64,000 bases of DNA from Alphaproteobacteria bacterium (GTDB lineage Bacteria; Pseudomonadota; Alphaproteobacteria; UBA828). The position numbers and the translations under genes are program-made. The stretch spans positions 160,001 to 224,000 of the forward strand of contig CAXXVO010000014.1 in NCBI GenBank assembly GCA_963422645.2, in the 5' to 3' direction. Below are positions 1 through 64,000 of this stretch, in pieces (within the stretch, counting starts at the first letter, position 1; the number at the start of each line of letters is the position of its first letter). The notes beneath the pieces were generated by a model. It searched no databases. It saw only the letters and a list, made by a program, of their open reading frames with translations, and was not told the origin of the DNA.

Positions 1-2
1 TG

Positions 3-1415
3 GCCAAAGGCCATCAGGCGGACATCGGCAACAGCATCCCGAGCACGTATCACGCTGCGGCGAAGGACGTGTACGAGGAAGGCTCGCTGATCTTCCCCTG
101 CGTCCGCGTGCAGCACGACTACGCGATGGTGGACGACGTGATCCGCATGTGCCGGCGCAGGATCCGGGTGCCGGAGCAGTGGTACGGCGACTTCCTGGCC
201 GAGCTTGGCGCGGCGCGCATTGCCGAGCGGCGCCTGAAGGAGCTCTGCGCCAAGTACGGCAAGGAGACCATCAAGATCTTCATCCGCGAGTGGTTCGACT
301 ATTCCGAGCGCCGCATAGTGCAGGCAATCCGCGACTTGCCGAAGGCCGAGGTCGAGGCGGAAGGCGCGCACGATCCATTCGAGCCCTTCCTGCCGGACGG
401 CATCCCGATCAAGGTCAAGCTTCGCATCGACCCGGACGAGGGCCGGGTTACCATCGATCTTCGCGACAACATCGATTGCGTCGATTGCGGCCTCAACCAA
501 TCGGAGGCCTGCGCCATCAACAATGTCGTGGCCGGCTTCTTCAACTGCCTGGGGCCGGAGATACCCCACAACGGCGGCTCATTCCGGCGTGTGGACGTGC
601 TGCTGCGCGACGGCTGCGTCGTCGGCCGCCCGTCCTTTCCCCATTCGACCTCGATGGCGACCACCAACGTCGCGGACCGTCTGGTCAACATCACCCACTC
701 GGCCATGGCGCGGCTGGGCGACGGCTATGGCCTAGCCGAGGGCGGCAGCGCCATGGGTGCAGGCACCGCGGTGATAAGCGGCAATGACTTCCGCCGCGGC
801 GGCGATCCCTACGTCAATCAGCTCACCATGGTGGTCAATGGCGGCCCCGCCGGGCCCAAGGCGGACGGCTGGGTCACCTTTGTGCTGCCGGTTGTCTCCG
901 GCCTCATGTATCGCGACAGCGTGGAACTCGCCGAGGTGAAGCACCCGATGATCTTCGAGTCGGTGCGTCTCCTGCCTGGCACCGGCGGTGCCGGGCGCTA
1001 TCGCGGCGGCCCCGCTTCTGAGGTCGTCTACGGACCGCGCGAGGACCCGATGACGGTAATCATCCCTTGCGACTGCCAGATCAACCCGGCACGTGGCGCC
1101 CAGGGCGGCCGCGACGGCACGCCGGCCGTCCAGTTCAAGGTCGGCGCCAATGGCGACCAGACCGTCCTTCCTAACGTCGTGCAGCTCGCCCTTCAGCCGG
1201 GCGAAATGATCCGCGGTCTCGATGCCGGGGGCGGCGGATACGGCGACCCGATGGAGCGGGATCCGGAGCGGGTGCGCATGGATGTCGCGCGCGGTTGGGA
1301 GACGCCGGAGCGTGCCCGCGAGATCTACGGAGTCGTGCTGACCGGGGAGCGGGAAAGCGATTCGCTTGCGGTGGATTGGGCGGCGACAGAGGCGCTGCGG
1401 GCCGCGAATCCTTAG
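3..1415 (+). CDS. Hydantoinase B/oxoprolinase family protein (5' partial)
   Basis: Frame open from the window start (AKGHQADIGNS...YEEG); motifs E-x-E..P, GGAGRYRGG and GGGGYGDP typical of HyuB/OplB. Confidence 0.85.
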   Translation, partial: AKGHQADIGNSIPSTYHAAAKDVYEEGSLIFPCVRVQHDYAMVDDVIRMCRRRIRVPEQWYGDFLAELGAARIAERRLKELCAKYGKETIKIFIREWFDYSERRIVQAIRDLPKAEVEAEGAHDPFEPFLPDGIPIKVKLRIDPDEGRVTIDLRDNIDCVDCGLNQSEACAINNVVAGFFNCLGPEIPHNGGSFRRVDVLLRDGCVVGRPSFPHSTSMATTNVADRLVNITHSAMARLGDGYGLAEGGSAMGAGTAVISGNDFRRGGDPYVNQLTMVVNGGPAGPKADGWVTFVLPVVSGLMYRDSVELAEVKHPMIFESVRLLPGTGGAGRYRGGPASEVVYGPREDPMTVIIPCDCQINPARGAQGGRDGTPAVQFKVGANGDQTVLPNVVQLALQPGEMIRGLDAGGGGYGDPMERDPERVRMDVARGWETPERAREIYGVVLTGERESDSLAVDWAATEALRAANP

Positions 1416-1580
1416 GGTCAGCCGCAGGCATTCGGCACCTCCTTCTTAGCGTCTTGCCCTTGCCAACGGCCCGTGCTAACCCTGTCGCCGCTCGCGGCAA
1501 CCGCCGCGAGCGTGTCGTGACAGTTGCTCGATTCCGGGTTCTCGTAGGCAATCCCGTCAGGCAATCCGAAGGGTTCGACA

Positions 1581-2135
1581 ATGGCAGACGCCGCGACGCC
1601 CTCAGATAGCTCTTCCGAGCACGCGGGCACGCGACGCGACTTTTTGGTGCTGGCGGCCGGCGCCATGGGTGGCATGGCGGTGGTGGGCATCACCTGGCCC
1701 CTGATCGAGACCATGAACCCGACGGCCGATGTGCTCGCGCTGGCGTCCACCGAAGTCGATCTTTCCTCAGTCGAGGAAGGCCAGACCATCGTCGTCAAGT
1801 GGCGCGGACGGCCGGTTTTCGTGCGCCATCGCACGGCAGACGAGATCGCCGCGGCGCAAGAGGCACCGCTCGGCGACCTCTCCGATCCGCAGCCGGATTC
1901 GGAGCGGGCGCCGCAGGCGCAATGGCTGATCGTGGAGGGTGTTTGCACCCATCTCGGCTGCGTGCCGCTCGGCTCCAAGGTCGGCGACCCGCGCGGCGAG
2001 TTCGGCGGCTGGTTCTGCCCCTGCCACGGCTCGCACTACGACACCTCCGGCCGCATCCGCAAGGGACCGGCGCCGGCCAATCTCCCGGTGCCGAACTACG
2101 AGTTCCTCGACGAAACGCTGGTTCGGATCGGGTAG
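1581..2135 (+). CDS. petA: Ubiquinol-cytochrome c reductase Rieske Fe-S subunit
   Basis: Tat motif RRDFL; CTHLGCVP and CPCHGSHY boxes. Confidence 0.97.
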
Positions 2136-2148
2136 GGGACCGCGCCGG

Positions 2149-3435
2149 ATGACGACACCCGTACCGCAGAACCGCGTCGCCCAGTGGATCGAGTACCGGC
2201 TGCCGATCTTCAGCTGGACCAATGCGCACCTCATCGACTATCCGGCGCCGCGCAACCTGAACTATTGGTGGAACTTCGGCTCCCTCGCTGGGATCATGCT
2301 GGTGGTGCAGATCATCACCGGCGTGGTGCTGGCGATGCACTACACGCCGCATGCCGATCACGCCTTCGATTCGGTCGAGCACATCATGCGCAACGTGGAG
2401 TGGGGCTGGCTCATGCGCTACCTCCACGCCAACGGCGCCTCGATGTTCTTCGCCGTGGTCTACATCCACCTCTTCCGTGGCCTCTACTACGGCTCCTACA
2501 AGGCGCCGCGCGAGATCCTGTGGTGGATGGGCGTCATCATCCTGCTGCTCATGATGGCGAGCGCCTTCATGGGCTACGTGCTGCCGTGGGGGCAGATGAG
2601 CTTCTGGGCGGCGACGGTGATCACGAACATGACCTCGGCGATCCCGTGGATCGGCGAGACGGTCGTCACCTGGCTGTGGGGCGGCTTCTCGGTCGATCAC
2701 CCCACGCTCGTCCGCTTCTACGCGCTGCACTACCTGCTGCCCTTCGTGCTCTTCGGTGTGGTCTTCATTCACCTGTGGGCGCTGCATCACCGCAAGTCGA
2801 ACAACCCGCTCGGCATCGATATCAAGAGCAAGAAGGACACCATCCCCTTCCACCCCTACTACACGGCCAAGGACTCGTTCGGGGTGGGCGTGATGATGTT
2901 CATCCTGCTGATCTTCACCTTCTACATGCCGAACGCGCTGGGCGAGGTGATCAACTACGAGAAGGCGAACCCGCTGCAGACGCCGGCGCATATCGTGCCG
3001 GAATGGTACTTCCTGCCCTTCTACGCGATCCTGCGCGCGATCCCCGACAAGCTCGGCGGCGTCGTGGCGATGGTCGCCTCGATCTTCATCCTCTTCATTC
3101 TGCCTTGGCTCGATACGTCCAAGGTGCGGAGCGCGCGCTTCCGCCCGATCTACAAGTGGGCGTTCTGGGTCTTCGTCGTGGATTGCATCGCGCTCGGCTG
3201 GGTCGGCGCCAACTCGCCCGAGGGCAACTTCATCTGGATCGGGCAGGTGACCACCGGCTACTACTTCGCACACTTCCTCATCATCGTGCCCCTCATCGGC
3301 AAATTCGAGCGGCCCACGCCGCTGCCGGAAAGCATTCATCAATCGGTGCTGAAGGGCGGGGGTGAGGACTCGACTGCGGCGGCGCCGGCGGATACTGCGG
3401 CAGCCGCACCGGCGGCGTCCGGGGAGAAGACGTGA
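2149..3435 (+). CDS. petB: Cytochrome b
   Basis: [25 protein letters not shown] and PEWY motifs; start re-set to ATG 2149. Confidence 0.97.
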
Positions 3436-4202
3436 TGCGCGGCGTCCTGCTGGCCGGGCTGATCGGCGTCTTCGCGCTCTTTGGCGGCAACGCAGCGCTT
3501 GCGGCCGGCGACGCGCCGGACATCCCCGGTCAGGACTGGAAGCACGAGGGCGTCTTCGGCACCTTTGACAGGGGCGAACTGCAGCGCGGCTTTCAGGTCT
3601 TCCAGGAAGTCTGCTCCGCGTGCCATTCGCTCCAGTACATCGCTTTCCGCAACCTGGTGGAGATCGGCTTCACCGAGGAGGAGGCGAAGGCGATCGCTGC
3701 GGACTACGAGGTCGAGGACGGGCCCGACGTAGAGGGCGAGATGTTCGACCGGCCGGCGCGGCTCTCCGACTACTGGCCCTCGCCCTTCGCCAACGACAAC
3801 GAGGCGCGGGCCTCCAACGGCGGCGCATTGCCGCCCGACCTCTCGCTGATCATCAAGGCGCGCGAGGGCGGGCCGGATTACATCTACGCGCTGATGACCG
3901 GCTACGAGGAAGAGGCGCCGGAAGGGATGGAGCTTGCCGACGGCATGAACTTCAACCACTTCTTCCCGGGCCAGCAGATCGCCATGGTGGAGCCTCTCTA
4001 CGACGAGGCGGTCGAGTACGTGGACGGCTCGCCCATGACCCTCGAGCAGCACGCGCGGGATGTGACCGCCTTCCTCTCCTGGACCGCGGAGCCGGAGCTG
4101 GAAGAGCGTAAGCAGACCGGCCTCAAGGTGCTAATCTTCGTCTTTGTGCTCACCGCAGTATTGTTCGTCATCTACAGGCGCGTCTGGGCCAGGCTGCACT
4201 AG
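3432..4202 (+). CDS. petC: Cytochrome c1
   Basis: [20 protein letters not shown]-terminal TM helix; follows petAB. Confidence 0.97.
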
Positions 4203-4280
4203 CGCATCGTCACACCCCCTCGTCGGGCCGGGCGTGACGGCGGGGCAAGCCGCCGGACCGAACGCGGAGGGGAGTGAACA

Positions 4281-5987
4281 ATGGCCCAACCCACAGGCTC
4301 GCAGCATACCGATCCCAAGAGCGATATCGATATCGCGCGGGCGGCCACTAAGCGCCCGGTTCTCGAACTCGCCCAGGACCGCCTCGGCATCGCGGGGGAG
4401 CATCTGGTCCCCTACGGTCACGACAAGGCGAAGATCACCCTCGACTACATCGGCTCGCTGCAGGACCGGCCCGACGGCAAGCTGATCCTGGTGACGGCGA
4501 TCACGCCGACACCGGCGGGCGAGGGCAAGACCACCACAACGGTCGGCCTCGGCGACGGCCTCAACCGGATCGGCAAGAAGGCCGTCATGGCCTTGCGGGA
4601 GCCGAGCCTCGGCCCCTGCTTCGGCGTCAAGGGCGGGGCGGCCGGCGGCGGCTATGCCCAGGTGGTGCCGATGGAGGACATCAACCTCCATTTCACCGGC
4701 GACTTCCACGCCATCGGCGCGGCCAACAACCTGCTCGCGGCAATGGTCGACAATCACATTTACTGGGGAAACAAGGCCGGCATCGATCCGCGCCGGGTGA
4801 GCTGGCGCCGTGTGGTCGACATGAACGACCGGGCGCTGCGTTCTGTGGTGTCATCGCTCGGCGGCGTGGCCAACGGCTTCCCGCGCGAGGACGGCTTTGA
4901 CATCACCGTCGCCTCCGAGGTGATGGCGATCTTCTGCCTCTCGCGCGATCTCGACGATCTGCGCGCCCGCCTCGGCAACATCGTGGTCGGGCTCACGCGC
5001 GAGCGCGAGCCGGTGCGCGCTAGCGCCGTGAACGCCGACGGCGCCATGACAGCACTGCTCAAGGACGCGCTCGCGCCCAATCTGGTGCAGACGCTGGAGA
5101 ACAACCCGGCCCTCATCCACGGCGGCCCCTTCGCCAACATCGCCCACGGCTGCAACTCGGTGATCGCGACCAGGGCCGCACTCAAGCTCGCGGACTACGT
5201 CGTGACCGAGGCCGGCTTCGGCGCCGATCTCGGAGCCGAGAAGTTCTTCGACATCAAGTGCCGCAAGGCCGGGTTGGCGCCGGACTGCGCGGTGATCGTG
5301 GCCACCATCCGCGCGCTCAAGATGCACGGCGGCGTCGCGCGGAGCGACCTCGGCACCGAGAACCTGGAGGCGCTGGCTACGGGCATGGAGAACCTGGCGC
5401 GGCACGTGCGCAACGTGCAGAGCTACGGCGTGCCGGCGGTGGTGGCGATCAACCGCTTCTCAGCCGATAGCGAGGCCGAGCGCGCGCTGGTGGCGGAGCA
5501 CTGCGCCGAGATGGGTGTCAACGCGGTGGAGTGCGATCACTGGGCCATGGGCGGCGCCGGCTGCGAGGCGCTGGCGCACGAGGTGGTGGGCACGATGGAG
5601 TCCAAGCCCTCGTCGTTCCAGCCACTCTATGCGGACGAGCTCACGCTCTGGGAGAAGATCGAGACCGTGGCCAAGCGGATCTACGGCGCCGACGGCATCA
5701 CGGCGGACGCGACCGTCAGCCGGCGGCTTGACGAGCTCCAGGCCGGCGGCTTCGGGCACTTCCCCGTGTGCATGGCGAAGACACAGTACAGCTTCTCGGC
5801 CGATGCGGGGCTGAAGAACGCGCCCAGCGGCTTCGAGGTGCCGATTCGCGAGGTGCGACTCTCGGGCGGCGCCGAGTTCGTGGTGGTGATCTGTGGTGCG
5901 ATCATGACCATGCCGGGCCTGCCGCGCGTGCCCGCCGCCGACAACATCGCCGTCGATGATATCGGCAACATTACAGGGTTGTTTTAG
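4281..5987 (+). CDS. fhs: Formate--tetrahydrofolate ligase
   Basis: [32 protein letters not shown] and TMPGLP motifs. Confidence 0.97.
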
Positions 5988-6871
5988 TTGGCAATTCGTC
6001 GCAGGAGACGATGACCTGACCCGAGCAAGAATTTCTGCCCGATTTCTGGGCCGCAGGCGCACAAAACAAAGTCATAATTGTCTGTCCGGCGAATCCGTGT
6101 TTCAAGCTCCCAAATTGACGGGAGCCCAACAATGATTCGCCCGCGCCTATACCGGTCTCTGTGTTTGCCGGTTCTTCGACTTTCGGGACACGTGTTCCGC
6201 GTCGCGGTTCCTCTCTGTCTCGTCATCCCGATTCTGGCCGCTTGCCATATATTTGTGGACGATGTGGAAGAGGAAGAGCAGGAGCCCTGCGTCCAAACTC
6301 ATGACCAGGGCTGCCTTTCCGAACCCGAGCTAGAAGCCTTGGTGGAGGAAATCGCAGGCGAATACGCGGAGCCGTCGAGCTTCCAGAACCAGTGGGGCCT
6401 GGCGGCGATCAATGCCGACCAGGCTTACGCGAACTTGGAGCTGGAATTCGGTCCCGACGTGGCACCCGGCGAAGGCGTTACCGTGGGCGTGCTGGATACG
6501 GGGATCGACAATGCCCATCCCCAGTTTCGGAACAAGACCGTCCCTGAGAGGTTTCTTGCGGGTGCGACCGGCGATGACGGAAGCGAACTTTCTCACGGCA
6601 CCGCGGTGGCAAGCATTATCGCCGGAGAGGATATTCCCGGTTTCCCGTACGACGCGCATGGCGTGGCCTGGGGTGCCGATCTCGTCGTCTTTGCCATTCC
6701 GCTGGGAGAAGCGCCCGAATTGTATGATCCGATCCAGATAAGCGAGTTGCCGGGAACCGCAGAGTACGTAACTGCCCAGGTCTGATTCTGCCGAGCACTC
6801 GGACGTGATGGATTGATGGTTCTGACCAGCCAGGGGTCAGGCTGAGCGCTTTCCCGGAGCAGCGCAGGATT

Positions 6872-8185
6872 TCAGAAGCGCAATACGGGGATCAGCTGGA
6901 TTGGATCGGGGTGCGCCAGGGTTTCGAGGACATTCCAGCGCTGTTTTCGAGCGGTGGCGATGACGGATCGCAGGTTTGCGAAGTCGCGGGCGCCTTGTAT
7001 CGAGCGGAAGCCGCCTGAGATTTTCTGGCGCAGCTTGCCCATTCGGAGGTCGCGGTCGTTCTTGTGGGCGAAGCGGGCGGCTCTGTTGGCACGGATGAGG
7101 AGCCGGTGCGTGCTCGTTGCCCAGTCTTCCTTCTCGATCTCGATGAGGGCTTGGAGCTCGCGCAGGTGATGGGCGTTGCAGGCCCCGTGGCGCACGCCCT
7201 CGAGAGCGAAGTAGGTGGCGTAGTCGTCATGGATGACGATGCCGTTGAGCTTCTCGTCGATGTGGCTGCGCCCGGTGGCGACGCGCAGGATGGTGAGCAA
7301 CGGGGTGCACAGCACATGGAGCCAATGGGTCCGGGCGGCGATGCGGATGCCGGTCTCGTCGAGGTGTTTGACTGGGGCTGCGGTGCGGATGATCTCCGCG
7401 AGGCGATCGAGGAAGCCCTCGAAGCGCCGGGCGGTGCGCCTTCCCATGGCGACGATGGTGGCTGTTGAGAGCTTGACCGCGAAGAGGTCGCTCATGACCT
7501 CGGCGACCCGCTTCTCGGGAATGAACTGAGCGTGCAGCAGGTAGGTCACCCACGCGGTGATGCGCGGCCCGTATTGGACCGGTGCGCTCACGCCGTTCGG
7601 GAAGACGGCTGTCGTCACGGTGCCGCAGGCAGCGCAGAGGCAACGATGGCCGCGATGTTCGGTGACCTCGAGGGGCTGCGGCTCGGGCACATCGAAGACC
7701 TGCCGGCAGACGGGGGCTCCGTGACGGTCAGCGTCCGACAGCGGCGCGCCGCAGCCCTCACAGGCGGACGGATCATGATCGACGACATGGTCGGGCGTCG
7801 CGGTCCGCTCCAGGGTAGTTCCCTTGTGGCCCGGCTGGCCGCCACTGGGCCTGTCGGACTTGCCGCGCTGGCTCCGGGTGCGCTTCTCCCGGTCACCGCT
7901 CTTCTTCTTCAGACCGTCGCTGGCCGGCGGCTTGGAGCTGGTGGTGCTGTCGAGCGCGGCGCTGCGCTCGAGTTCGGCGATCCGCTCGCGCAAGCGGGCG
8001 TTCTCCCGCTCCAGCGCGTCGTTCTCCTTGACCAGGGCCGCGCTCAGGCGCAGCAACCCCTGGCCCCATTCCCGAATGGCTTTGACGGCGGTCATTGCGA
8101 AGGATTGTGGGGTGAAAAGGTCCTGCAGGCACGCGAAGGCCTCGTCGTGGGCAGCGAGGTCCTCGTGCCAGCGCGACACTGTCAC
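6872..8185 (-). pseudogene. IS66 transposase (TnpC-type) with in-frame deletion of ~75 aa including the NNxAER segment
   Basis: Leucine zipper, SSKPPASD, GGQPGH, Cys zinc motifs, HLDETG, CNAHHLRE, QKISGGFRS; the region seen in 50486-52024 between RAARFA and RDxRM is missing. Confidence 0.85.
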
Positions 8186-8850
8186 GAACCCTCGTCGGCC
8201 TCGACGGCCATGATCGCGGCCAGCACCGCCAGGCGTTCGCCCGCCGGCATGGCCTCGTAGCGCCGGCCCCAGTTGGCCGCCTTGCGCTTGATGCACTGGC
8301 GCTCGGTGAAGTTCCGGCCGGCGAAGCTCGCCCAGTGCACCCGGTCAGGCGCGAAGTTGAACCACACGACCTCGGTCCGCACCTGGGCCTGGGTCGTCAC
8401 CTGCAGCGCCAGCCGGCGCCAGCCCGCCAGCAGCTCGTCATAGAGCGCAGACGGGTGGCCCGAGACCATCACCTGGCAGGGCAGACCCTTGAGCAGTTCG
8501 AGGAGCGCGACGTGGTCGGCCTCCTCGTACTCGAAGCGGTAGCGCTGCGACGAACGCCGGGTCGCGTGCAGATAGGGCGGATCGCTGTAGACCAGCTCCG
8601 GGCCCAGAAACGGGAACGAGGCCAGGAAGGAATGGGCGCAGCCGTGCACCAACTCCACCGGGTAGTCGCAGCCAAAGGCCTCAAGCGCCCGCTCGTCGCG
8701 GTCGATCCCGATCGAGCGCATGGCCGCAGGCTTGCGCTTCATCAGCGCCCCGCCCCCAAGATGGCTCTCGATATAGACAGAGTGCGGCGGCATCAGCGCA
8801 ATCAGCGCCTGGCTCAGACCGGTCGTCGCCTTCGACCCGAAATACCCCAC
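8182..8850 (-). CDS. Compact Dam-like (alpha-class) N6-adenine DNA methyltransferase
   Basis: YFGSK (motif X), ESHLGGGA (motif I), VYSDPPY (motif IV), VMVSG, RTEVVWFN. Confidence 0.9.
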   Translation of the reverse strand: MGYFGSKATTGLSQALIALMPPHSVYIESHLGGGALMKRKPAAMRSIGIDRDERALEAFGCDYPVELVHGCAHSFLASFPFLGPELVYSDPPYLHATRRSSQRYRFEYEEADHVALLELLKGLPCQVMVSGHPSALYDELLAGWRRLALQVTTQAQVRTEVVWFNFAPDRVHWASFAGRNFTERQCIKRKAANWGRRYEAMPAGERLAVLAAIMAVEADEGS

Positions 8851-8851
8851 C

Positions 8852-8907
8852 GGCTGCTCCTCTCATGCGAGAGTGCAACCCATAGGCGAGAGAACCTATA
8901 CAGTCAA
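8852..8907 (-). promoter_or_regulatory. Putative sigma70 promoter TTGACT-N17-TATGGG with ATAG-N10-CTAT palindrome and RBS-covering hairpin
   Basis: Same spacing and palindrome in the diverged copy B (49767-49823). Confidence 0.6.
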
Positions 8908-9337
8908 GCGGGGATCAACGACGCGCCGACGGCGAAACGGCACCGACGGCAAGCAACATCAGCACGCACTCAGAACTGGCGGCGGGGTACCTGGGTAGTT
9001 ACCAGAGTACTTTGCCGACAGACTCGACGAGATACTCGGTTGGCGGTTCGGCTCCCGAAGCGTCGATTTGCTGAACTTGAGCCTCGGCGTCTCGGGAATC
9101 ATCGAGAATTACAGTGAAGAGGTACTTCACGAACCGTTTGCGCGGATGATCGCCTCAATTCTTCAGGAAAGCTCCGAAGATCAGACTTCCTGACCTCGTG
9201 ATGCTGGCTGTTCTGGGCAGCGTGCCGGGAACTCCTTGAATTCTGATACATTTCGGTTGTTTCAGGCGGTTTTTCGCTGGGTGTCGCGCCCGAGGTCTGA
9301 TATTATAATTTGATACCAATTGCACGGGGTCTCAACC

Positions 9338-11413
9338 ATGCCCAGTACCCTCCCAATGTGCCCTCCAGAGGCGGTCTCGATCGGCAACAGCTGCTTCGCC
9401 GTCCTGATCTCGGACGACACCTTCACCTACTTTTCCAACCTCATTCCCTTTGACAGCCACGCCGCCGATGACCGCACGGCCATGCTCTTGCGGATCGGCC
9501 GCCTCGCGGCGATCAGCGCGGTCTCGCCGCAGGAACTGGCTGACGCTTTCGCTGTCTCGCGCGCGACGGTGCAGCGCGCACGACGGCGCTACCTGGCCGA
9601 GGGCGAAGCGGGGTTCATGAAGCCCCGGCGCGGTCGCGGGCCGTCGGTGTTCACTCCGGAGTTGGCGGAGAAGGCGACGGCGTTGCTGGCATCGGGCCTG
9701 AGCGGCTCTGCGGCGGCCCGGGTTCTCGGCGTGTCAGCGCCATCGGTCAACAAGTGGCGCCGTCAGGGACTGATCGGCAACACGGAGGCGGATGGGGAGC
9801 CCGGACGCTCAGCGCTGGCTGCGCCGCCTGACGCGGGTGCGGCTCCTGAAGGCCGTGTCGATGAAGAGAGTACCGGTGCCCCGGGGCCGGAGACGGCGCC
9901 GGGGCTGGAAGCGCAGCCGCAAACGGATCGCAGCGCGCGCGATCGGCGGGACCGGCAGGCGCCGATGGGGCGTGCGACTTGCGATGTTCCGGCTCGGGTT
10001 CTGGCCAGTTGTGGACAGGCGGGGCCGGTCGAACCGCAGTTCGCCGCCGCCGCCCGCGGTGTCCGCTTCGGCGGCGTGCTCGCCGCCCTGCCGGCCCTGC
10101 TGAAGGAAGGTCTTCTCTCCGAGACCGGTCTCCTGCCATTGCTGCCGAAGGGCTATTACGGCTTGCCTACGATCCTGCTCTTCCTGGCCTTCATGACCTT
10201 GGCGCGGGTGCGCAACCCCGAGAGCCTGCGCTACCAGGCGCCGGGCGAATGGGGCGCCATTCTCGGCCTCGATCGCTGCCCCGAGGTCAAGACGCTGCGC
10301 CGCAAGATCGCTCTCATCGCCGACGACGAGGCCGGCGTGCGGGCGTGGCAGCTCGCCCTTGCCAGGCGCTGGCAAGGCCGACGAGCCGGAGCTCTGGGCG
10401 ACGCTGGCCATCGACGGGCACGTCAAGGTCTACTCCGGCCGCAAGGGGCGCTTGCCCAAGCACTTCGTCTCGCGCGAGAAGCTGTGCCTGCCGGCGAGCG
10501 CCAGCTACTGGATCAACGCTCTGGGCGGCAAGCCGCTGCTCTGTCTGCACAAGCCGCTGGACCCGAAGATGGTCGCGGCCATCGAAGCCGACGTGGTGCC
10601 GGCGCTGCAGGAGCTTGGGATCGTTGGCGCCGGGGCGCCGGACCTGACCGCCGAGCATCCCGGCCAGCCGGCGCTCACCCTGGTCTTCGACCGCGAGGGC
10701 TGGAGCCCGGATCTGTTCCGCCGGCTGGCGAGGCGCGGCGTCGCCTGCCTGACCTGGCACAAGAACTTCAGGGGCGAGGACTGGCCGGCCGAGGACTTCG
10801 GCGCGATGACCGTTCCCATTCACGGACCGGCGGCGGACGGCAGCGCCACCATGCGGCTGGCTGAGAAGCCGGTGACGTTGCCGAACGGCTTCAGGGTGCG
10901 CCAGATCCGCCGCCTGCTCGACAACGGCCGTCAGGTGCCGCTGATCACCACCGATCCGCACAAGCCGATGGCTGAGGTTGCGGGCGCCATGTTCTCGCGC
11001 TGGTCGCAGGAGAACTTCTTCAAGTACATGCGTGACGAGTTCAATCTCGACGCCCTGCCGACCCACGAGCTCGAGCCTCTCGATCCCGCCGCCATGGTCG
11101 TCAACCCGCTGCGGCGGGCCTATGACAAGGCAATCCATCGCCTCGACCGCCAGCTTGGCCGCCTGCGCAACCGCATCGCCGACACGGCCCGGAAGAAGCA
11201 GCCGACGGCGGAACTCAGGAGGGAAGTCAGGGACCTCCAGGATGTCCGCGACATCGTCAGGGCCAGCCGCAGGGAGACGCCCAAGCACTGCCGGGCCGGC
11301 GACCTCGACGAAGCCGAGCAGCTCGATGCCTTGCCCGCGCGCGAGCGCCTCCTCCTCGACGTCATCCGGATGATCGCCTACCGCGCCGAAACCCGCATGA
11401 TGCTTCCCGTCAT
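9338..11413 (+). pseudogene. DDE transposase with N-terminal HTH domains, frameshifted at ~10375 and interrupted by IS21 (remainder 13973-14184)
   Basis: IDGHVKVY, VFDREG and RWSQENFFK motifs; HTH-like ELADAFAVSRATVQR and AARVLGVSAPSVNKW. Confidence 0.8.
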
Positions 11414-11520
11414 TGTTGTTAAGCGTGGAAAAGTGACCCCCTATTGGGGGTGATCGGCGTCCAAAATTGACCCCCTTGGATTTGTGTCCATGAACACACC
11501 TCGTCGTTTGGACGGACGGG

Positions 11521-13047
11521 GTGGTGGGGGAGATGCTGGTTGTGGAAACGATCGCGAAGATCCGTCGGGATCATCTGGTGAAGGGCGTTCCGATCAAGAA
11601 GCTCGCCCGGGATTTGAGGGTTTCCAAGAACACGATACGCAAGGTGGTGCGGGGCGATGCGACCTCGCACAGCTACGAGCGCAAGATCCAGCCGATGCCG
11701 AAGCTTGGGCTGTGGGTGGAGGAGCTTGAGCGCCAGCTGAAGGCCAACGAGAAGAAGGCACGCAAGGATCGGCTGTCTCTTCTGCGGATTCATGAAGACC
11801 TTGTGTCGCTGGGCTACAAGGGCGGCTATGACGCGGTTCGCCGCTATGCCAGGGCCTGGCGGCGCCGGTGGCGGCTGTTGTCGCCGGCGCAGGCCTATGT
11901 GCCGCTGATCTTCGATCCCGGCGAGGCCTACCAGTTCGACTGGAGCCACGAGTACGCGCGTCTGTCGGGCGCGACGACCAGGGTGAAGGCGGCGCACATG
12001 CGGCTGTGCCACAGCCGGATGTATCTGGTCCAGATCTTTCCCCGCGAGAGCCAGGAGATGGTCTTCGAGGCGCACGAGCGTGCCTTCCGCTTCTTCGGCG
12101 GGGTCTGCCGGCGGGGCATCTACGACAACATGAAGACGGCGGTGAGCACGATCTTCGTGGGCAAGAAGCGGGACTACAACCGCCGCTTCCAGGAGCTGTG
12201 CTCGCACCATCTGGTGGAGCCTGTGGCGTGCACGCCAGGGGCTGGCTGGGAGAAGGGGCAGGTCGAGAAGCAGGTGGGTGACCTTCGCGGCCGCCTGTTC
12301 GTGCCCATCCCGCGGGGCCGCTCCTACGCCGAGATCAACGAGTGGCTGATGGATCGGTGCATCGAGGACGCCAAGAAGCATCCGCATCCGACAATCCCGG
12401 GCAAGACGGTGTGGCAGGTGTTCGAGGAGGAGCAGCCCTTCCTGATGGCGTATCGCGGCCCCTTCGACGGCTTCCATGCCAGCGAGGTGTCGGTCTCGAA
12501 GACCTGTCTGGTGCGCTTCGACAACAACCAGTACAGCGTCGCGGCCCGCGCCGTCGGCCGGCCGGTGGACGTGCGGGCCTATGCCGATCGGATCGTCATC
12601 CGCCAGGACGGCGAGACCGTTGCCGAGCACCCCCGCAGCTTCGGGCGCGGCCGGTTCGTCTACGATCCGTGGCATTACGTGCCGATCCTGACGCGGAAGC
12701 CCGGCGCGCTACGCAATGGCGCGCCCTTCAAGGACTGGCAGTTGCCCAACGCGCTCGGCCGCCTGCGAACCCGGCTCGCGGGCCACGACGACGGCGACCG
12801 GCAGTTCGTCAAGGTGCTCGCGGCGGTGCTGGAGGACGGACTGGAGGCGGTTGAGGCGGCCTGTGCCGAGACGCTCGACTGCGGTGCCTGCAGCGCCGAC
12901 GTGGTGCTCAACATCCTCGCCCGGCAGCGCCAGCCGGCACCGCCGGCAATCATCCCGACGCCCGAGGGCCTGCAGCTTCGCCACAAGCCGGTAGCCGACT
13001 GTCAGCGCTACGACAGCCTGAGGGAGGCCGGTCATGGAGCGTCATGA
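11521..13047 (+). CDS. istA: IS21 transposase IstA
   Basis: N-terminal HTH; [17 protein letters not shown] and EKGQVE DDE motifs; [10 protein letters not shown]. Confidence 0.95.
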
Positions 13048-13762
13048 TGTGCTGGAGATGATGACCCAGCTGAAGCTCGCAGGTATGCGCGCCGCTTACG
13101 ACGACATCCTTGCCGACGGGCTCAAGCGCCGCCATCCGGTGCAACAGATCATCGGTACGCTGCTGCAGGTCGAGATCGCCGACAAGAGGGCCCGCTCGAT
13201 CAAGTACCAGATGGCCTCCGCCAAGCTGCCGACGGTCAAGGAGCTGGCCGACTTCGACTTCGCCGCCTCGCCGGTCAACGAGCCCCTGATCCAGGAGCTC
13301 GCCGGCGGCGGCTTCCTCGAGGGCAAACGCAACATCGTGCTGGTCGGCGGCACCGGTACCGGCAAGACCCATCTCGCCGTCGCCATCGCGCGGTCCTGCA
13401 TCCGCAAGGGCGCGCGCGGCCGGTGCTACAACGTCGTCGACCTGGTCAACCTCCTCGAGGCCGAGCTTCGCGCCGGACGCCAGGGCCGCACTGCAGACCA
13501 GCTCGTCCGCCGCGACTTCGTCATCCTCGACGAGCTCGGCTACCTGCCCTTCGCCCAGGCCGGTGGGCAGCTGCTCTTCCATCTGATGAGCCGGCTCTAC
13601 GAGCGCACCTCGATCGTCATCACCACAAACCTCGCCTTCGGCGAATGGCCATCCGTCTTCGGCGACCCCAAGATGACCACAGCGCTGCTCGATCGCCTCA
13701 CCCATCATTGCGAGATCATCGAGACCGGCAACGAGAGCTGGCGCTTCAAGAACCGCTCCTGA
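13034..13762 (+). CDS. istB: IS21 helper ATPase IstB
   Basis: [33 protein letters not shown]. Confidence 0.96.
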
Positions 13763-13788
13763 CCCGCCGCCGGCCTCCCTTGCGGCCC

Positions 13789-13895
13789 GGTTGCCCCGGT
13801 GGGCCAACAGGGACCCCCCACGCGGCTTCGCTCCGCGTAGCGCAGGGCGCCACACGAAGCCGCGCGGGTCCCCCCTATTGGCTACCGGGACAACC
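13789..13895. other. Long imperfect stem-loop in the IS21 3' non-coding region
   Basis: GGTTGCCCCGGT...CGCGGCTTCG pairs with CGAAGCCGCG...ACCGGGACAACC. Confidence 0.7.
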
Positions 13896-14184
13896 TCCGC
13901 CGTGCCACTCAGGGGGGTCAATTTTGCACGCCGATCGGGGGTCAGTATTGAAAGCCGATTGACACCCGTCATGCAGGCGCAGGGCCACAAGCCCCATCCC
14001 CGGAAACTGCTTCAAGCGCTGCTCACCGCCGATGCCGACATCCTGCCGGATCCTGGCAATGGCCTCCTGCGGGTCCACATTCTTGGCCTCGCAAACGACG
14101 CCTGCGACCGTTGGATCGATGCGGTTCTGAGCGACCTGAACGCCACCGAAACGGTCTTCCCCGGCACCCGTCTGCGCATAGTCT

Positions 14185-16697
14185 CAGACTTCCTGACCTC
14201 GTGATGCTGGCTGTTCTGGGCAGCGTGCCGGGAACTCCTTGAATTCTGATACATTTCGGTTGTTTCAGGCGGTTTTTCGCTGGGTGTCGCGCCCGAGGTC
14301 TGATATTATAATTTGATACCAATTGCACGGTCTCAACCATGCCCAGTACCCTCCCAATGTGCCCTCCAGAGGCGGTCTCGATCGGCAACAGCTGCTTCGC
14401 CGTCCTGATCTCGGACGACACCTTCACCTACTTTTCCAACCTCATTCCCTTTGACAGCCACGCCGCCGATGACCGCACGGCCATGCTCTTGCGGATCGGC
14501 CGCCTCGCGGCGATCAGCGCGGTCTCGCCGCAGGAACTGGCTGACGCTTTCGCTGTCTCGCGCGCGACGGTGCAGCGCGCACGACGGCGCTACCTGGCCG
14601 AGGGCGAAGCGGGGTTCATGAAGCCCCGGCGCGGTCGCGGGCCGTCGGTGTTCACTCCGGAGTTGGCGGAGAAGGCGACGGCGTTGCTGGCATCGGGCCT
14701 GAGCGGCTCTGCGGCGGCCCGGGTTCTCGGCGTGTCAGCGCCATCGGTCAACAAGTGGCGCCGTCAGGGACTGATCGGCAACACGGAGGCGGATGGGGAG
14801 CCCGGACGCTCAGCGCTGGCTGCGCCGCCTGACGCGGGTGCGGCTCCTGAAGGCCGTGTCGATGAAGAGAGTACCGGTGCCCCGGGGCCGGAGACGGCGC
14901 CGGGGCTGGAAGCGCAGCCGCAAACGGATCGCAGCGCGCGCGATCGGCGGGACCGGCAGGCGCCGATGGGGCGTGCGACTTGCGATGTTCCGGCTCGGGT
15001 TCTGGCCAGTTGTGGACAGGCGGGGCCGGTCGAACCGCAGTTCGCCGCCGCCGCCCGCGGTGTCCGCTTCGGCGGCGTGCTCGCCGCCCTGCCGGCCCTG
15101 CTGAAGGAAGGTCTTCTCTCCGAGACCGGTCTCCTGCCATTGCTGCCGAAGGGCTATTACGGCTTGCCTACGATCCTGCTCTTCCTGGCCTTCATGACCT
15201 TGGCGCGGGTGCGCAACCCCGAGAGCCTGCGCTACCAGGCGCCGGGCGAATGGGGCGCCATTCTCGGCCTCGATCGCTGCCCCGAGGTCAAGACGCTGCG
15301 CCGCAAGATCGCTCTCATCGCCGACGACGAGGCCGGCGTGCGGGCGTGGCAGCTCGCCCTTGCCAGGCGCTGGCAGGCGCCGACGAGCCGGAGCTCTGGG
15401 CGACGCTGGCCATCGACGGGCACGTCAAGGTCTACTCCGGCCGCAAGGGGCGCTTGCCCAAGCACTTCGTCTCGCGCGAGAAGCTGTGCCTGCCGGCGAG
15501 CGCCAGCTACTGGATCAACGCTCTGGGCGGCAAGCCGCTGCTCTGTCTGCACAAGCCGCTGGACCCGAAGATGGTCGCGGCCATCGAAGCCGACGTGGTG
15601 CCGGCGCTGCAGGAGCTTGGGATCGTTGGCGCCGGGGCGCCGGACCTGACCGCCGAGCATCCCGGCCAGCCGGCGCTCACCCTGGTCTTCGACCGCGAGG
15701 GCTGGAGCCCGGATCTGTTCCGCCGGCTGGCGAGGCGCGGCGTCGCCTGCCTGACCTGGCACAAGAACTTCAGGGGCGAGGACTGGCCGGCCGAGGACTT
15801 CGGCGCGATGACCGTTCCCATTCACGGACCGGCGGCGGACGGCAGCGCCACCATGCGGCTGGCTGAGAAGCCGGTGACGTTGCCGAACGGCTTCAGGGTG
15901 CGCCAGATCCGCCGCCTGCTCGACAACGGCCGTCAGGTGCCGCTGATCACCACCGATCCGCACAAGCCGATGGCTGAGGTTGCGGGCGCCATGTTCTCGC
16001 GCTGGTCGCAGGAGAACTTCTTCAAGTACATGCGTGACGAGTTCAATCTCGACGCCCTGCCGACCCACGAGCTCGAGCCTCTCGATCCCGCCGCCATGGT
16101 CGTCAACCCGCTGCGGCGGGCCTATGACAAGGCAATCCATCGCCTCGACCGCCAGCTTGGCCGCCTGCGCAACCGCATCGCCGACACGGCCCGGAAGAAG
16201 CAGCCGACGGCGGAACTCAGGAGGGAAGTCAGGGACCTCCAGGATGTCCGCGACATCGTCAGGGCCAGCCGCAGGGAGACGCCCAAGCACTGCCGGGCCG
16301 GCGACCTCGACGAAGCCGAGCAGCTCGATGCCTTGCCCGCGCGCGAGCGCCTCCTCCTCGACGTCATCCGGATGATCGCCTACCGCGCCGAAACCCGCAT
16401 GATGCTTCCCGTCATGCAGGCGCAGGGCCACAAGCCCCATCCCCGGAAACTGCTTCAAGCGCTGCTCACCGCCGATGCCGACATCCTGCCGGATCCTGGC
16501 AATGGCCTCCTGCGGGTCCACATTCTTGGCCTCGCAAACGACGCCTGCGACCGTTGGATCGATGCGGTTCTGAGCGACCTGAACGCCACCGAAACGGTCT
16601 TCCCCGGCACCCGTCTGCGCATAGTCTACGACATCGACGGGGCCTCGGAATCCGCGCGGCTCGTGTCACCTAAAATCAGCAGAGGTCAGGAAGTCTG
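14185..16697 (+). mobile_element. Unclassified DDE IS copy 2 (full length, 2513 bp)
   Basis: 16-bp perfect TIR CAGACTTCCTGACCTC / GAGGTCAGGAAGTCTG. Confidence 0.92.
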
Positions 16698-16698
16698 A
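14339..16698 (+). CDS. DDE transposase (~786 aa) with apparent frameshift at ~15375
   Basis: Two overlapping ORFs (14339-15649, 14980-16698) join into an HTH + DDE protein; ORF reads through the right TIR. Confidence 0.8.
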
Positions 16699-18293
16699 AG
16701 ATAAGGTCGTCTTGGTCTGGGCTGCGGGAAATGCGCATGGCACGACATGCGATATCTCTATACCCCAGTGCGTAGACGGCGCGGTTGAAGCGAGCTCGGT
16801 CGACCTGTTGCCGGGCTTAGCCACACACTATCCGGAGCTGCAAGATAATACGGTCGCCGTGGTGGCCATACGCCCAGACGGAGAAATTGCCGACTTTTCC
16901 AACCGCTGCGGCATCGCGGCTGAGTATTGCTTGGCGGCGCCGGGAGAGCAGGTCCGCGCGGCGTATTTCGGCCCGGACTTGGAAGGTACCCCAGGCTTTC
17001 GGGGTGTCGCCGGTTTGCGTGGCACATCGGTCGCCGCGCCGATGGTGACCGGCGGCCTTGCGCTGATGAAGCAGTATTTCCGGGGCCAGATCTCCAACAC
17101 CGATCTGCTCTCGAGGCTTCTGGAGACGGCGAACAGCAGCGGCATCTATGCCGACTCGGCGATCTACGGTCGAGGCCTCATGGACTTGGGCGCTGCGACC
17201 TCGCCCGTGGGTGAGACGGTCGTTGCGATGGGCGATCGGGTAGAAAGCGCGGGCGCCGCTCTGAGCGATTCGGTCGTGCAGCTCGGCCTCGCCTTCGGCG
17301 ACGCACTCATTCCAGCGCTCGAAGATCGCGAGATCGCCGCGTTCGATCAGCTTGGCGCTCCGTTCTGGTACGACGTCGACACGATGGTGAACGTTGCCGC
17401 GCGACCTGCGCTGCACGATCGCTTCCGTGATTTCCAACAGCTATCGCTGTCGAAGCCGCACGGCTCCCCAGCGGATGCCATCCGACTCCCCATCCTTGAG
17501 ACACGCGACGCACCTCAGGGCGCGCTCCCTGCCTTGTATCTGGCGAAGTCTGGCGCCTCCCCCGCCGCGAGTGCCAGCCACTTTGCCCTTGCCAGACACA
17601 GCGTCGTCGCCAACTTGCCGGTTGCCGCGCACCTGAGCGCCACCTTGCTCACCACGGAAGGCCTTGTCCGGCAAAAGCCTGCTTCGGGTGCGGCGCTCAC
17701 CTGGCGTGAACCTGAGGCCCCGTTCGGTCTCCGGGCGGGCTGGATGGGCGAGCGGGACACCCTGCTCGGCAGCGAGTCCGGCGGCGCGTTCGGGGATATC
17801 GAGGCGCACGTCGCATTCGCGGGAATCGAAGCGGATACGGAGGTCGGTTCGTGGCGCCTTGGCGGCACTGCGGAGATCGGCACCGTGAACGCGCAGGCGC
17901 AAGGCGGTGTGTTCCAGGAGATCTCGCCTCTCGCCACCAGTGCATTCGCGTTGCACGCCACCCGACAGAACTCCGACGGCAGTGCGTTTCGAGTGTCGCT
18001 GTCGCAGCCGCTCCGCGTAGAGCGCGGTCAGGCGCTGCTTGCGCTTCCCTCAGGACGAACGAAAGCGGGCGAGGTGGTCCGCAACACACTGAATGCGGAT
18101 GTCGAGCCCGGTGGAAGGCAGGTTGACTTGGTGCTGCAATGGCACCAGCCGTTGGAGCTCGGCGAGTTGCGTCTCGGCGCAACACTCTCCCACGAGCCGG
18201 GCCATCGCAAGAACGCGGACGCAGAGCTAATTCTGCTCTCGGGCTGGCGCCACTTCTTCTAAGTCGGGCCGTAGCGGGCGCGTCCCGCGCCAG

Positions 18294-19508
18294 CTACGCC
18301 ATTGCGGCGCGCAGACGGCGGTCGATCGCGTCCAAAAAACCCTTTGAGTTGAGCCAGCCCTGGTCGGGGCCGATCAGGATGGCGAGGTCCTTGGTCATCT
18401 CGCCGGCTTCCACGCACTCGATGCAGCAGCGCTCCAGCGTGTCGCCAAAGTCCACGAGCGCCTGGTTGCCGTCGTGCCGGCCGCGGTGCTTGAGGCCGCG
18501 GGTCCAGGCGAAGATCGAGGCGATCGGGTTGGTCGAGGTCTCCTCGCCCCGCTGATAGGCGCGGTAGTGGCGGGTGACCGTGCCGTGCGCCGCCTCGGCC
18601 TCCACCGTCTTGCCGTCGGGCGACATCAGCACCGAGGTCATCAGGCCGAGCGAGCCGAAGCCCTGGGCCACGGTGTCCGACTGTACGTCGCCGTCGTAAT
18701 TCTTGCAGGCCCAGATGAAGGCGCCCTCCCACTTGAGCGCGGCGGCGACCATGTCGTCGATCAGCCGGTGCTCGTAGCTGATGCCGGCGGCCTCGAAGCG
18801 GTCCTTGAACTCGGCCTCGAAGACTTCCTCGAAGAGGTCCTTGAAGCGCCCGTCGTAGAACTTGAGGATCGTGTTCTTGGTCGACATGTAGACCGGCCAG
18901 CTCCGATCCAGCCCGTAGTTCATGCAGGCGCGGGCGAAGTCGCGGATCGAATCGTCCAGGTTGTACATGGCGAGCGCGACGCCGCCGCCGGGGAAGTCGA
19001 ACACCTCCCGCTCGATGGTCTCGCCGCCGTTCGCGGGCTCGAAGCGCACCGTGAGCTTGCCCTTGCCTGGCACCACGAAATCGGTGGCGCGGTACTGGTC
19101 GCCAAAGGCGTGGCGGCCGATCACGATCGGGTGCTGCCAGCCGGGCACGAGGCGCGGCACATTGCGGCAAATTATCGGCTCGCGGAACACCGTGCCTCCG
19201 AGGATGTTGCGGATCGTGCCGTTGGGCGAGCGCCACATCTTCTTGAGGCCGAACTCCTCGACGCGAGCCTCGTCAGGCGTGATGGTCGCGCACTTGACGC
19301 CGACGCCGAACTCCTTGATCGCTTCGGCGCAATCGATCGTGACCTGATCGTCGGTGGCGTCCCGATGCTCGACGCCGAGGTCGAAATAGAGAAGGTCGAT
19401 ATCAACATAGGGCAGGATCAGCTGGTCCTTGATCCACGCCCAGATAATTCGGGTCATCTCGTCGCCGTCGATCTCGACGACGGGGTTGGCGACCTTGATT
19501 TTCGCCAT
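18294..19508 (-). CDS. icd: NADP-dependent isocitrate dehydrogenase
   Basis: [48 protein letters not shown]. Confidence 0.98.
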
Positions 19509-19648
19509 CCGAAGCTCTCCAGGAATGCGTTGCGGGCAAGGGGCCCCGGGAGGAATGCGTCGGCGGCCGGCGGGGCCGCGCGCACCTTAGCAAAGCGGTC
19601 CTACCGGTCAAGGACGGGGCCGCCCGGAAGGAGGGCTCGGAAGGGCGG

Positions 19649-20203
19649 CTACGCCTCGCCGTTGTCGAGGGCGCGGAACAGCTCCTCCGTCGAGCGGACC
19701 ACGGTGGCGAGGCCGGGTGCCGCCGGCGGGGCGAAGCCGTCGGCGCTCACGTGGTCGATCAGGGCGAGGAGGGGTCCCCAATAGCCCTCGGTGTCGAGAA
19801 CGATCACGGGCTTGTCTAGGAGCCCGAGCTGCTTCCAGGTCAGCACCTCGAAGAACTCGTCGAGGGTGCCATAGCCGCCTGGCAGGATTACGAAGCCGTC
19901 AGCGCGGTCGATCATGATCTGCTTGCGCCGGAACATGTCCTCGGTGACCACCGTCTCGGTCAGGCCCTCGTGCGCCACTTCGAGGCGCGCCAGATGCTCG
20001 GGGATGACGCCGACGACATCGCCGCCGCCCGCCAGCACGGCATCGGCCACCACCGCCATCAGGCCGATGCCGCCGGCACCGTACACGAGCGTGATCCCGC
20101 GCTCGGCCAGCGCCGTGCCCAGGCTGCGGGCGGCCTCGGCATGGGCCGGGTTGCGGCCCCTTTGAGAGCCGCAAAAGACGCAAAGGGACGCGATCGCCGC
20201 CAT
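19649..20203 (-). CDS. LOG family (TIGR00730-like) nucleotide phosphoribohydrolase
   Basis: CVFCGS, GLM, RK..M and PGGYGTLDE motifs. Confidence 0.92.
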   Translation of the reverse strand: MAAIASLCVFCGSQRGRNPAHAEAARSLGTALAERGITLVYGAGGIGLMAVVADAVLAGGGDVVGVIPEHLARLEVAHEGLTETVVTEDMFRRKQIMIDRADGFVILPGGYGTLDEFFEVLTWKQLGLLDKPVIVLDTEGYWGPLLALIDHVSADGFAPPAAPGLATVVRSTEELFRALDNGEA

Positions 20204-20376
20204 CGCCGGTCCGATCCTGAATCAGTGGCTGAGGTGTAGGAGTGCCGCTCTGTAGCAGAGACCGCCCCCGGCCGCCAGCCGAGATGACGGCCGGGGCTTG
20301 GTTGTAATGCCCATTGAAGCGACTATATCAGAATAGGGACCCCAAGTGCCGGGGGCAGGACCGAGCGCGGGATCCC

Positions 20377-21351
20377 ATGGAAGGGTTCAACATCCGTTTC
20401 ACCCATCGCATCGGCTGTCTGCTGCTGGCGATGCTGGCGAGTGTCGTGCTCGCCGGTGCGGCGCCTGCGGCGGAGCCCGCGATCGAGCCCGATCCGGCAA
20501 GCGCGGACCCCGCGGCACGCGGCGCCTACATCCTGCGCGCAGCGGGCTGCGCGACCTGCCACACCGACGTCGCGGGCGGCGGCGCGTTCCTCGCCGGCGG
20601 TCGCATGCTGTCCTCGCCCTGGGGGGCGATCGCCGCGCCCAACATCACGCCGGATCCTGAAACAGGTATAGGCGGCTGGTCCGACGAGAATTTTGTGCGC
20701 GCGCTGCGCGACGGCAAGTCGCCCGAAGGCCGCACCTACTACCCGGCGTTTCCGTACACCGCGTATGCCGGCATGCATCACGAGGACATGCTCGACCTCA
20801 AGGCCTACCTCGACACGGTGGAGCCGGTCGTCGCCCCCAATAGGCCGCACGCGCTCAGGTTTCCGTTCAACGTGCGCCTCTTTCTCCACCCCTGGCGCTG
20901 GCTCTTCTTCGATCGAGTGCCCATCGCTGCCGATCCCGGCCAGGACGAGCGCCTGTCGCGCGGGTGCTATCTCGTGGAAACGCTGGGCCACTGCGCCGAA
21001 TGCCACACCCCGCGCAACATGCTGGGCTCCCTCAAGCGCGGCCCGCACCTGGCGGGGTCTCGCTATGGGCCAAGCGGCATCTCGGTTCCCAATATCACCC
21101 CCGATAGCGAGACCGGCATCGGCTCATGGTCCGAAATCGATCTGGCGTTCTTCCTGCGCACGGGCTTCACGCCCTATGGCGACGACGTGCAGGGCGAGAT
21201 GCGCGAGGCTATCGACGACGGGTTGCGCCACCTGACCCAGGAGGATCTGGAGGCCATGGCCGCCTATCTCAAGTCGCTGCCTGCGATCCGCAATCCGGTG
21301 AGCTCGACTCCGTCTCCGCCGCCCGCGTTTTCGTCTGGCGGCGACTGGTAG
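20377..21351 (+). CDS. Periplasmic diheme cytochrome c (dehydrogenase cytochrome-subunit-like)
   Basis: Signal peptide; CATCH and CAECH; repeated PNITPD.ETGIG.WS; YPAFPY. Confidence 0.88.
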   Translation: MEGFNIRFTHRIGCLLLAMLASVVLAGAAPAAEPAIEPDPASADPAARGAYILRAAGCATCHTDVAGGGAFLAGGRMLSSPWGAIAAPNITPDPETGIGGWSDENFVRALRDGKSPEGRTYYPAFPYTAYAGMHHEDMLDLKAYLDTVEPVVAPNRPHALRFPFNVRLFLHPWRWLFFDRVPIAADPGQDERLSRGCYLVETLGHCAECHTPRNMLGSLKRGPHLAGSRYGPSGISVPNITPDSETGIGSWSEIDLAFFLRTGFTPYGDDVQGEMREAIDDGLRHLTQEDLEAMAAYLKSLPAIRNPVSSTPSPPPAFSSGGDW

Positions 21352-21429
21352 GGTGTCAGTTGGGGTAAACTGTCGCGCCTCGAACGACTCGTGTATCGTG
21401 GCGCCGCCCATCACTGCTAGGCGTATCGA

Positions 21430-24400
21430 GTGAGCGAGACAGGCACTTTCACCGGTCGCGTGGCCGCTGCGTTGCGGCGACGCGAGACGCTCCGCATCGC
21501 GGCCCCAGCCGGCGTCGCCGTCGTGGTCGTCGGCGTCCTGCTCGGCGTGTTCCTGACCGGCGGAGACGAGCAGGACGGAACGTCGGGGCAGTCCGTCGAT
21601 ATTGCCGATCGCACGGCCGAGAGCACCGTGGACAGCGTATCGCCGGCCGAGGAGGCGGAGCCCGCGACGGCCGATGCCGGCGTTCCCGAACCGGCCGAAC
21701 TCAAGCCCGAACAGACGGCTGAAGCGCTACCGGTGCCTGCCGACGTTCCCGGCGGCGACATCGATGTTGGCCCGCTGGAGGAAGAGACGGCTGAACCGGC
21801 TTCGGCCGCGCCCGAGAAGCCGACCGAGGCTGAAACCGGTGAGTTGGCTGAGACGACTCCGACTCCGGCTGACTCGCCTGCGGGCGACGTCGATACCGTT
21901 GTGCAGGACGAAGAGACGGCCGGGCCGGCGACAGCGGACGATGGCGCGCCTGCGGTCACAGCGACAGGAGACGCTGCCGAGACCGACGTTGCCGCCACAA
22001 ACGGTGACGGCACCGAGCCCACCACCGAAGAGGACGAGGAAGTTGCGGCCGAGCCGGGGGCAGCGGGAGACGCGGCGGATACCGACACGATGGCGGAGGG
22101 CGACGACGGCACCGCGCCCATTGCCGAGGACGATGCAACGGCAGCGGCTAAGACAGAAGCGGAGGAGGAGCCGGCAGACACTGAAACGATGGCGGAGGCC
22201 GATGACGGCGCCGCAACCGCCACAGAGGATGATTTGGCAGCTTTGTCTGAGCCAAGCGCGGAGGAAGAGCCGTCAGATACCGAAACGATGGCGGCGACCG
22301 ACGACGGTACCGCGCCCGCCACCGATGAGGATGCGACGGCTGCGGCTGAGCCAGAAGCGGAGGAGGAGCCGGCAGACACTGAAACGATGGCGGAGGCCGA
22401 TGATGGCACCGCGCCCGCCACCGATGAGGATGCAACGGCTGCGGCTGAGCCAGGGGCAGCGGACGACGCTGCCGGCACCGACACCATGGCGGCGACCGAC
22501 GACGACACCGCGCCCGCCACGGATGAGGATGCAACGGCTGCGGCTCAGACAGTAACAGCACCGGACGACGTTGCCGGCACCGACACCATGGCGGAAGGCG
22601 ACGACGACGTGGCACCCGCCACGGATGAGGATGCAACGGCTGCGGCTGAGCCAGGGGCAACGGACGACGCTGCCGGCACCGATACGACGGCGGAAGGCGA
22701 CGACGGCACCGCGCCCGCTACCGATGAGGATGCAACGGCTGCGGCTGAGACAGGGGCAGCAGACGACGCAGCCAGCACCGGCACCACGGCGGAAGGCGAC
22801 GACGACGTGGCATCCGCCACCGATGAGGATACAACGGCTGCGGCTCAAACAGAAACGGCAAGGGACGACGCAGCCGGCACCGACACGACGGCGGAAGGTG
22901 ACGGCGACGTGGCACCCGCCACCGATGAGGATGTAACGGCTGCGGCTGAGCCAGGGGCAACGGACGACGCAGCCGGCACTGACACCATGGCGGAAGGCGA
23001 CGACGACGTGGCACCCGCCGCCGACGAGGATGCGACGGCTGCGGCTGAGCCAGGGGCACCGGACGACGCAGCCGGCACCGACACCATGGCGGCAGGCGAC
23101 GACGGCACCGCGCCTGCGACCGAGGAGGATGAGGCGACTACGGTTGAGACGGGGGCTGGGGAGGACGCGACCGGCGCCGACACGATGGCGGAAGGCAATG
23201 ACGGCGCCGAGCCCGCCACCGATGAGGTTGCAACGGCTGCGGCTGAAACAGGGGCAGCGGACGACGCAGCCGGCGCCGATACGATGGCGGCGACAGACGA
23301 CGGCACCGCGCCTGCTACCGAGGACGATGCAGCGGCTGCGGCTGCGGCGGGTGCTGGGGACGACGCGATCGGCGCCGACACCATGGCGGCGACCGGAGAC
23401 GGCACCGCGCCCGCCACCGATGAGGATGCAACAGCTGCGGTTGAGCCAGGAGCAACTGACGACGCAGCCGGCATCGACACGATGGCGGCGACAGACGACG
23501 GCACCGCGCCTGCCGCCGAAGAGGATGCGGCGGCTACGGCTTCGGCCGCGACAACGGGAGACGACGCGGCCGGCGCCGACACCATGGCGGTGACCGACGA
23601 CGGTACTGCGCCCACCGCCGAGCTGGATGAAGAGGCAACCGAGTCCGCGGCGGCGGCTGACGGCACCCAAGATACGACCGACGAAGGCGAGACGGAGACC
23701 GCTGCCGGCGATGCCGCGCCCCTTGCCACAGAAGAGGGAGCCGAGGAGGCGGAACAGCCCATCGTCGAGACGCGCGTCGTACCCGACGAGCCGGTGGAGC
23801 AGGCTCAGGAACCGACCGTCGCACCGGATGTATCGGAGGAGATGGCGCCTGACGAAGAGCCGGCGCCCGCGGTGATGCCATCGAGCTTCGATACAGTGCG
23901 AATTAAACCCGATGGCAGCGCGGTGATCGCGGGCCGAGCCCCGCCCGGCGCCGAGGTCACGGTGAAGAGCGAGGATGTCGACCTCGGTTCGGAGACCGCC
24001 AACCGGAGCGGCGAATGGACGCTGGTGCCCTATATCCCCATCCCGCCGGGTGACCACCAGTTCTCGGCGATCGCGACCCTGCCGGACGGCACGCAGGTGG
24101 AGTCGGATGAGGTGCTTATCGTCTCCATCCCCGAGCCCGATGAAGACGGGGGGTCGGTGCTCGCCCTCCTGGCGCCGCGTGACGGCGAAGGCGGCAGCAC
24201 GGTTCTACAGAAGCCGGAGCCAGCTCCAGAGCCGGAACCAGTTCAAGAGCAAGCAGAGCCGGAGCCGGCTCCCAAAGTGGAGGAAGAGCCGACGATCGAG
24301 GTTGCGCGCTCTGATGAGACGCCCGCAGATGAGGCCGGTCCCGGCGAGGAAGAGCCGGACGAGGCCCGCCCGGAAGAGACTCCGGAAGAGGAGTCGATGG

Positions 24401-25044
24401 ACCTGGCCAGCCGGGACACGGCTGGTTCGGACGAAGCGGGATCCGGCGAAGCCGCCGCCCCGGACGAGACCATGACGGCTACCGCTCCCACGGACGACGC
24501 CCGGTCAGAAGAGGACGGCTCAGACGAACCCGGGACGGACACCGCCTCGGAGTCTGCAGGGGACGCGCCCACCGCGCCCTCTGAAGGTGAGGATACGGGC
24601 CCGCTCGCCGTGGACACGGTGGATTACGACGATGAGGGCGACATGACCCTCCGCGGCAAGGCCGAGCCGGAGGTGGACCTGCACGTCTATCTCGATGAGC
24701 GGCATGTGGGGACCGTTGAGAGCGACGCGGCAGGCGAGTGGGAACTCGACCCCGACGAAACGGTCGAGCCCGGCAGCTACACGCTCAGAGTCGATCAGAT
24801 CGATCCCGCCGGCGTGGTTCTCGCCCGCATCGAGACCCCCCTGGTCCGGGCCCGGCCCGAGCTGCTCACGCTGGGCGATGCCATCGTGGTGGTGCAGCCG
24901 GGCAACAGCCTCTGGCGCATCGCCCGGCGCACGCTGGGCGGCGGCGTCCACTACACCGAGATCTATGAGGCTAACAGCAGCCAGATCACGGATCCGGCGC
25001 TCATCTATCCGGGCCAGATTTTCACCGTTCCGGGTCTCGACTGA
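21430..25044 (+). CDS. Membrane-anchored LysM/Ig-like protein with long acidic tandem-repeat linker
   Basis: N-terminal TM helix; Ig-like segments (FDTVRIKPDGSAVIAGRA, VDTVDYDDEG); C-terminal LysM VVVQPGNSLWRIA...LIYPGQ. Confidence 0.88.
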   Translation: MSETGTFTGRVAAALRRRETLRIAAPAGVAVVVVGVLLGVFLTGGDEQDGTSGQSVDIADRTAESTVDSVSPAEEAEPATADAGVPEPAELKPEQTAEALPVPADVPGGDIDVGPLEEETAEPASAAPEKPTEAETGELAETTPTPADSPAGDVDTVVQDEETAGPATADDGAPAVTATGDAAETDVAATNGDGTEPTTEEDEEVAAEPGAAGDAADTDTMAEGDDGTAPIAEDDATAAAKTEAEEEPADTETMAEADDGAATATEDDLAALSEPSAEEEPSDTETMAATDDGTAPATDEDATAAAEPEAEEEPADTETMAEADDGTAPATDEDATAAAEPGAADDAAGTDTMAATDDDTAPATDEDATAAAQTVTAPDDVAGTDTMAEGDDDVAPATDEDATAAAEPGATDDAAGTDTTAEGDDGTAPATDEDATAAAETGAADDAASTGTTAEGDDDVASATDEDTTAAAQTETARDDAAGTDTTAEGDGDVAPATDEDVTAAAEPGATDDAAGTDTMAEGDDDVAPAADEDATAAAEPGAPDDAAGTDTMAAGDDGTAPATEEDEATTVETGAGEDATGADTMAEGNDGAEPATDEVATAAAETGAADDAAGADTMAATDDGTAPATEDDAAAAAAAGAGDDAIGADTMAATGDGTAPATDEDATAAVEPGATDDAAGIDTMAATDDGTAPAAEEDAAATASAATTGDDAAGADTMAVTDDGTAPTAELDEEATESAAAADGTQDTTDEGETETAAGDAAPLATEEGAEEAEQPIVETRVVPDEPVEQAQEPTVAPDVSEEMAPDEEPAPAVMPSSFDTVRIKPDGSAVIAGRAPPGAEVTVKSEDVDLGSETANRSGEWTLVPYIPIPPGDHQFSAIATLPDGTQVESDEVLIVSIPEPDEDGGSVLALLAPRDGEGGSTVLQKPEPAPEPEPVQEQAEPEPAPKVEEEPTIEVARSDETPADEAGPGEEEPDEARPEETPEEESMDLASRDTAGSDEAGSGEAAAPDETMTATAPTDDARSEEDGSDEPGTDTASESAGDAPTAPSEGEDTGPLAVDTVDYDDEGDMTLRGKAEPEVDLHVYLDERHVGTVESDAAGEWELDPDETVEPGSYTLRVDQIDPAGVVLARIETPLVRARPELLTLGDAIVVVQPGNSLWRIARRTLGGGVHYTEIYEANSSQITDPALIYPGQIFTVPGLD
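22081..23620 (+). repeat. ~16 degenerate 99-102 bp coding tandem repeats (TDTMAEGDDGTAPATDEDATAAAEPGAADDAAG)
   Basis: Direct reading of the translation. Confidence 0.9.
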
Positions 25045-25074
25045 CGCCGGCGGTGCTGGCTGCCACCGGGCTGC

Positions 25075-25551
25075 TCAGCCCAGCCGCGCGACGACGTAGC
25101 CGAGCAGGCTGAGCAGACGCTTCTTCTCGTCTTCGGAGAGACCGTGGGTCGCAAGCGCGTTCACCTCCAGCGCGGCCGGCACCAGCTCGCCGCATAGCTC
25201 GCGGCCCCGCTCCGTGAGCACCACGCGGCGCTGACGCCCGTCCTTCCGGTCGGGCACGCGGCGGATCAGACCGTCGCGCTCCATGCGCTGCAGGGTTCGC
25301 GCTGTCGTGGGCTCCTCGATCTGCTGCCGGCGGCTCAGCTCCTTTTGGGTGAGGCTCTCCTCCTCCCAGAGCAGCAGCAGCATCGACCATTGCGCGACCG
25401 AGACCCCGTAGCGGCCCAGCCGTTCCTGCAACGCGCGGGAGAAGAGGCGCGACGCCAGCGAGACCAGGTGGGCGGTGCTTTCCTCGATCACGAAGGGCGT
25501 GGCGCCGCTCGTCTCGTCTCCGCCCCTTGCCGCCGGCCGGCGGCGTATCAC
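25075..25551 (-). CDS. MarR family transcriptional regulator (start uncertain)
   Basis: LTQKELS...TL.RME.DGLI.R..DRKDGR...LTERG winged helix. Confidence 0.9.
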   Translation of the reverse strand: MIRRRPAARGGDETSGATPFVIEESTAHLVSLASRLFSRALQERLGRYGVSVAQWSMLLLLWEEESLTQKELSRRQQIEEPTTARTLQRMERDGLIRRVPDRKDGRQRRVVLTERGRELCGELVPAALEVNALATHGLSEDEKKRLLSLLGYVVARLG

Positions 25552-25760
25552 CGCATATGACACGGCACTCGCTCCCCTGGCCACTCGCTTCAATCCTATG
25601 GTGCGCCGGCAGGCCCGGACAAGGAAGGGGTGTGGCAGGACGATATGCTGGCGGTGCCCAGAGCCATGCGGAAAACCATTCAAACTGCACGCCATCGCTG
25701 GCATAGTGCGCGCCGCGTCGCCGCCCGTGTCGGCGGTGTGCCGGGGAGGCGAGGGGGGAC

Positions 25761-27083
25761 ATGACGCTTAGCGTGGCGATCGTCGGTTCAGGGCCGGCGG
25801 GTTTCTATACGGCTGACGCGCTCCTGAAGGCGGACCCGGAGTGCCGGATCGACATCATCGACCGGCTGCCGACGCCCTACGGCCTGATCCGCTTCGGGGT
25901 CGCACCCGATCACGAGAAGACCAAGAACGTGATGCGTGGCTTTGCACGCACGGCATCCGACGGCCGCGTTGGCTTTTTCGGCGATGTCGATATCGGCGAG
26001 GCGCTCTCCCTCGACGAGCTGCGCGAGATTTATGATGCCGTCGTGCTGGCGGTCGGCGCCGCCCATGACCGCAAGCTTGGCATCCCCGGCGAAGACAAGG
26101 CCGGCGTCGTCGGCTCCGCGAGCTTCGTCAACTGGTACAACGCCCACCCGGATTTCGTCGACCGCACGCCCGATCTCGACACCTCGAGCGTCGTCATCAT
26201 CGGCGCCGGCAACGTCGCCATCGACGTGGCGCGGGTGCTGGTCAAGACGCCGGCGGAGATGGCGGCGACCGACCTGCCGGACTATGCCGCCGAGCCCATC
26301 CAAAGCGCGCCGATCAGCGACGTCTACATGGTGGCGCGGCGCGGCCCGATCGAGGCCAAGTTCACCAATGTCGAGCTGCGCGAGATGGGCCACCTGGAGC
26401 AATGCGTGCCCCAGGTCGCGGCCGCCGACCTGCCGGACGAGGTAACCGGCGAGATGTCTCCGCGCGACCGGCGCGTGCGCGAGAAGAACCTGGAGACGCT
26501 GCGCGCCTTCGCCGGGCGCGAGGCCGACGAGATGCCCAAGCGCGTGCACTTCGTCTTCTTTGCGAGCCCGGTCGAAATACTCGGGGAGGAGCGGGTGGAG
26601 GCGGTGCGCTTCGAGCGGACGCGGGTCGAGAAGGGGCGCGCCGTCGGCACCGGCGAGCACTTCGAGATCGCCTGCGGCCTGGTGGTTGCCGCCGTGGGCT
26701 ACCTCTCCCTGCCCGTGGATGGTGCGCCCTTCGACCACAAGTATGGCGTCGTCGTGAACGACGAGGGCCGGGTCGGGCCCGGCCTCTATGCGGTCGGCTG
26801 GATCAAGCGCGGCCCGACCGGGGTGATCGGCACCAACAAGCCGGATGGCCGGGACGCCGCGCAACAGATCATCGATGATCTGGGCGCAGGCGGCGGCAAG
26901 CCCGGCCGCGAGGGACTGGAGGCGCTGCTGCGCACACGCGGGCGCCGCTGGGTCGATTTCGAGGACTGGCAACGGATCGAGGCGGCGGAGATTGCGGCCG
27001 CCGCCGAGGGCGCGCCCCGCCGCAAGCTCTACCGGCACGAGGATTTCTGGGCCGTCCTGGACGAGCAGCGGGCCGCCGGCTGA
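25761..27083 (+). CDS. Ferredoxin--NADP+ reductase, adrenodoxin-reductase/FprA type
   Basis: GSGPAGFY, PYGLIRFGVAPDH, GAGNVAIDVAR, GWIKRGPTGVIGTN. Confidence 0.92.
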   Translation: MTLSVAIVGSGPAGFYTADALLKADPECRIDIIDRLPTPYGLIRFGVAPDHEKTKNVMRGFARTASDGRVGFFGDVDIGEALSLDELREIYDAVVLAVGAAHDRKLGIPGEDKAGVVGSASFVNWYNAHPDFVDRTPDLDTSSVVIIGAGNVAIDVARVLVKTPAEMAATDLPDYAAEPIQSAPISDVYMVARRGPIEAKFTNVELREMGHLEQCVPQVAAADLPDEVTGEMSPRDRRVREKNLETLRAFAGREADEMPKRVHFVFFASPVEILGEERVEAVRFERTRVEKGRAVGTGEHFEIACGLVVAAVGYLSLPVDGAPFDHKYGVVVNDEGRVGPGLYAVGWIKRGPTGVIGTNKPDGRDAAQQIIDDLGAGGGKPGREGLEALLRTRGRRWVDFEDWQRIEAAEIAAAAEGAPRRKLYRHEDFWAVLDEQRAAG

Positions 27084-27139
27084 GTGGCGCTCCCCAACGT
27101 CACTGCCCGTCAGGGAAGAGGGCCGGGGGTGCCCAAATT

Positions 27140-27173
27140 CCTCCCGCCCGGGATTGGTGAGCCGGGCGGGAGG
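27140..27173. terminator. Hairpin between convergent genes, probable terminator
   Basis: CCTCCCGCCCGG-N10-CCGGGCGGGAGG; no clear U-tract. Confidence 0.55.
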
Positions 27174-27183
27174 GTGACGGTCT

Positions 27184-28104
27184 CTACTTGAATGCGTCCG
27201 CGTTCTCCATGGTCACGAGGACCGTGCCTGTATCGATAATCGGAGGAAGCGAACCGCCGCCGATCAGCGTCATGACGCTCTCGACCCCGATTGCACCCAT
27301 ATTGTAGGGATTCTGCGCAACAGTTGCTGACATCTCGCCGGCCAATACGCTGGCGGCCGCATCCGGATTGGCATCGAAGCCGACGACGAATACCTGTTCC
27401 AGCATATCCGCGTTCCTGAGTGCTTCGATCGCCCCGAGGCCCATATTGTCGTTGCTGGCGAAGACAGCCATGAGGTTCGGATTGCCGGTGATGATGTTCT
27501 CCATCACTGCCAGCCCTTTTGCCCGGTCCCATTCACCGGTCTGCTCGGCAACGATATTGAGGCCGCAGGCGGCGAGGCCGGCACTCGAACCGTCGGCGCG
27601 CTGCTTGCCGGTCGACTGCGTGAGGACGCCCTGAAGGATGGCAACATCGGAACCGGGGGCCACGTTCGCGCAGATGTGCTCGGCAGCGAGGCCGGCGCCC
27701 ACCAGGTTGTCGGTGCCGATATAGGTCACGCCGGCATTCGAGCCCTTGGTATCGATGAACACCACCGGAACCCCGTCAGCGAGCGCCTCGTCCACGAAGG
27801 GAGCCAATGCGTTCGGGTCGGAGGGTGCAAGGACCATAGCGCTTATGCCCTTGGCAAGCTGATCCTCGATCTGCGCGATTTGCACCGCAACATCGGACTC
27901 GGTCGTTGGTCCAAGCACGACGACCTTCACGCCGAGTTCGGCGCCCTTTTCCATTGCACCGCGCTCGACGGCGGCCCAGAAGGGGTTGCCGGCACCCGGG
28001 CCCTTCACGCTGACGAAGATCGTCTCTTCGGCCGCGGCCATCGGGGCGAGGCCTAACAGTACCGTTGCCGCGACCGCGGCCATTGCACCTTGTAGCTTGT
28101 TCAC
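27184..28104 (-). CDS. Sugar ABC transporter substrate-binding protein (RbsB-like)
   Basis: Signal peptide; NPFW, IGTDN, ASNDNMGLGA, VGFD, TVAQNP; GTG start with GGAGG. Confidence 0.92.
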   Translation of the reverse strand: MNKLQGAMAAVAATVLLGLAPMAAAEETIFVSVKGPGAGNPFWAAVERGAMEKGAELGVKVVVLGPTTESDVAVQIAQIEDQLAKGISAMVLAPSDPNALAPFVDEALADGVPVVFIDTKGSNAGVTYIGTDNLVGAGLAAEHICANVAPGSDVAILQGVLTQSTGKQRADGSSAGLAACGLNIVAEQTGEWDRAKGLAVMENIITGNPNLMAVFASNDNMGLGAIEALRNADMLEQVFVVGFDANPDAAASVLAGEMSATVAQNPYNMGAIGVESVMTLIGGGSLPPIIDTGTVLVTMENADAFK

Positions 28105-28203
28105 TGTCGTCTCCCTCCAAAAATAGGTTTGCTGACATGATTGAACGCAACGACCCGAGCACGGGCAGGTCAACCAAGTCCGAAGCGCACATAACTATAG
28201 TCT

Positions 28204-29235
28204 CTAGTGGCGCGTGCCAAGGTCGCGCCGCAACACGTCGATGAACACCGCGAGCACGATGATCGCGCCGATCAGGATCTGCTGCCAGAACGAGCTGACA
28301 TCGTTCAGGTTGAGACCGTTCCTGATCAATCCCATGATCAGCACGCCGCCGAAGATGCCGAGCACCTGTCCGCGGCCGCCGAAGAAGCTCGCCCCGCCGA
28401 TGATGACTGCGGCGATCGCTTCGAGCTCCATGCCGAGGCCCGCATTCGGAAATCCGGAATTGGTCCGCCCGGCCATGATCAGCCCGGCGATGCCGGCCAT
28501 GCATCCGCATATGGAGTAGACGATGATCAGCGTGCGGTCGACGTTAATTCCGCTGACCCTGGCCGCTTGCGGATTGCCGCCGATTGCGTAGAGGCGCCGA
28601 CCGAACACCGTATGCTCCAGCAGCACCCAGAAAACCAGGTAGACGACGACGGTAAAGATGAACACAACCGGTAGGTTCAAGCGTGCTCCATCGACCTCGC
28701 CAAGGAAAATACGGGCCGATCCGAGGAAGCGAATCGGGTCGGGTAGCCCCGAATAGGGCACACCTCCAGATATCAGGTTCGCCAATCCACGAGCCATGAA
28801 CAACATGCCCAATGTCATGATGAAGGGGTGCGGCATGCGAAGCTTTGTAATGCCGACACCGTTCACGAATCCCGCGGCAATCCCCACCAGCGGTGAAAGC
28901 ACCAGCACCACCGGCCAGGGAACGCCGGACGCGCTGGACACCGCAAGAGTCATCATGCCCAGCGCCATGACCGAACCGACCGACAGATCGATGCCGGCAG
29001 TCAGGATCACCAGGAACATGCCGATCGACAGCATCCCGTTGGCTGCGGTCTGCTTGAAGACGTTGGTGATATTGCGCCACGAAAGGAAAACGTCGGGTTG
29101 CAGCGCCCACAACACGACGCACATCACGACGATGACGATCAGGATTCCGTAACGATCGAGGATCGGCATGAGCCTGACCCGCAGCGGGTCCGTGTCTTCG
29201 AACTCCGGCTCGGTGCCGACTGGATCACGTGGCAC
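28204..29235 (-). CDS. Sugar ABC transporter permease (RbsC-like)
   Basis: GIDLSVGS, PFIMTLG, AIGGNPQAARVSGI, ELEAIAAVIIGG. Confidence 0.93.
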   Translation of the reverse strand: MPRDPVGTEPEFEDTDPLRVRLMPILDRYGILIVIVVMCVVLWALQPDVFLSWRNITNVFKQTAANGMLSIGMFLVILTAGIDLSVGSVMALGMMTLAVSSASGVPWPVVLVLSPLVGIAAGFVNGVGITKLRMPHPFIMTLGMLFMARGLANLISGGVPYSGLPDPIRFLGSARIFLGEVDGARLNLPVVFIFTVVVYLVFWVLLEHTVFGRRLYAIGGNPQAARVSGINVDRTLIIVYSICGCMAGIAGLIMAGRTNSGFPNAGLGMELEAIAAVIIGGASFFGGRGQVLGIFGGVLIMGLIRNGLNLNDVSSFWQQILIGAIIVLAVFIDVLRRDLGTRH

Positions 29236-30028
29236 GGTGATGCGCCGGTTCCTTCGCGTTTTCCTTCGTTCCCATGACCCAGCCGATGACTTCGCTGCGG
29301 GTTGTCTCGGCCAGTTTCGCCTCGGCGAAGTTCGTTCCGTGGTACAGGGCCATTACCCGATCGCAGACGTGGAATATATCGTCCATGCGGTGGCTGATGA
29401 TCGCGACCGAAATGCCGCGGTTCTTCAGGCCGATGATGAGATCGAGCACCTTGCCGACCTCCTTGACCGCAAGCGCCGCAGTCGGTTCGTCCATGATCAC
29501 GATGCGCGCCTGGAACGCAATCGAACGTGCAATCGCGACCGCCTGCCGCTGGCCGCCCGACAATTCCTCCACCTTTTGCTCCACGCTCTTCACGTGGATT
29601 TTCAGATTGTCGAGATGCTGTTTTGCCAATTCCCGCCCGCCGCGATGGTCGAAGAGCGACACCAGCCCGCCGAGCAGTCTGCGCTTCGGCTCGCGGCCGA
29701 GATAGATGTTCTCGGCAATGTTCGTGTTACCGGCAAGGGCCAGGTCCTGGTAAACCATCTCGATTCCGAGATTGCGGGCATCGCGCGGGCTGTGGAACCG
29801 AACCTGCCGGCCATCAAAGATCAACTGTCCTTCGCTCGGCGGGTGCAGGCCTGACAGGACTTTCATGAGTGTCGACTTGCCGGCGCCATTGTCGCCGACG
29901 ACACCGAGCACCTCACCCGGCCAAAGCTCGAGATCGACATCGCGCAAGGCCGTAACCGCACCGAAATACTTCCAAATCCCACGGGCCTCGAGCAACGGCT
30001 GCGCCGCTTCTTCGGTGCGTTCGCTCAA
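29225..30028 (-). CDS. Sugar ABC transporter ATP-binding protein (single domain)
   Basis: GDNGAGKST, LSGGQRQ, MDEPTAAL, ISH. Confidence 0.93.
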   Translation of the reverse strand: MSERTEEAAQPLLEARGIWKYFGAVTALRDVDLELWPGEVLGVVGDNGAGKSTLMKVLSGLHPPSEGQLIFDGRQVRFHSPRDARNLGIEMVYQDLALAGNTNIAENIYLGREPKRRLLGGLVSLFDHRGGRELAKQHLDNLKIHVKSVEQKVEELSGGQRQAVAIARSIAFQARIVIMDEPTAALAVKEVGKVLDLIIGLKNRGISVAIISHRMDDIFHVCDRVMALYHGTNFAEAKLAETTRSEVIGWVMGTKENAKEPAHHRAT

Positions 30029-30265
30029 ATGTCCACCCGCCTGCGCAATGGGGATTGGCCCTCGCGCGGACCATAGGTTGATCGCGTTTGAACCGTCAAG
30101 GCTGGCCACGCCAGCTACCCGCCGGGTTCAGCCGGCTGGCCAAACCTGACATCTCGGGCGAATGCACGCCCCGGACCGGCCCGAAAAAGGTCGGACCACT
30201 AGACATCGGGGGCCGGTGGGAGTAAGTGAATCGTCCCGCCCCAGTCGACTGACTCGGCGGGTCTC

Positions 30266-32152
30266 ATGGAGACTGACAGGGCCATGGCAGAAGCAGCATT
30301 GACGCTCGACGAGGTGCCGCGCGAGGAGCTGGAATCGGCTGTGATTCGCTTCGCCGGGGATTCTGGCGACGGCATGCAGTTGACCGGTGGGCGTTTCACC
30401 GAGACCGCGGCGCTCGCCGGAAACGACCTCACCACCTTCCCGGATTTCCCGGCCGAGATCAGAGCGCCGATCGGCACCACCTATGGCGTCTCGGCCTTCC
30501 AGATCAACTTCGGATCGCGCAACGTGATGACCTCCGGCGACCTGCCGGACGTGCTCGTCTGCATGAATCCCGCCGCGCTCAAGGTCAATCTCTCCGAGCT
30601 CAGGGAAGGCGGCCTGGTCATCGTCGATAGCGGCACCTTCACCGACAAGAACCTGCAAAAGGCGGGCTACGAGTCCAATCCCCTCGACGACGACAGCCTC
30701 TCCCGCTACCGGGTGATGGCCATCGATATCTCGAAGCTGACCCTGGAGGCGGTCAAGCACTGCGACGTCTCCAAGAAGGAGGGGCTCCGCGCCAAGAACC
30801 TGTGGACCCTGGGCCTGATCTACTGGATGTACGACCGCGACGTGGCGGCGACGGTGGAATGGCTCGGCACCAAGTTCAAGAAGCTGCCTAACATCGCGGC
30901 CGCCAATATCGCCTGCCTCAAGGCGGGCCACGCCTTCGGCGAGACGGCCGAGCTTCCCGACGGTGCTCTGGTCTACGAGATCAGGCCCGCAACCTTCAAG
31001 CCGGGGCTCTACCGCACCGTCACCGGGACCGAAGCGCTGGCCTGGGGTCTCGTGGCGGGATCGCAGCTCGCCGGGCTCAAGCTGGTGTTCAGCTCCTACC
31101 CGATCACGCCGGCGTCTTCGGTGCTGCACGTGCTCTCCCGGCTCAAGGCCTATGACGTGTTGACCTTCCAGGCCGAGGACGAGATTGCCGCGGCCGGCGC
31201 CGCGATCGGCGCGTCCTACGCTGGCGCCCTCGGCGTCACCTCGAGCTCGGGCCCCGGCGTGGCACTCAAGACCGAGGCGCTCGGCCTCGCGATTACCGCC
31301 GAGCTGCCGCTGATTCTGATCAATTCCCAGCGCGCCGGCCCGTCTACGGGTATGCCGACCAAGACCGAGCAGTCGGATCTCTACCTCGCCGTCTACGGGC
31401 GCAACGCCGATGCGCCGCTGGTGGTGCTCGCGGCTCGCTCGTCGGCGGAAGCGTTCGATGTCGCCATCGAGGCGGTGCGTCTGGCGACCCGCTATATGAC
31501 ACCGGTGGTGGTGCTGAGCGATACCTTCATCGCCAACGCGGCGGAGCCGTGGCGGCTGCCCGATGTCGGTACGCTCAAGCCCTTCCCGGTGACCTTCCAC
31601 ACCGAAGCGGAGGGCTTCCAACCCTACCGGCGGGATGAGGAGACGCTGGCGCGGCGCTGGGTGAAGCCGGGCACGCCCGGCCTCGAGCACCGCATCGGCG
31701 GGCTGGAGAAGGACTACACGACGGGCAACGTCTCCTACGACCCCGAGAACCATCAACGCATGACCGACGTGCGGCACGAGAAGATCGCCAACATCGCGGA
31801 CGACATTCCCGAGCAGGAGGTCGATCAAGGGCCCGACCATGGAGCGATCGCGGTGGTCGGCTGGGGCTCGACCTACGGGCCGATCAGCCGGGCCGTCGAG
31901 CGCAGCCGGGACGAGTACGGCATCGACGTTGCGCACATCCACCTGCGCTACCTCAACCCGCTGCCGCGCAATCTTGGCGACCTGCTCGCGAGCTACGAGA
32001 CGTTGCTGGTGCCCGAGATGAACATGGGCCAGCTCACCACGGTGCTGCGCAGCCGCTATCTGGTGCCGGCGGTGAGCGTTCCCAAGGTCACCGGCAAGCC
32101 CTTCAAGATCGTCGAGATCATGGACGCGATCCGCGCCCATTCGGAGGCATGA
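30266..32152 (+). CDS. korA: 2-oxoacid:ferredoxin oxidoreductase alpha subunit (gamma-alpha fusion)
   Basis: FAGDSGDGMQ, YPITPAS, QAEDEIAA, GPSTGMPTK; start may be 30284; substrate not proven. Confidence 0.9.
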   Translation: METDRAMAEAALTLDEVPREELESAVIRFAGDSGDGMQLTGGRFTETAALAGNDLTTFPDFPAEIRAPIGTTYGVSAFQINFGSRNVMTSGDLPDVLVCMNPAALKVNLSELREGGLVIVDSGTFTDKNLQKAGYESNPLDDDSLSRYRVMAIDISKLTLEAVKHCDVSKKEGLRAKNLWTLGLIYWMYDRDVAATVEWLGTKFKKLPNIAAANIACLKAGHAFGETAELPDGALVYEIRPATFKPGLYRTVTGTEALAWGLVAGSQLAGLKLVFSSYPITPASSVLHVLSRLKAYDVLTFQAEDEIAAAGAAIGASYAGALGVTSSSGPGVALKTEALGLAITAELPLILINSQRAGPSTGMPTKTEQSDLYLAVYGRNADAPLVVLAARSSAEAFDVAIEAVRLATRYMTPVVVLSDTFIANAAEPWRLPDVGTLKPFPVTFHTEAEGFQPYRRDEETLARRWVKPGTPGLEHRIGGLEKDYTTGNVSYDPENHQRMTDVRHEKIANIADDIPEQEVDQGPDHGAIAVVGWGSTYGPISRAVERSRDEYGIDVAHIHLRYLNPLPRNLGDLLASYETLLVPEMNMGQLTTVLRSRYLVPAVSVPKVTGKPFKIVEIMDAIRAHSEA

Positions 32153-32153
32153 G

Positions 32154-33185
32154 ATGAACGATACGGTCGCGATCCCCGCGCTGACGCCGCAGGACTTCAC
32201 CTCGGACCAGGAGGTTCGCTGGTGTCCGGGCTGTGGCGACTACGCCATCATCAAAGCGGTGCGCAAGGCGCTCGCCGACATCGGCACCGACACCAAGGAC
32301 GTGGTGTTCGTCTCCGGCATCGGCTGTGCGGCGCGCTTCCCCTACTACATGGCGACCTACGGATTTCACACCATCCACGGCCGCGCGCCGGCGATCGCGA
32401 CCGGGGTGAAGCTCGCCAATCCCGCTCTCGATGTCTGGGTGGTCTCGGGCGACGGCGACGGGCTCTCGATCGGCGGCAACCACACGCTGCACGCGCTGCG
32501 CCGCAATGTCGATCTCAACATCCTGCTGTTCAACAACGAGATCTACGGCCTGACCAAGGGCCAGTACTCGCCGACTTCGCGCGAAGGCACGCGCTCGCCG
32601 TCGACGCCGCTCGGCTCGGTCGACCATCCCTTGTCCGCGACCCGCTTTGCCCTCGGTGCCGGGGCGCGCTTCGTCGCCCGCGCGGTCGATACCGACCAGA
32701 AGCGGCTCCCCGACATCCTCAAGGCGGCGCATGCGCACAAGGGCACCTCGTTCCTCGAGATCTTCCAGAACTGCATCGTCTACAACGACGGCGCGTTCGA
32801 CGCCTTCGCCGAGCGCAAGAACGCGCCCGAGACGCAGATCTTCCTGGAGCACGGCAAGCCGCTGATCTTCGGCAGGGAGCGGGACCGCGGGCTCCGCCTC
32901 GCGCCAGGCACCTTCTCGCTGGAGGTGGTGCCGCTGGGTGAGGGCGGTGTGGACGAGTCCGAACTCCTGGTTCACGACCAGACCAACCGGCCGCTCGCCG
33001 GCATCCTCGCGGAGATGGAGCCGCCGGACTTCCCCGTGGCGCTCGGCGTGCTCTTCTGCAGCCCGGAAGAGAGCTACGAGGCTGCCGTCTACGCGCAGAT
33101 CGAGGACGCCAAGGCGAAATCCAAGGCCGGCGGGATCGACGCGCTGCTGCGGAGCGGCCATACCTGGTCCGTAGAGGCGCGCTGA
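32154..33185 (+). CDS. korB: 2-oxoacid:ferredoxin oxidoreductase beta subunit
   Basis: WCPGCGD, SGIGC, GDGD...IGGNH, NN.IYGLTKGQ. Confidence 0.92.
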   Translation: MNDTVAIPALTPQDFTSDQEVRWCPGCGDYAIIKAVRKALADIGTDTKDVVFVSGIGCAARFPYYMATYGFHTIHGRAPAIATGVKLANPALDVWVVSGDGDGLSIGGNHTLHALRRNVDLNILLFNNEIYGLTKGQYSPTSREGTRSPSTPLGSVDHPLSATRFALGAGARFVARAVDTDQKRLPDILKAAHAHKGTSFLEIFQNCIVYNDGAFDAFAERKNAPETQIFLEHGKPLIFGRERDRGLRLAPGTFSLEVVPLGEGGVDESELLVHDQTNRPLAGILAEMEPPDFPVALGVLFCSPEESYEAAVYAQIEDAKAKSKAGGIDALLRSGHTWSVEAR

Positions 33186-33232
33186 TAGCGCTTCTCGCTG
33201 CGCCCACCACGCGTGCTTGAGGCCGCTCTGAG

Positions 33233-33955
33233 GTGGCAGTGATCGAGGCCCTGATCTTCGACATCTTCGGCACGGTGGTCGATTGGCGCACCGGCGTCGC
33301 CCGCGAGACCGAGGCGTTCTTTGCAGGATCGGACCAGACGGTCGATTCCATCGCCTTCGCCGATTCGTGGCGGGCCAAGTACCAGCCGTCGATGGAGGAA
33401 ATCCGCTCCGGACGGCGCGGCTACACGGTGCTCGACGTGCTTCATCGCGAGAATCTCGACGCGACGCTGGCGGAATTCGGGCTCGACGACGCCGTGGACG
33501 ACGAGGGCCGCGCGCGCCTCAACCGGGCCTGGGAGAAGCTCCCGCCGTGGCCGGATGTCGTGCCCGGCCTCGAGGCCCTGCGCAGCCGCTATCTGCTCGC
33601 ACCCTGCTCCAATGGCTCGATCGGGATGATGGCGCGGCTCGCGCGCTCCGCCGGGCTGCCCTGGGACGCCATCGTCGGCGCCGATATCGCGCAGGACTAC
33701 AAGCCGCAGGCGGCGGTCTACTGTGCCTCCGCCGCCGCGCTCGGCCTCGCGCCCGAGGCGGTGATGATGGTCGCCGCGCACAACTTCGATCTCAAGGCGG
33801 CGCGTGAAGCGGGTCTGGCGACAGCCTTCGTGCCGCGCCCCGACGAATACGGCGACGGCCCGGTCGGCACCCCCGATCTCGCCCCCAGCGACGACTGGGA
33901 GGCCGTGGTGCCCGACTTCACGGCCCTCGCCCGGCAGATGGGGGCGGCCGGGTAG
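33233..33955 (+). CDS. Haloacid dehalogenase type II
   Basis: FDIFGTVVDW, SNG, YKP, MVAAH.FDL.AA. Confidence 0.88.
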   Translation: MAVIEALIFDIFGTVVDWRTGVARETEAFFAGSDQTVDSIAFADSWRAKYQPSMEEIRSGRRGYTVLDVLHRENLDATLAEFGLDDAVDDEGRARLNRAWEKLPPWPDVVPGLEALRSRYLLAPCSNGSIGMMARLARSAGLPWDAIVGADIAQDYKPQAAVYCASAAALGLAPEAVMMVAAHNFDLKAAREAGLATAFVPRPDEYGDGPVGTPDLAPSDDWEAVVPDFTALARQMGAAG

Positions 33956-33960
33956 CGGCT

Positions 33961-34779
33961 CTAAGGCGAGGTTGGCGCCCCCGCTGCCGGCGGCGCAACG
34001 CCGTGGCGGGTCAGGAATTCGAGCACGTAGGTCGGCAGGCCGAACTCCGGGAGGTCGGCGTGGTCGGCTTCGGGGATGAACACGGCTTCCTTGGGCTCGC
34101 GTGCGCGTTTGTGGAGCTTGCGCGCGAGGCGCACGGGAATGGTCCGGTCGCGCTCGCCGTGCACGATCAGGACCGGCGCCGCGACCTTGCCGATCTTGGC
34201 GGCGGAATCGAAGCGGTCCACGACCAGGGGGCCGACCGGGAGCAGCGGGAAGCGGCCTGAGGCGATATCCACAATCGAGCTGAAGGGGGCTTCGAGCACC
34301 AGGGCAGCGGGCGTCGCTTCGCGGGCGAGATGGACTGCGACGCCGGTGCCGAGGGATTCGCCGTAGAGGACCTGGAGGTCATCGCCGCAGCCGCGGGCCC
34401 GCAAGAAGGCCCGCGCGGCCCGTCCGTCGGCATAGAGCCCGTCTTCGGTCGGCGTGCCGGGGTTGCCGCTGTAGCCGCGCCAGGTGGTGAGCAGGACGCC
34501 GAGCCCGGCATTGAGGTAGGCCCGCACCTTGAAGCCCCGCATGCCGATGTGGCCGGCGTTGCCGTGGAAATAGATCAGGCTCGGTGCGCCCTCGGCGCGG
34601 GGCGAGGCATACCAGGCGAGCAACGAGAGCCCGTCCTCGGTCTCCAGGGCAACGGGCGCGAGCTCGGGAACGCCCGAGTCGGCCGGAGTCGGCCGGGTCC
34701 GGTCGGGATAGTAGGTGAGCGAGCGCTGGAACGCTGCTACCGGACCGGGCGGCCCATGACGCCACAACCATCCGAGCAT
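33961..34779 (-). CDS. Alpha/beta hydrolase
   Basis: FHGNAG, RGY, GESLG nucleophile elbow, HGERD, H near C-terminus. Confidence 0.88.
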   Translation of the reverse strand: MLGWLWRHGPPGPVAAFQRSLTYYPDRTRPTPADSGVPELAPVALETEDGLSLLAWYASPRAEGAPSLIYFHGNAGHIGMRGFKVRAYLNAGLGVLLTTWRGYSGNPGTPTEDGLYADGRAARAFLRARGCGDDLQVLYGESLGTGVAVHLAREATPAALVLEAPFSSIVDIASGRFPLLPVGPLVVDRFDSAAKIGKVAAPVLIVHGERDRTIPVRLARKLHKRAREPKEAVFIPEADHADLPEFGLPTYVLEFLTRHGVAPPAAGAPTSP

Positions 34780-34844
34780 CGTTTAACGAAAAGGACACCG
34801 GGCGTTGGCGGCCCGGTGCCCTCCGTCCCTATCCGGCCGCGCCG

Positions 34845-35561
34845 CTATTCGCGTGCAGCGCCAAAGAGATGCATCAGCAGGATGAAGATGTTGATGAAAT
34901 TGAGGTAGAGCGAGAGCGCGCCCATCACCGACTTCTTCACCATGACCGCGTTGCCGTCGGTCTCGCGATAGACGTCCTTGATCCGCTGGGTGTCGTAGGC
35001 GGTGAGCCCGAGGAACACCAGCACGCCGATCACCGAGATCACGAAGTGCATCAGCTCCGACTGCAGGAAGATGTTCACCACCATCGCGATGATGACGCCG
35101 ATCAGGCCCATGAACAGGAACGAGCCCCAGGAGACCAGCGAGCGCTTGGTGGTGTAGCCGTAAAGGCTCATCGCGCCGAACATGCCCATGGTGATGAAGA
35201 ACACCCTGACGATGCTGGTCGCCGTGTAGGCCATGAAGATGTAGGAGAGCGAGGCCCCCATGAGGATCGAGAAGACCCAGAACAACCACTGTGCCGTGGT
35301 GTGCTTCATGGTCTGGATCTTCATCCCCAGGAAGAACACGATGCCGAGCGGTGCCAGCATGACCACGAAGCCGAGGCCCGAGCCGTAGAGCACGTTGAAG
35401 AGCCCGGTATTGGCGATCACGTAGGCCGTGAGGCCCGTGAGCGCCAGGCCCGAAGCCATGTAGTTGTAGACCCGGAGCATGTAGCTCCGGAGACCCTGGT
35501 CGATCTGCGTCTGAGTCAGAGTCGTGCCGGCGAAAGGCCGGCCTTGCGTCCCGAGTGCCAT
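34845..35561 (-). CDS. Bax inhibitor-1/YccA family membrane protein
   Basis: IDQGLRSYMLRVYNYM, YGYTTKR, AYDTQRIK, GALSLYLNFIN. Confidence 0.93.
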   Translation of the reverse strand: MALGTQGRPFAGTTLTQTQIDQGLRSYMLRVYNYMASGLALTGLTAYVIANTGLFNVLYGSGLGFVVMLAPLGIVFFLGMKIQTMKHTTAQWLFWVFSILMGASLSYIFMAYTATSIVRVFFITMGMFGAMSLYGYTTKRSLVSWGSFLFMGLIGVIIAMVVNIFLQSELMHFVISVIGVLVFLGLTAYDTQRIKDVYRETDGNAVMVKKSVMGALSLYLNFINIFILLMHLFGAARE

Positions 35562-35681
35562 CGAAGCGTCCTCTAGTGCGACAAAGTGTCGGATTCGAAT
35601 ACTATATTAGGAAGCCCGACGCTCACTTTCAACGCCTGGGCGAATTACCATTTCTCCAGTCACGAGCCTGCAAGCGGCCGG

Positions 35682-36446
35682 TCAGGTCGCCGGCGGGGGG
35701 CCACCTGCCGCTCCGAGCGGGGGCACCGGCGTATTGAGCTTGCGGTAGGCGACCGAGACCACGGCCACCGGGATGCTGACGGTGAGGAAGGTGAGCGCGT
35801 TGAAGAACGACACCATGGCGCCGGGGCCGAAGGTGGCGAGAATCAACGAGCCCAGCACGCCGCCGAGCAGGAAGAGCAAGACGGTAATCGCCACGAAGGA
35901 GAGCAGGATCGCGCCCACGAGCTGTAGCGTGGCGCCGCGCAGCATGCGCCGGGAGGCGAGGAGCCCCTGGTAGTTGTCGACCGCCGTCGCCGGAAAGGCC
36001 AGCGCGAAGGGTGCGGCGACGAAGAGCGTGATCAGCAGCAGCACCAGGACCAGCATCAGGTCCTGCGCCTGCATCGCCACCAGGACGATCTCCTGCGGCA
36101 GCAGGAAGAGCATGAGACGGCCGAAATACTTTAGGTCCCGAATGCCGGGCCAGAACTGGATCGGCACGGCTGTATCGCGCGTCCCCAGCAGCAGGTAGCG
36201 GTGCCAGGCCACCGCGAACACCGCGAGCAGGAGGAGCCGGGCGAGCGCGTGGATGACGAGTTGCTCTTCGGAGGCCATGCTCTCGAGGTCGAGCCGCATG
36301 ACCGCCGGCAGCAGCACCGCCAGCACCATCGGCGCCAGCGCAAGCCCTAGCATGGTACGGAAGTTGCGGAAGGTGAGGCGGAAGGCCTCACCCACCGTTT
36401 CGTACACCCTGAGCCTCGGTGGCGAGGGGGCTCCGTGGCCGTACAT
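35682..36446 (-). CDS. Hypothetical multi-pass membrane protein
   Basis: Several hydrophobic helices, AVAWHR..LLG motif; abuts the ABC permease gene. Confidence 0.7.
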   Translation of the reverse strand: MYGHGAPSPPRLRVYETVGEAFRLTFRNFRTMLGLALAPMVLAVLLPAVMRLDLESMASEEQLVIHALARLLLLAVFAVAWHRYLLLGTRDTAVPIQFWPGIRDLKYFGRLMLFLLPQEIVLVAMQAQDLMLVLVLLLITLFVAAPFALAFPATAVDNYQGLLASRRMLRGATLQLVGAILLSFVAITVLLFLLGGVLGSLILATFGPGAMVSFFNALTFLTVSIPVAVVSVAYRKLNTPVPPLGAAGGPPPAT

Positions 36447-38969
36447 CTATTCCACTCGCAGGAGGGGCGCAGCCTTGCGGCCGAGCGCGCGCCATGTGCT
36501 CGCGAATCCGAGAACGAGCGTCATGGTTATACAGGCTGCGGCGGTCACGGCCACATATTCGGGCAGGAAGCGCCATTGCAGGTCGAGCACTTGGGTCACG
36601 AAGGCCCAGGCGGCCAGCGTGCCGATGCCGATGGCGAGCCCGGCGATGGCGCAGCCGAGCAGGATGTGCTCGGCGAGGAAGGCGCGCAGCAAATCCCCCC
36701 GGCGAGCGCCCAGCACCTTGAAGACGACGGCGTCGTGGACCCGCCGCTCGTGGCCGGCGGCGGTCGCGCCCGCCAGCACAAGCAGGCCTGCGGCCACCGT
36801 CAATCCGGCCACCGCCTGAATCGCTGCGCCGATGCGTCCCATGAGCTCGTCCAAGGCCTCGATGATCGCGCGTATGGGGATCGCCGTGATGTTGGCGAAG
36901 CGCTCCGTCACCGCGCGCTCGAGCACGGGTTCCGCCTCCGGTGTCGCGTGCGCGGTGGCGAGCTGCGTCTGCGGCGCTCCCTCCAGGACCCCGGGCGAGA
37001 ATATCACGACGAAGTTGATATCGAAGGCCGTCCAGTCGACTTGGCGCAGACTCGCGACCTCGGCCGTGAACTCGCGCCCGAGCACGTTGATCGAGAGGGT
37101 GTCCCCGAGCTCCAGCCCGAAATCGATCGCCTCCTCTTCCGAGAGCGAGACCAGCGGCGGCCCGTCGTAGTCGGCGGGCCACCATTTCCCGGCCGTGATC
37201 TCCGCATTGGGCGGCGGATCGGCGGCGTAGCTGAGGCCGATATCGCTCTGCATCACCCATTCCGAGCCCGGCGCGACCTTGGCCTCCCGCACCGGGACGC
37301 CATCGATGCGGACGACGCGGCCGCGCAGCATCGGCACCCGGCGGCCATGGTCGACGCCCGCCGTCTCTTCGAGCAGCCGCTCGAAGGGGGCGATCTGCTG
37401 CTTCTGGATATCGAGGAAGAAGAACGCCGGCCGCTCGTCGTTGCGCTGCTCGCTGATCATCGCGCCGAGATTGCCCTCGACCAGCGCAATCGAGACCAGG
37501 ACCGCGAGGCCGGTACCCAAGGACATCGCGACCGGGACCGTGGGCGCCCCCGGCCGCGCGAGATTGGCGAAGCCCAGCCTGAGCGCAGGGAGCCGCCGCG
37601 GGCGCGTGCGCCGCGCCAGGACGACCACCAGGGCGGCTGCGGCCCTGAAGATCGCAAGCGCCACCGGCGCGCCCAGGACGAACCCTAGTGCGATGCTCAT
37701 GCGCGGCGCGGTGCCGACGGCGATGCCGGCAAGCGCCAGCGCGGCCAGCGCCGTGCCCGCGATCGCCGTCAGCGGCGGCCAGCCCGAGGCCGGCGAGGCT
37801 GCGCCGCGAAAGAGCACGCCCGGACGGGTCCGGGCGGCGCGCCCCAGGGGCCAAAGCGAAAAGGCGAGCATGGTAAGCGCGCCATAGACCGCTGCGAGGG
37901 CGAGCGGCGCCCCGTGGATCACGCCCGCCAGCGGCACCGGCAGCGTGTCGCCGAAGAGAGCGGAGAGGACGGGCGGCACCGCAGCGCCGAGGACCAGCCC
38001 CGCCGCGATGGCCCCGAGCCCCAGCATGCCTAACTGCAGCAGGAAGGCGCGTTGCACGGTGGCTTGCGTCGCGCCGACGCACTTGAGTGCCGCGATGGTG
38101 TGCAGCTTGCCGTGCAGATGGCTTGAGACGGCGCTGGCGACGCCGATGCCGCCGACCAGAAGGGCGGCGAGCCCAGCGAGTGTGAGGAAGAGCCCGACCC
38201 GGTCGAGCTGGCGCCTGAGGGAGGGGTTGGCGTCGCGGGTGTCCCGCAGCCGCCAGACCGCGTCGGGAAACGCCGTCTCAAGGCCCGCCACCCATCCCGC
38301 GATAGCCGCGCCCTCGGGCACGAGCGCGCGGTAGCGGTGCCGCACCAGGGTGCCCGGCTGGACCAATTGCGTCTCTTGCAGCGACGCATGATCCATCATC
38401 AGGCGGGGACCGAGCGCGATGCCGCCGGTGAGCCGGTCGGGCTCGCGCACGAGCACCCCCCGCACCGTCAGGAGCGCCGCGCCGATCCGGATCCTGTCGC
38501 CGATGCCGACGCCGAGGCGGTCGAGCAATCCCTTCTCGACCGCGGCCCCGCCGCTGGCGAGCGCGTCGGCAAGCTGCGTGCCGTCCTCCAGGCGCGCGCG
38601 ATCGACCAGCGGATAGGCACCGTCCACCGCCTTGAGCTCGACCAGCGAGCGGTGCGCGCCGTCCTCGTCGCGGGCCATGCTGCGCATGGTGACGACATGC
38701 GAGAGCGCGACGGTGTTCGCCTCGAGGTAGGTCATCGCCTCCTGGGCGAGGGGCTGCGAGAACTGGACCAGCTCGACGTCGCCGCCGAGGATCATGCGGG
38801 CGTCGCGGGCGAGCCCGGCCTTGAGCGCCTCGCCGAGCGAGCCGACGGCGGCGGTAATGCCGACGCCCAGGATCAGGCAGGCGAGGAAGACGCGGAAGCC
38901 GCGCACGCCGCCGCGCAGCTCGCGCCGGGCAATGCGCCACGAGGCCGGCGCCTTACGAGCAAACACCAT
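36447..38969 (-). CDS. ybbP: ABC transporter permease, YbbP/FtsX-like
   Basis: RELRGG, LGGD, ELKAVDGAYPL, two FtsX-like halves, FF.DIQ..Q. Confidence 0.88.
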   Translation of the reverse strand: MVFARKAPASWRIARRELRGGVRGFRVFLACLILGVGITAAVGSLGEALKAGLARDARMILGGDVELVQFSQPLAQEAMTYLEANTVALSHVVTMRSMARDEDGAHRSLVELKAVDGAYPLVDRARLEDGTQLADALASGGAAVEKGLLDRLGVGIGDRIRIGAALLTVRGVLVREPDRLTGGIALGPRLMMDHASLQETQLVQPGTLVRHRYRALVPEGAAIAGWVAGLETAFPDAVWRLRDTRDANPSLRRQLDRVGLFLTLAGLAALLVGGIGVASAVSSHLHGKLHTIAALKCVGATQATVQRAFLLQLGMLGLGAIAAGLVLGAAVPPVLSALFGDTLPVPLAGVIHGAPLALAAVYGALTMLAFSLWPLGRAARTRPGVLFRGAASPASGWPPLTAIAGTALAALALAGIAVGTAPRMSIALGFVLGAPVALAIFRAAAALVVVLARRTRPRRLPALRLGFANLARPGAPTVPVAMSLGTGLAVLVSIALVEGNLGAMISEQRNDERPAFFFLDIQKQQIAPFERLLEETAGVDHGRRVPMLRGRVVRIDGVPVREAKVAPGSEWVMQSDIGLSYAADPPPNAEITAGKWWPADYDGPPLVSLSEEEAIDFGLELGDTLSINVLGREFTAEVASLRQVDWTAFDINFVVIFSPGVLEGAPQTQLATAHATPEAEPVLERAVTERFANITAIPIRAIIEALDELMGRIGAAIQAVAGLTVAAGLLVLAGATAAGHERRVHDAVVFKVLGARRGDLLRAFLAEHILLGCAIAGLAIGIGTLAAWAFVTQVLDLQWRFLPEYVAVTAAACITMTLVLGFASTWRALGRKAAPLLRVE

Positions 38970-38975
38970 CGGGAC

Positions 38976-39659
38976 TCAAAGCTCGGCGGGCGCCACGATC
39001 CGCCCGTCCGCGATATGCACCATGCGGTCGCAGCGCGCGGCGAGCTCGTGGTCGTGGGTGACCAGGATCAGCGTCGAGCCTCCCACGGCCCGCATTCGAA
39101 AGAGCTCGCCCATCACCGCGCCACCGGTCTCGCCGTCCAGGTTGCCTGTGGGCTCGTCGGCGAGCAGCACGTCGGGTTGCGGCACGAAGGCCCGGGCGAG
39201 CGCCACCCGTTGCTGCTCGCCGCCGGAAAGCTGGCTCGGGTAGTGCTGCAGGCGCTCGCCCAGGCCGACGCTCTCCAGCGCCTCCTGCGCTGCACCGAAG
39301 GGGTCGCCGTGGGTGCCGAGCTCCAGGGGAAGGGCGACGTTCTCCAACGCCGTCATGGTCGGGATCAGGTGGAAGGCCTGGAACACGATGCCGACGGCGT
39401 TGCGCCTGAAGGCGGCCAGCGCGCTCTCGCCCAGGCCGCTGATATCGGTGCCGCTCACGACGACGCGGCCCTGGTCCGCCTGCTCCAGGCCAGAGATGAT
39501 CGCGAGCAGGGTCGATTTGCCCGCGCCCGACGGCCCGAGCACGGCGATGCTCTCGCCCCGTTCGGCGGTGAACGACACGCCCCGTAGGATGTTGACGGGA
39601 CCGGCCTTGCTGGTCAGGGTGAGGTGCACGTCATCCAGCACCACCGCCGGCTCGCTCAT
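38976..39659 (-). CDS. ybbA: ABC transporter ATP-binding protein YbbA-like
   Basis: GPSGAGKST, LSGGEQQR, ADEPTGNLD; synteny with ybbP/tesA. Confidence 0.9.
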   Translation of the reverse strand: MSEPAVVLDDVHLTLTSKAGPVNILRGVSFTAERGESIAVLGPSGAGKSTLLAIISGLEQADQGRVVVSGTDISGLGESALAAFRRNAVGIVFQAFHLIPTMTALENVALPLELGTHGDPFGAAQEALESVGLGERLQHYPSQLSGGEQQRVALARAFVPQPDVLLADEPTGNLDGETGGAVMGELFRMRAVGGSTLILVTHDHELAARCDRMVHIADGRIVAPAEL

Positions 39660-40317
39660 GTCATCCCGCCGCTCCCCCGGCCGCGTCGCAACGTGGATCG
39701 GAGCCGCCCTGTGCGCCTGGCTCCTGCTTCTTGGCCCGCTGCCCGGCGCCGCCGAGGAGCCCCGAATTGCCGTGCTCGGCGACAGCCTGACCGCCGGGTT
39801 CGGGCTGCCGCAAGAGGACGCCTTCCCGGCGCGTCTGGAGGCCGCGCTCAGGGCCGAGGGTCACGCCTGGCGGGTGATCGACGCCGGAGTCTCCGGCGAT
39901 ACCAGCGCCGGCGGACTGGCGCGGCTCGACTGGGTGCTCGCGGATGAGCCGGAGATCGTGATTGTCGAGCTCGGCGCCAACGACGGCCTGCGCGGGCTGC
40001 CGACGGACCGGATGGAGGTCAATCTCGACGGGATTCTGACGCGAATCCTCAAGTCCGGATCGACCGTATTGCTCGCCGGCATGCGGGCGCCGGCCAACTT
40101 CGGCCCCGACTACGAAGCCGCGTTCCGCGCGGTCTATGAGCGCCTCGCCGTCAGGCATGGGGTCGCGTTCTATCCCTTCTTCCTGGAGGGGGTGGCCATG
40201 GAGCCCGATCTCAACCAGTCGGACGGTATCCATCCCAACGCCGACGGGGTCGCCGAGATCGTGCGGCGCATAGTGCCACATGTGGTGGCCGTCATCGCCG
40301 GGCACAAGGGCGGCTGA
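39658..40317 (+). CDS. tesA: Arylesterase/acyl-CoA thioesterase I (SGNH)
   Basis: GDSL, GVSGDT, ELGANDGLRG, DGIHP; signal peptide. Confidence 0.92.
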   Translation: MSSRRSPGRVATWIGAALCAWLLLLGPLPGAAEEPRIAVLGDSLTAGFGLPQEDAFPARLEAALRAEGHAWRVIDAGVSGDTSAGGLARLDWVLADEPEIVIVELGANDGLRGLPTDRMEVNLDGILTRILKSGSTVLLAGMRAPANFGPDYEAAFRAVYERLAVRHGVAFYPFFLEGVAMEPDLNQSDGIHPNADGVAEIVRRIVPHVVAVIAGHKGG

Positions 40318-40341
40318 GGGGCAAGGGAGGAGGGCGGCCCG

Positions 40342-40908
40342 ATGACCCGCCTCTTCGTCGCGCTTTCGCTGCCGGAGGACGTGCGCCGCCGGCTGGAGAT
40401 GCTGCAGGGCGGCCTGCCGGGCGCGCGCTGGCAGAGCGCGGAGCAGATGCACCTCTCGCTGCGCTTTATCGGAGAGGTCGATGGCACCGCCTTCGCCGAG
40501 ATCATGGACGCGCTCGCGAACATCGAAGCGGACGCCTTCTCCCTCACGCTCGAGGGCGTGGGCCACTTTCCGAAGCGCGGGCGGGTGCGAATCCTGTGGG
40601 CCGGAGTGGCTCCCAACCCCGCGCTCATGCGCCTGCGCGAGCGCGCCGAGGCCGCCATCACCGGCCTCGGCTTCGAGCCCGACGGCCGCAACTATGCACC
40701 GCACGTCACCCTCGCGCGCTTCGCTTCGCGGGTGCCTGCGCACCGGCTTCAGGAGTTCATTTCCTATCACGGGCCGTTCAGCAGCGGGCCGTTTGAAGTG
40801 CGCTCGTTCGAGCTTTATTCGAGCCACCTCGGCGCGGGCGGCGCGCACTACACGGTGGAGGCGAGCTATCCGCTCTTGGCCGCACCGCCGCCGGATGCGG
40901 ATGCATAG
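40342..40908 (+). CDS. thpR: RNA 2',3'-cyclic phosphodiesterase (2H family)
   Basis: RLFVA, HLSL and HVTL motifs. Confidence 0.92.
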   Translation: MTRLFVALSLPEDVRRRLEMLQGGLPGARWQSAEQMHLSLRFIGEVDGTAFAEIMDALANIEADAFSLTLEGVGHFPKRGRVRILWAGVAPNPALMRLRERAEAAITGLGFEPDGRNYAPHVTLARFASRVPAHRLQEFISYHGPFSSGPFEVRSFELYSSHLGAGGAHYTVEASYPLLAAPPPDADA

Positions 40909-40938
40909 CAGGCCGGGTGGGGATTCGCACATCCCGTC

Positions 40939-41337
40939 TCATTCGGCTTCCTCGATGTGCTCCATGTCCTCGTCCGAGAGGCCGAAGTGGTGGCCGATCT
41001 CGTGGATCAGCACGTGGCGGACGACCTCCTCCAGGCTGTTGCCGGTCTCGACCCAGTAGTCGAGGAGCGGGCGGCGGTAGAGGAAGATCATGTCGACATC
41101 CTCGCGGATGTCGTGGACCCCGCTCTGGTCGAGGGAGACGCCCTGATAGAGGCCGAGCAGCTCGTAGGGGCTCTCCAGCTCCATCTCCTCCTGCACCTCA
41201 TCGCTGGGAAAGTCCACGACCTGGATCATCACCGGGTCGACCTTATCGCGCAGGAACGCGGGAATGCGGCGGTACTCGTGGTCCGCGATCTGCTCGATGT
41301 CCGCCGCGCGCGGAGCCTGGGAGTTTCGTTCGCTCAT
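40939..41337 (-). CDS. Zincin-like metallopeptidase (DUF1025-like)
   Basis: LLGLYQG, I.LYRRP, HEIGHHFGLSD. Confidence 0.9.
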   Translation of the reverse strand: MSERNSQAPRAADIEQIADHEYRRIPAFLRDKVDPVMIQVVDFPSDEVQEEMELESPYELLGLYQGVSLDQSGVHDIREDVDMIFLYRRPLLDYWVETGNSLEEVVRHVLIHEIGHHFGLSDEDMEHIEEAE

Positions 41338-41432
41338 GGCGGCAAGCCTAAAGCCAATGCGGCCTTAGAGAAATCGTGCGGGGCGCTATACTGCGCCGCT
41401 TCGTGAGATTCAGGCTGAGGGAGGCCGGTAGG

Positions 41433-42263
41433 GTGAGCAACAGAGAGGCGTTGCTGCAGGGGCTCTGCGAGCAGGCGCTGCAGATCCGGCGCAACACGTG
41501 GCGGGCGCTGCGTGCGGCGGGCTCCGGCCACATGGGGGGCTCGCTCTCTGCGGCCGACCTGCTGGCCGCGCTCTACTTCCACTACCTCAGGCTGCGACCC
41601 GACGAGCCCGATTGGCCCGAGCGTGATCGCTTCGTGCTGTCCAAGGGGCACGCCAACACCGCGCTCGGCGCGGTGCTGGCCCAGGCCGGCTTCGTCGAGG
41701 ACAGCTTTGTCGACAGCTTCTACGGCTTCGAATCGCTCTTCGGCATGCATCCGGACATCAAGGTGCCGGGCGTCGAGATGTCCACCGGCGGCCTCGGCCA
41801 CGGCCTCTCCGTCGGGCTCGGCATGGCGCTCGGCGCCAGGCTGCAGCGGAACGGTGCGCGCACCGTGGTGATGCTGGGCGACGGCGAGCTGCAGGAGGGC
41901 TCGAACTGGGAGGCGGCGATGGCCGCAGCCCACCTCGCGCCGCTCTCGCTCACCGCCATCGTCGACTACAACAAGGTGCAGCAGAGCGGCCATGTCGCCG
42001 AGATGCTGGGGCTGGAGCCGCTCGCCGACAAGTGGCGCGCCTTCGGCTGGTCCGTTCGCGAGTGCGACGGGCACGACATGGAATCGATCGTCGATGCCCT
42101 GGATGCGCTGCCCGCGGCGCCCGACAGGCCCTCGCTGCTCATCGCCCACACCGTGAAGGGCAAGGGCGCGAGCTTCGCCGAGGATACGTACCTCTGGCAC
42201 AACAACGCGGTGAGCGACGAGGTCTACGAGAAGGCCATGGCCGAGCTGGGAGAGCCCGCATGA
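41433..42263 (+). CDS. Transketolase, N-terminal (TPP-binding) subunit
   Basis: GHMGGSLS, RDRFVLSKGH, GDGELQEG..WEA, TVKGKG. Confidence 0.92.
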   Translation: MSNREALLQGLCEQALQIRRNTWRALRAAGSGHMGGSLSAADLLAALYFHYLRLRPDEPDWPERDRFVLSKGHANTALGAVLAQAGFVEDSFVDSFYGFESLFGMHPDIKVPGVEMSTGGLGHGLSVGLGMALGARLQRNGARTVVMLGDGELQEGSNWEAAMAAAHLAPLSLTAIVDYNKVQQSGHVAEMLGLEPLADKWRAFGWSVRECDGHDMESIVDALDALPAAPDRPSLLIAHTVKGKGASFAEDTYLWHNNAVSDEVYEKAMAELGEPA

Positions 42264-43240
42264 GCGCGGCGCAGCAGGGCAAGGGGGCCGAGCCCGCCTG
42301 GGTCAAGGCGGCGGCCAATCAATCGCGGCTCGCCTTCGGGCTTGCCGTGACCGAGCTCGGCCGGCGCGACGAGCGGGTGGTGGCGGTCTCCGCAGACACG
42401 CTCGACCTGATCGGGCTCCGGGGCTTTGTCGAGCACGCGCCCGAGCGTGTCATCGACGTCGGCATCGCAGAGCAGAACGCCATGGGCGTGGCCGCGGGCC
42501 TCGCCACCACGGGCCTGCGCCCCTTCGTCTGCGGCTACGCGCCCTTCATTTCCGCGCGTTCCATGGAGCAGGTGCGGAACGAGGTCGCCTATGCCGATCA
42601 GCGCGTGGTGATCGGCGCGGCTGCGAGCGGGGTCTCGCTTGCCGTCTCGGGCGGCACGCACCATGCGCTGGAGGACCTCGCGCTGATGCGGAGCTTGCCG
42701 AACATGAGGGTGCTGGTGCCGGCGGACGCCCACGAGGCGTGGCATGCGACTCTGGCCACCGACGAGATCGACGGTCCCGCCTACATTCGCCTCGGCGGGC
42801 GCGTGCCCGAGCCCCCGGTGACGCCGGTCGATGCACCCTTCAGCCTGGGCAAGGCCGCGTGTCTTGCCGAGGGCGCGGACGTCGCCGTGGTCGCCTGTGG
42901 AGCCCTGGTGGCGCCGGCCGTAAATGCCGCCGAGGAACTGGCGCGGCAGGGTGTCGGCGCGCGCGTCCTCAACATGTCCACGATCAAGCCGCTCGACGAG
43001 GATGCGATCCTCGCCGCCGCCGAGGAGACGCGGGGCATCGTCACCGCCGAGGAGCATCATCTGACCGGTGGGCTCGGCGGCGCGGTGGCGGAGTTGCTGG
43101 CCGTCAAGCGGCCCACGCCCATGCGCATGGTCGGCATGCCCGACGAGTTCGCCGTCGTCGGCCCGACCGACCGAATCCGCGCCCGCTACGGCATGAGCGC
43201 CCAGCACATCGTGGACGCCTGCCTCGACTTGTTGAAATAG
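42260..43240 (+). CDS. Transketolase, C-terminal subunit
   Basis: GIAEQN, GGTHHALED, PAYIRL, TIKPLD, EEH...GGLG. Confidence 0.92.
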   Translation: MSAAQQGKGAEPAWVKAAANQSRLAFGLAVTELGRRDERVVAVSADTLDLIGLRGFVEHAPERVIDVGIAEQNAMGVAAGLATTGLRPFVCGYAPFISARSMEQVRNEVAYADQRVVIGAAASGVSLAVSGGTHHALEDLALMRSLPNMRVLVPADAHEAWHATLATDEIDGPAYIRLGGRVPEPPVTPVDAPFSLGKAACLAEGADVAVVACGALVAPAVNAAEELARQGVGARVLNMSTIKPLDEDAILAAAEETRGIVTAEEHHLTGGLGGAVAELLAVKRPTPMRMVGMPDEFAVVGPTDRIRARYGMSAQHIVDACLDLLK

Positions 43241-43256
43241 GGGCGCTGCGCCAAGC

Positions 43257-43792
43257 GTGACGCAACAGGAATCCCACAGGCATCACTTCGTTCCTGAGTT
43301 TCTGCTGAAGCCCTGGGCGAAAAATGGCGAACTAGACGGCTTCTGGTGGGACGGTCGAATGGGGCGACTGTCACGCAAGCGTATGGGATGCAAAGCATTC
43401 TGTTTCAAGACCGATCTTCTAACAGTTAACCACCACGAAGAGGGACGGGACGTACTCGAGCGAAAGTTCTTTGGAGATGTCGATGCAAGAGGAGCACTTG
43501 CACGTGACTGCCTTCTCGCAGACGGTCCGGGGGCTATGGGCCATGACCACCGATGCGATTTCGCTCGGCTACTACTTTCTCTCGAAGCTCGACGACCAAC
43601 TATCGTTCGCCGGTTGCGCAACTATGGAACACAGTACTTGTCGGACGCGATTGATGGCGATCCCGACATACAACGTGAAATGACAAATGAAGGCTTGGCC
43701 GGAAGTCCCTCCAAGTTCCTGGAGGAACAGAATATCTCGTTAGAGGATGAGGCGATCGGTAGCATTCAACAGCTTGTCGACAATCCAAGGCT
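43257..43792 (+). pseudogene. DUF4238-like protein, truncated by IS
   Basis: N-terminal RHHFVPEFLL..W motif and LE.KFF..D; lower GC; IS TIR begins at 43793. Confidence 0.7.
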
Positions 43793-44046
43793 CAGACTTC
43801 CTGACCTCGTGATGCTGGCTGTTCTGGGCAGCGTGCCGGGAACTCCTTGAATTCTGATACATTTCGGTTGTTTCAGGCGGTTTTTCGCTGGGTGTCGCGC
43901 CCGAGGTCTGATATTATAATTTGATACCAATTGCACGGTCTCAACCATGCCCAGTACCCTCCCAATGTGCCCTCCAGAGGCGGTCTCGATCGGCAACAGC
44001 TGCTTCGCCGTCCTGATCTCGGACGACACCTTCACCTACTTTTCCA
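43793..44046 (+). mobile_element. Left-end fragment (254 bp) of the unclassified DDE IS
   Basis: Matches 14185-14438; cut by the IS66 TIR at 44047. Confidence 0.92.
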
Positions 44047-45670
44047 GTAACTGCCCAGGTCGTCTGATTTGTCATTTTGGGCCAGTGGATTGAGGCGTTT
44101 CTCGTTCGGAGTTGGTGGAAAGGGCTTGACGGGAATTTCGGGAAATGACTCAACAACGACATGAGCAATCCCGAGTCGCCGCGCGGCCCTTCGACGGGAG
44201 CAGCGCCCGAAACGCCCGCGCAGAAGATCGCCCGCCTGGAGGAGGAGAACGCCCGGCTTCGGGAGGAAAATGCCTGGCTTCGGCAGCAGAACGCGCGGCT
44301 GGAAGAGCAAGTCGCGCGTCTCGTCGAGCGCATCGAGGAGTTGGAGCGCCGTCTCGGCCTCAACAGCGGCAACAGCGGCAAGCCGCCTTCGAGCGATGGG
44401 CTGAGGAAGCCGAATTCGAAGCGGCGAACCCGAAGCCTGCGCGGCAAATCGGGCCGCAAGCCCGGTGGCCAGCCCGGCCACAAGGGCAAGACGCTGCGCC
44501 GCGCCGATCACCCGGATCGGGTGAAGGATCACGTCCCGGCTTCCTGCAAGGGATGCGGTTCGCCGCTTTCGGACGCGGCCAGGGCGGGAACGCCCGTCGC
44601 CCGCCAGGTGTTCGATCTGCCCGAGCCGAGCCCCCTGGAGGTGACCGAGCACCGGGCGCATGCCAAGTGCTGCGGGCATTGCGGGACGGTGACCCGGGCG
44701 GCGTTCCCCGACGGGGTGTCGGCGCCGGTGCAGTACGGCCCGCGCATTGCCGGGGTGGCGGTCTACCTTCAGCACGCTCACTTCCTGCCGGAGGATCGGC
44801 TGTCGCAGGTGATGGCCGAGCTCTTCGGCGCGCCGGTGACGGCTGCGACGTTGGCGACGATGAGCGAGAGGGCGGCCGAGCGGCTTGCGGGACGCGGCCT
44901 TGCACATACAGGACCTGGCGGCGGGCACGGCGCGGGTGAAACACATGGACGAGACCGGCTTGCGGATCGGCGGTCAGACGCAGTGGCTTCATGTGATCTG
45001 CACGCCGCTGCTGGCGGCGTACCGGGTCAGCGGCAAGCGCGGCGCCCTGCTCTCGGGTGTCTCCGGCATCGTCGTGCACGATCACTGGAAGCCGTACTTC
45101 GCGATGGAAGGGGTGGAGCACGGCCTGTGCAACGCCCATCACCTGCGGGAGTTGCAGGCGCTGGTGGACATCGAAGGGGAGGCTTGGGCCCGGCGGATGC
45201 AGCAGCTCCTGCGCCGAGCCAATCGCGCCGCCCGCATCGCGCTGGACAAGGATATCGCCGTTCCGGCGAGGCTTGTGGCGCTGATCGAGCGCCGATACGA
45301 CGAGATCATCGCCGATGCGCTGGCCTTTCACGAGAGCCAACCACCGTTCTCGCCTGGCAAGAGGAAGAAGCGCCGGAAGCGAAGGATCGGTCACAATCTG
45401 GCCTTGAGGCTGCGCGACCACAAATGCGCGGTGCTCCGGTTCCTGATCGACCTCGAGGTCGGGTTCACGAACAACGAGGCCGAGCGCGACCTTCGGATGA
45501 TGAAGCTGCGCCAGAAGATCTCCGGGGGCTTCCGGTCCGCGCAGGGGGCCGAGAACTTCGCCATCCTGCGCAGCGTCATCACCACCGCCAGAAAGCAGGG
45601 CTGGAATATCATCGAAGCCCTGACCAGCCCATCGGATCGGCTCATCGCCACCGTCAAGTGCGCGTAAGCT
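44047..45670 (+). mobile_element. IS66-family element without methyltransferase; right TIR lost
   Basis: TIR GTAACTGCCCAGGT; single transposase; cut just after its stop codon by the DDE IS. Confidence 0.88.
44161..45667 (+). pseudogene. IS66 transposase with frameshift at ~44885
   Basis: SGKPPSSD, GGQPGH and VQYGP in frame 1; HMDETG, CNAHHLRE, FTNNEAERDLR and QKISG in frame 2. Confidence 0.85.
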
Positions 45671-48028
45671 CAGACTTCCTGACCTCTGCTGATTTTAGGT
45701 GACACGAGCCGCGCGGATTCCGAGGCCCCGTCGATGTCGTAGACTATGCGCAGACGGGTGCCGGGGAAGACCGTTTCGGTGGCGTTCAGGTCGCTCAGAA
45801 CCGCATCGATCCAACGGTCGCAGGCGTCGTTTGCGAGGCCAAGAATGTGGACCCGCAGGAGGCCATTGCCAGGATCCGGCAGGATGTCGGCATCGGCGGT
45901 GAGCAGCGCTTGAAGCAGTTTCCGGGGATGGGGCTTGTGGCCCTGCGCCTGCATGACGGGAAGCATCATGCGGGTTTCGGCGCGGTAGGCGATCATCCGG
46001 ATGACGTCGAGGAGGAGGCGCTCGCGCGCGGGCAAGGCATCGAGCTGCTCGGCTTCGTCGAGGTCGCCGGCCCGGCAGTGCTTGGGCGTCTCCCTGCGGC
46101 TGGCCCTGACGATGTCGCGGACATCCTGGAGGTCCCTGACTTCCCTCCTGAGTTCCGCCGTCGGCTGCTTCTTCCGGGCCGTGTCGGCGATGCGGTTGCG
46201 CAGGCGGCCAAGCTGGCGGTCGAGGCGATGGATTGCCTTGTCATAGGCCCGCCGCAGCGGGTTGACGACCATGGCGGCGGGATCGAGAGGCTCGAGCTCG
46301 TGGGTCGGCAGGGCGTCGAGATTGAACTCGTCACGCATGTACTTGAAGAAGTTCTCCTGCGACCAGCGCGAGAACATGGCGCCCGCAACCTCAGCCATCG
46401 GCTTGTGCGGATCGGTGGTGATCAGCGGCACCTGACGGCCGTTGTCGAGCAGGCGGCGGATCTGGCGCACCCTGAAGCCGTTCGGCAACGTCACCGGCTT
46501 CTCAGCCAGCCGCATGGTGGCGCTGCCGTCCGCCGCCGGTCCGTGAATGGGAACGGTCATCGCGCCGAAGTCCTCGGCCGGCCAGTCCTCGCCCCTGAAG
46601 TTCTTGTGCCAGGTCAGGCAGGCGACGCCGCGCCTCGCCAGCCGGCGGAACAGATCCGGGCTCCAGCCCTCGCGGTCGAAGACCAGGGTGAGCGCCGGCT
46701 GGCCGGGATGCTCGGCGGTCAGGTCCGGCGCCCCGGCGCCAACGATCCCAAGCTCCTGCAGCGCCGGCACCACGTCGGCTTCGATGGCCGCGACCATCTT
46801 CGGGTCCAGCGGCTTGTGCAGACAGAGCAGCGGCTTGCCGCCCAGAGCGTTGATCCAGTAGCTGGCGCTCGCCGGCAGGCACAGCTTCTCGCGCGAGACG
46901 AAGTGCTTGGGCAAGCGCCCCTTGCGGCCGGAGTAGACCTTGACGTGCCCGTCGATGGCCAGCGTCGCCCAGAGCTCCGGCTCGTCGGCCTTGCCAGCGC
47001 CTGGCAAGGGCGAGCTGCCACGCCCGCACGCCGGCCTCGTCGTCGGCGATGAGAGCGATCTTGCGGCGCAGCGTCTTGACCTCGGGGCAGCGATCGAGGC
47101 CGAGAATGGCGCCCCATTCGCCCGGCGCCTGGTAGCGCAGGCTCTCGGGGTTGCGCACCCGCGCCAAGGTCATGAAGGCCAGGAAGAGCAGGATCGTAGG
47201 CAAGCCGTAATAGCCCTTCGGCAGCAATGGCAGGAGACCGGTCTCGGAGAGAAGACCTTCCTTCAGCAGGGCCGGCAGGGCGGCGAGCACGCCGCCGAAG
47301 CGGACACCGCGGGCGGCGGCGGCGAACTGCGGTTCGACCGGCCCCGCCTGTCCACAACTGGCCAGAACCCGAGCCGGAACATCGCAAGTCGCACGCCCCA
47401 TCGGCGCCTGCCGGTCCCGCCGATCGCGCGCGCTGCGATCCGTTTGCGGCTGCGCTTCCAGCCCCGGCGCCGTCTCCGGCCCCGGGGCACCGGTACTCTC
47501 TTCATCGACACGGCCTTCAGGAGCCGCACCCGCGTCAGGCGGCGCAGCCAGCGCTGAGCGTCCGGGCTCCCCATCCGCCTCCGTGTTGCCGATCAGTCCC
47601 TGACGGCGCCACTTGTTGACCGATGGCGCTGACACGCCGAGAACCCGGGCCGCCGCAGAGCCGCTCAGGCCCGATGCCAGCAACGCCGTCGCCTTCTCCG
47701 CCAACTCCGGAGTGAACACCGACGGCCCGCGACCGCGCCGGGGCTTCATGAACCCCGCTTCGCCCTCGGCCAGGTAGCGCCGTCGTGCGCGCTGCACCGT
47801 CGCGCGCGAGACAGCGAAAGCGTCAGCCAGTTCCTGCGGCGAGACCGCGCTGATCGCCGCGAGGCGGCCGATCCGCAAGAGCATGGCCGTGCGGTCATCG
47901 GCGGCGTGGCTGTCAAAGGGAATGAGGTTGGAAAAGTAGGTGAAGGTGTCGTCCGAGATCAGGACGGCGAAGCAGCTGTTGCCGATCGAGACCGCCTCTG
48001 GAGGGCACATTGGGAGGGTACTGGGCAT
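45670..48028 (-). CDS. DDE transposase with apparent frameshift at ~46990
   Basis: Same as copies 1 and 2. Confidence 0.8.
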
Positions 48029-48182
48029 GGTTGAGACCGTGCAATTGGTATCAAATTATAATATCAGACCTCGGGCGCGACACCCAGCGAAAAACCGCCT
48101 GAAACAACCGAAATGTATCAGAATTCAAGGAGTTCCCGGCACGCTGCCCAGAACAGCCAGCATCACGAGGTCAGGAAGTCTG
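45671..48182 (-). mobile_element. Unclassified DDE IS copy 3 (full length, no TSD)
   Basis: Both 16-bp TIRs; flanks AAGCT / AATCT differ. Confidence 0.92.
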
Positions 48183-48292
48183 AATCTATACAGTCAAGCG
48201 GGGATCAACGACGCGCCGACGGCGAAACGGCACCGACGGCAAGCAACATCAGCACGCACTCAGAACTGGCGGCGGGGTACCTGGGTAGTTAC
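48183..48292 (-). mobile_element. Left-end fragment of the MTase-carrying IS66 (copy A type)
   Basis: Matches 8893-9002 with one mismatch seen; ends ACCTGGGTAGTTAC. Confidence 0.9.
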
Positions 48293-48368
48293 GTATTTTC
48301 AATCGTCGACTTTTCCTGATATATGGCGTCGCACTTATAGTTCGCCGAGTTGCAAGGGAGGAAAACTT

Positions 48369-48659
48369 ATGGCGAGACCGTCTTTCGCCAAGATCGACGA
48401 GAGCACGCTCACAAAGGGGCAGCTCCGCAAGCTCGAAACGCTGCGCAGATCTGTGGGTGAGGAGATCGGTGAGCGCGCGTTTGCCGCATGGTTAGCCACA
48501 CAACCAAAGCCGGTGGTGGTCGAGAAGGATCACGACGCCGAATTGATTGTCGATACACTCTGGCCGCTTGTCCAGCACGGTGCGCTGGAAATTCCGCGGG
48601 GTGGCTACCTGATTCGGCGCGGACGTCATCGCGTTATTGTCGAGCCCGTGAGGCCGTAG
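48369..48659 (+). CDS. Hypothetical protein (96 aa)
   Basis: Strong RBS GGGAGG, ATG, plausible protein MARPSFAKIDESTLTKGQLRKL... Confidence 0.7.
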   Translation: MARPSFAKIDESTLTKGQLRKLETLRRSVGEEIGERAFAAWLATQPKPVVVEKDHDAELIVDTLWPLVQHGALEIPRGGYLIRRGRHRVIVEPVRP

Positions 48660-49766
48660 AACGGGACAGGCGCCGCCCCTTAGCTGGGGGTGCCATCAGC
48701 CTCAAGAACGAAGTGGGCGGAAGCGTCTCAATCTTGCCCTGCGCTCCGTCGCAACCTCAGACCGTGTTCGCCCTATAATTCCGCACCTTGCGGAAATCAG
48801 TGACTCGGAAGGGCGCCGTTGAATTGCGCGCGGCTGACGGTGACACGTGACCCAAGAGTGAGGTGAGAGGCACTTAACACCCCGGACCATGGTGCGGTGC
48901 ACAGGGCGGCCGGCGTGGGGCAATGTCCGCGCCATGAACGCTCTCAACGCTCCCCCGCCTTCCCACCACACCCGTCGAGGCCGCCCGTGAGCGCGCTCGA
49001 CGGGTGGATCGACATCTGCCGCGCTGGAAACTGGCACGATATGGCCGGGCGCGACGTGCGCCTCGATGAAGACCGGCTGGACCGTATCATCGCAGCGCAG
49101 TCCGCAGCCGACCCCGCGCCGGTCGTGGTTGGTCACCCTGAGGAGAACGCGCCGGCGTATGGCTGGGTCGACAGCCTGCGCCGCGTCGGCGACCGTCTGC
49201 AGGCGAAGCTGCGCGACATCGCGCCGGCCTTCCGCGAGGCGGTCGAGGACGGCCGCTACGCTGGCCGCTCTATCGCCCTCCAGGGCGACACCCTGCGCCA
49301 TCTCGGATTTCTTGGCGGCCGCGCACCGGCGGTGCCGGGCCTCGCTCCGACCTGCTTCGCATCCGCGCCGGAGTCGGTGATCGCCTTCGCCGACAGCACC
49401 GCCGAGGCCCCGCAGATCTCATCCGACGCACAGCCCGACTCTCTCCGCGCCCTGGAGCCGAGAGGGGACGAAGACGGCAACAGCCTCGTCCCCCTCCGTG
49501 CCCCCCAGGGCCGGGGAGAGGCCGAAGAGGACGGCTGCCAAGCTACCCATGATGTGGCGGGCAAGGAGAGCCAGGCTGCGGAGCAGCCTGGAGCGCGCGA
49601 CCGAGCGCCGCGCCGAATGGCGCGAAGCCAAGTGAGCGGAGCGAACGCCCGGCGCTTGAGGGAAATGAACGATCAAGAAACGTAACTACCCAGGTACCCC
49701 AATCCTGAGTTGAGGACGGTGATTATGGCGGCGGCCGCGGCCTGGTTCTGCCACCGCGATTGGTTC

Positions 49767-49823
49767 TTGACCTCATAGAGTTGCGGGACTATGGACTGCT
49801 CTCTCGCGTGACGGGAGCGGTCC
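49767..49823 (+). promoter_or_regulatory. Putative sigma70 promoter TTGACC-N17-TATGGA with ATAG-N10-CTAT palindrome and RBS-covering hairpin
   Basis: Conserved geometry with copy A despite a divergent spacer. Confidence 0.6.
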
Positions 49824-50489
49824 ATGGGGTATTTCGGCTCGAAGGCGACAGCAGGTCTGTGCCAAGCGCTGATTGCGCTGATGCCGCCGCACTCCGTCTA
49901 CATCGAAAGCCACCTTGGGGGCGGGGCGCTGATGAAGCGCAAGCCGCCGGCCGTGCGTTCGATCGGCATCGACCGCGATGCGCAGGCGCTCGAGGCCTTC
50001 GTCTGCGACTACCCGGTCGATCTGGTTCACGGCTGTGCCCATGACTTCCTGGCCTCGTTCCCGTTCCTGGGCCCGGAGCTGGTTTACAGCGATCCGCCCT
50101 ATCTGCACGCGACCCGCCGCTCGGCGCAGCGCTACCGCTTCGAGTACGAGGAGGCCGGCCACGTCGCGCTTCTCGCGCTGCTCAAGGCTCTGCCCTGCCA
50201 GGTCATGATCTCGGGCCATCCGTCGGCGCTCTATGACGAGGTGCTGGCGGGATGGCGCCGGCTGGCGCTGCAGGTCACGACCCAGGGTCTGGTGCGAACC
50301 GAGGTCGTCTGGTTCAACTACGCCCCCGACCGGATGCATTGGGCCAGCCACGCAGGCCGGAACTTCACCGACCGCCAGCGCATCAAGCGCAAGGCAGCCA
50401 ACTGGGGCCGGCGCTACCAGGCCTTGCCGCCGGGCGAACGCCTCGCCGTGCTCGCCGCCATGATGGCCGTCGAGGCCGAAGACACGTGA
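49824..50489 (+). CDS. Compact Dam-like (alpha-class) N6-adenine DNA methyltransferase
   Basis: YFGSK, ESHLGGGA, VYSDPPY; close paralogue of 8182-8850. Confidence 0.9.
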   Translation: MGYFGSKATAGLCQALIALMPPHSVYIESHLGGGALMKRKPPAVRSIGIDRDAQALEAFVCDYPVDLVHGCAHDFLASFPFLGPELVYSDPPYLHATRRSAQRYRFEYEEAGHVALLALLKALPCQVMISGHPSALYDEVLAGWRRLALQVTTQGLVRTEVVWFNYAPDRMHWASHAGRNFTDRQRIKRKAANWGRRYQALPPGERLAVLAAMMAVEAEDT

Positions 50490-52024
50490 CGGTGTCGCAC
50501 TGGCACGAAGACCTCGCCGCCCGTAACGAGGCCTTCTGCTGCCTGAAGGAGCTTCTCGAGCCATCATCCCTCGCAACCACTGTCGTCGTTGCCGTCCGGG
50601 AATGGGGGCAGGGGCTGCTGCGATCAGCCACCGCGCTCGCCCGGGAAAATGCCGCACTCGAGCAGGAGAACGCGGCCCTGCGCGAGCGCATCGCCGAACT
50701 CGAGCGCAGCGCGGCCCTCAACAGCACCACAAGCAGCAAGCCCCCCGCCAGCGACGGGCTCAAGAAGAAAAGCGGAGCCCAGAGGCGCACCCAAAGCCAG
50801 CGCGGAAAGTCCGGCGGGCCCAGTGGCGGCCAGCCCGGCCACAAGGGAACCACCCTCGCGCGGAGCGACAGCCCGGACCGTGTCGTCGATCACCACCCCT
50901 CCACCTGTTCCGGCTGTGGCGTCGAGCTCTCGGACGCCGACCGGCAAGGCGCGCCCGCCTGTCGGCAGGTCTTCGACGTACCCGAGCCGCAGCCTCTCGA
51001 GGTCACCGAACACCGCGCCCATCGCTGCCTCTGCGGCGCATGCGGCACGCTGACACGAGCCGCCTTCCCGCCGGGCGTCACCGCCCCGGTCCAGTACGGC
51101 CCTCGCATCACCGCTTGGGTGAGTTACCTGCTGTACGCCCAGTTCGTGCCCGAGAAGCGTCTGGCCGAACTCATGAGCGACATCTTCGCGGTGTCCATCT
51201 CCACTGCCACGATCGCCGCCATGGGCCGGCGCACAGCGCAGCGCTTCGAGGGCTTCCTCGACCATGTCGCCGATCTGATCCGCACGCAGGCGCCGGTCAA
51301 GCACCTCGACGAGACCGGCCTGCGTATCGCCGCCCGTACCCGCTGGCTCCATGTGCTGTGCACCCCGTTGCTCACCGTCCTGCGCATCGGCGAGGGACGC
51401 GGCGATGTCGAAAAGAACCTGAAAGGCATCCTCGTCCACGACGACTTCGCCCCCTACTTCACCATCAAGGGCGTCCGCCACGGCGCCTGCAACGCACATC
51501 ACCTGCGCGAACTCCAGGCCCTGATCGACATCGAGAAGGAGGAATGGGCGGCGAGCATGCACCGCCTGCTTCAGCGCGCGCGCAGGGCCGCCCGCTTCGC
51601 CCGTGAGAAAGACCGTCAAGTCCCCGCCTCCCTGGTGGCCCGCATCTCAAGGGCATGGGACCGTATCCTCGAAGAAGCCATCGCCTTCCATGAGGCCCAA
51701 CCGCCGCTCCAGATCGCAAAGCGAGGGCGAAAGAAACGCCGCATCGGCCACAACCTCGCGCGCCGCCTTCAAAAGCATAAGGAGGGCTGCCTGCGCTTCC
51801 TCACCGACCTGCGCACGCCGTTCACGAATAACGAGGCGGAGCGTGACATCCGTATGAACAAAGTGCATGAGAAGATCTCAGGCGGCTTCCGCTCCCTGCA
51901 AGGCGCCTGCAACTTCGCCGGAATGCGCAGCGTCATCGTCACCGCTCGAAAGCAAGGCTGGAACATCCTGCAAATCCTGGCGCACCCGGAACCGATGCAG
52001 CTGATCCCTATACTGCGCTCCTGA
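50486..52024 (+). CDS. IS66 transposase (single-ORF, ISBst12-like), intact
   Basis: GTG overlapping the MTase TGA; SSKPPASD, HLDETG, VHDD, CNAHHLRE, FTNNEAERDIR. Confidence 0.92.
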   Translation: MTVSHWHEDLAARNEAFCCLKELLEPSSLATTVVVAVREWGQGLLRSATALARENAALEQENAALRERIAELERSAALNSTTSSKPPASDGLKKKSGAQRRTQSQRGKSGGPSGGQPGHKGTTLARSDSPDRVVDHHPSTCSGCGVELSDADRQGAPACRQVFDVPEPQPLEVTEHRAHRCLCGACGTLTRAAFPPGVTAPVQYGPRITAWVSYLLYAQFVPEKRLAELMSDIFAVSISTATIAAMGRRTAQRFEGFLDHVADLIRTQAPVKHLDETGLRIAARTRWLHVLCTPLLTVLRIGEGRGDVEKNLKGILVHDDFAPYFTIKGVRHGACNAHHLRELQALIDIEKEEWAASMHRLLQRARRAARFAREKDRQVPASLVARISRAWDRILEEAIAFHEAQPPLQIAKRGRKKRRIGHNLARRLQKHKEGCLRFLTDLRTPFTNNEAERDIRMNKVHEKISGGFRSLQGACNFAGMRSVIVTARKQGWNILQILAHPEPMQLIPILRS

Positions 52025-52707
52025 ACTTCTCCGGCTCATCCTGAGTATCGCTGTCCTCTCATCTTGTTCGCGACGCGGCGTTCATCATCCTCTCGCGCTC
52101 AAGAGAGTAGGCACCCCCGCGGCGTGGGGGCGTTGACGCAAAAGGAACTGGCTTGTTCCATAAGAGAGAGGGGGTACCTGGGCAGTTACCAAGAAACAGC
52201 GTTGGCGGAGCGGGAGGCGGTCCTGCTCGCCCGCGAGGCGGCGGCGACGGCCGACGACAGGCGCCGGGCGGCCGAGACGGCCATCGCGACCCATGTCGAA
52301 GCGGGTCGCGTCCTGCCCGGGGAGCGGGCGGCGCTGGTTGCGCTGCTCGCCGCGCTCGGCGAGGGCCAAGACAACGGCGACGAGGGCGCTGCAGGCGGGC
52401 ACGCCACCATCGCGTTTGCGTCGGCCTCGGGCGGCGAGGAGCGAATGCGGCCCGCCGCCATTCTGGAAAGATTCATCGAGGGCCTGCCCAGGCGCGTGGA
52501 TTACCGGACGCTCGCGGGCGGCCCGGTGCCGGGCGCGTCGGCGTTCGCGGGCAATGACGAGAATGCGGGCGAGGATAGCGAGCGAATCGCTGCCGAGGCC
52601 CGCGCGCTGATGACGGCGGAGGCGGAGAGGGGCGTGACCCTTACCCCCGCCGAGGCCGTCGACCGGGCGCGCGCCAAGCGCGGGCTCGGCATCGAAGGAG
52701 GAACGCA

Positions 52708-53064
52708 ATGAGTCATGTGTTGATGTGGCGGGCAGCGGACGCCGGCGGCGCCGTCTCCCCGCAGCGAATCGTCAAGTACGGCGACGCCGACGGCAAGGTG
52801 GTGCAATCCGCCGCGGCCGAGGACGCCCACATCGGGGTCTCCGGCCGGGCGTCCGCAGCCTTGGGCGGGCGTATTGAGATCGCCCGCACCGGCATCGCCG
52901 ACATCGAATACGGCGCCAACGTCGCGCGGGGCGCGCTGCTCACCGCCGATGGCGACGGCAAGGCGGTGACCGCTGCCGACGGCAACCGTGTCATCGGCAT
53001 CGCCGAGGTTTCCGGCGCCGCCGGCGACATCGGCCAAGTGCTGCTCGCCCCCGGCCTTCACTAA
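52708..53064 (+). CDS. Capsid cement/head decoration protein (DUF2190-like)
   Basis: Gly/Ala-rich 118 aa (GALLTADGDGKAV...IGIA...GAAGDI) between protease and capsid genes; RBS GGAGG. Confidence 0.8.
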   Translation: MSHVLMWRAADAGGAVSPQRIVKYGDADGKVVQSAAAEDAHIGVSGRASAALGGRIEIARTGIADIEYGANVARGALLTADGDGKAVTAADGNRVIGIAEVSGAAGDIGQVLLAPGLH

Positions 53065-53074
53065 GGGAAACACC

Positions 53075-54049
53075 ATGGATCTGCACACCGATCAACTCGC
53101 TTCCGGCCCCTACGAGGTCCAGACCCGGCTCACGCAGATCGCGCAGGCGGCGGTGCCGTCCGGCCTGATCGCCGACGATGTCTGCCCGCGCGTCCGCACC
53201 GGCTTCAAGTTCACCTACACCACGCTTGCCGAGGAGGACCTGCTCACCATTCCGGACGTGCGGGCTTCCCGCGCCGCGCGCCTCAATCAGGTCGAGTTCG
53301 GCGCGACGGACACCACCGCGAGCGTGGTCGATTACGGCCTCGAGGACCCGGTTCCCTCCCGGGATATCGAAGAAGCCCGGGCCCAGGAGGTCGCCTACGA
53401 CCCGCTGGAACAGGCCGCGATTTCCACGGCCGAGCTGGTGAAGCTCGCCCGCGAGCGGCGCGTGGCCGACCTGGTGACCACCGCGTCCAACTATGCCGCC
53501 AGCCACTCCACCACGCTCAACGGCAACGCGCAGTGGAGCCACGCCAGCTCCAATCCGCGCAAGGCGATTCTGGAGGCCCTCGACGTGCCGCTGGTCCGCC
53601 CCAACACGCTGGTGTTCGGGCAGAAGGTGTGGACCGCGCTGCGTCAGTACCCGAAGATCGTCGAAGCGGTGACCGCCACCGGCGCCGGCGACCAGGCCTC
53701 CGGCATCGTGGTGAAGGAGGCCGTGGCCGAGCTCTTCGAGGTCGACCGCGTGCTCGTCGGCATGGCCTGGTACCAGAGCGCCAAGCGCGGCCAGGAGGAC
53801 AGCTTCGCCCGCCTCTGGGGCAAGCACGCCTGTGCAATCCACGTGCGCCGCGACATGGCGTCGCCCCGCGACCGCATGCCGAAATTCTGCTGGACCGCCG
53901 ATGCTCTCGGCGGGCTGCAAGTCGGCACCTATGAAGAGCCGGCGCGCGGCGTCAATCGGGGCTCGATCGTCGTCAAGGTCAGCGAGTGCGTCAAAGAACT
54001 CGTGGCCTACAACCGCGCCGGCTACCTCTGGCGCAGCGCGGTGGCCTGA
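53075..54049 (+). CDS. Phage major capsid protein (HK97-fold, Mu-like siphophage type)
   Basis: 324 aa; LT.IA, IAD.V.PRV, L.RE.RVA.LV, QWS...SNP, PNTLV.G..VW..L..P, C-terminal AGYL...AVA; position after protease and cement. Confidence 0.82.
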   Translation: MDLHTDQLASGPYEVQTRLTQIAQAAVPSGLIADDVCPRVRTGFKFTYTTLAEEDLLTIPDVRASRAARLNQVEFGATDTTASVVDYGLEDPVPSRDIEEARAQEVAYDPLEQAAISTAELVKLARERRVADLVTTASNYAASHSTTLNGNAQWSHASSNPRKAILEALDVPLVRPNTLVFGQKVWTALRQYPKIVEAVTATGAGDQASGIVVKEAVAELFEVDRVLVGMAWYQSAKRGQEDSFARLWGKHACAIHVRRDMASPRDRMPKFCWTADALGGLQVGTYEEPARGVNRGSIVVKVSECVKELVAYNRAGYLWRSAVA

Positions 54050-54052
54050 TTC

Positions 54053-55222
54053 ATGGCGATACTCTCCTCCGCACGCCTTTCTACCGCGCGCGCGGTAGCG
54101 CGCGACCCGGCTCGACCGCCCGATCACCTGTGCGGGCTCGGCTACTCGCCGGCGGATCGGCACCAGAGCGCGGCCGAGGGCGAGGTCTGCCGGCACGCCG
54201 AGCGCCTGCTGAACATGGTCCACGCCTATTGCAAGATTCGCGATTCGTGGACCGGGTGGCTGCGCGGCGACGCCATGAGCCGCACCCTCTACGAGCGGAT
54301 CGTGCCCGAGATGCGTGCGCTCCGCGACGCCGAGCGGCGCATCGTGGAGACGCCGAGCGTGACCCTCCTTGCAGTGCTCGACTATGCCGCCCGCGCACGC
54401 AAGGCGGTGCCGGCCTACACGCTCCGCAAGACCATCGACTATCCGCAGCCGCCTGTCCCGGATGCGGTGCGGAAAGCCTGCGAGCGGATGAGCGCGGACG
54501 CCGAGCAGGCCGCGCTTGCCGCCCGCCAGGTGAGTGCCCGCGCCTATGCAGCCCGAATGACGCAGGCGATCGAGCGCGAGCGGGCGGAGGAGGCGCGCCG
54601 TCAGCAAGCGATGGCCGACGCCGGCGTGTCTGAGTCGCCAGAGGATTCCAAACGAGCGCAATCCGCACTGGAGGCGCGGATCGCGGTCTATGAAGGCGAG
54701 CGGCAACGCGCCCTCGCGGATGCCGGGCTCGGCTCGGATGGCGAGGCTGTGGACAAGGAGGCCGCGGCAACGGAGTCGCCGGTGCCGGAGGCGGGCTCGA
54801 CCGTCACCTGGCGGGTCGTCTCGCGCGGCTGGCGCAAGACCGTGCTCGAGCCGACTCCGGAGACCGCGCCGGCGTTCGCGCGCCGGCTGGTCCTGATCGA
54901 TCGCGGCGCGCGCGGCGGCACGCTGCGTGCGTTCGGCGAGCCCGATCTCGACGGGCGGCGTGAGACCATCAACGGCGTCCCCGTCCGCTTCGCTCACCGG
55001 GCCTCCCTCGCCGCGCGCCTTCGGCGCGACCGTGATCGCTTCAAGGTCTCACTCACTCCCACCCAAGTCCGGGAGTTGCGGGGTCACGCGCGTCGTCGAC
55101 GTGGCCTTCGCCGCCCGCCGGACGCGCGTCGGCCGGGGCGTCATGGTCGAGCTGGAGGCGACGCTCACCGTCGCCGGCGACTGGCGCGGCGCCACGCTCC
55201 GCGCCGGCCCGAGCTTCGATGA
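54053..55222 (+). CDS. Hypothetical protein with coiled-coil region; 3' end probably a fusion or frameshift near 55050-55090
   Basis: ATG 3 nt after the capsid stop; residues after ~55085 are an off-frame reading of the next gene. Confidence 0.5.
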   Translation: MAILSSARLSTARAVARDPARPPDHLCGLGYSPADRHQSAAEGEVCRHAERLLNMVHAYCKIRDSWTGWLRGDAMSRTLYERIVPEMRALRDAERRIVETPSVTLLAVLDYAARARKAVPAYTLRKTIDYPQPPVPDAVRKACERMSADAEQAALAARQVSARAYAARMTQAIERERAEEARRQQAMADAGVSESPEDSKRAQSALEARIAVYEGERQRALADAGLGSDGEAVDKEAAATESPVPEAGSTVTWRVVSRGWRKTVLEPTPETAPAFARRLVLIDRGARGGTLRAFGEPDLDGRRETINGVPVRFAHRASLAARLRRDRDRFKVSLTPTQVRELRGHARRRRGLRRPPDARRPGRHGRAGGDAHRRRRLARRHAPRRPELR

Positions 55223-57281
55223 CCTATCCGTGGTCGCGCGCCTCGTCGACGGCGCCACCGTGGCCCGCTGGCTGGTGCCGCCCGACACCGGCCAGGCGGT
55301 CGAGATCGTGCCCGGCACCGAGGCCGCGCCCGCCGGCCCGCGCTTCCGCACCACCTGGATGCTGGACGCCGGCCCCGCGCCGGACCCGCCCACCGATTTT
55401 GCGGTGCAAGAGGCGGCGGACGGCACCCGCGTCTATAGCTGGCCCCCGCCCGAGGCGCCGGACCTCGAAGGCGTGGTTATCCGCTACGCCGCCGCCGCCG
55501 GCACCGCGTGGGCCGCCATGACGCCGCTGCACGCGGGCTTCCTCACCGCCTCGCCTCACGAGACCCTTGAGCCGCCCGCCGGAACCTGGACTTTCGCCGC
55601 GCGCGCGGTCTCGACCTCGGGCGCGGAATCGGCCTCCGCCACGGTGCGCGTCACCCTCGGCGGCCAGCGCGTCGGCGGCCAGAGCTGGCACGTCGGCTCG
55701 GGTCCGCCCGATGCGGCGCTCGGCGACGACGGCGACCTCTATCTCAACACCGACGATTCCACGATCTGGCGCAAGGCCGGCGGCGCCTGGTCGCAGATCG
55801 CCGACCTCGCGGGCGCCGACGGCTCGCTCTGGTACACCGGCGCAGGGCTGCCGTCCACGGTCATCGGCGAGGACGGCGACTGGTACTTCCGCACCGCCAA
55901 CGCGGGCATCTATCGCAAGGTCGGCGGCTCCTGGGTATTCCAGCTCGATATCGACGGCGCCGACGGCGCCACCTGGCATTCCGGCGTGGGCGTTCCGGGC
56001 CCGATGCTCGGCCGGGTCGGCGACTGGTACTTCCGCACCGACAACGGCTTCGTCTACGAGAAAACCGGGGCGGCGGTCTGGACCTTCCGCCGCGATATCA
56101 CCGGGCCGCAGGGCATCGCCGGCGCCACCTGGCACTCGGGCCCGCGCGACCCGAGCACGGTGATCGGCAGCGACGGCGACTTCTACCTGCGCACCGCCAA
56201 CTCGACCGTCTGGCAGAAGGCCGGCGGCACCTGGTCGCAGATCGCCGACCTCGCGGGCGCCGACGGTGCGCGCTGGTTCACCGGCGCAGGCCTGCCCTCG
56301 ACGGTCATCGGCGCCGACGGCGACTGGTACTTCCGCACCTCCAACGCCGGCATCTATCGCAAGGTCGGCGGCTCCTGGGTATTCCAGCTCGATATCGACG
56401 GCGCGGACGGCGCGCTCTGGCACGGCGGCACCGGGACGCCCTCCACGGCCATCGGCCGGGTCGGCGACTGGTACTTCCGCACCGACAACGGCTTCGTCTA
56501 CGAGAAGACCGCCGCTGCGGTCTGGACCTTCCGCCGCGATCTCACCGGGCCGCAGGGCACGCCAGGCACCGAGGGCCCGGCCGCGAGCCGGGGGCCCAAC
56601 GTCTACCACTACCAGATATCGCTCGCCGACTACGCCCTGCTCCAGGCCGGGCCGGCGGCGCTGCCGGCCTCGCTCGTCGCCATCGCCAACAGCGCCACCC
56701 TCGGCGAAAACGTGCACGGCGACTGGATCAGGTTCTGGCGACCGGGCTTCAACTCGTGGTGGACCTGGGTCGGCCCGTCCTCGGAGTGGCGCATGGCCGA
56801 GGAGTGGATTGGCGCCGCCGACATCGCGGCGGTGCGCATCCAGGCGATCACCGGCGACTTTCGCGACATCAATGTCACCGGCACGCTCTCGGCCGAGCAC
56901 ATCGACGCCGACGTGCGCAACGTCAAGGTGCTCTGGAGCCATAGCGTCGGCGTGAGCGTCGAGACCGCAGGCTACACCGCCACGCTTTCCGACCCGCCGA
57001 CCGACTACGACTATCTGGAGTTCGTGCTGGAGGAGCTCAACCCGCAAATCTCGCCCTTCGGCCTCGCCTCGATCCCGGTGCCGCACATCCACGTGGGCGC
57101 CACCTTCGACAACGACTCCGCCATCGCCTACGCCATCGCGCGCGGTGCAGGCGAGGCGGACGGCCCGACCCTGCTGATCCGCCGGCCCTCGTCCACCAGC
57201 CGCGATCTGGCCCTCCAGGCGACCACGGCCTCGACCGGCGGCGCCCTGCACGGCGTCATCGGCGTCAGGGAGGTCGATTGA
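55080..57281 (+). CDS. Phage host-specificity/fibre-like protein with FN3 domain and six Trp-rich repeats (5' end unclear)
   Basis: PDPPTDF...SW......IRY......W.FAARAVSTSG.ES (FN3); W.G.G.P....G..GDWY.RT....Y.K....W repeats; GPQG collagen-like joints. Confidence 0.7.
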   Translation, partial: GVTRVVDVAFAARRTRVGRGVMVELEATLTVAGDWRGATLRAGPSFDDLSVVARLVDGATVARWLVPPDTGQAVEIVPGTEAAPAGPRFRTTWMLDAGPAPDPPTDFAVQEAADGTRVYSWPPPEAPDLEGVVIRYAAAAGTAWAAMTPLHAGFLTASPHETLEPPAGTWTFAARAVSTSGAESASATVRVTLGGQRVGGQSWHVGSGPPDAALGDDGDLYLNTDDSTIWRKAGGAWSQIADLAGADGSLWYTGAGLPSTVIGEDGDWYFRTANAGIYRKVGGSWVFQLDIDGADGATWHSGVGVPGPMLGRVGDWYFRTDNGFVYEKTGAAVWTFRRDITGPQGIAGATWHSGPRDPSTVIGSDGDFYLRTANSTVWQKAGGTWSQIADLAGADGARWFTGAGLPSTVIGADGDWYFRTSNAGIYRKVGGSWVFQLDIDGADGALWHGGTGTPSTAIGRVGDWYFRTDNGFVYEKTAAAVWTFRRDLTGPQGTPGTEGPAASRGPNVYHYQISLADYALLQAGPAALPASLVAIANSATLGENVHGDWIRFWRPGFNSWWTWVGPSSEWRMAEEWIGAADIAAVRIQAITGDFRDINVTGTLSAEHIDADVRNVKVLWSHSVGVSVETAGYTATLSDPPTDYDYLEFVLEELNPQISPFGLASIPVPHIHVGATFDNDSAIAYAIARGAGEADGPTLLIRRPSSTSRDLALQATTASTGGALHGVIGVREVD
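55686..56573 (+). repeat. 444-bp tandem duplication (ABC-ABC arrangement of ~48-aa repeats)
   Basis: TCGCAGATCGCCGACCTCGCGGGCGCCGACGG at 55791 and 56235. Confidence 0.9.
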
Positions 57282-57978
57282 TGGACACCAGAGCACTCCA
57301 GGCGGCGCTCGCGCACTTGGGGCTCGCGCTGCCTTACGGCCTGTTGCCGGGCAGCTATCCCGGCGGCGTGGTCGAGGTCGCGGCCGATGCGGAGACCTGG
57401 GCGGCCTACCGGTGGAACCCGCCCGAGTACATGCGCGCCGGCGCGCTCTACCGGATCGGCCCCTGGCGCGCGCTTCGCCTGGTGGCGCACACGCGCAATC
57501 CGGGCGCCCTTTACAACGAGTTCGCCTATCTCGACGCGGGCTTCGCGGCCGGGCCGCCGGCGCCGCCGGCCCTGCCTGCGCCCACCGGGGCGGATGCGCT
57601 GCCTGGCGGCTGGAGCGCCTTGCCTGAGGCCTTCCCGGCCTGGTCGATCGCGCGCCGCGTCCACCGCGTGCCGGCCGCGCCGCCCGCCTCGGCGCGCTCC
57701 CGGCCGCGCTGATCCGGCGCGCCAACGCGCAAGCGCGCGCCCGTATCGCCACGGCCTACGTCGGCACGCCAAACCGGATCGAGGAGATCACCTGGCGCTT
57801 GAACGGCCGCGCGACGGCGGCGCAGGATGCGGAGCGGGCGCGACTCGTGGCGGCCTGCCATGCGCTGGAGCGGCGCATCGGCAGAGCGGCGACGATCGAG
57901 GCGCTGGAGGCGATCGACGTGAGCAGCGATGCGGCATGGACGGCGGACGATGGAGGGAACGATGGCAACGAAAGGTAA
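57281..57978 (+). pseudogene. Putative fibre assembly/chaperone-like protein, frameshifted near 57690
   Basis: ORF 57281-57712 continues in another frame ending ...LERRIGRAATIEALEAIDV...W, reminiscent of DUF4376-type C-termini. Confidence 0.45.
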
Positions 57979-58198
57979 GGCGGCGAGCCTCGCCGATCAG
58001 CTTGAGGGCGCTCGGGTCTATCTTGAGCAGGCGGCCGCCCGCGTGGCCGGGCTGGAGGCGGCGGACGCACCGGGCCGCGGCGATCTGACCATGATCGAGG
58101 TCGCCCGCGACGAGGCGCGCGAGGCCGCAAAGCTCATGCAGCGGGTCCACGGGCGCGCCACCCGAGCGGCCGCGAAGGCAGCGCAAGCGGGCGCGTGA
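57962..58198 (+). CDS. Small helical hypothetical protein (78 aa)
   Basis: RBS GGAGG, ATG, high-GC3 codon usage. Confidence 0.6.
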   Translation: MATKGKAASLADQLEGARVYLEQAAARVAGLEAADAPGRGDLTMIEVARDEAREAAKLMQRVHGRATRAAAKAAQAGA

Positions 58199-58293
58199 GG
58201 GTGGCGTGATTTCGCGCCCGCGACCTGGTTTGCCGCGCGCACGACCCTTCGGGCGTGCGCGACTCAGGCGCGGGCGACACGGGCGTACGCGAC

Positions 58294-58340
58294 ATCCCAC
58301 TTATCCCACTTGAATCCCACTTATCCCGGGAATCCCACCA
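58294..58340. repeat. Five ATCCC(ACTT) direct repeats, iteron-like
   Basis: ATCCC at 58294, 58303, 58314, 58323 and 58332. Confidence 0.75.
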
Positions 58341-58403
58341 AAATATGTGTGGCCTTCGCATGCTCCCGGGCGCGCCCATCCAAAGACGGACGCGCCCTAT
58401 CAT

Positions 58404-58790
58404 TCAGGCCACCGCGACGGCATCGATCTCGATCTTCCACTCCGGCCGAACCAGGCCGGCTACGACGATGGTGGTCGATGCGGCCTTGTGGTCGGCACCG
58501 AGGTGTTCTTTGCGTGCGGCCCCGAGCAGCGGCACGTAGTCGGCGTCCAGCATGTAGGTGATGGTTCGCACGACGTTGGCCGTGGTCATGCCGGCGTCGG
58601 TGAGCACGGCCTCGATGTTGCGCCAGACGCACTCGATCTGCGCCGCCACGTCGTCGGGCACGGTGCCGTCGGGGGCGACACCGACCTGCCCCGATACGTG
58701 CAGCAGGCGCGATACGTTGACCGCCTCGACGCCGTGGTCGTAGTGCCCGAAGGGTGGCGCGATCTCGGCCGGGTTATAGGTCTTGAACAC
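58404..58790 (-). CDS. RidA/YjgF family protein
   Basis: LHVSGQVG, NIEAVL..AGM....VV, ASTTIVV.GL..PEWKIEIDAVA. Confidence 0.9.
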   Translation of the reverse strand: MFKTYNPAEIAPPFGHYDHGVEAVNVSRLLHVSGQVGVAPDGTVPDDVAAQIECVWRNIEAVLTDAGMTTANVVRTITYMLDADYVPLLGAARKEHLGADHKAASTTIVVAGLVRPEWKIEIDAVAVA

Positions 58791-58869
58791 GGTGGCCTCC
58801 TGTCGCTGTCGTGCGAGATGTTGGCATCGTCCATCGCCGAAGCCGAGACCCTTCGACTGGGGCGAGCGG

Positions 58870-59451
58870 TCAGGCGGCCTTCCGCGGCCCTATGGGACAA
58901 TGCGCCTCGCGCTCTACCAGGTCGTAGACGAAGAGGAACTTGGCGATGCCCGTGAGTACCGCGGCCACCATGCCGAGCTCGAAGATCTCCCCGTCGTCGA
59001 AGTGCGCCGAGAGATCGGCGTGGAGGGCGGGTATGAGCTGCCCCTCCATGTTGGGAAGCACCATCTCGGCACCGAGACGCAGCACCGCGCGCTCCTGCTC
59101 GGAGAAGACGTCGCTCGCGTCGTTCATGATGTTGTCGAGCTGGGCGTCGGTGACGCCCGCGCGCCGTGCGGCCTCGACGTTCCCCTTGTTGCAAAACGCG
59201 CAGCCGTGGGTCATCGAGAGCCGGTAGCGCAGCAGCTCCTTGATTCTGACCTCGACGCGGCCGCCGTAGAAGACGCCCTCGTAGAAGCTCTTGAAGTACC
59301 ACTCGAGCATGTGAGGCGCGTTGGCGCCGATCTCGAAGAAGGTCGCGTCGCCGCCCTTGCTCTCCTGCAGCGCGCGACTCTCCTGGTATGCCGCGCGCAG
59401 CCATCCATCCATGGCCTCCGGCGCGACCTTCTGTAGCAACGGATTGGGCAC
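58870..59451 (-). CDS. Carboxymuconolactone decarboxylase/AhpD-like protein
   Basis: KEL.R.R.S..HGCAFC motif; GTG start with GAGGAG. Confidence 0.85.
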   Translation of the reverse strand: MPNPLLQKVAPEAMDGWLRAAYQESRALQESKGGDATFFEIGANAPHMLEWYFKSFYEGVFYGGRVEVRIKELLRYRLSMTHGCAFCNKGNVEAARRAGVTDAQLDNIMNDASDVFSEQERAVLRLGAEMVLPNMEGQLIPALHADLSAHFDDGEIFELGMVAAVLTGIAKFLFVYDLVEREAHCPIGPRKAA

Positions 59452-59518
59452 AATCTCCTCCTTTAGGTTCTCGTCGTCACCCGCGCGCTTCGACCATGGC
59501 ACTGGTGAGAAATGCGGT

Positions 59519-60171
59519 CTAGTCGTCCGCCTCCTTCAGGGCGGCAATGACTTCGTCCGGCTCGGCCCGCGTGGTGTAGTCCGCATCGACGAAGGCCTTG
59601 AGCACCTTGCCGCCCTTGCCGATGACGAAGGTGGCCGAGGCACCGGCAGGGTCTGGCTCGCCTCTCCGTTGGAGGCCTCCAGGTCGATGCCGAACCCCTT
59701 GTAAAGCTCGCTAACCGCGTCGGGCAGGCGGAAGCTGAGGCCGAAGGCGCTCGCCACCCGGTTGCCGTTGTCGCTCAGCACGTCGAAGCCGATCTCGTTC
59801 TTCTTCTGCGTGGTGAGCGCGTTGTCCGGCGTCTCCGGCGTGATGGCGACCAGGCGCGCGCCGAGCGCCTCGATCTCCGGCAGCCGATCCTGCAGCGCCT
59901 TCAGCTCGATGTTGCAATAGGGGCACCAGCCGCCGCGATAGAAGGAGACCACGGCAGGCCCGTCCCCCCACAGCGCCTCGGAGGCGACCGGCTCGCCGTG
60001 CGCGTTGGGCAGCGAGAAATCCGGGGCGGCGCTGCCCTCGCTCGTGCTTCGCTCGGCGATGCCGGACGCGATGAGGTCCTTCGTCGCCCCCTGCATGGTG
60101 GCAAGGGTCTCAGGCGGAAACCTCTCCGCGGAAGCGGCCCGCAGCTTGGCCAGTTCGTCCTTCAGTGACAT
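59519..60171 (-). CDS. Peroxiredoxin-like (AhpC/TSA) protein with frameshift at ~59638
   Basis: APDFSLPN, FYRGGWCPYCN; LPVP continues as ATFVI...DYTTRAEP in another frame. Confidence 0.85.
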
Positions 60172-60441
60172 GTGCTCAACCTCCCTCGATTTTCGTTTGA
60201 ATGCATTGCGTTGTCAGCGTCCCTTCAAGCAGCAATTGGGCATAGAAGTCCAGGCCCAAGCGGCGCGCTTGGATGACCCGCGCTCGGCCCTTTCGCCCAC
60301 CCCGCGAGCGGTTGCGCGGGCCCGGTGAGTGTGATACCACTCGCCAGCCTTGTCCGGGACGGACGCCCGCGAGGCTTTTTTTGCGGCCGCTCCGCGGGCC
60401 AAATTGCGGGCGTGGCAGCTCATCCGGGGCAGACCTAGGGA

Positions 60442-61005
60442 GTGGCGGTGGCTGGTCAATCGGTCGGCGGAGCCGGTCTCGCGGATCGTTACGCGACCGC
60501 GTTATTCGAGCTCGCCCTGGAGCGCAATGCGGTCGAGGAGATCGAGCGCAACCTTGAGGCCACCCGCGAGCTGGTGGAGGGCAGCGACGACCTGAATCTC
60601 GTTGTTCGCAGCGTGACGCTCTCGCGCGCTGAGCAGGCCAAGGCGCTGGACGCGGTGCTGGAGCGGCTCGGAACCAGCCAATACGTCAGGAACTTCGTCG
60701 CGCTGCTCGCGCGCAACCGACGGGTCTTCCTCTTGACCGACATGATCGCGGCGTTTCAGGCGAAGCTCGCCGATCATCGTGGCGAGGTGTCGGCTGAAGT
60801 CACCTCCGCCGTGCCGCTCAAGGCCAATCACGTGGAAGCGGTGAAGGACGCCCTGCGCAACATCGTCGGCCGCGACGTGACGCTCGAGACCCGCGTCGAT
60901 CCCTCGTTGATCGGCGGGCTCACGGTGCGCGTCGGCTCGCGCATGCTCGACAACTCGCTCAGAACAAAGTTGCAGAATCTCGAATTGGCGATGAAGGAAA
61001 TCTGA
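60442..61005 (+). CDS. atpH: ATP synthase F1 delta subunit
   Basis: [34 protein letters not shown]. Confidence 0.96.
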
Positions 61006-61006
61006 G

Positions 61007-62536
61007 ATGGATATCGGCGCCGCCGAAATTTCGGCAATCCTGAAGGAACAGATCGCCAATTTCGGCTCCGAGGCCGATGTTGCCGAGGTTGGCCAAGTGC
61101 TCTCGGTCGGCGACGGCGTGGCCCGGGTCTACGGGCTGGACAATGTCCAGGCCGGCGAGATGGTCGAATTCCCCGGCGGAATCAGGGGGATGGCGCTGAA
61201 TCTTGAGACCGACAATGTCGGTATCGTGATCTTTGGCGAAGACCGCGACATCAAGGAAGGCGACATCGTCAAGCGCACCGGCACCATCGTCGACGTGCCG
61301 GTGGGCAAGGGGCTGCTCGGCCGCGTCGTCGACCCGCTCGGCAATCCGCTCGACGGCAAGGGCCCGATCGAGGCCACGGAGCGCCGCCGGGTCGAGGTCA
61401 AGGCCCCCAGCATCATCCCGCGCCGCTCGGTGCACGAGCCGGTGCAGACCGGGCTCAAGGCGCTCGACGCGCTGGTGCCCATCGGGCGCGGCCAACGGGA
61501 GCTCATCATCGGCGACCGCCAGACCGGCAAGACCGCCGTCGCGCTCGACACCATCATCAATCAGAAAGAGGTCAACGCCGGCGACGACGAATCGCGCAAG
61601 CTCTACTGCATCTATGTCGCGGTTGGGCAGAAGCGCTCGACCGTCGCGCAGATCGTCAAGACGCTGGAGGAGAACGGCGCGCTCGACTATTCCATCGTGG
61701 TCTCCGCCTCCGCCTCCGAGCCCGCGCCGCTGCAGTTCCTCGCACCCTATGCCGGCTGCACCATGGGTGAGTACTTCCGCGACAACGGCATGCACGCGGT
61801 GATCTTCTACGACGATCTCTCGAAGCAGGCCGTGGCCTACCGCCAGATGTCGCTGCTCCTTCGCCGCCCGCCGGGGCGCGAGGCCTATCCGGGCGACGTC
61901 TTCTACCTCCATTCGCGCCTGCTCGAGCGCGCGGCCAAGATGAACGAGGCCAACGGTTCTGGCTCGCTCACCGCGATGCCGGTGATCGAGACCCAGGCGA
62001 GTGACGTCTCGGCCTATATCCCGACCAACGTCATTTCGATCACGGACGGGCAGATCTTCCTCGAGACCGAGCTCTTCTATCAGGGCATTCGGCCGGCGAT
62101 TAACGTCGGCCTCTCGGTGAGCAGGGTGGGCTCCGCCGCCCAGGTGAAGGCGATGAGGCAGGTGGCCGGCCGGATCAAGCTGGAACTTGCGCAGTATCGC
62201 GAGATGGCGGCCTTCGCGCAGTTCGGCTCCGACCTCGATGCGGCGACGCAGCGGCTCCTCAATCGCGGCGCGCGGCTGACCGAGCTCCTCAAGCAGGACC
62301 AGTTCTCGCCGATGGCGGTGGAGGAACAGGTGGTCTCGATCTTCTCCGGCGTGCGCGGCTATCTCGACGGCATCGAGGTAGGCGACGTGAACCGCTTCGA
62401 GCGCAAGTTCCTCGGCGAGATGCGGGCCAACCACGGCGCCTTGTTGGAGCAGATTCGCACCTCGCAGGAGATGAGCGGAGAGAGCGACAAGGCGCTCACC
62501 GCGATCCTCGACGAATTCGCGAAGAAATTCGCCTAA
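61007..62536 (+). CDS. atpA: ATP synthase F1 alpha subunit
   Basis: [31 protein letters not shown]. Confidence 0.99.
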
Positions 62537-62570
62537 GTTGCGGCGGTAAAGGAAGAAACAGGCCTCCGCG

Positions 62571-64000
<1,430 letters not shown>

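What the first reader, a model, noticed from the sequence alone, without database searches (positions are those of the whole stretch)
49682..52189. IS66 element whose accessory gene is a translationally coupled DNA adenine methyltransferase
Seen: a 2.5-kb unit with 19-bp TIRs and an 8-bp TSD containing only an N6-adenine MTase gene followed by an IS66 transposase, joined by a GTGA stop/start overlap. A diverged second copy (6768-9002, own TSD) has the same order and overlap, and a third left end lies at 48183-48292. By manual comparison the MTases are ~87% identical but the transposase N-termini only ~75%. Known: canonical IS66 has tnpA-tnpB in this upstream slot, and ISBst12-type elements have the transposase alone. 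Inference: the MTase is a stable part of the transposition module rather than a chance passenger, giving a self-methylating IS that may shield transposition intermediates from restriction, regulate its own ends or alter the host methylome. The MTase-free IS66 at 44047, with the same TIR core, is a natural control.
Basis: partly seen in the sequence, partly recalled or inferred. Interest (0 to 1): 0.86.

Follow-up and report, generated by a model that had tools for sequence, protein, structure and literature searches.

The report
Insertion sequence carrying a methylase-like regulator
This is a real, actively multiplying jumping gene whose extra gene looks like a DNA methylase but belongs to a plasmid protein family shown to act as a self-repressor, and the same small gene has been picked up by several unrelated kinds of jumping genes in many bacterial phyla.

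Summary
Window 49682-52189 is an intact 2508-bp IS66-family (ISBst12-type) element. It has 18/19-matched TIRs, an 8-bp TSD, and a 221-aa ORF1 whose stop overlaps the transposase start (GTGA). The genome holds 36 near-identical full copies, 22 of them with perfect TSDs.

ORF1 has a Dam-like fold with DPPY and SAM-binding motifs. It lacks Dam's roughly 100-residue DNA-recognition insert and falls below the Pfam and NCBIfam cut-offs. It is 45% identical to Upf31 of IncP-1beta plasmids. A 2024 preprint reports that Upf31 represses its own promoter and shows no detectable methylation.

ORF1 is an integral part of the element:
- 78 of 80 genome loci (28 assemblies, 8 phyla) and 72 of 77 assessable metagenome loci have a transposase directly downstream.
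- dN/dS is 0.12-0.30.
- The ORF1 tree needs at least 3 switches between transposase families (IS66, IS701, ISAs1-like).
- A conserved inverted repeat, CATAG-N10-CTATG, sits between the -35 and -10 boxes.

Best reading: a portable, self-repressed promoter-regulator cassette that sets transposase dosage. Methylase activity is possible but unshown. An ORF1-free sister IS has 80 copies in the same genome, so ORF1 is not needed for spread. I found nothing in print on this arrangement. ISfinder could not be checked.

The parts
49674..49681 (.). Left copy of the 8-bp target site duplication (CAAGAAAC)
   Evidence: Read directly. The same 8 bp follow the right end. 22 of 36 full-length genome copies have perfect 8-bp TSDs.
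49682..49700 (+). Left terminal inverted repeat, GTAACTACCCAGGTACCCC
   Evidence: It matches the right end at 18 of 19 positions. The GTAAC start resembles the TIRs quoted for the ISBst12-group element ISDge4 (PMC12898284, passage read).
49767..49795 (+). Putative promoter with an embedded operator: TTGACC (49767-49772), then CATAG (49774-49778), 10 nt, CTATG (49789-49793), overlapping a -10-like TATGGA (49790-49795)
   Evidence: Alignment of 24 upstream regions: TTGAC, ATAG and CTAT are invariant or nearly so while the 10-nt spacer varies. The motif is present in 29 of 33 and 51 of 72 distinct upstream regions, against a background of 0.002 per 100 nt. It occurs once per element. The strict consensus scan does not call it. 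Promoter and operator function are inferred.
49798..49818 (+). Short 5'-leader hairpin (GCTCTC ... GGGAGC) whose 3' arm holds the GGAG ribosome-binding site
   Evidence: RNAalifold consensus on 13 close relatives: 9 pairs, weak energy of -2.1 kcal/mol. A different but equivalent hairpin is found in the second lineage: 10 pairs, -7.9 kcal/mol, 3 pairs with compensatory changes. This is weak evidence.
49824..50489 (+). ORF1, 221 aa: a Upf31-family protein with a Dam-like fold (DPPY at 50091-50102) that lacks Dam's recognition insert and has a basic two-helix C-terminus
   Evidence: Sequence: phrog_56 DNA methyltransferase 2e-17; TIGR00571 1e-4 and PF02086 0.16, both below cut-off; profile against PDB hits DpnM at 1.5e-9 in two pieces that skip about 100 residues. 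Structure: AF2 pLDDT 91.7; Foldseek top hits are E. coli Dam and DpnM with TM about 0.55. Relatives: 45% identity to pBP136 Upf31. G5, H23, G32, D90, P91, P92 and H113 are invariant in 49 of 49 family members.
50486..52024 (+). IS66-family transposase, 512 aa, GTG start overlapping the ORF1 stop (GTGA)
   Evidence: PF03050 4.4e-41, DUF6444 5.2e-10 (above cut-off) and zf-IS66 6e-05 (23.8 bits, below its 27.3 cut-off); NF033517 3.6e-86. By my count of the table, about 60 of the 80 genome loci show a 4-nt stop/start overlap, all GTGA except ATGA in L092. L068 and L071 have ATG at the same place.
52171..52189 (-). Right terminal inverted repeat
52190..52197 (.). Right copy of the target site duplication (CAAGAAAC)
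6768..9002 (-). Second, diverged copy (type B) with its own TSD CAGAGTAC. ORF1 (8182-8850) is intact. The transposase carries an internal deletion of about 270 bp.
   Evidence: 83% DNA identity, with alignment pieces 108-1934 and 2158-2352 of element A. Full-length type B copies with 513-aa transposases exist elsewhere in the genome.
48182..48292 (-). Solo left-end fragment of a type B element, cut inside the promoter/operator
   Evidence: 110 of 111 identical to the first 111 bp of copy B.
44047..45672 (+). ORF1-free sister IS66 (transposase only), 3'-truncated here by another insertion
   Evidence: Intact copies are 1889 bp with GTAACTGCCCAGG TIRs and an 8-bp TSD. The genome holds 80 copies covering positions 1-1626.

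Best explanation
The unit is an active IS66-family insertion sequence of the ISBst12 type: a transposase without tnpA/tnpB. It has acquired, as a fixed upstream gene, a member of the Upf31 family of small Dam-fold proteins known from conjugative plasmids.

ORF1 arrives with its own promoter. In that promoter an inverted repeat, CATAG-N10-CTATG, sits between the -35 and -10 boxes. The transposase start overlaps the ORF1 stop.

I propose that ORF1 binds this repeat and represses the only promoter that feeds both genes. Transposase output would then be held low, tied to ORF1 output, and repressed in trans by every other copy in the cell. That amounts to a built-in dosage brake.

The cassette (promoter, operator, ORF1) is portable and has been joined to at least three transposase families.

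Shown: the anatomy, the activity of the element, the linkage, the selection on ORF1, the conserved repeat and the family relationship. Inferred: DNA binding, repression and translational coupling. Whether the protein also methylates adenine is open.
For: Activity: 36 full copies at 99.7% identity or higher, 22 of 36 with perfect TSDs.

Linkage in genomes: of 80 genome loci from 28 assemblies in 8 phyla, I class 61 as having a close IS66 transposase, 10 a distant IS66 transposase (26-31% identity while ORF1 stays near 70%), and 7 an IS701 transposase (NF049999 1.4e-91). The IS701 elements have their own TIRs and CTNAG duplications. The remaining 2 keep only the first 9 transposase codons.

Linkage in metagenomes: of 80 loci, 70 are IS66-family, 1 IS701, 1 ISAs1-like, 1 an unknown 451-aa ORF, 4 have no transposase, and 3 have no room on the contig.

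Tree: IS-linked ORF1s form one clade (support 99/97). The tree needs 3 changes of transposase family.

Selection: ORF1 dN/dS is 0.12-0.30. ORF1 is more conserved than the transposase in 44 of 44 pairs.

Operator: the repeat is present in 29 of 33 and 51 of 72 distinct upstream regions, against 0.002 per 100 nt background. It is also present upstream of a plasmid homologue at 56% identity.

Homologue: Upf31 (45% identity) repressed its own promoter about 50-fold in a reporter assay and needed its C-terminal 50 residues. An inverted repeat lies at that promoter (preprint passages).
Against: No experiment exists on this protein. Repression is extrapolated from a 45%-identical plasmid protein whose operator sequence differs (CAGCATCG).

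The right half of the repeat overlaps the -10 box, so part of its conservation could be promoter conservation alone. The strict promoter scan calls no promoter here.

DPPY and the SAM-binding glycines are invariant in 49 of 49 family members. That is easier to explain if catalysis matters.

In the distant IS66 lineage, ORF1 and the transposase are separated by 3-131 bp rather than overlapping, so tight coupling is not universal.

21 of 72 metagenome upstream regions lack the exact motif.
Confidence: 0.55

Rival explanations
1. ORF1 is an active orphan N6-adenine methyltransferase. It might have a rare or long target, for example the adenines in its own CATAG/CTATG repeat. Methylation would then protect the element or host DNA from restriction, or would make transposase expression depend on replication through hemimethylation. 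Host Dam does the latter for IS10 and IS50. This can coexist with autorepression.
For: The DPP of the DPPY motif, G32 and the acidic and glycine residues of the SAM-binding motif are invariant or nearly so across 49 family members down to 40% identity. They are also kept in Upf31. The fold is closest to E. coli Dam and DpnM, with a match to phrog_56 DNA methyltransferase at 2e-17. The negative SMRT test on Upf31 used an E. coli genome plus a vector that may hold few or no cognate sites. The authors themselves say 'under our experimental conditions'.
Against: Upf31 gave no GATC methylation and no SMRT kinetic signal in a methylase-free host. ORF1 lacks the roughly 100-residue recognition domain of Dam and DpnM and scores below the family cut-offs. 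The ORF1-free sister IS thrives in the same genome with 80 copies, so any restriction shield is dispensable there.
Confidence: 0.3
2. ORF1 is a hitch-hiking passenger. It would be a selfish or host-beneficial plasmid gene trapped between the TIRs, with no role in the life of the element.
For: The ORF1-free sister element with the same TIR core has more copies (80 against 36 and about 24). Stand-alone ORF1 copies without a transposase exist: L131, L136, L159 and L141.
Against: ORF1 always sits in the same upstream, same-strand position, with a 4-nt overlap or a short gap. It has been captured by at least three transposase families. It is more conserved than the transposase in 44 of 44 pairs, with dN/dS of 0.12-0.30. 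Because its promoter is the only recognisable one upstream of the transposase, its regulation necessarily affects transposase supply.
Confidence: 0.1
3. ORF1 is a required transposition cofactor that acts at the ends of the element, in the way that IstB helps IS21 or a TnpA/TnpB-like helper might.
For: Its fixed position, its translational coupling and its strong conservation would all fit a stoichiometric partner of the transposase.
Against: The conserved repeat occurs once per element, at the promoter, and not at the ends. The same ORF1 clade serves transposases with unrelated TIRs: IS66 GTAAC..., IS701 CTCGACTTTGTACA.... Sister IS66 elements transpose without it.
Confidence: 0.05

Closest known systems
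Upf31 (upf31.0) of IncP-1beta plasmids such as pBP136 and R751
   Same: 45% identity over the full length, with the same size, the same DPPY and SAM motifs and the same basic C-terminal helices. An inverted repeat lies at its own promoter. The wider family is mostly on conjugative plasmids: 134 of 196 PLSDB records.
   Different: Upf31 is a plasmid backbone gene, not linked to a transposase. Its operator-like repeat is CAGCATCG and not CATAG/CTATG. The proposed KorB interaction has no counterpart in an IS. IS-linked ORF1s form their own clade (99/97).
ISBst12 group of the IS66 family (for example ISDge4)
   Same: An IS66-type DDE transposase without tnpA/tnpB, TIRs beginning GTAAC/GTGAC, and 8-bp duplications (ISDge4 features from PMC12898284, passage).
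   Different: ISBst12-group elements are described as carrying a single ORF. This one has a conserved second gene upstream with its own promoter.
Dam / DpnM (D12-class N6-adenine DNA methyltransferases)
   Same: Rossmann methyltransferase fold, the N-terminal GxK motif, the ExxxGGG SAM loop and the DPPY catalytic motif. These are the top structural matches.
   Different: About 100 residues of the target-recognition domain are missing. Scores are below the curated cut-offs. No activity was found for the nearest tested relative.
IS-encoded transposition repressors (IS1 InsA, IS911 OrfA, the Tn5 inhibitor) and Dam control of IS10/IS50.
   Same: The proposed logic matches: an element-encoded or methylation-based brake acts on transposase supply and works in trans between copies.
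   Different: Those regulators are HTH proteins or truncated transposases, or they rely on the host Dam. Here the candidate regulator has a methyltransferase fold and moves between IS families as a cassette.

Membership tests
IS66 family, ISBst12 group | DDE transposase of the IS66 type | tested here: met
   PF03050 4.4e-41. NF033517 289.7 bits against a cut-off of 180.
IS66 family, ISBst12 group | Terminal inverted repeats starting GTAA and an 8-bp target duplication. The family features are recalled, and also quoted for ISDge4 in PMC12898284. | tested here: met
   18 of 19 TIR positions match, with TSD CAAGAAAC. 22 of 36 copies have perfect 8-bp TSDs.
IS66 family, ISBst12 group | No tnpA/tnpB; the transposase is the only ORF | tested here: not met
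   There is no tnpA/tnpB. ORF1 has no Pfam family at E<0.01. However, a second conserved gene is present, so the 'single ORF' part of the definition fails.
D12-class (Dam) N6-adenine DNA methyltransferase | Whole-protein match above the curated family threshold | tested here: not met
   PF02086 scores 12.1 bits against 22. TIGR00571 scores 22.1 bits against 114.85.
D12-class (Dam) N6-adenine DNA methyltransferase | SAM-binding loop and DPPY catalytic motif | tested here: met
   E28, G32 and G34 are invariant or nearly so, and D90-P91-P92 are invariant with Y93 nearly so, in 49 sequences. They align to the same motifs of DpnM.
D12-class (Dam) N6-adenine DNA methyltransferase | Target-recognition domain between the SAM-binding and catalytic halves | tested here: not met
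   The profile aligns to DpnM residues 16-80 and 184-266 only. About 100 residues have no counterpart.
D12-class (Dam) N6-adenine DNA methyltransferase | Methyl transfer to adenine in DNA | not testable with these tools
   The nearest tested relative, Upf31, was negative in GATC digests and SMRT sequencing (preprint passages). The supplementary figures were not seen.
Upf31 family (plasmid upf31.0) | Full-length sequence similarity | tested here: met
   45% identity over 222 residues, E 8e-68. 196 plasmid records match at below 60% identity.
Upf31 family (plasmid upf31.0) | Autorepression through an inverted repeat at its own promoter | tested here: inconclusive
   A conserved repeat lies between the -35 and -10 boxes. 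Its sequence differs from that of Upf31, and binding was not tested.

The most novel reading that the evidence does not exclude
The cassette is a self-contained epigenetic switch. ORF1 would both bind and methylate the adenines of its own CATAG/CTATG operator over the -10 box. Transposase would then be made only from hemimethylated DNA just after replication. This gives the element Dam-like replication coupling in any host, whether or not the host has Dam. The benefit would be large enough to explain why unrelated transposase families (IS66, IS701, ISAs1-like) captured the cassette independently and carried it across at least 8 phyla.
Probability: 0.2. Interest if true: 0.85.

Novelty: new variant of a known kind. 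Interest (0 to 1): 0.66.

Why it matters
Accessory genes of insertion sequences have repeatedly turned out to matter. This finding defines a very common but apparently undescribed one: a Dam-fold, Upf31-like gene that carries its own operator-bearing promoter.

It is abundant. The gene travels with at least three transposase families.

It gives the poorly understood Upf31 family a second, simpler setting in which to find out what the family does: one promoter, one downstream gene. It also offers a testable model for how multicopy elements limit themselves, with 36 plus about 24 copies in one 5.9-Mb genome.

If the protein is a true methylase with a narrow target, this would be the first IS with its own epigenetic control. 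If it is not, it is a clear case of a methyltransferase fold reused as a repressor. It would also be a warning that thousands of 'DNA adenine methylase' annotations may be wrong.

Tried and rejected
Searches and predictions that gave nothing usable:
- A single-sequence search of PDB found nothing. The family profile was needed.
- The strict sigma-70 scan found no promoter in 49600-52300. The proposed -10 box, TATGGA, fails its rule for position 6.
- Complex prediction on two copies of ORF1 gave no answer: score 0.25 against a mark of 0.42. It says nothing either way about dimerisation.
- The look-up of sequencing runs listed no RNA holder, so read laying was not used and I have nothing on expression or transcript starts.
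- The IS66 family review 'Route 66' is not held. ISfinder, TnPedia and REBASE cannot be queried here, so I could not check whether an equivalent element is already catalogued.

Literature searches: seven searches found no description of an IS carrying this gene. They used IS66, IS701, ISBst12, tnpC and Route 66 combined with methyltransferase, passenger and tIS terms. For these I saw listings only. One further search, for upf31.0, led to the Upf31 preprint.

Readings considered and dropped:
- A programmed frameshift fusion of ORF1 and the transposase. The transposase frame is open for 78 codons upstream in copy A. However, the extension is only 37 codons in copy B, and the distant lineage has gaps and other frames. 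I read this as a GC-rich artefact.
- ORF1 and the transposase diverging together. The gap between about 70% identity for ORF1 and 26-31% for the transposase, together with the tree, fits swapping better.

Random genome sample: in 400 genomes sampled from the phylum, none carried the IS-clade ORF1 and 2 carried full-length relatives at 44-47%. The element is therefore patchy and not universal.

Papers, and what I saw of each:
- Preprint 10.1101/2024.02.05.579024: passages only. Its supplements, which hold the digest figure, reporter table and SMRT output, are closed and were not seen.
- PMC6266692 and PMC12898284: passages only.

Rows dropped:
- One of 45 gene pairs (ORF1 identity 97% or higher) from the dN/dS table. 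L013 and L060 have transposases of odd length (489 and 590 aa) and may be broken.
- L074 and L075 from the trees, because their ORF1 is broken.
- Most unlabelled 50%-cluster representatives from the careful tree, because of long branches.

Labels from recall: I read the ORF interrupting L118 and L119 as IS21 IstB-like by eye and from memory. I did not test this.

Full report
**What is there.** Window 49682-52189 is a complete 2508-bp insertion sequence.
- Its ends, GTAACTACCCAGGTACCCC and the complement of GGGGTACCTGGGCAGTTAC, match at 18 of 19 positions. CAAGAAAC flanks both ends.
- It holds two same-strand genes. ORF1 is 49824-50489 (221 aa). The transposase starts at GTG 50486, inside the ORF1 stop (GTGA), and ends at 52024.
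- The transposase is a clear IS66-family enzyme: PF03050 4.4e-41, with DUF6444 and a sub-cut-off zf-IS66 match, and NF033517 289.7 bits against a cut-off of 180.
- There is no tnpA or tnpB. The backbone is therefore of the ISBst12 type, whose member ISDge4 is quoted with very similar TIRs and 8-bp duplications (PMC12898284, passage read).

**The element is alive.** The window lies in a 5.9-Mb, 23-contig genome.
- That genome holds 36 full-length copies at 99.7% identity or higher.
- 22 of the 36 have perfect 8-bp duplications in AT-rich targets. Several of the other 14 share flanks, as expected after recombination between copies.
- tblastn finds 92 ORF1 matches. By my count of the table, 50 are full length at 99% or higher, 1 is at 97%, 24 are at 85-88% (2 with an in-frame TAG), and the rest are fragments.

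- Copy B (6768-9002, minus strand, TSD CAGAGTAC) has an internal deletion of about 270 bp in its transposase.
- The solo left end is 48182-48292, and it is of type B.
- The ORF1-free IS66 at 44047 is cut at 45672 in this copy. Intact copies are 1889 bp with both TIRs and an 8-bp duplication, and 80 copies cover positions 1-1626.

**What ORF1 is.** It is not a routine Dam.
- Pfam gives nothing at E<0.01. PF02086 scores 12 bits against a cut-off of 22, and TIGR00571 scores 22 against 115.
- It does match phage DNA methyltransferase families: phrog_56 at 2e-17.
- A 49-sequence family profile hits DpnM (1.5e-9) and E. coli Dam in two pieces. These cover DpnM residues 16-80 and 184-266, so about 100 residues of the recognition domain have no counterpart.
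- The AlphaFold model is confident (pLDDT 91.7). Its best structural matches are Dam and DpnM, with TM about 0.55.
- G5, H23, G32, D90, P91, P92 and H113 are invariant in all 49 sequences.
- The family is large: 5660 clusters at 50% identity with E of 1e-3 or better.
- Its 45-56% identical members are the 'upf31.0 / DNA adenine methylase' genes of plasmids. These occur in 196 PLSDB records, 134 of them conjugative, including R751 and pBP136.
- ORF1 is 45% identical to pBP136 Upf31 over the full length.

**What is known about Upf31.** I read passages of preprint 10.1101/2024.02.05.579024. Its supplements are closed. The authors report the following.
- They found no GATC methylation.
- They found no SMRT kinetic signal when Upf31 was expressed in methylase-free E. 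coli.
- Full-length protein repressed the upf31 promoter strongly: 0.09 against 4.76 reporter units.
- Repression depended on the C-terminal 50 or so residues.
- An inverted repeat at the promoter is the likely operator.
- They conclude that Upf31 is probably not a functional methylase under their conditions.

**ORF1 is part of the element and not cargo.** I classified two samples of loci.

Genome loci. 80 loci from 28 assemblies in 8 phyla carry ORF1 at 69-95% identity. My classification uses.

| Class | Loci |
|---|---|
| Close IS66 transposase, mostly with GTGA overlap | 61 |
| Distant IS66 transposase (26-31% identity; ORF1 stays near 70%) | 10 |
| IS701-family transposase (NF049999 1.4e-91) | 7 |
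| Only the first 9 transposase codons kept | 2 |

The IS701 elements have their own TIRs and CTNAG duplications. One of them has an ATGA overlap.

Metagenome loci. 80 loci were sampled.

| Class | Loci |
|---|---|
| IS66-family | 70 |
| IS701 | 1 |
| ISAs1-like (DDE_Tnp_1_assoc plus DDE_Tnp_1) | 1 |
| Unknown 451-aa ORF | 1 |
| Unrelated downstream genes | 4 |
| Contig ends too soon to assess | 3 |

Other lines of evidence:
- A careful tree puts all IS-linked ORF1s in one clade (99/97), apart from the plasmid forms. It needs 3 changes of transposase family.
- ORF1 is under purifying selection, with dN/dS of 0.12-0.30. It is more conserved than the transposase in 44 of 44 pairs. One of 45 pairs was dropped as too similar, and two transposases may be broken.

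**The cassette brings its own control region.**
- Upstream of ORF1 the sequence TTGAC-nn-CATAG-N10-CTATG is conserved while the spacer varies.
- In the window the -35 box is 49767-49772, the half-sites are 49774-49778 and 49789-49793, and a -10-like TATGGA is 49790-49795.
- The repeat is present in 29 of 33 distinct upstream regions from genomes and 51 of 72 from metagenomes. The background is 0.002 per 100 nt.
- It is also present before a plasmid homologue at 56% identity.
- It occurs once per element, at the promoter and not at the ends.
- A short leader hairpin next to or over the ribosome-binding site is present in both main lineages with different sequences. Support for it is weak.

**Mechanism.** The best-supported reading is that ORF1 represses the single promoter feeding both ORF1 and the transposase. 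That would give negative feedback and trans-repression among the many copies. This rests on the anatomy and on the Upf31 experiments. Binding and repression by this protein are inferred.

The invariant catalytic and cofactor motifs keep the methylase reading open, alone or combined with repression. A narrow target such as the operator itself would have been easy to miss in the published SMRT test.

A restriction-shield role, or any essential role in transposition, is unlikely. The ORF1-free sister IS has 80 copies in the same genome, and one ORF1 clade serves transposases with unrelated ends.

**Distribution.** The element is patchy. None of 400 sampled genomes of the phylum carried the IS-clade ORF1. 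Where it occurs, it is often in many copies.

**Novelty.** Seven searches of the held literature found no description of an IS with this gene, and one further search led to the Upf31 preprint. ISfinder, TnPedia, REBASE and the IS66 family review could not be consulted. Given how common the element is, a catalogued example without functional comment is quite possible. I therefore rate it a new variant of a known kind: an IS with an accessory regulator. The new points are the methyltransferase fold of the regulator and its movement between IS families.

Noticed in passing
window 44047-45672, and genome contig C9:3091-4979: The ORF1-free ISBst12-type IS66 is 1889 bp when intact. It has 80 copies covering positions 1-1626 in this 5.9-Mb genome. 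Together with the two ORF1-bearing types, the genome carries well over 130 IS66-family copies.
   Followed up: partly
L076:3446-6229 and L092:3584-6128: The IS701-type elements that carry ORF1 also hold a conserved ORF of about 95 aa, divergent from ORF1. It has a weak DUF3024 match (8.9e-4), and the IS66-type elements lack it.
   Followed up: partly
L131:424-1110, L136:3472-4160, L159:651-1329: Three ORF1 copies, about 87% identical in DNA, come from one metagenome. They share only the coding region and sit next to ordinary genes (solute-binding proteins, a multihaem cytochrome). They form a clade nested among IS-linked copies. They may be domesticated or stranded genes, and L136 keeps the operator-like repeat.
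   Followed up: partly
L068:3867-4692 and L071:3865-4692: Two copies in one genome share exactly 826 bp: the IS66 left end, ORF1 and 9 transposase codons. They have different flanks. This hints at a transposase-less derivative or a repeated truncation.
   Followed up: no
window 48897-49685 and 52064-52711, with 52988-54049 beyond: The element interrupts an open reading frame that resumes after the right end. From the look of the translations, the neighbouring genes may belong to a prophage or a gene-transfer-agent-like cluster. This was not tested.
   Followed up: no
L014, L053 and L074 compared with the window: ORF1 at 81-93% identity and transposase at 71-79% identity occur in assemblies labelled Tectimicrobiota, Dehalococcoidia and Binatia as well as Alphaproteobacteria. 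This suggests recent transfer between phyla. L014 is a 3.3-kb contig, so mis-binning cannot be excluded there.
   Followed up: no
L158:1293-2645: A 451-aa ORF downstream of ORF1 has no Pfam or NCBIfam family. It could be an unrecognised transposase.
   Followed up: partly
window 45670-48028, minus strand: Two long minus-strand ORFs (445 and 508 aa) abut the truncated IS66 at 45672. They probably belong to the element that cut it. I did not examine them.
   Followed up: no
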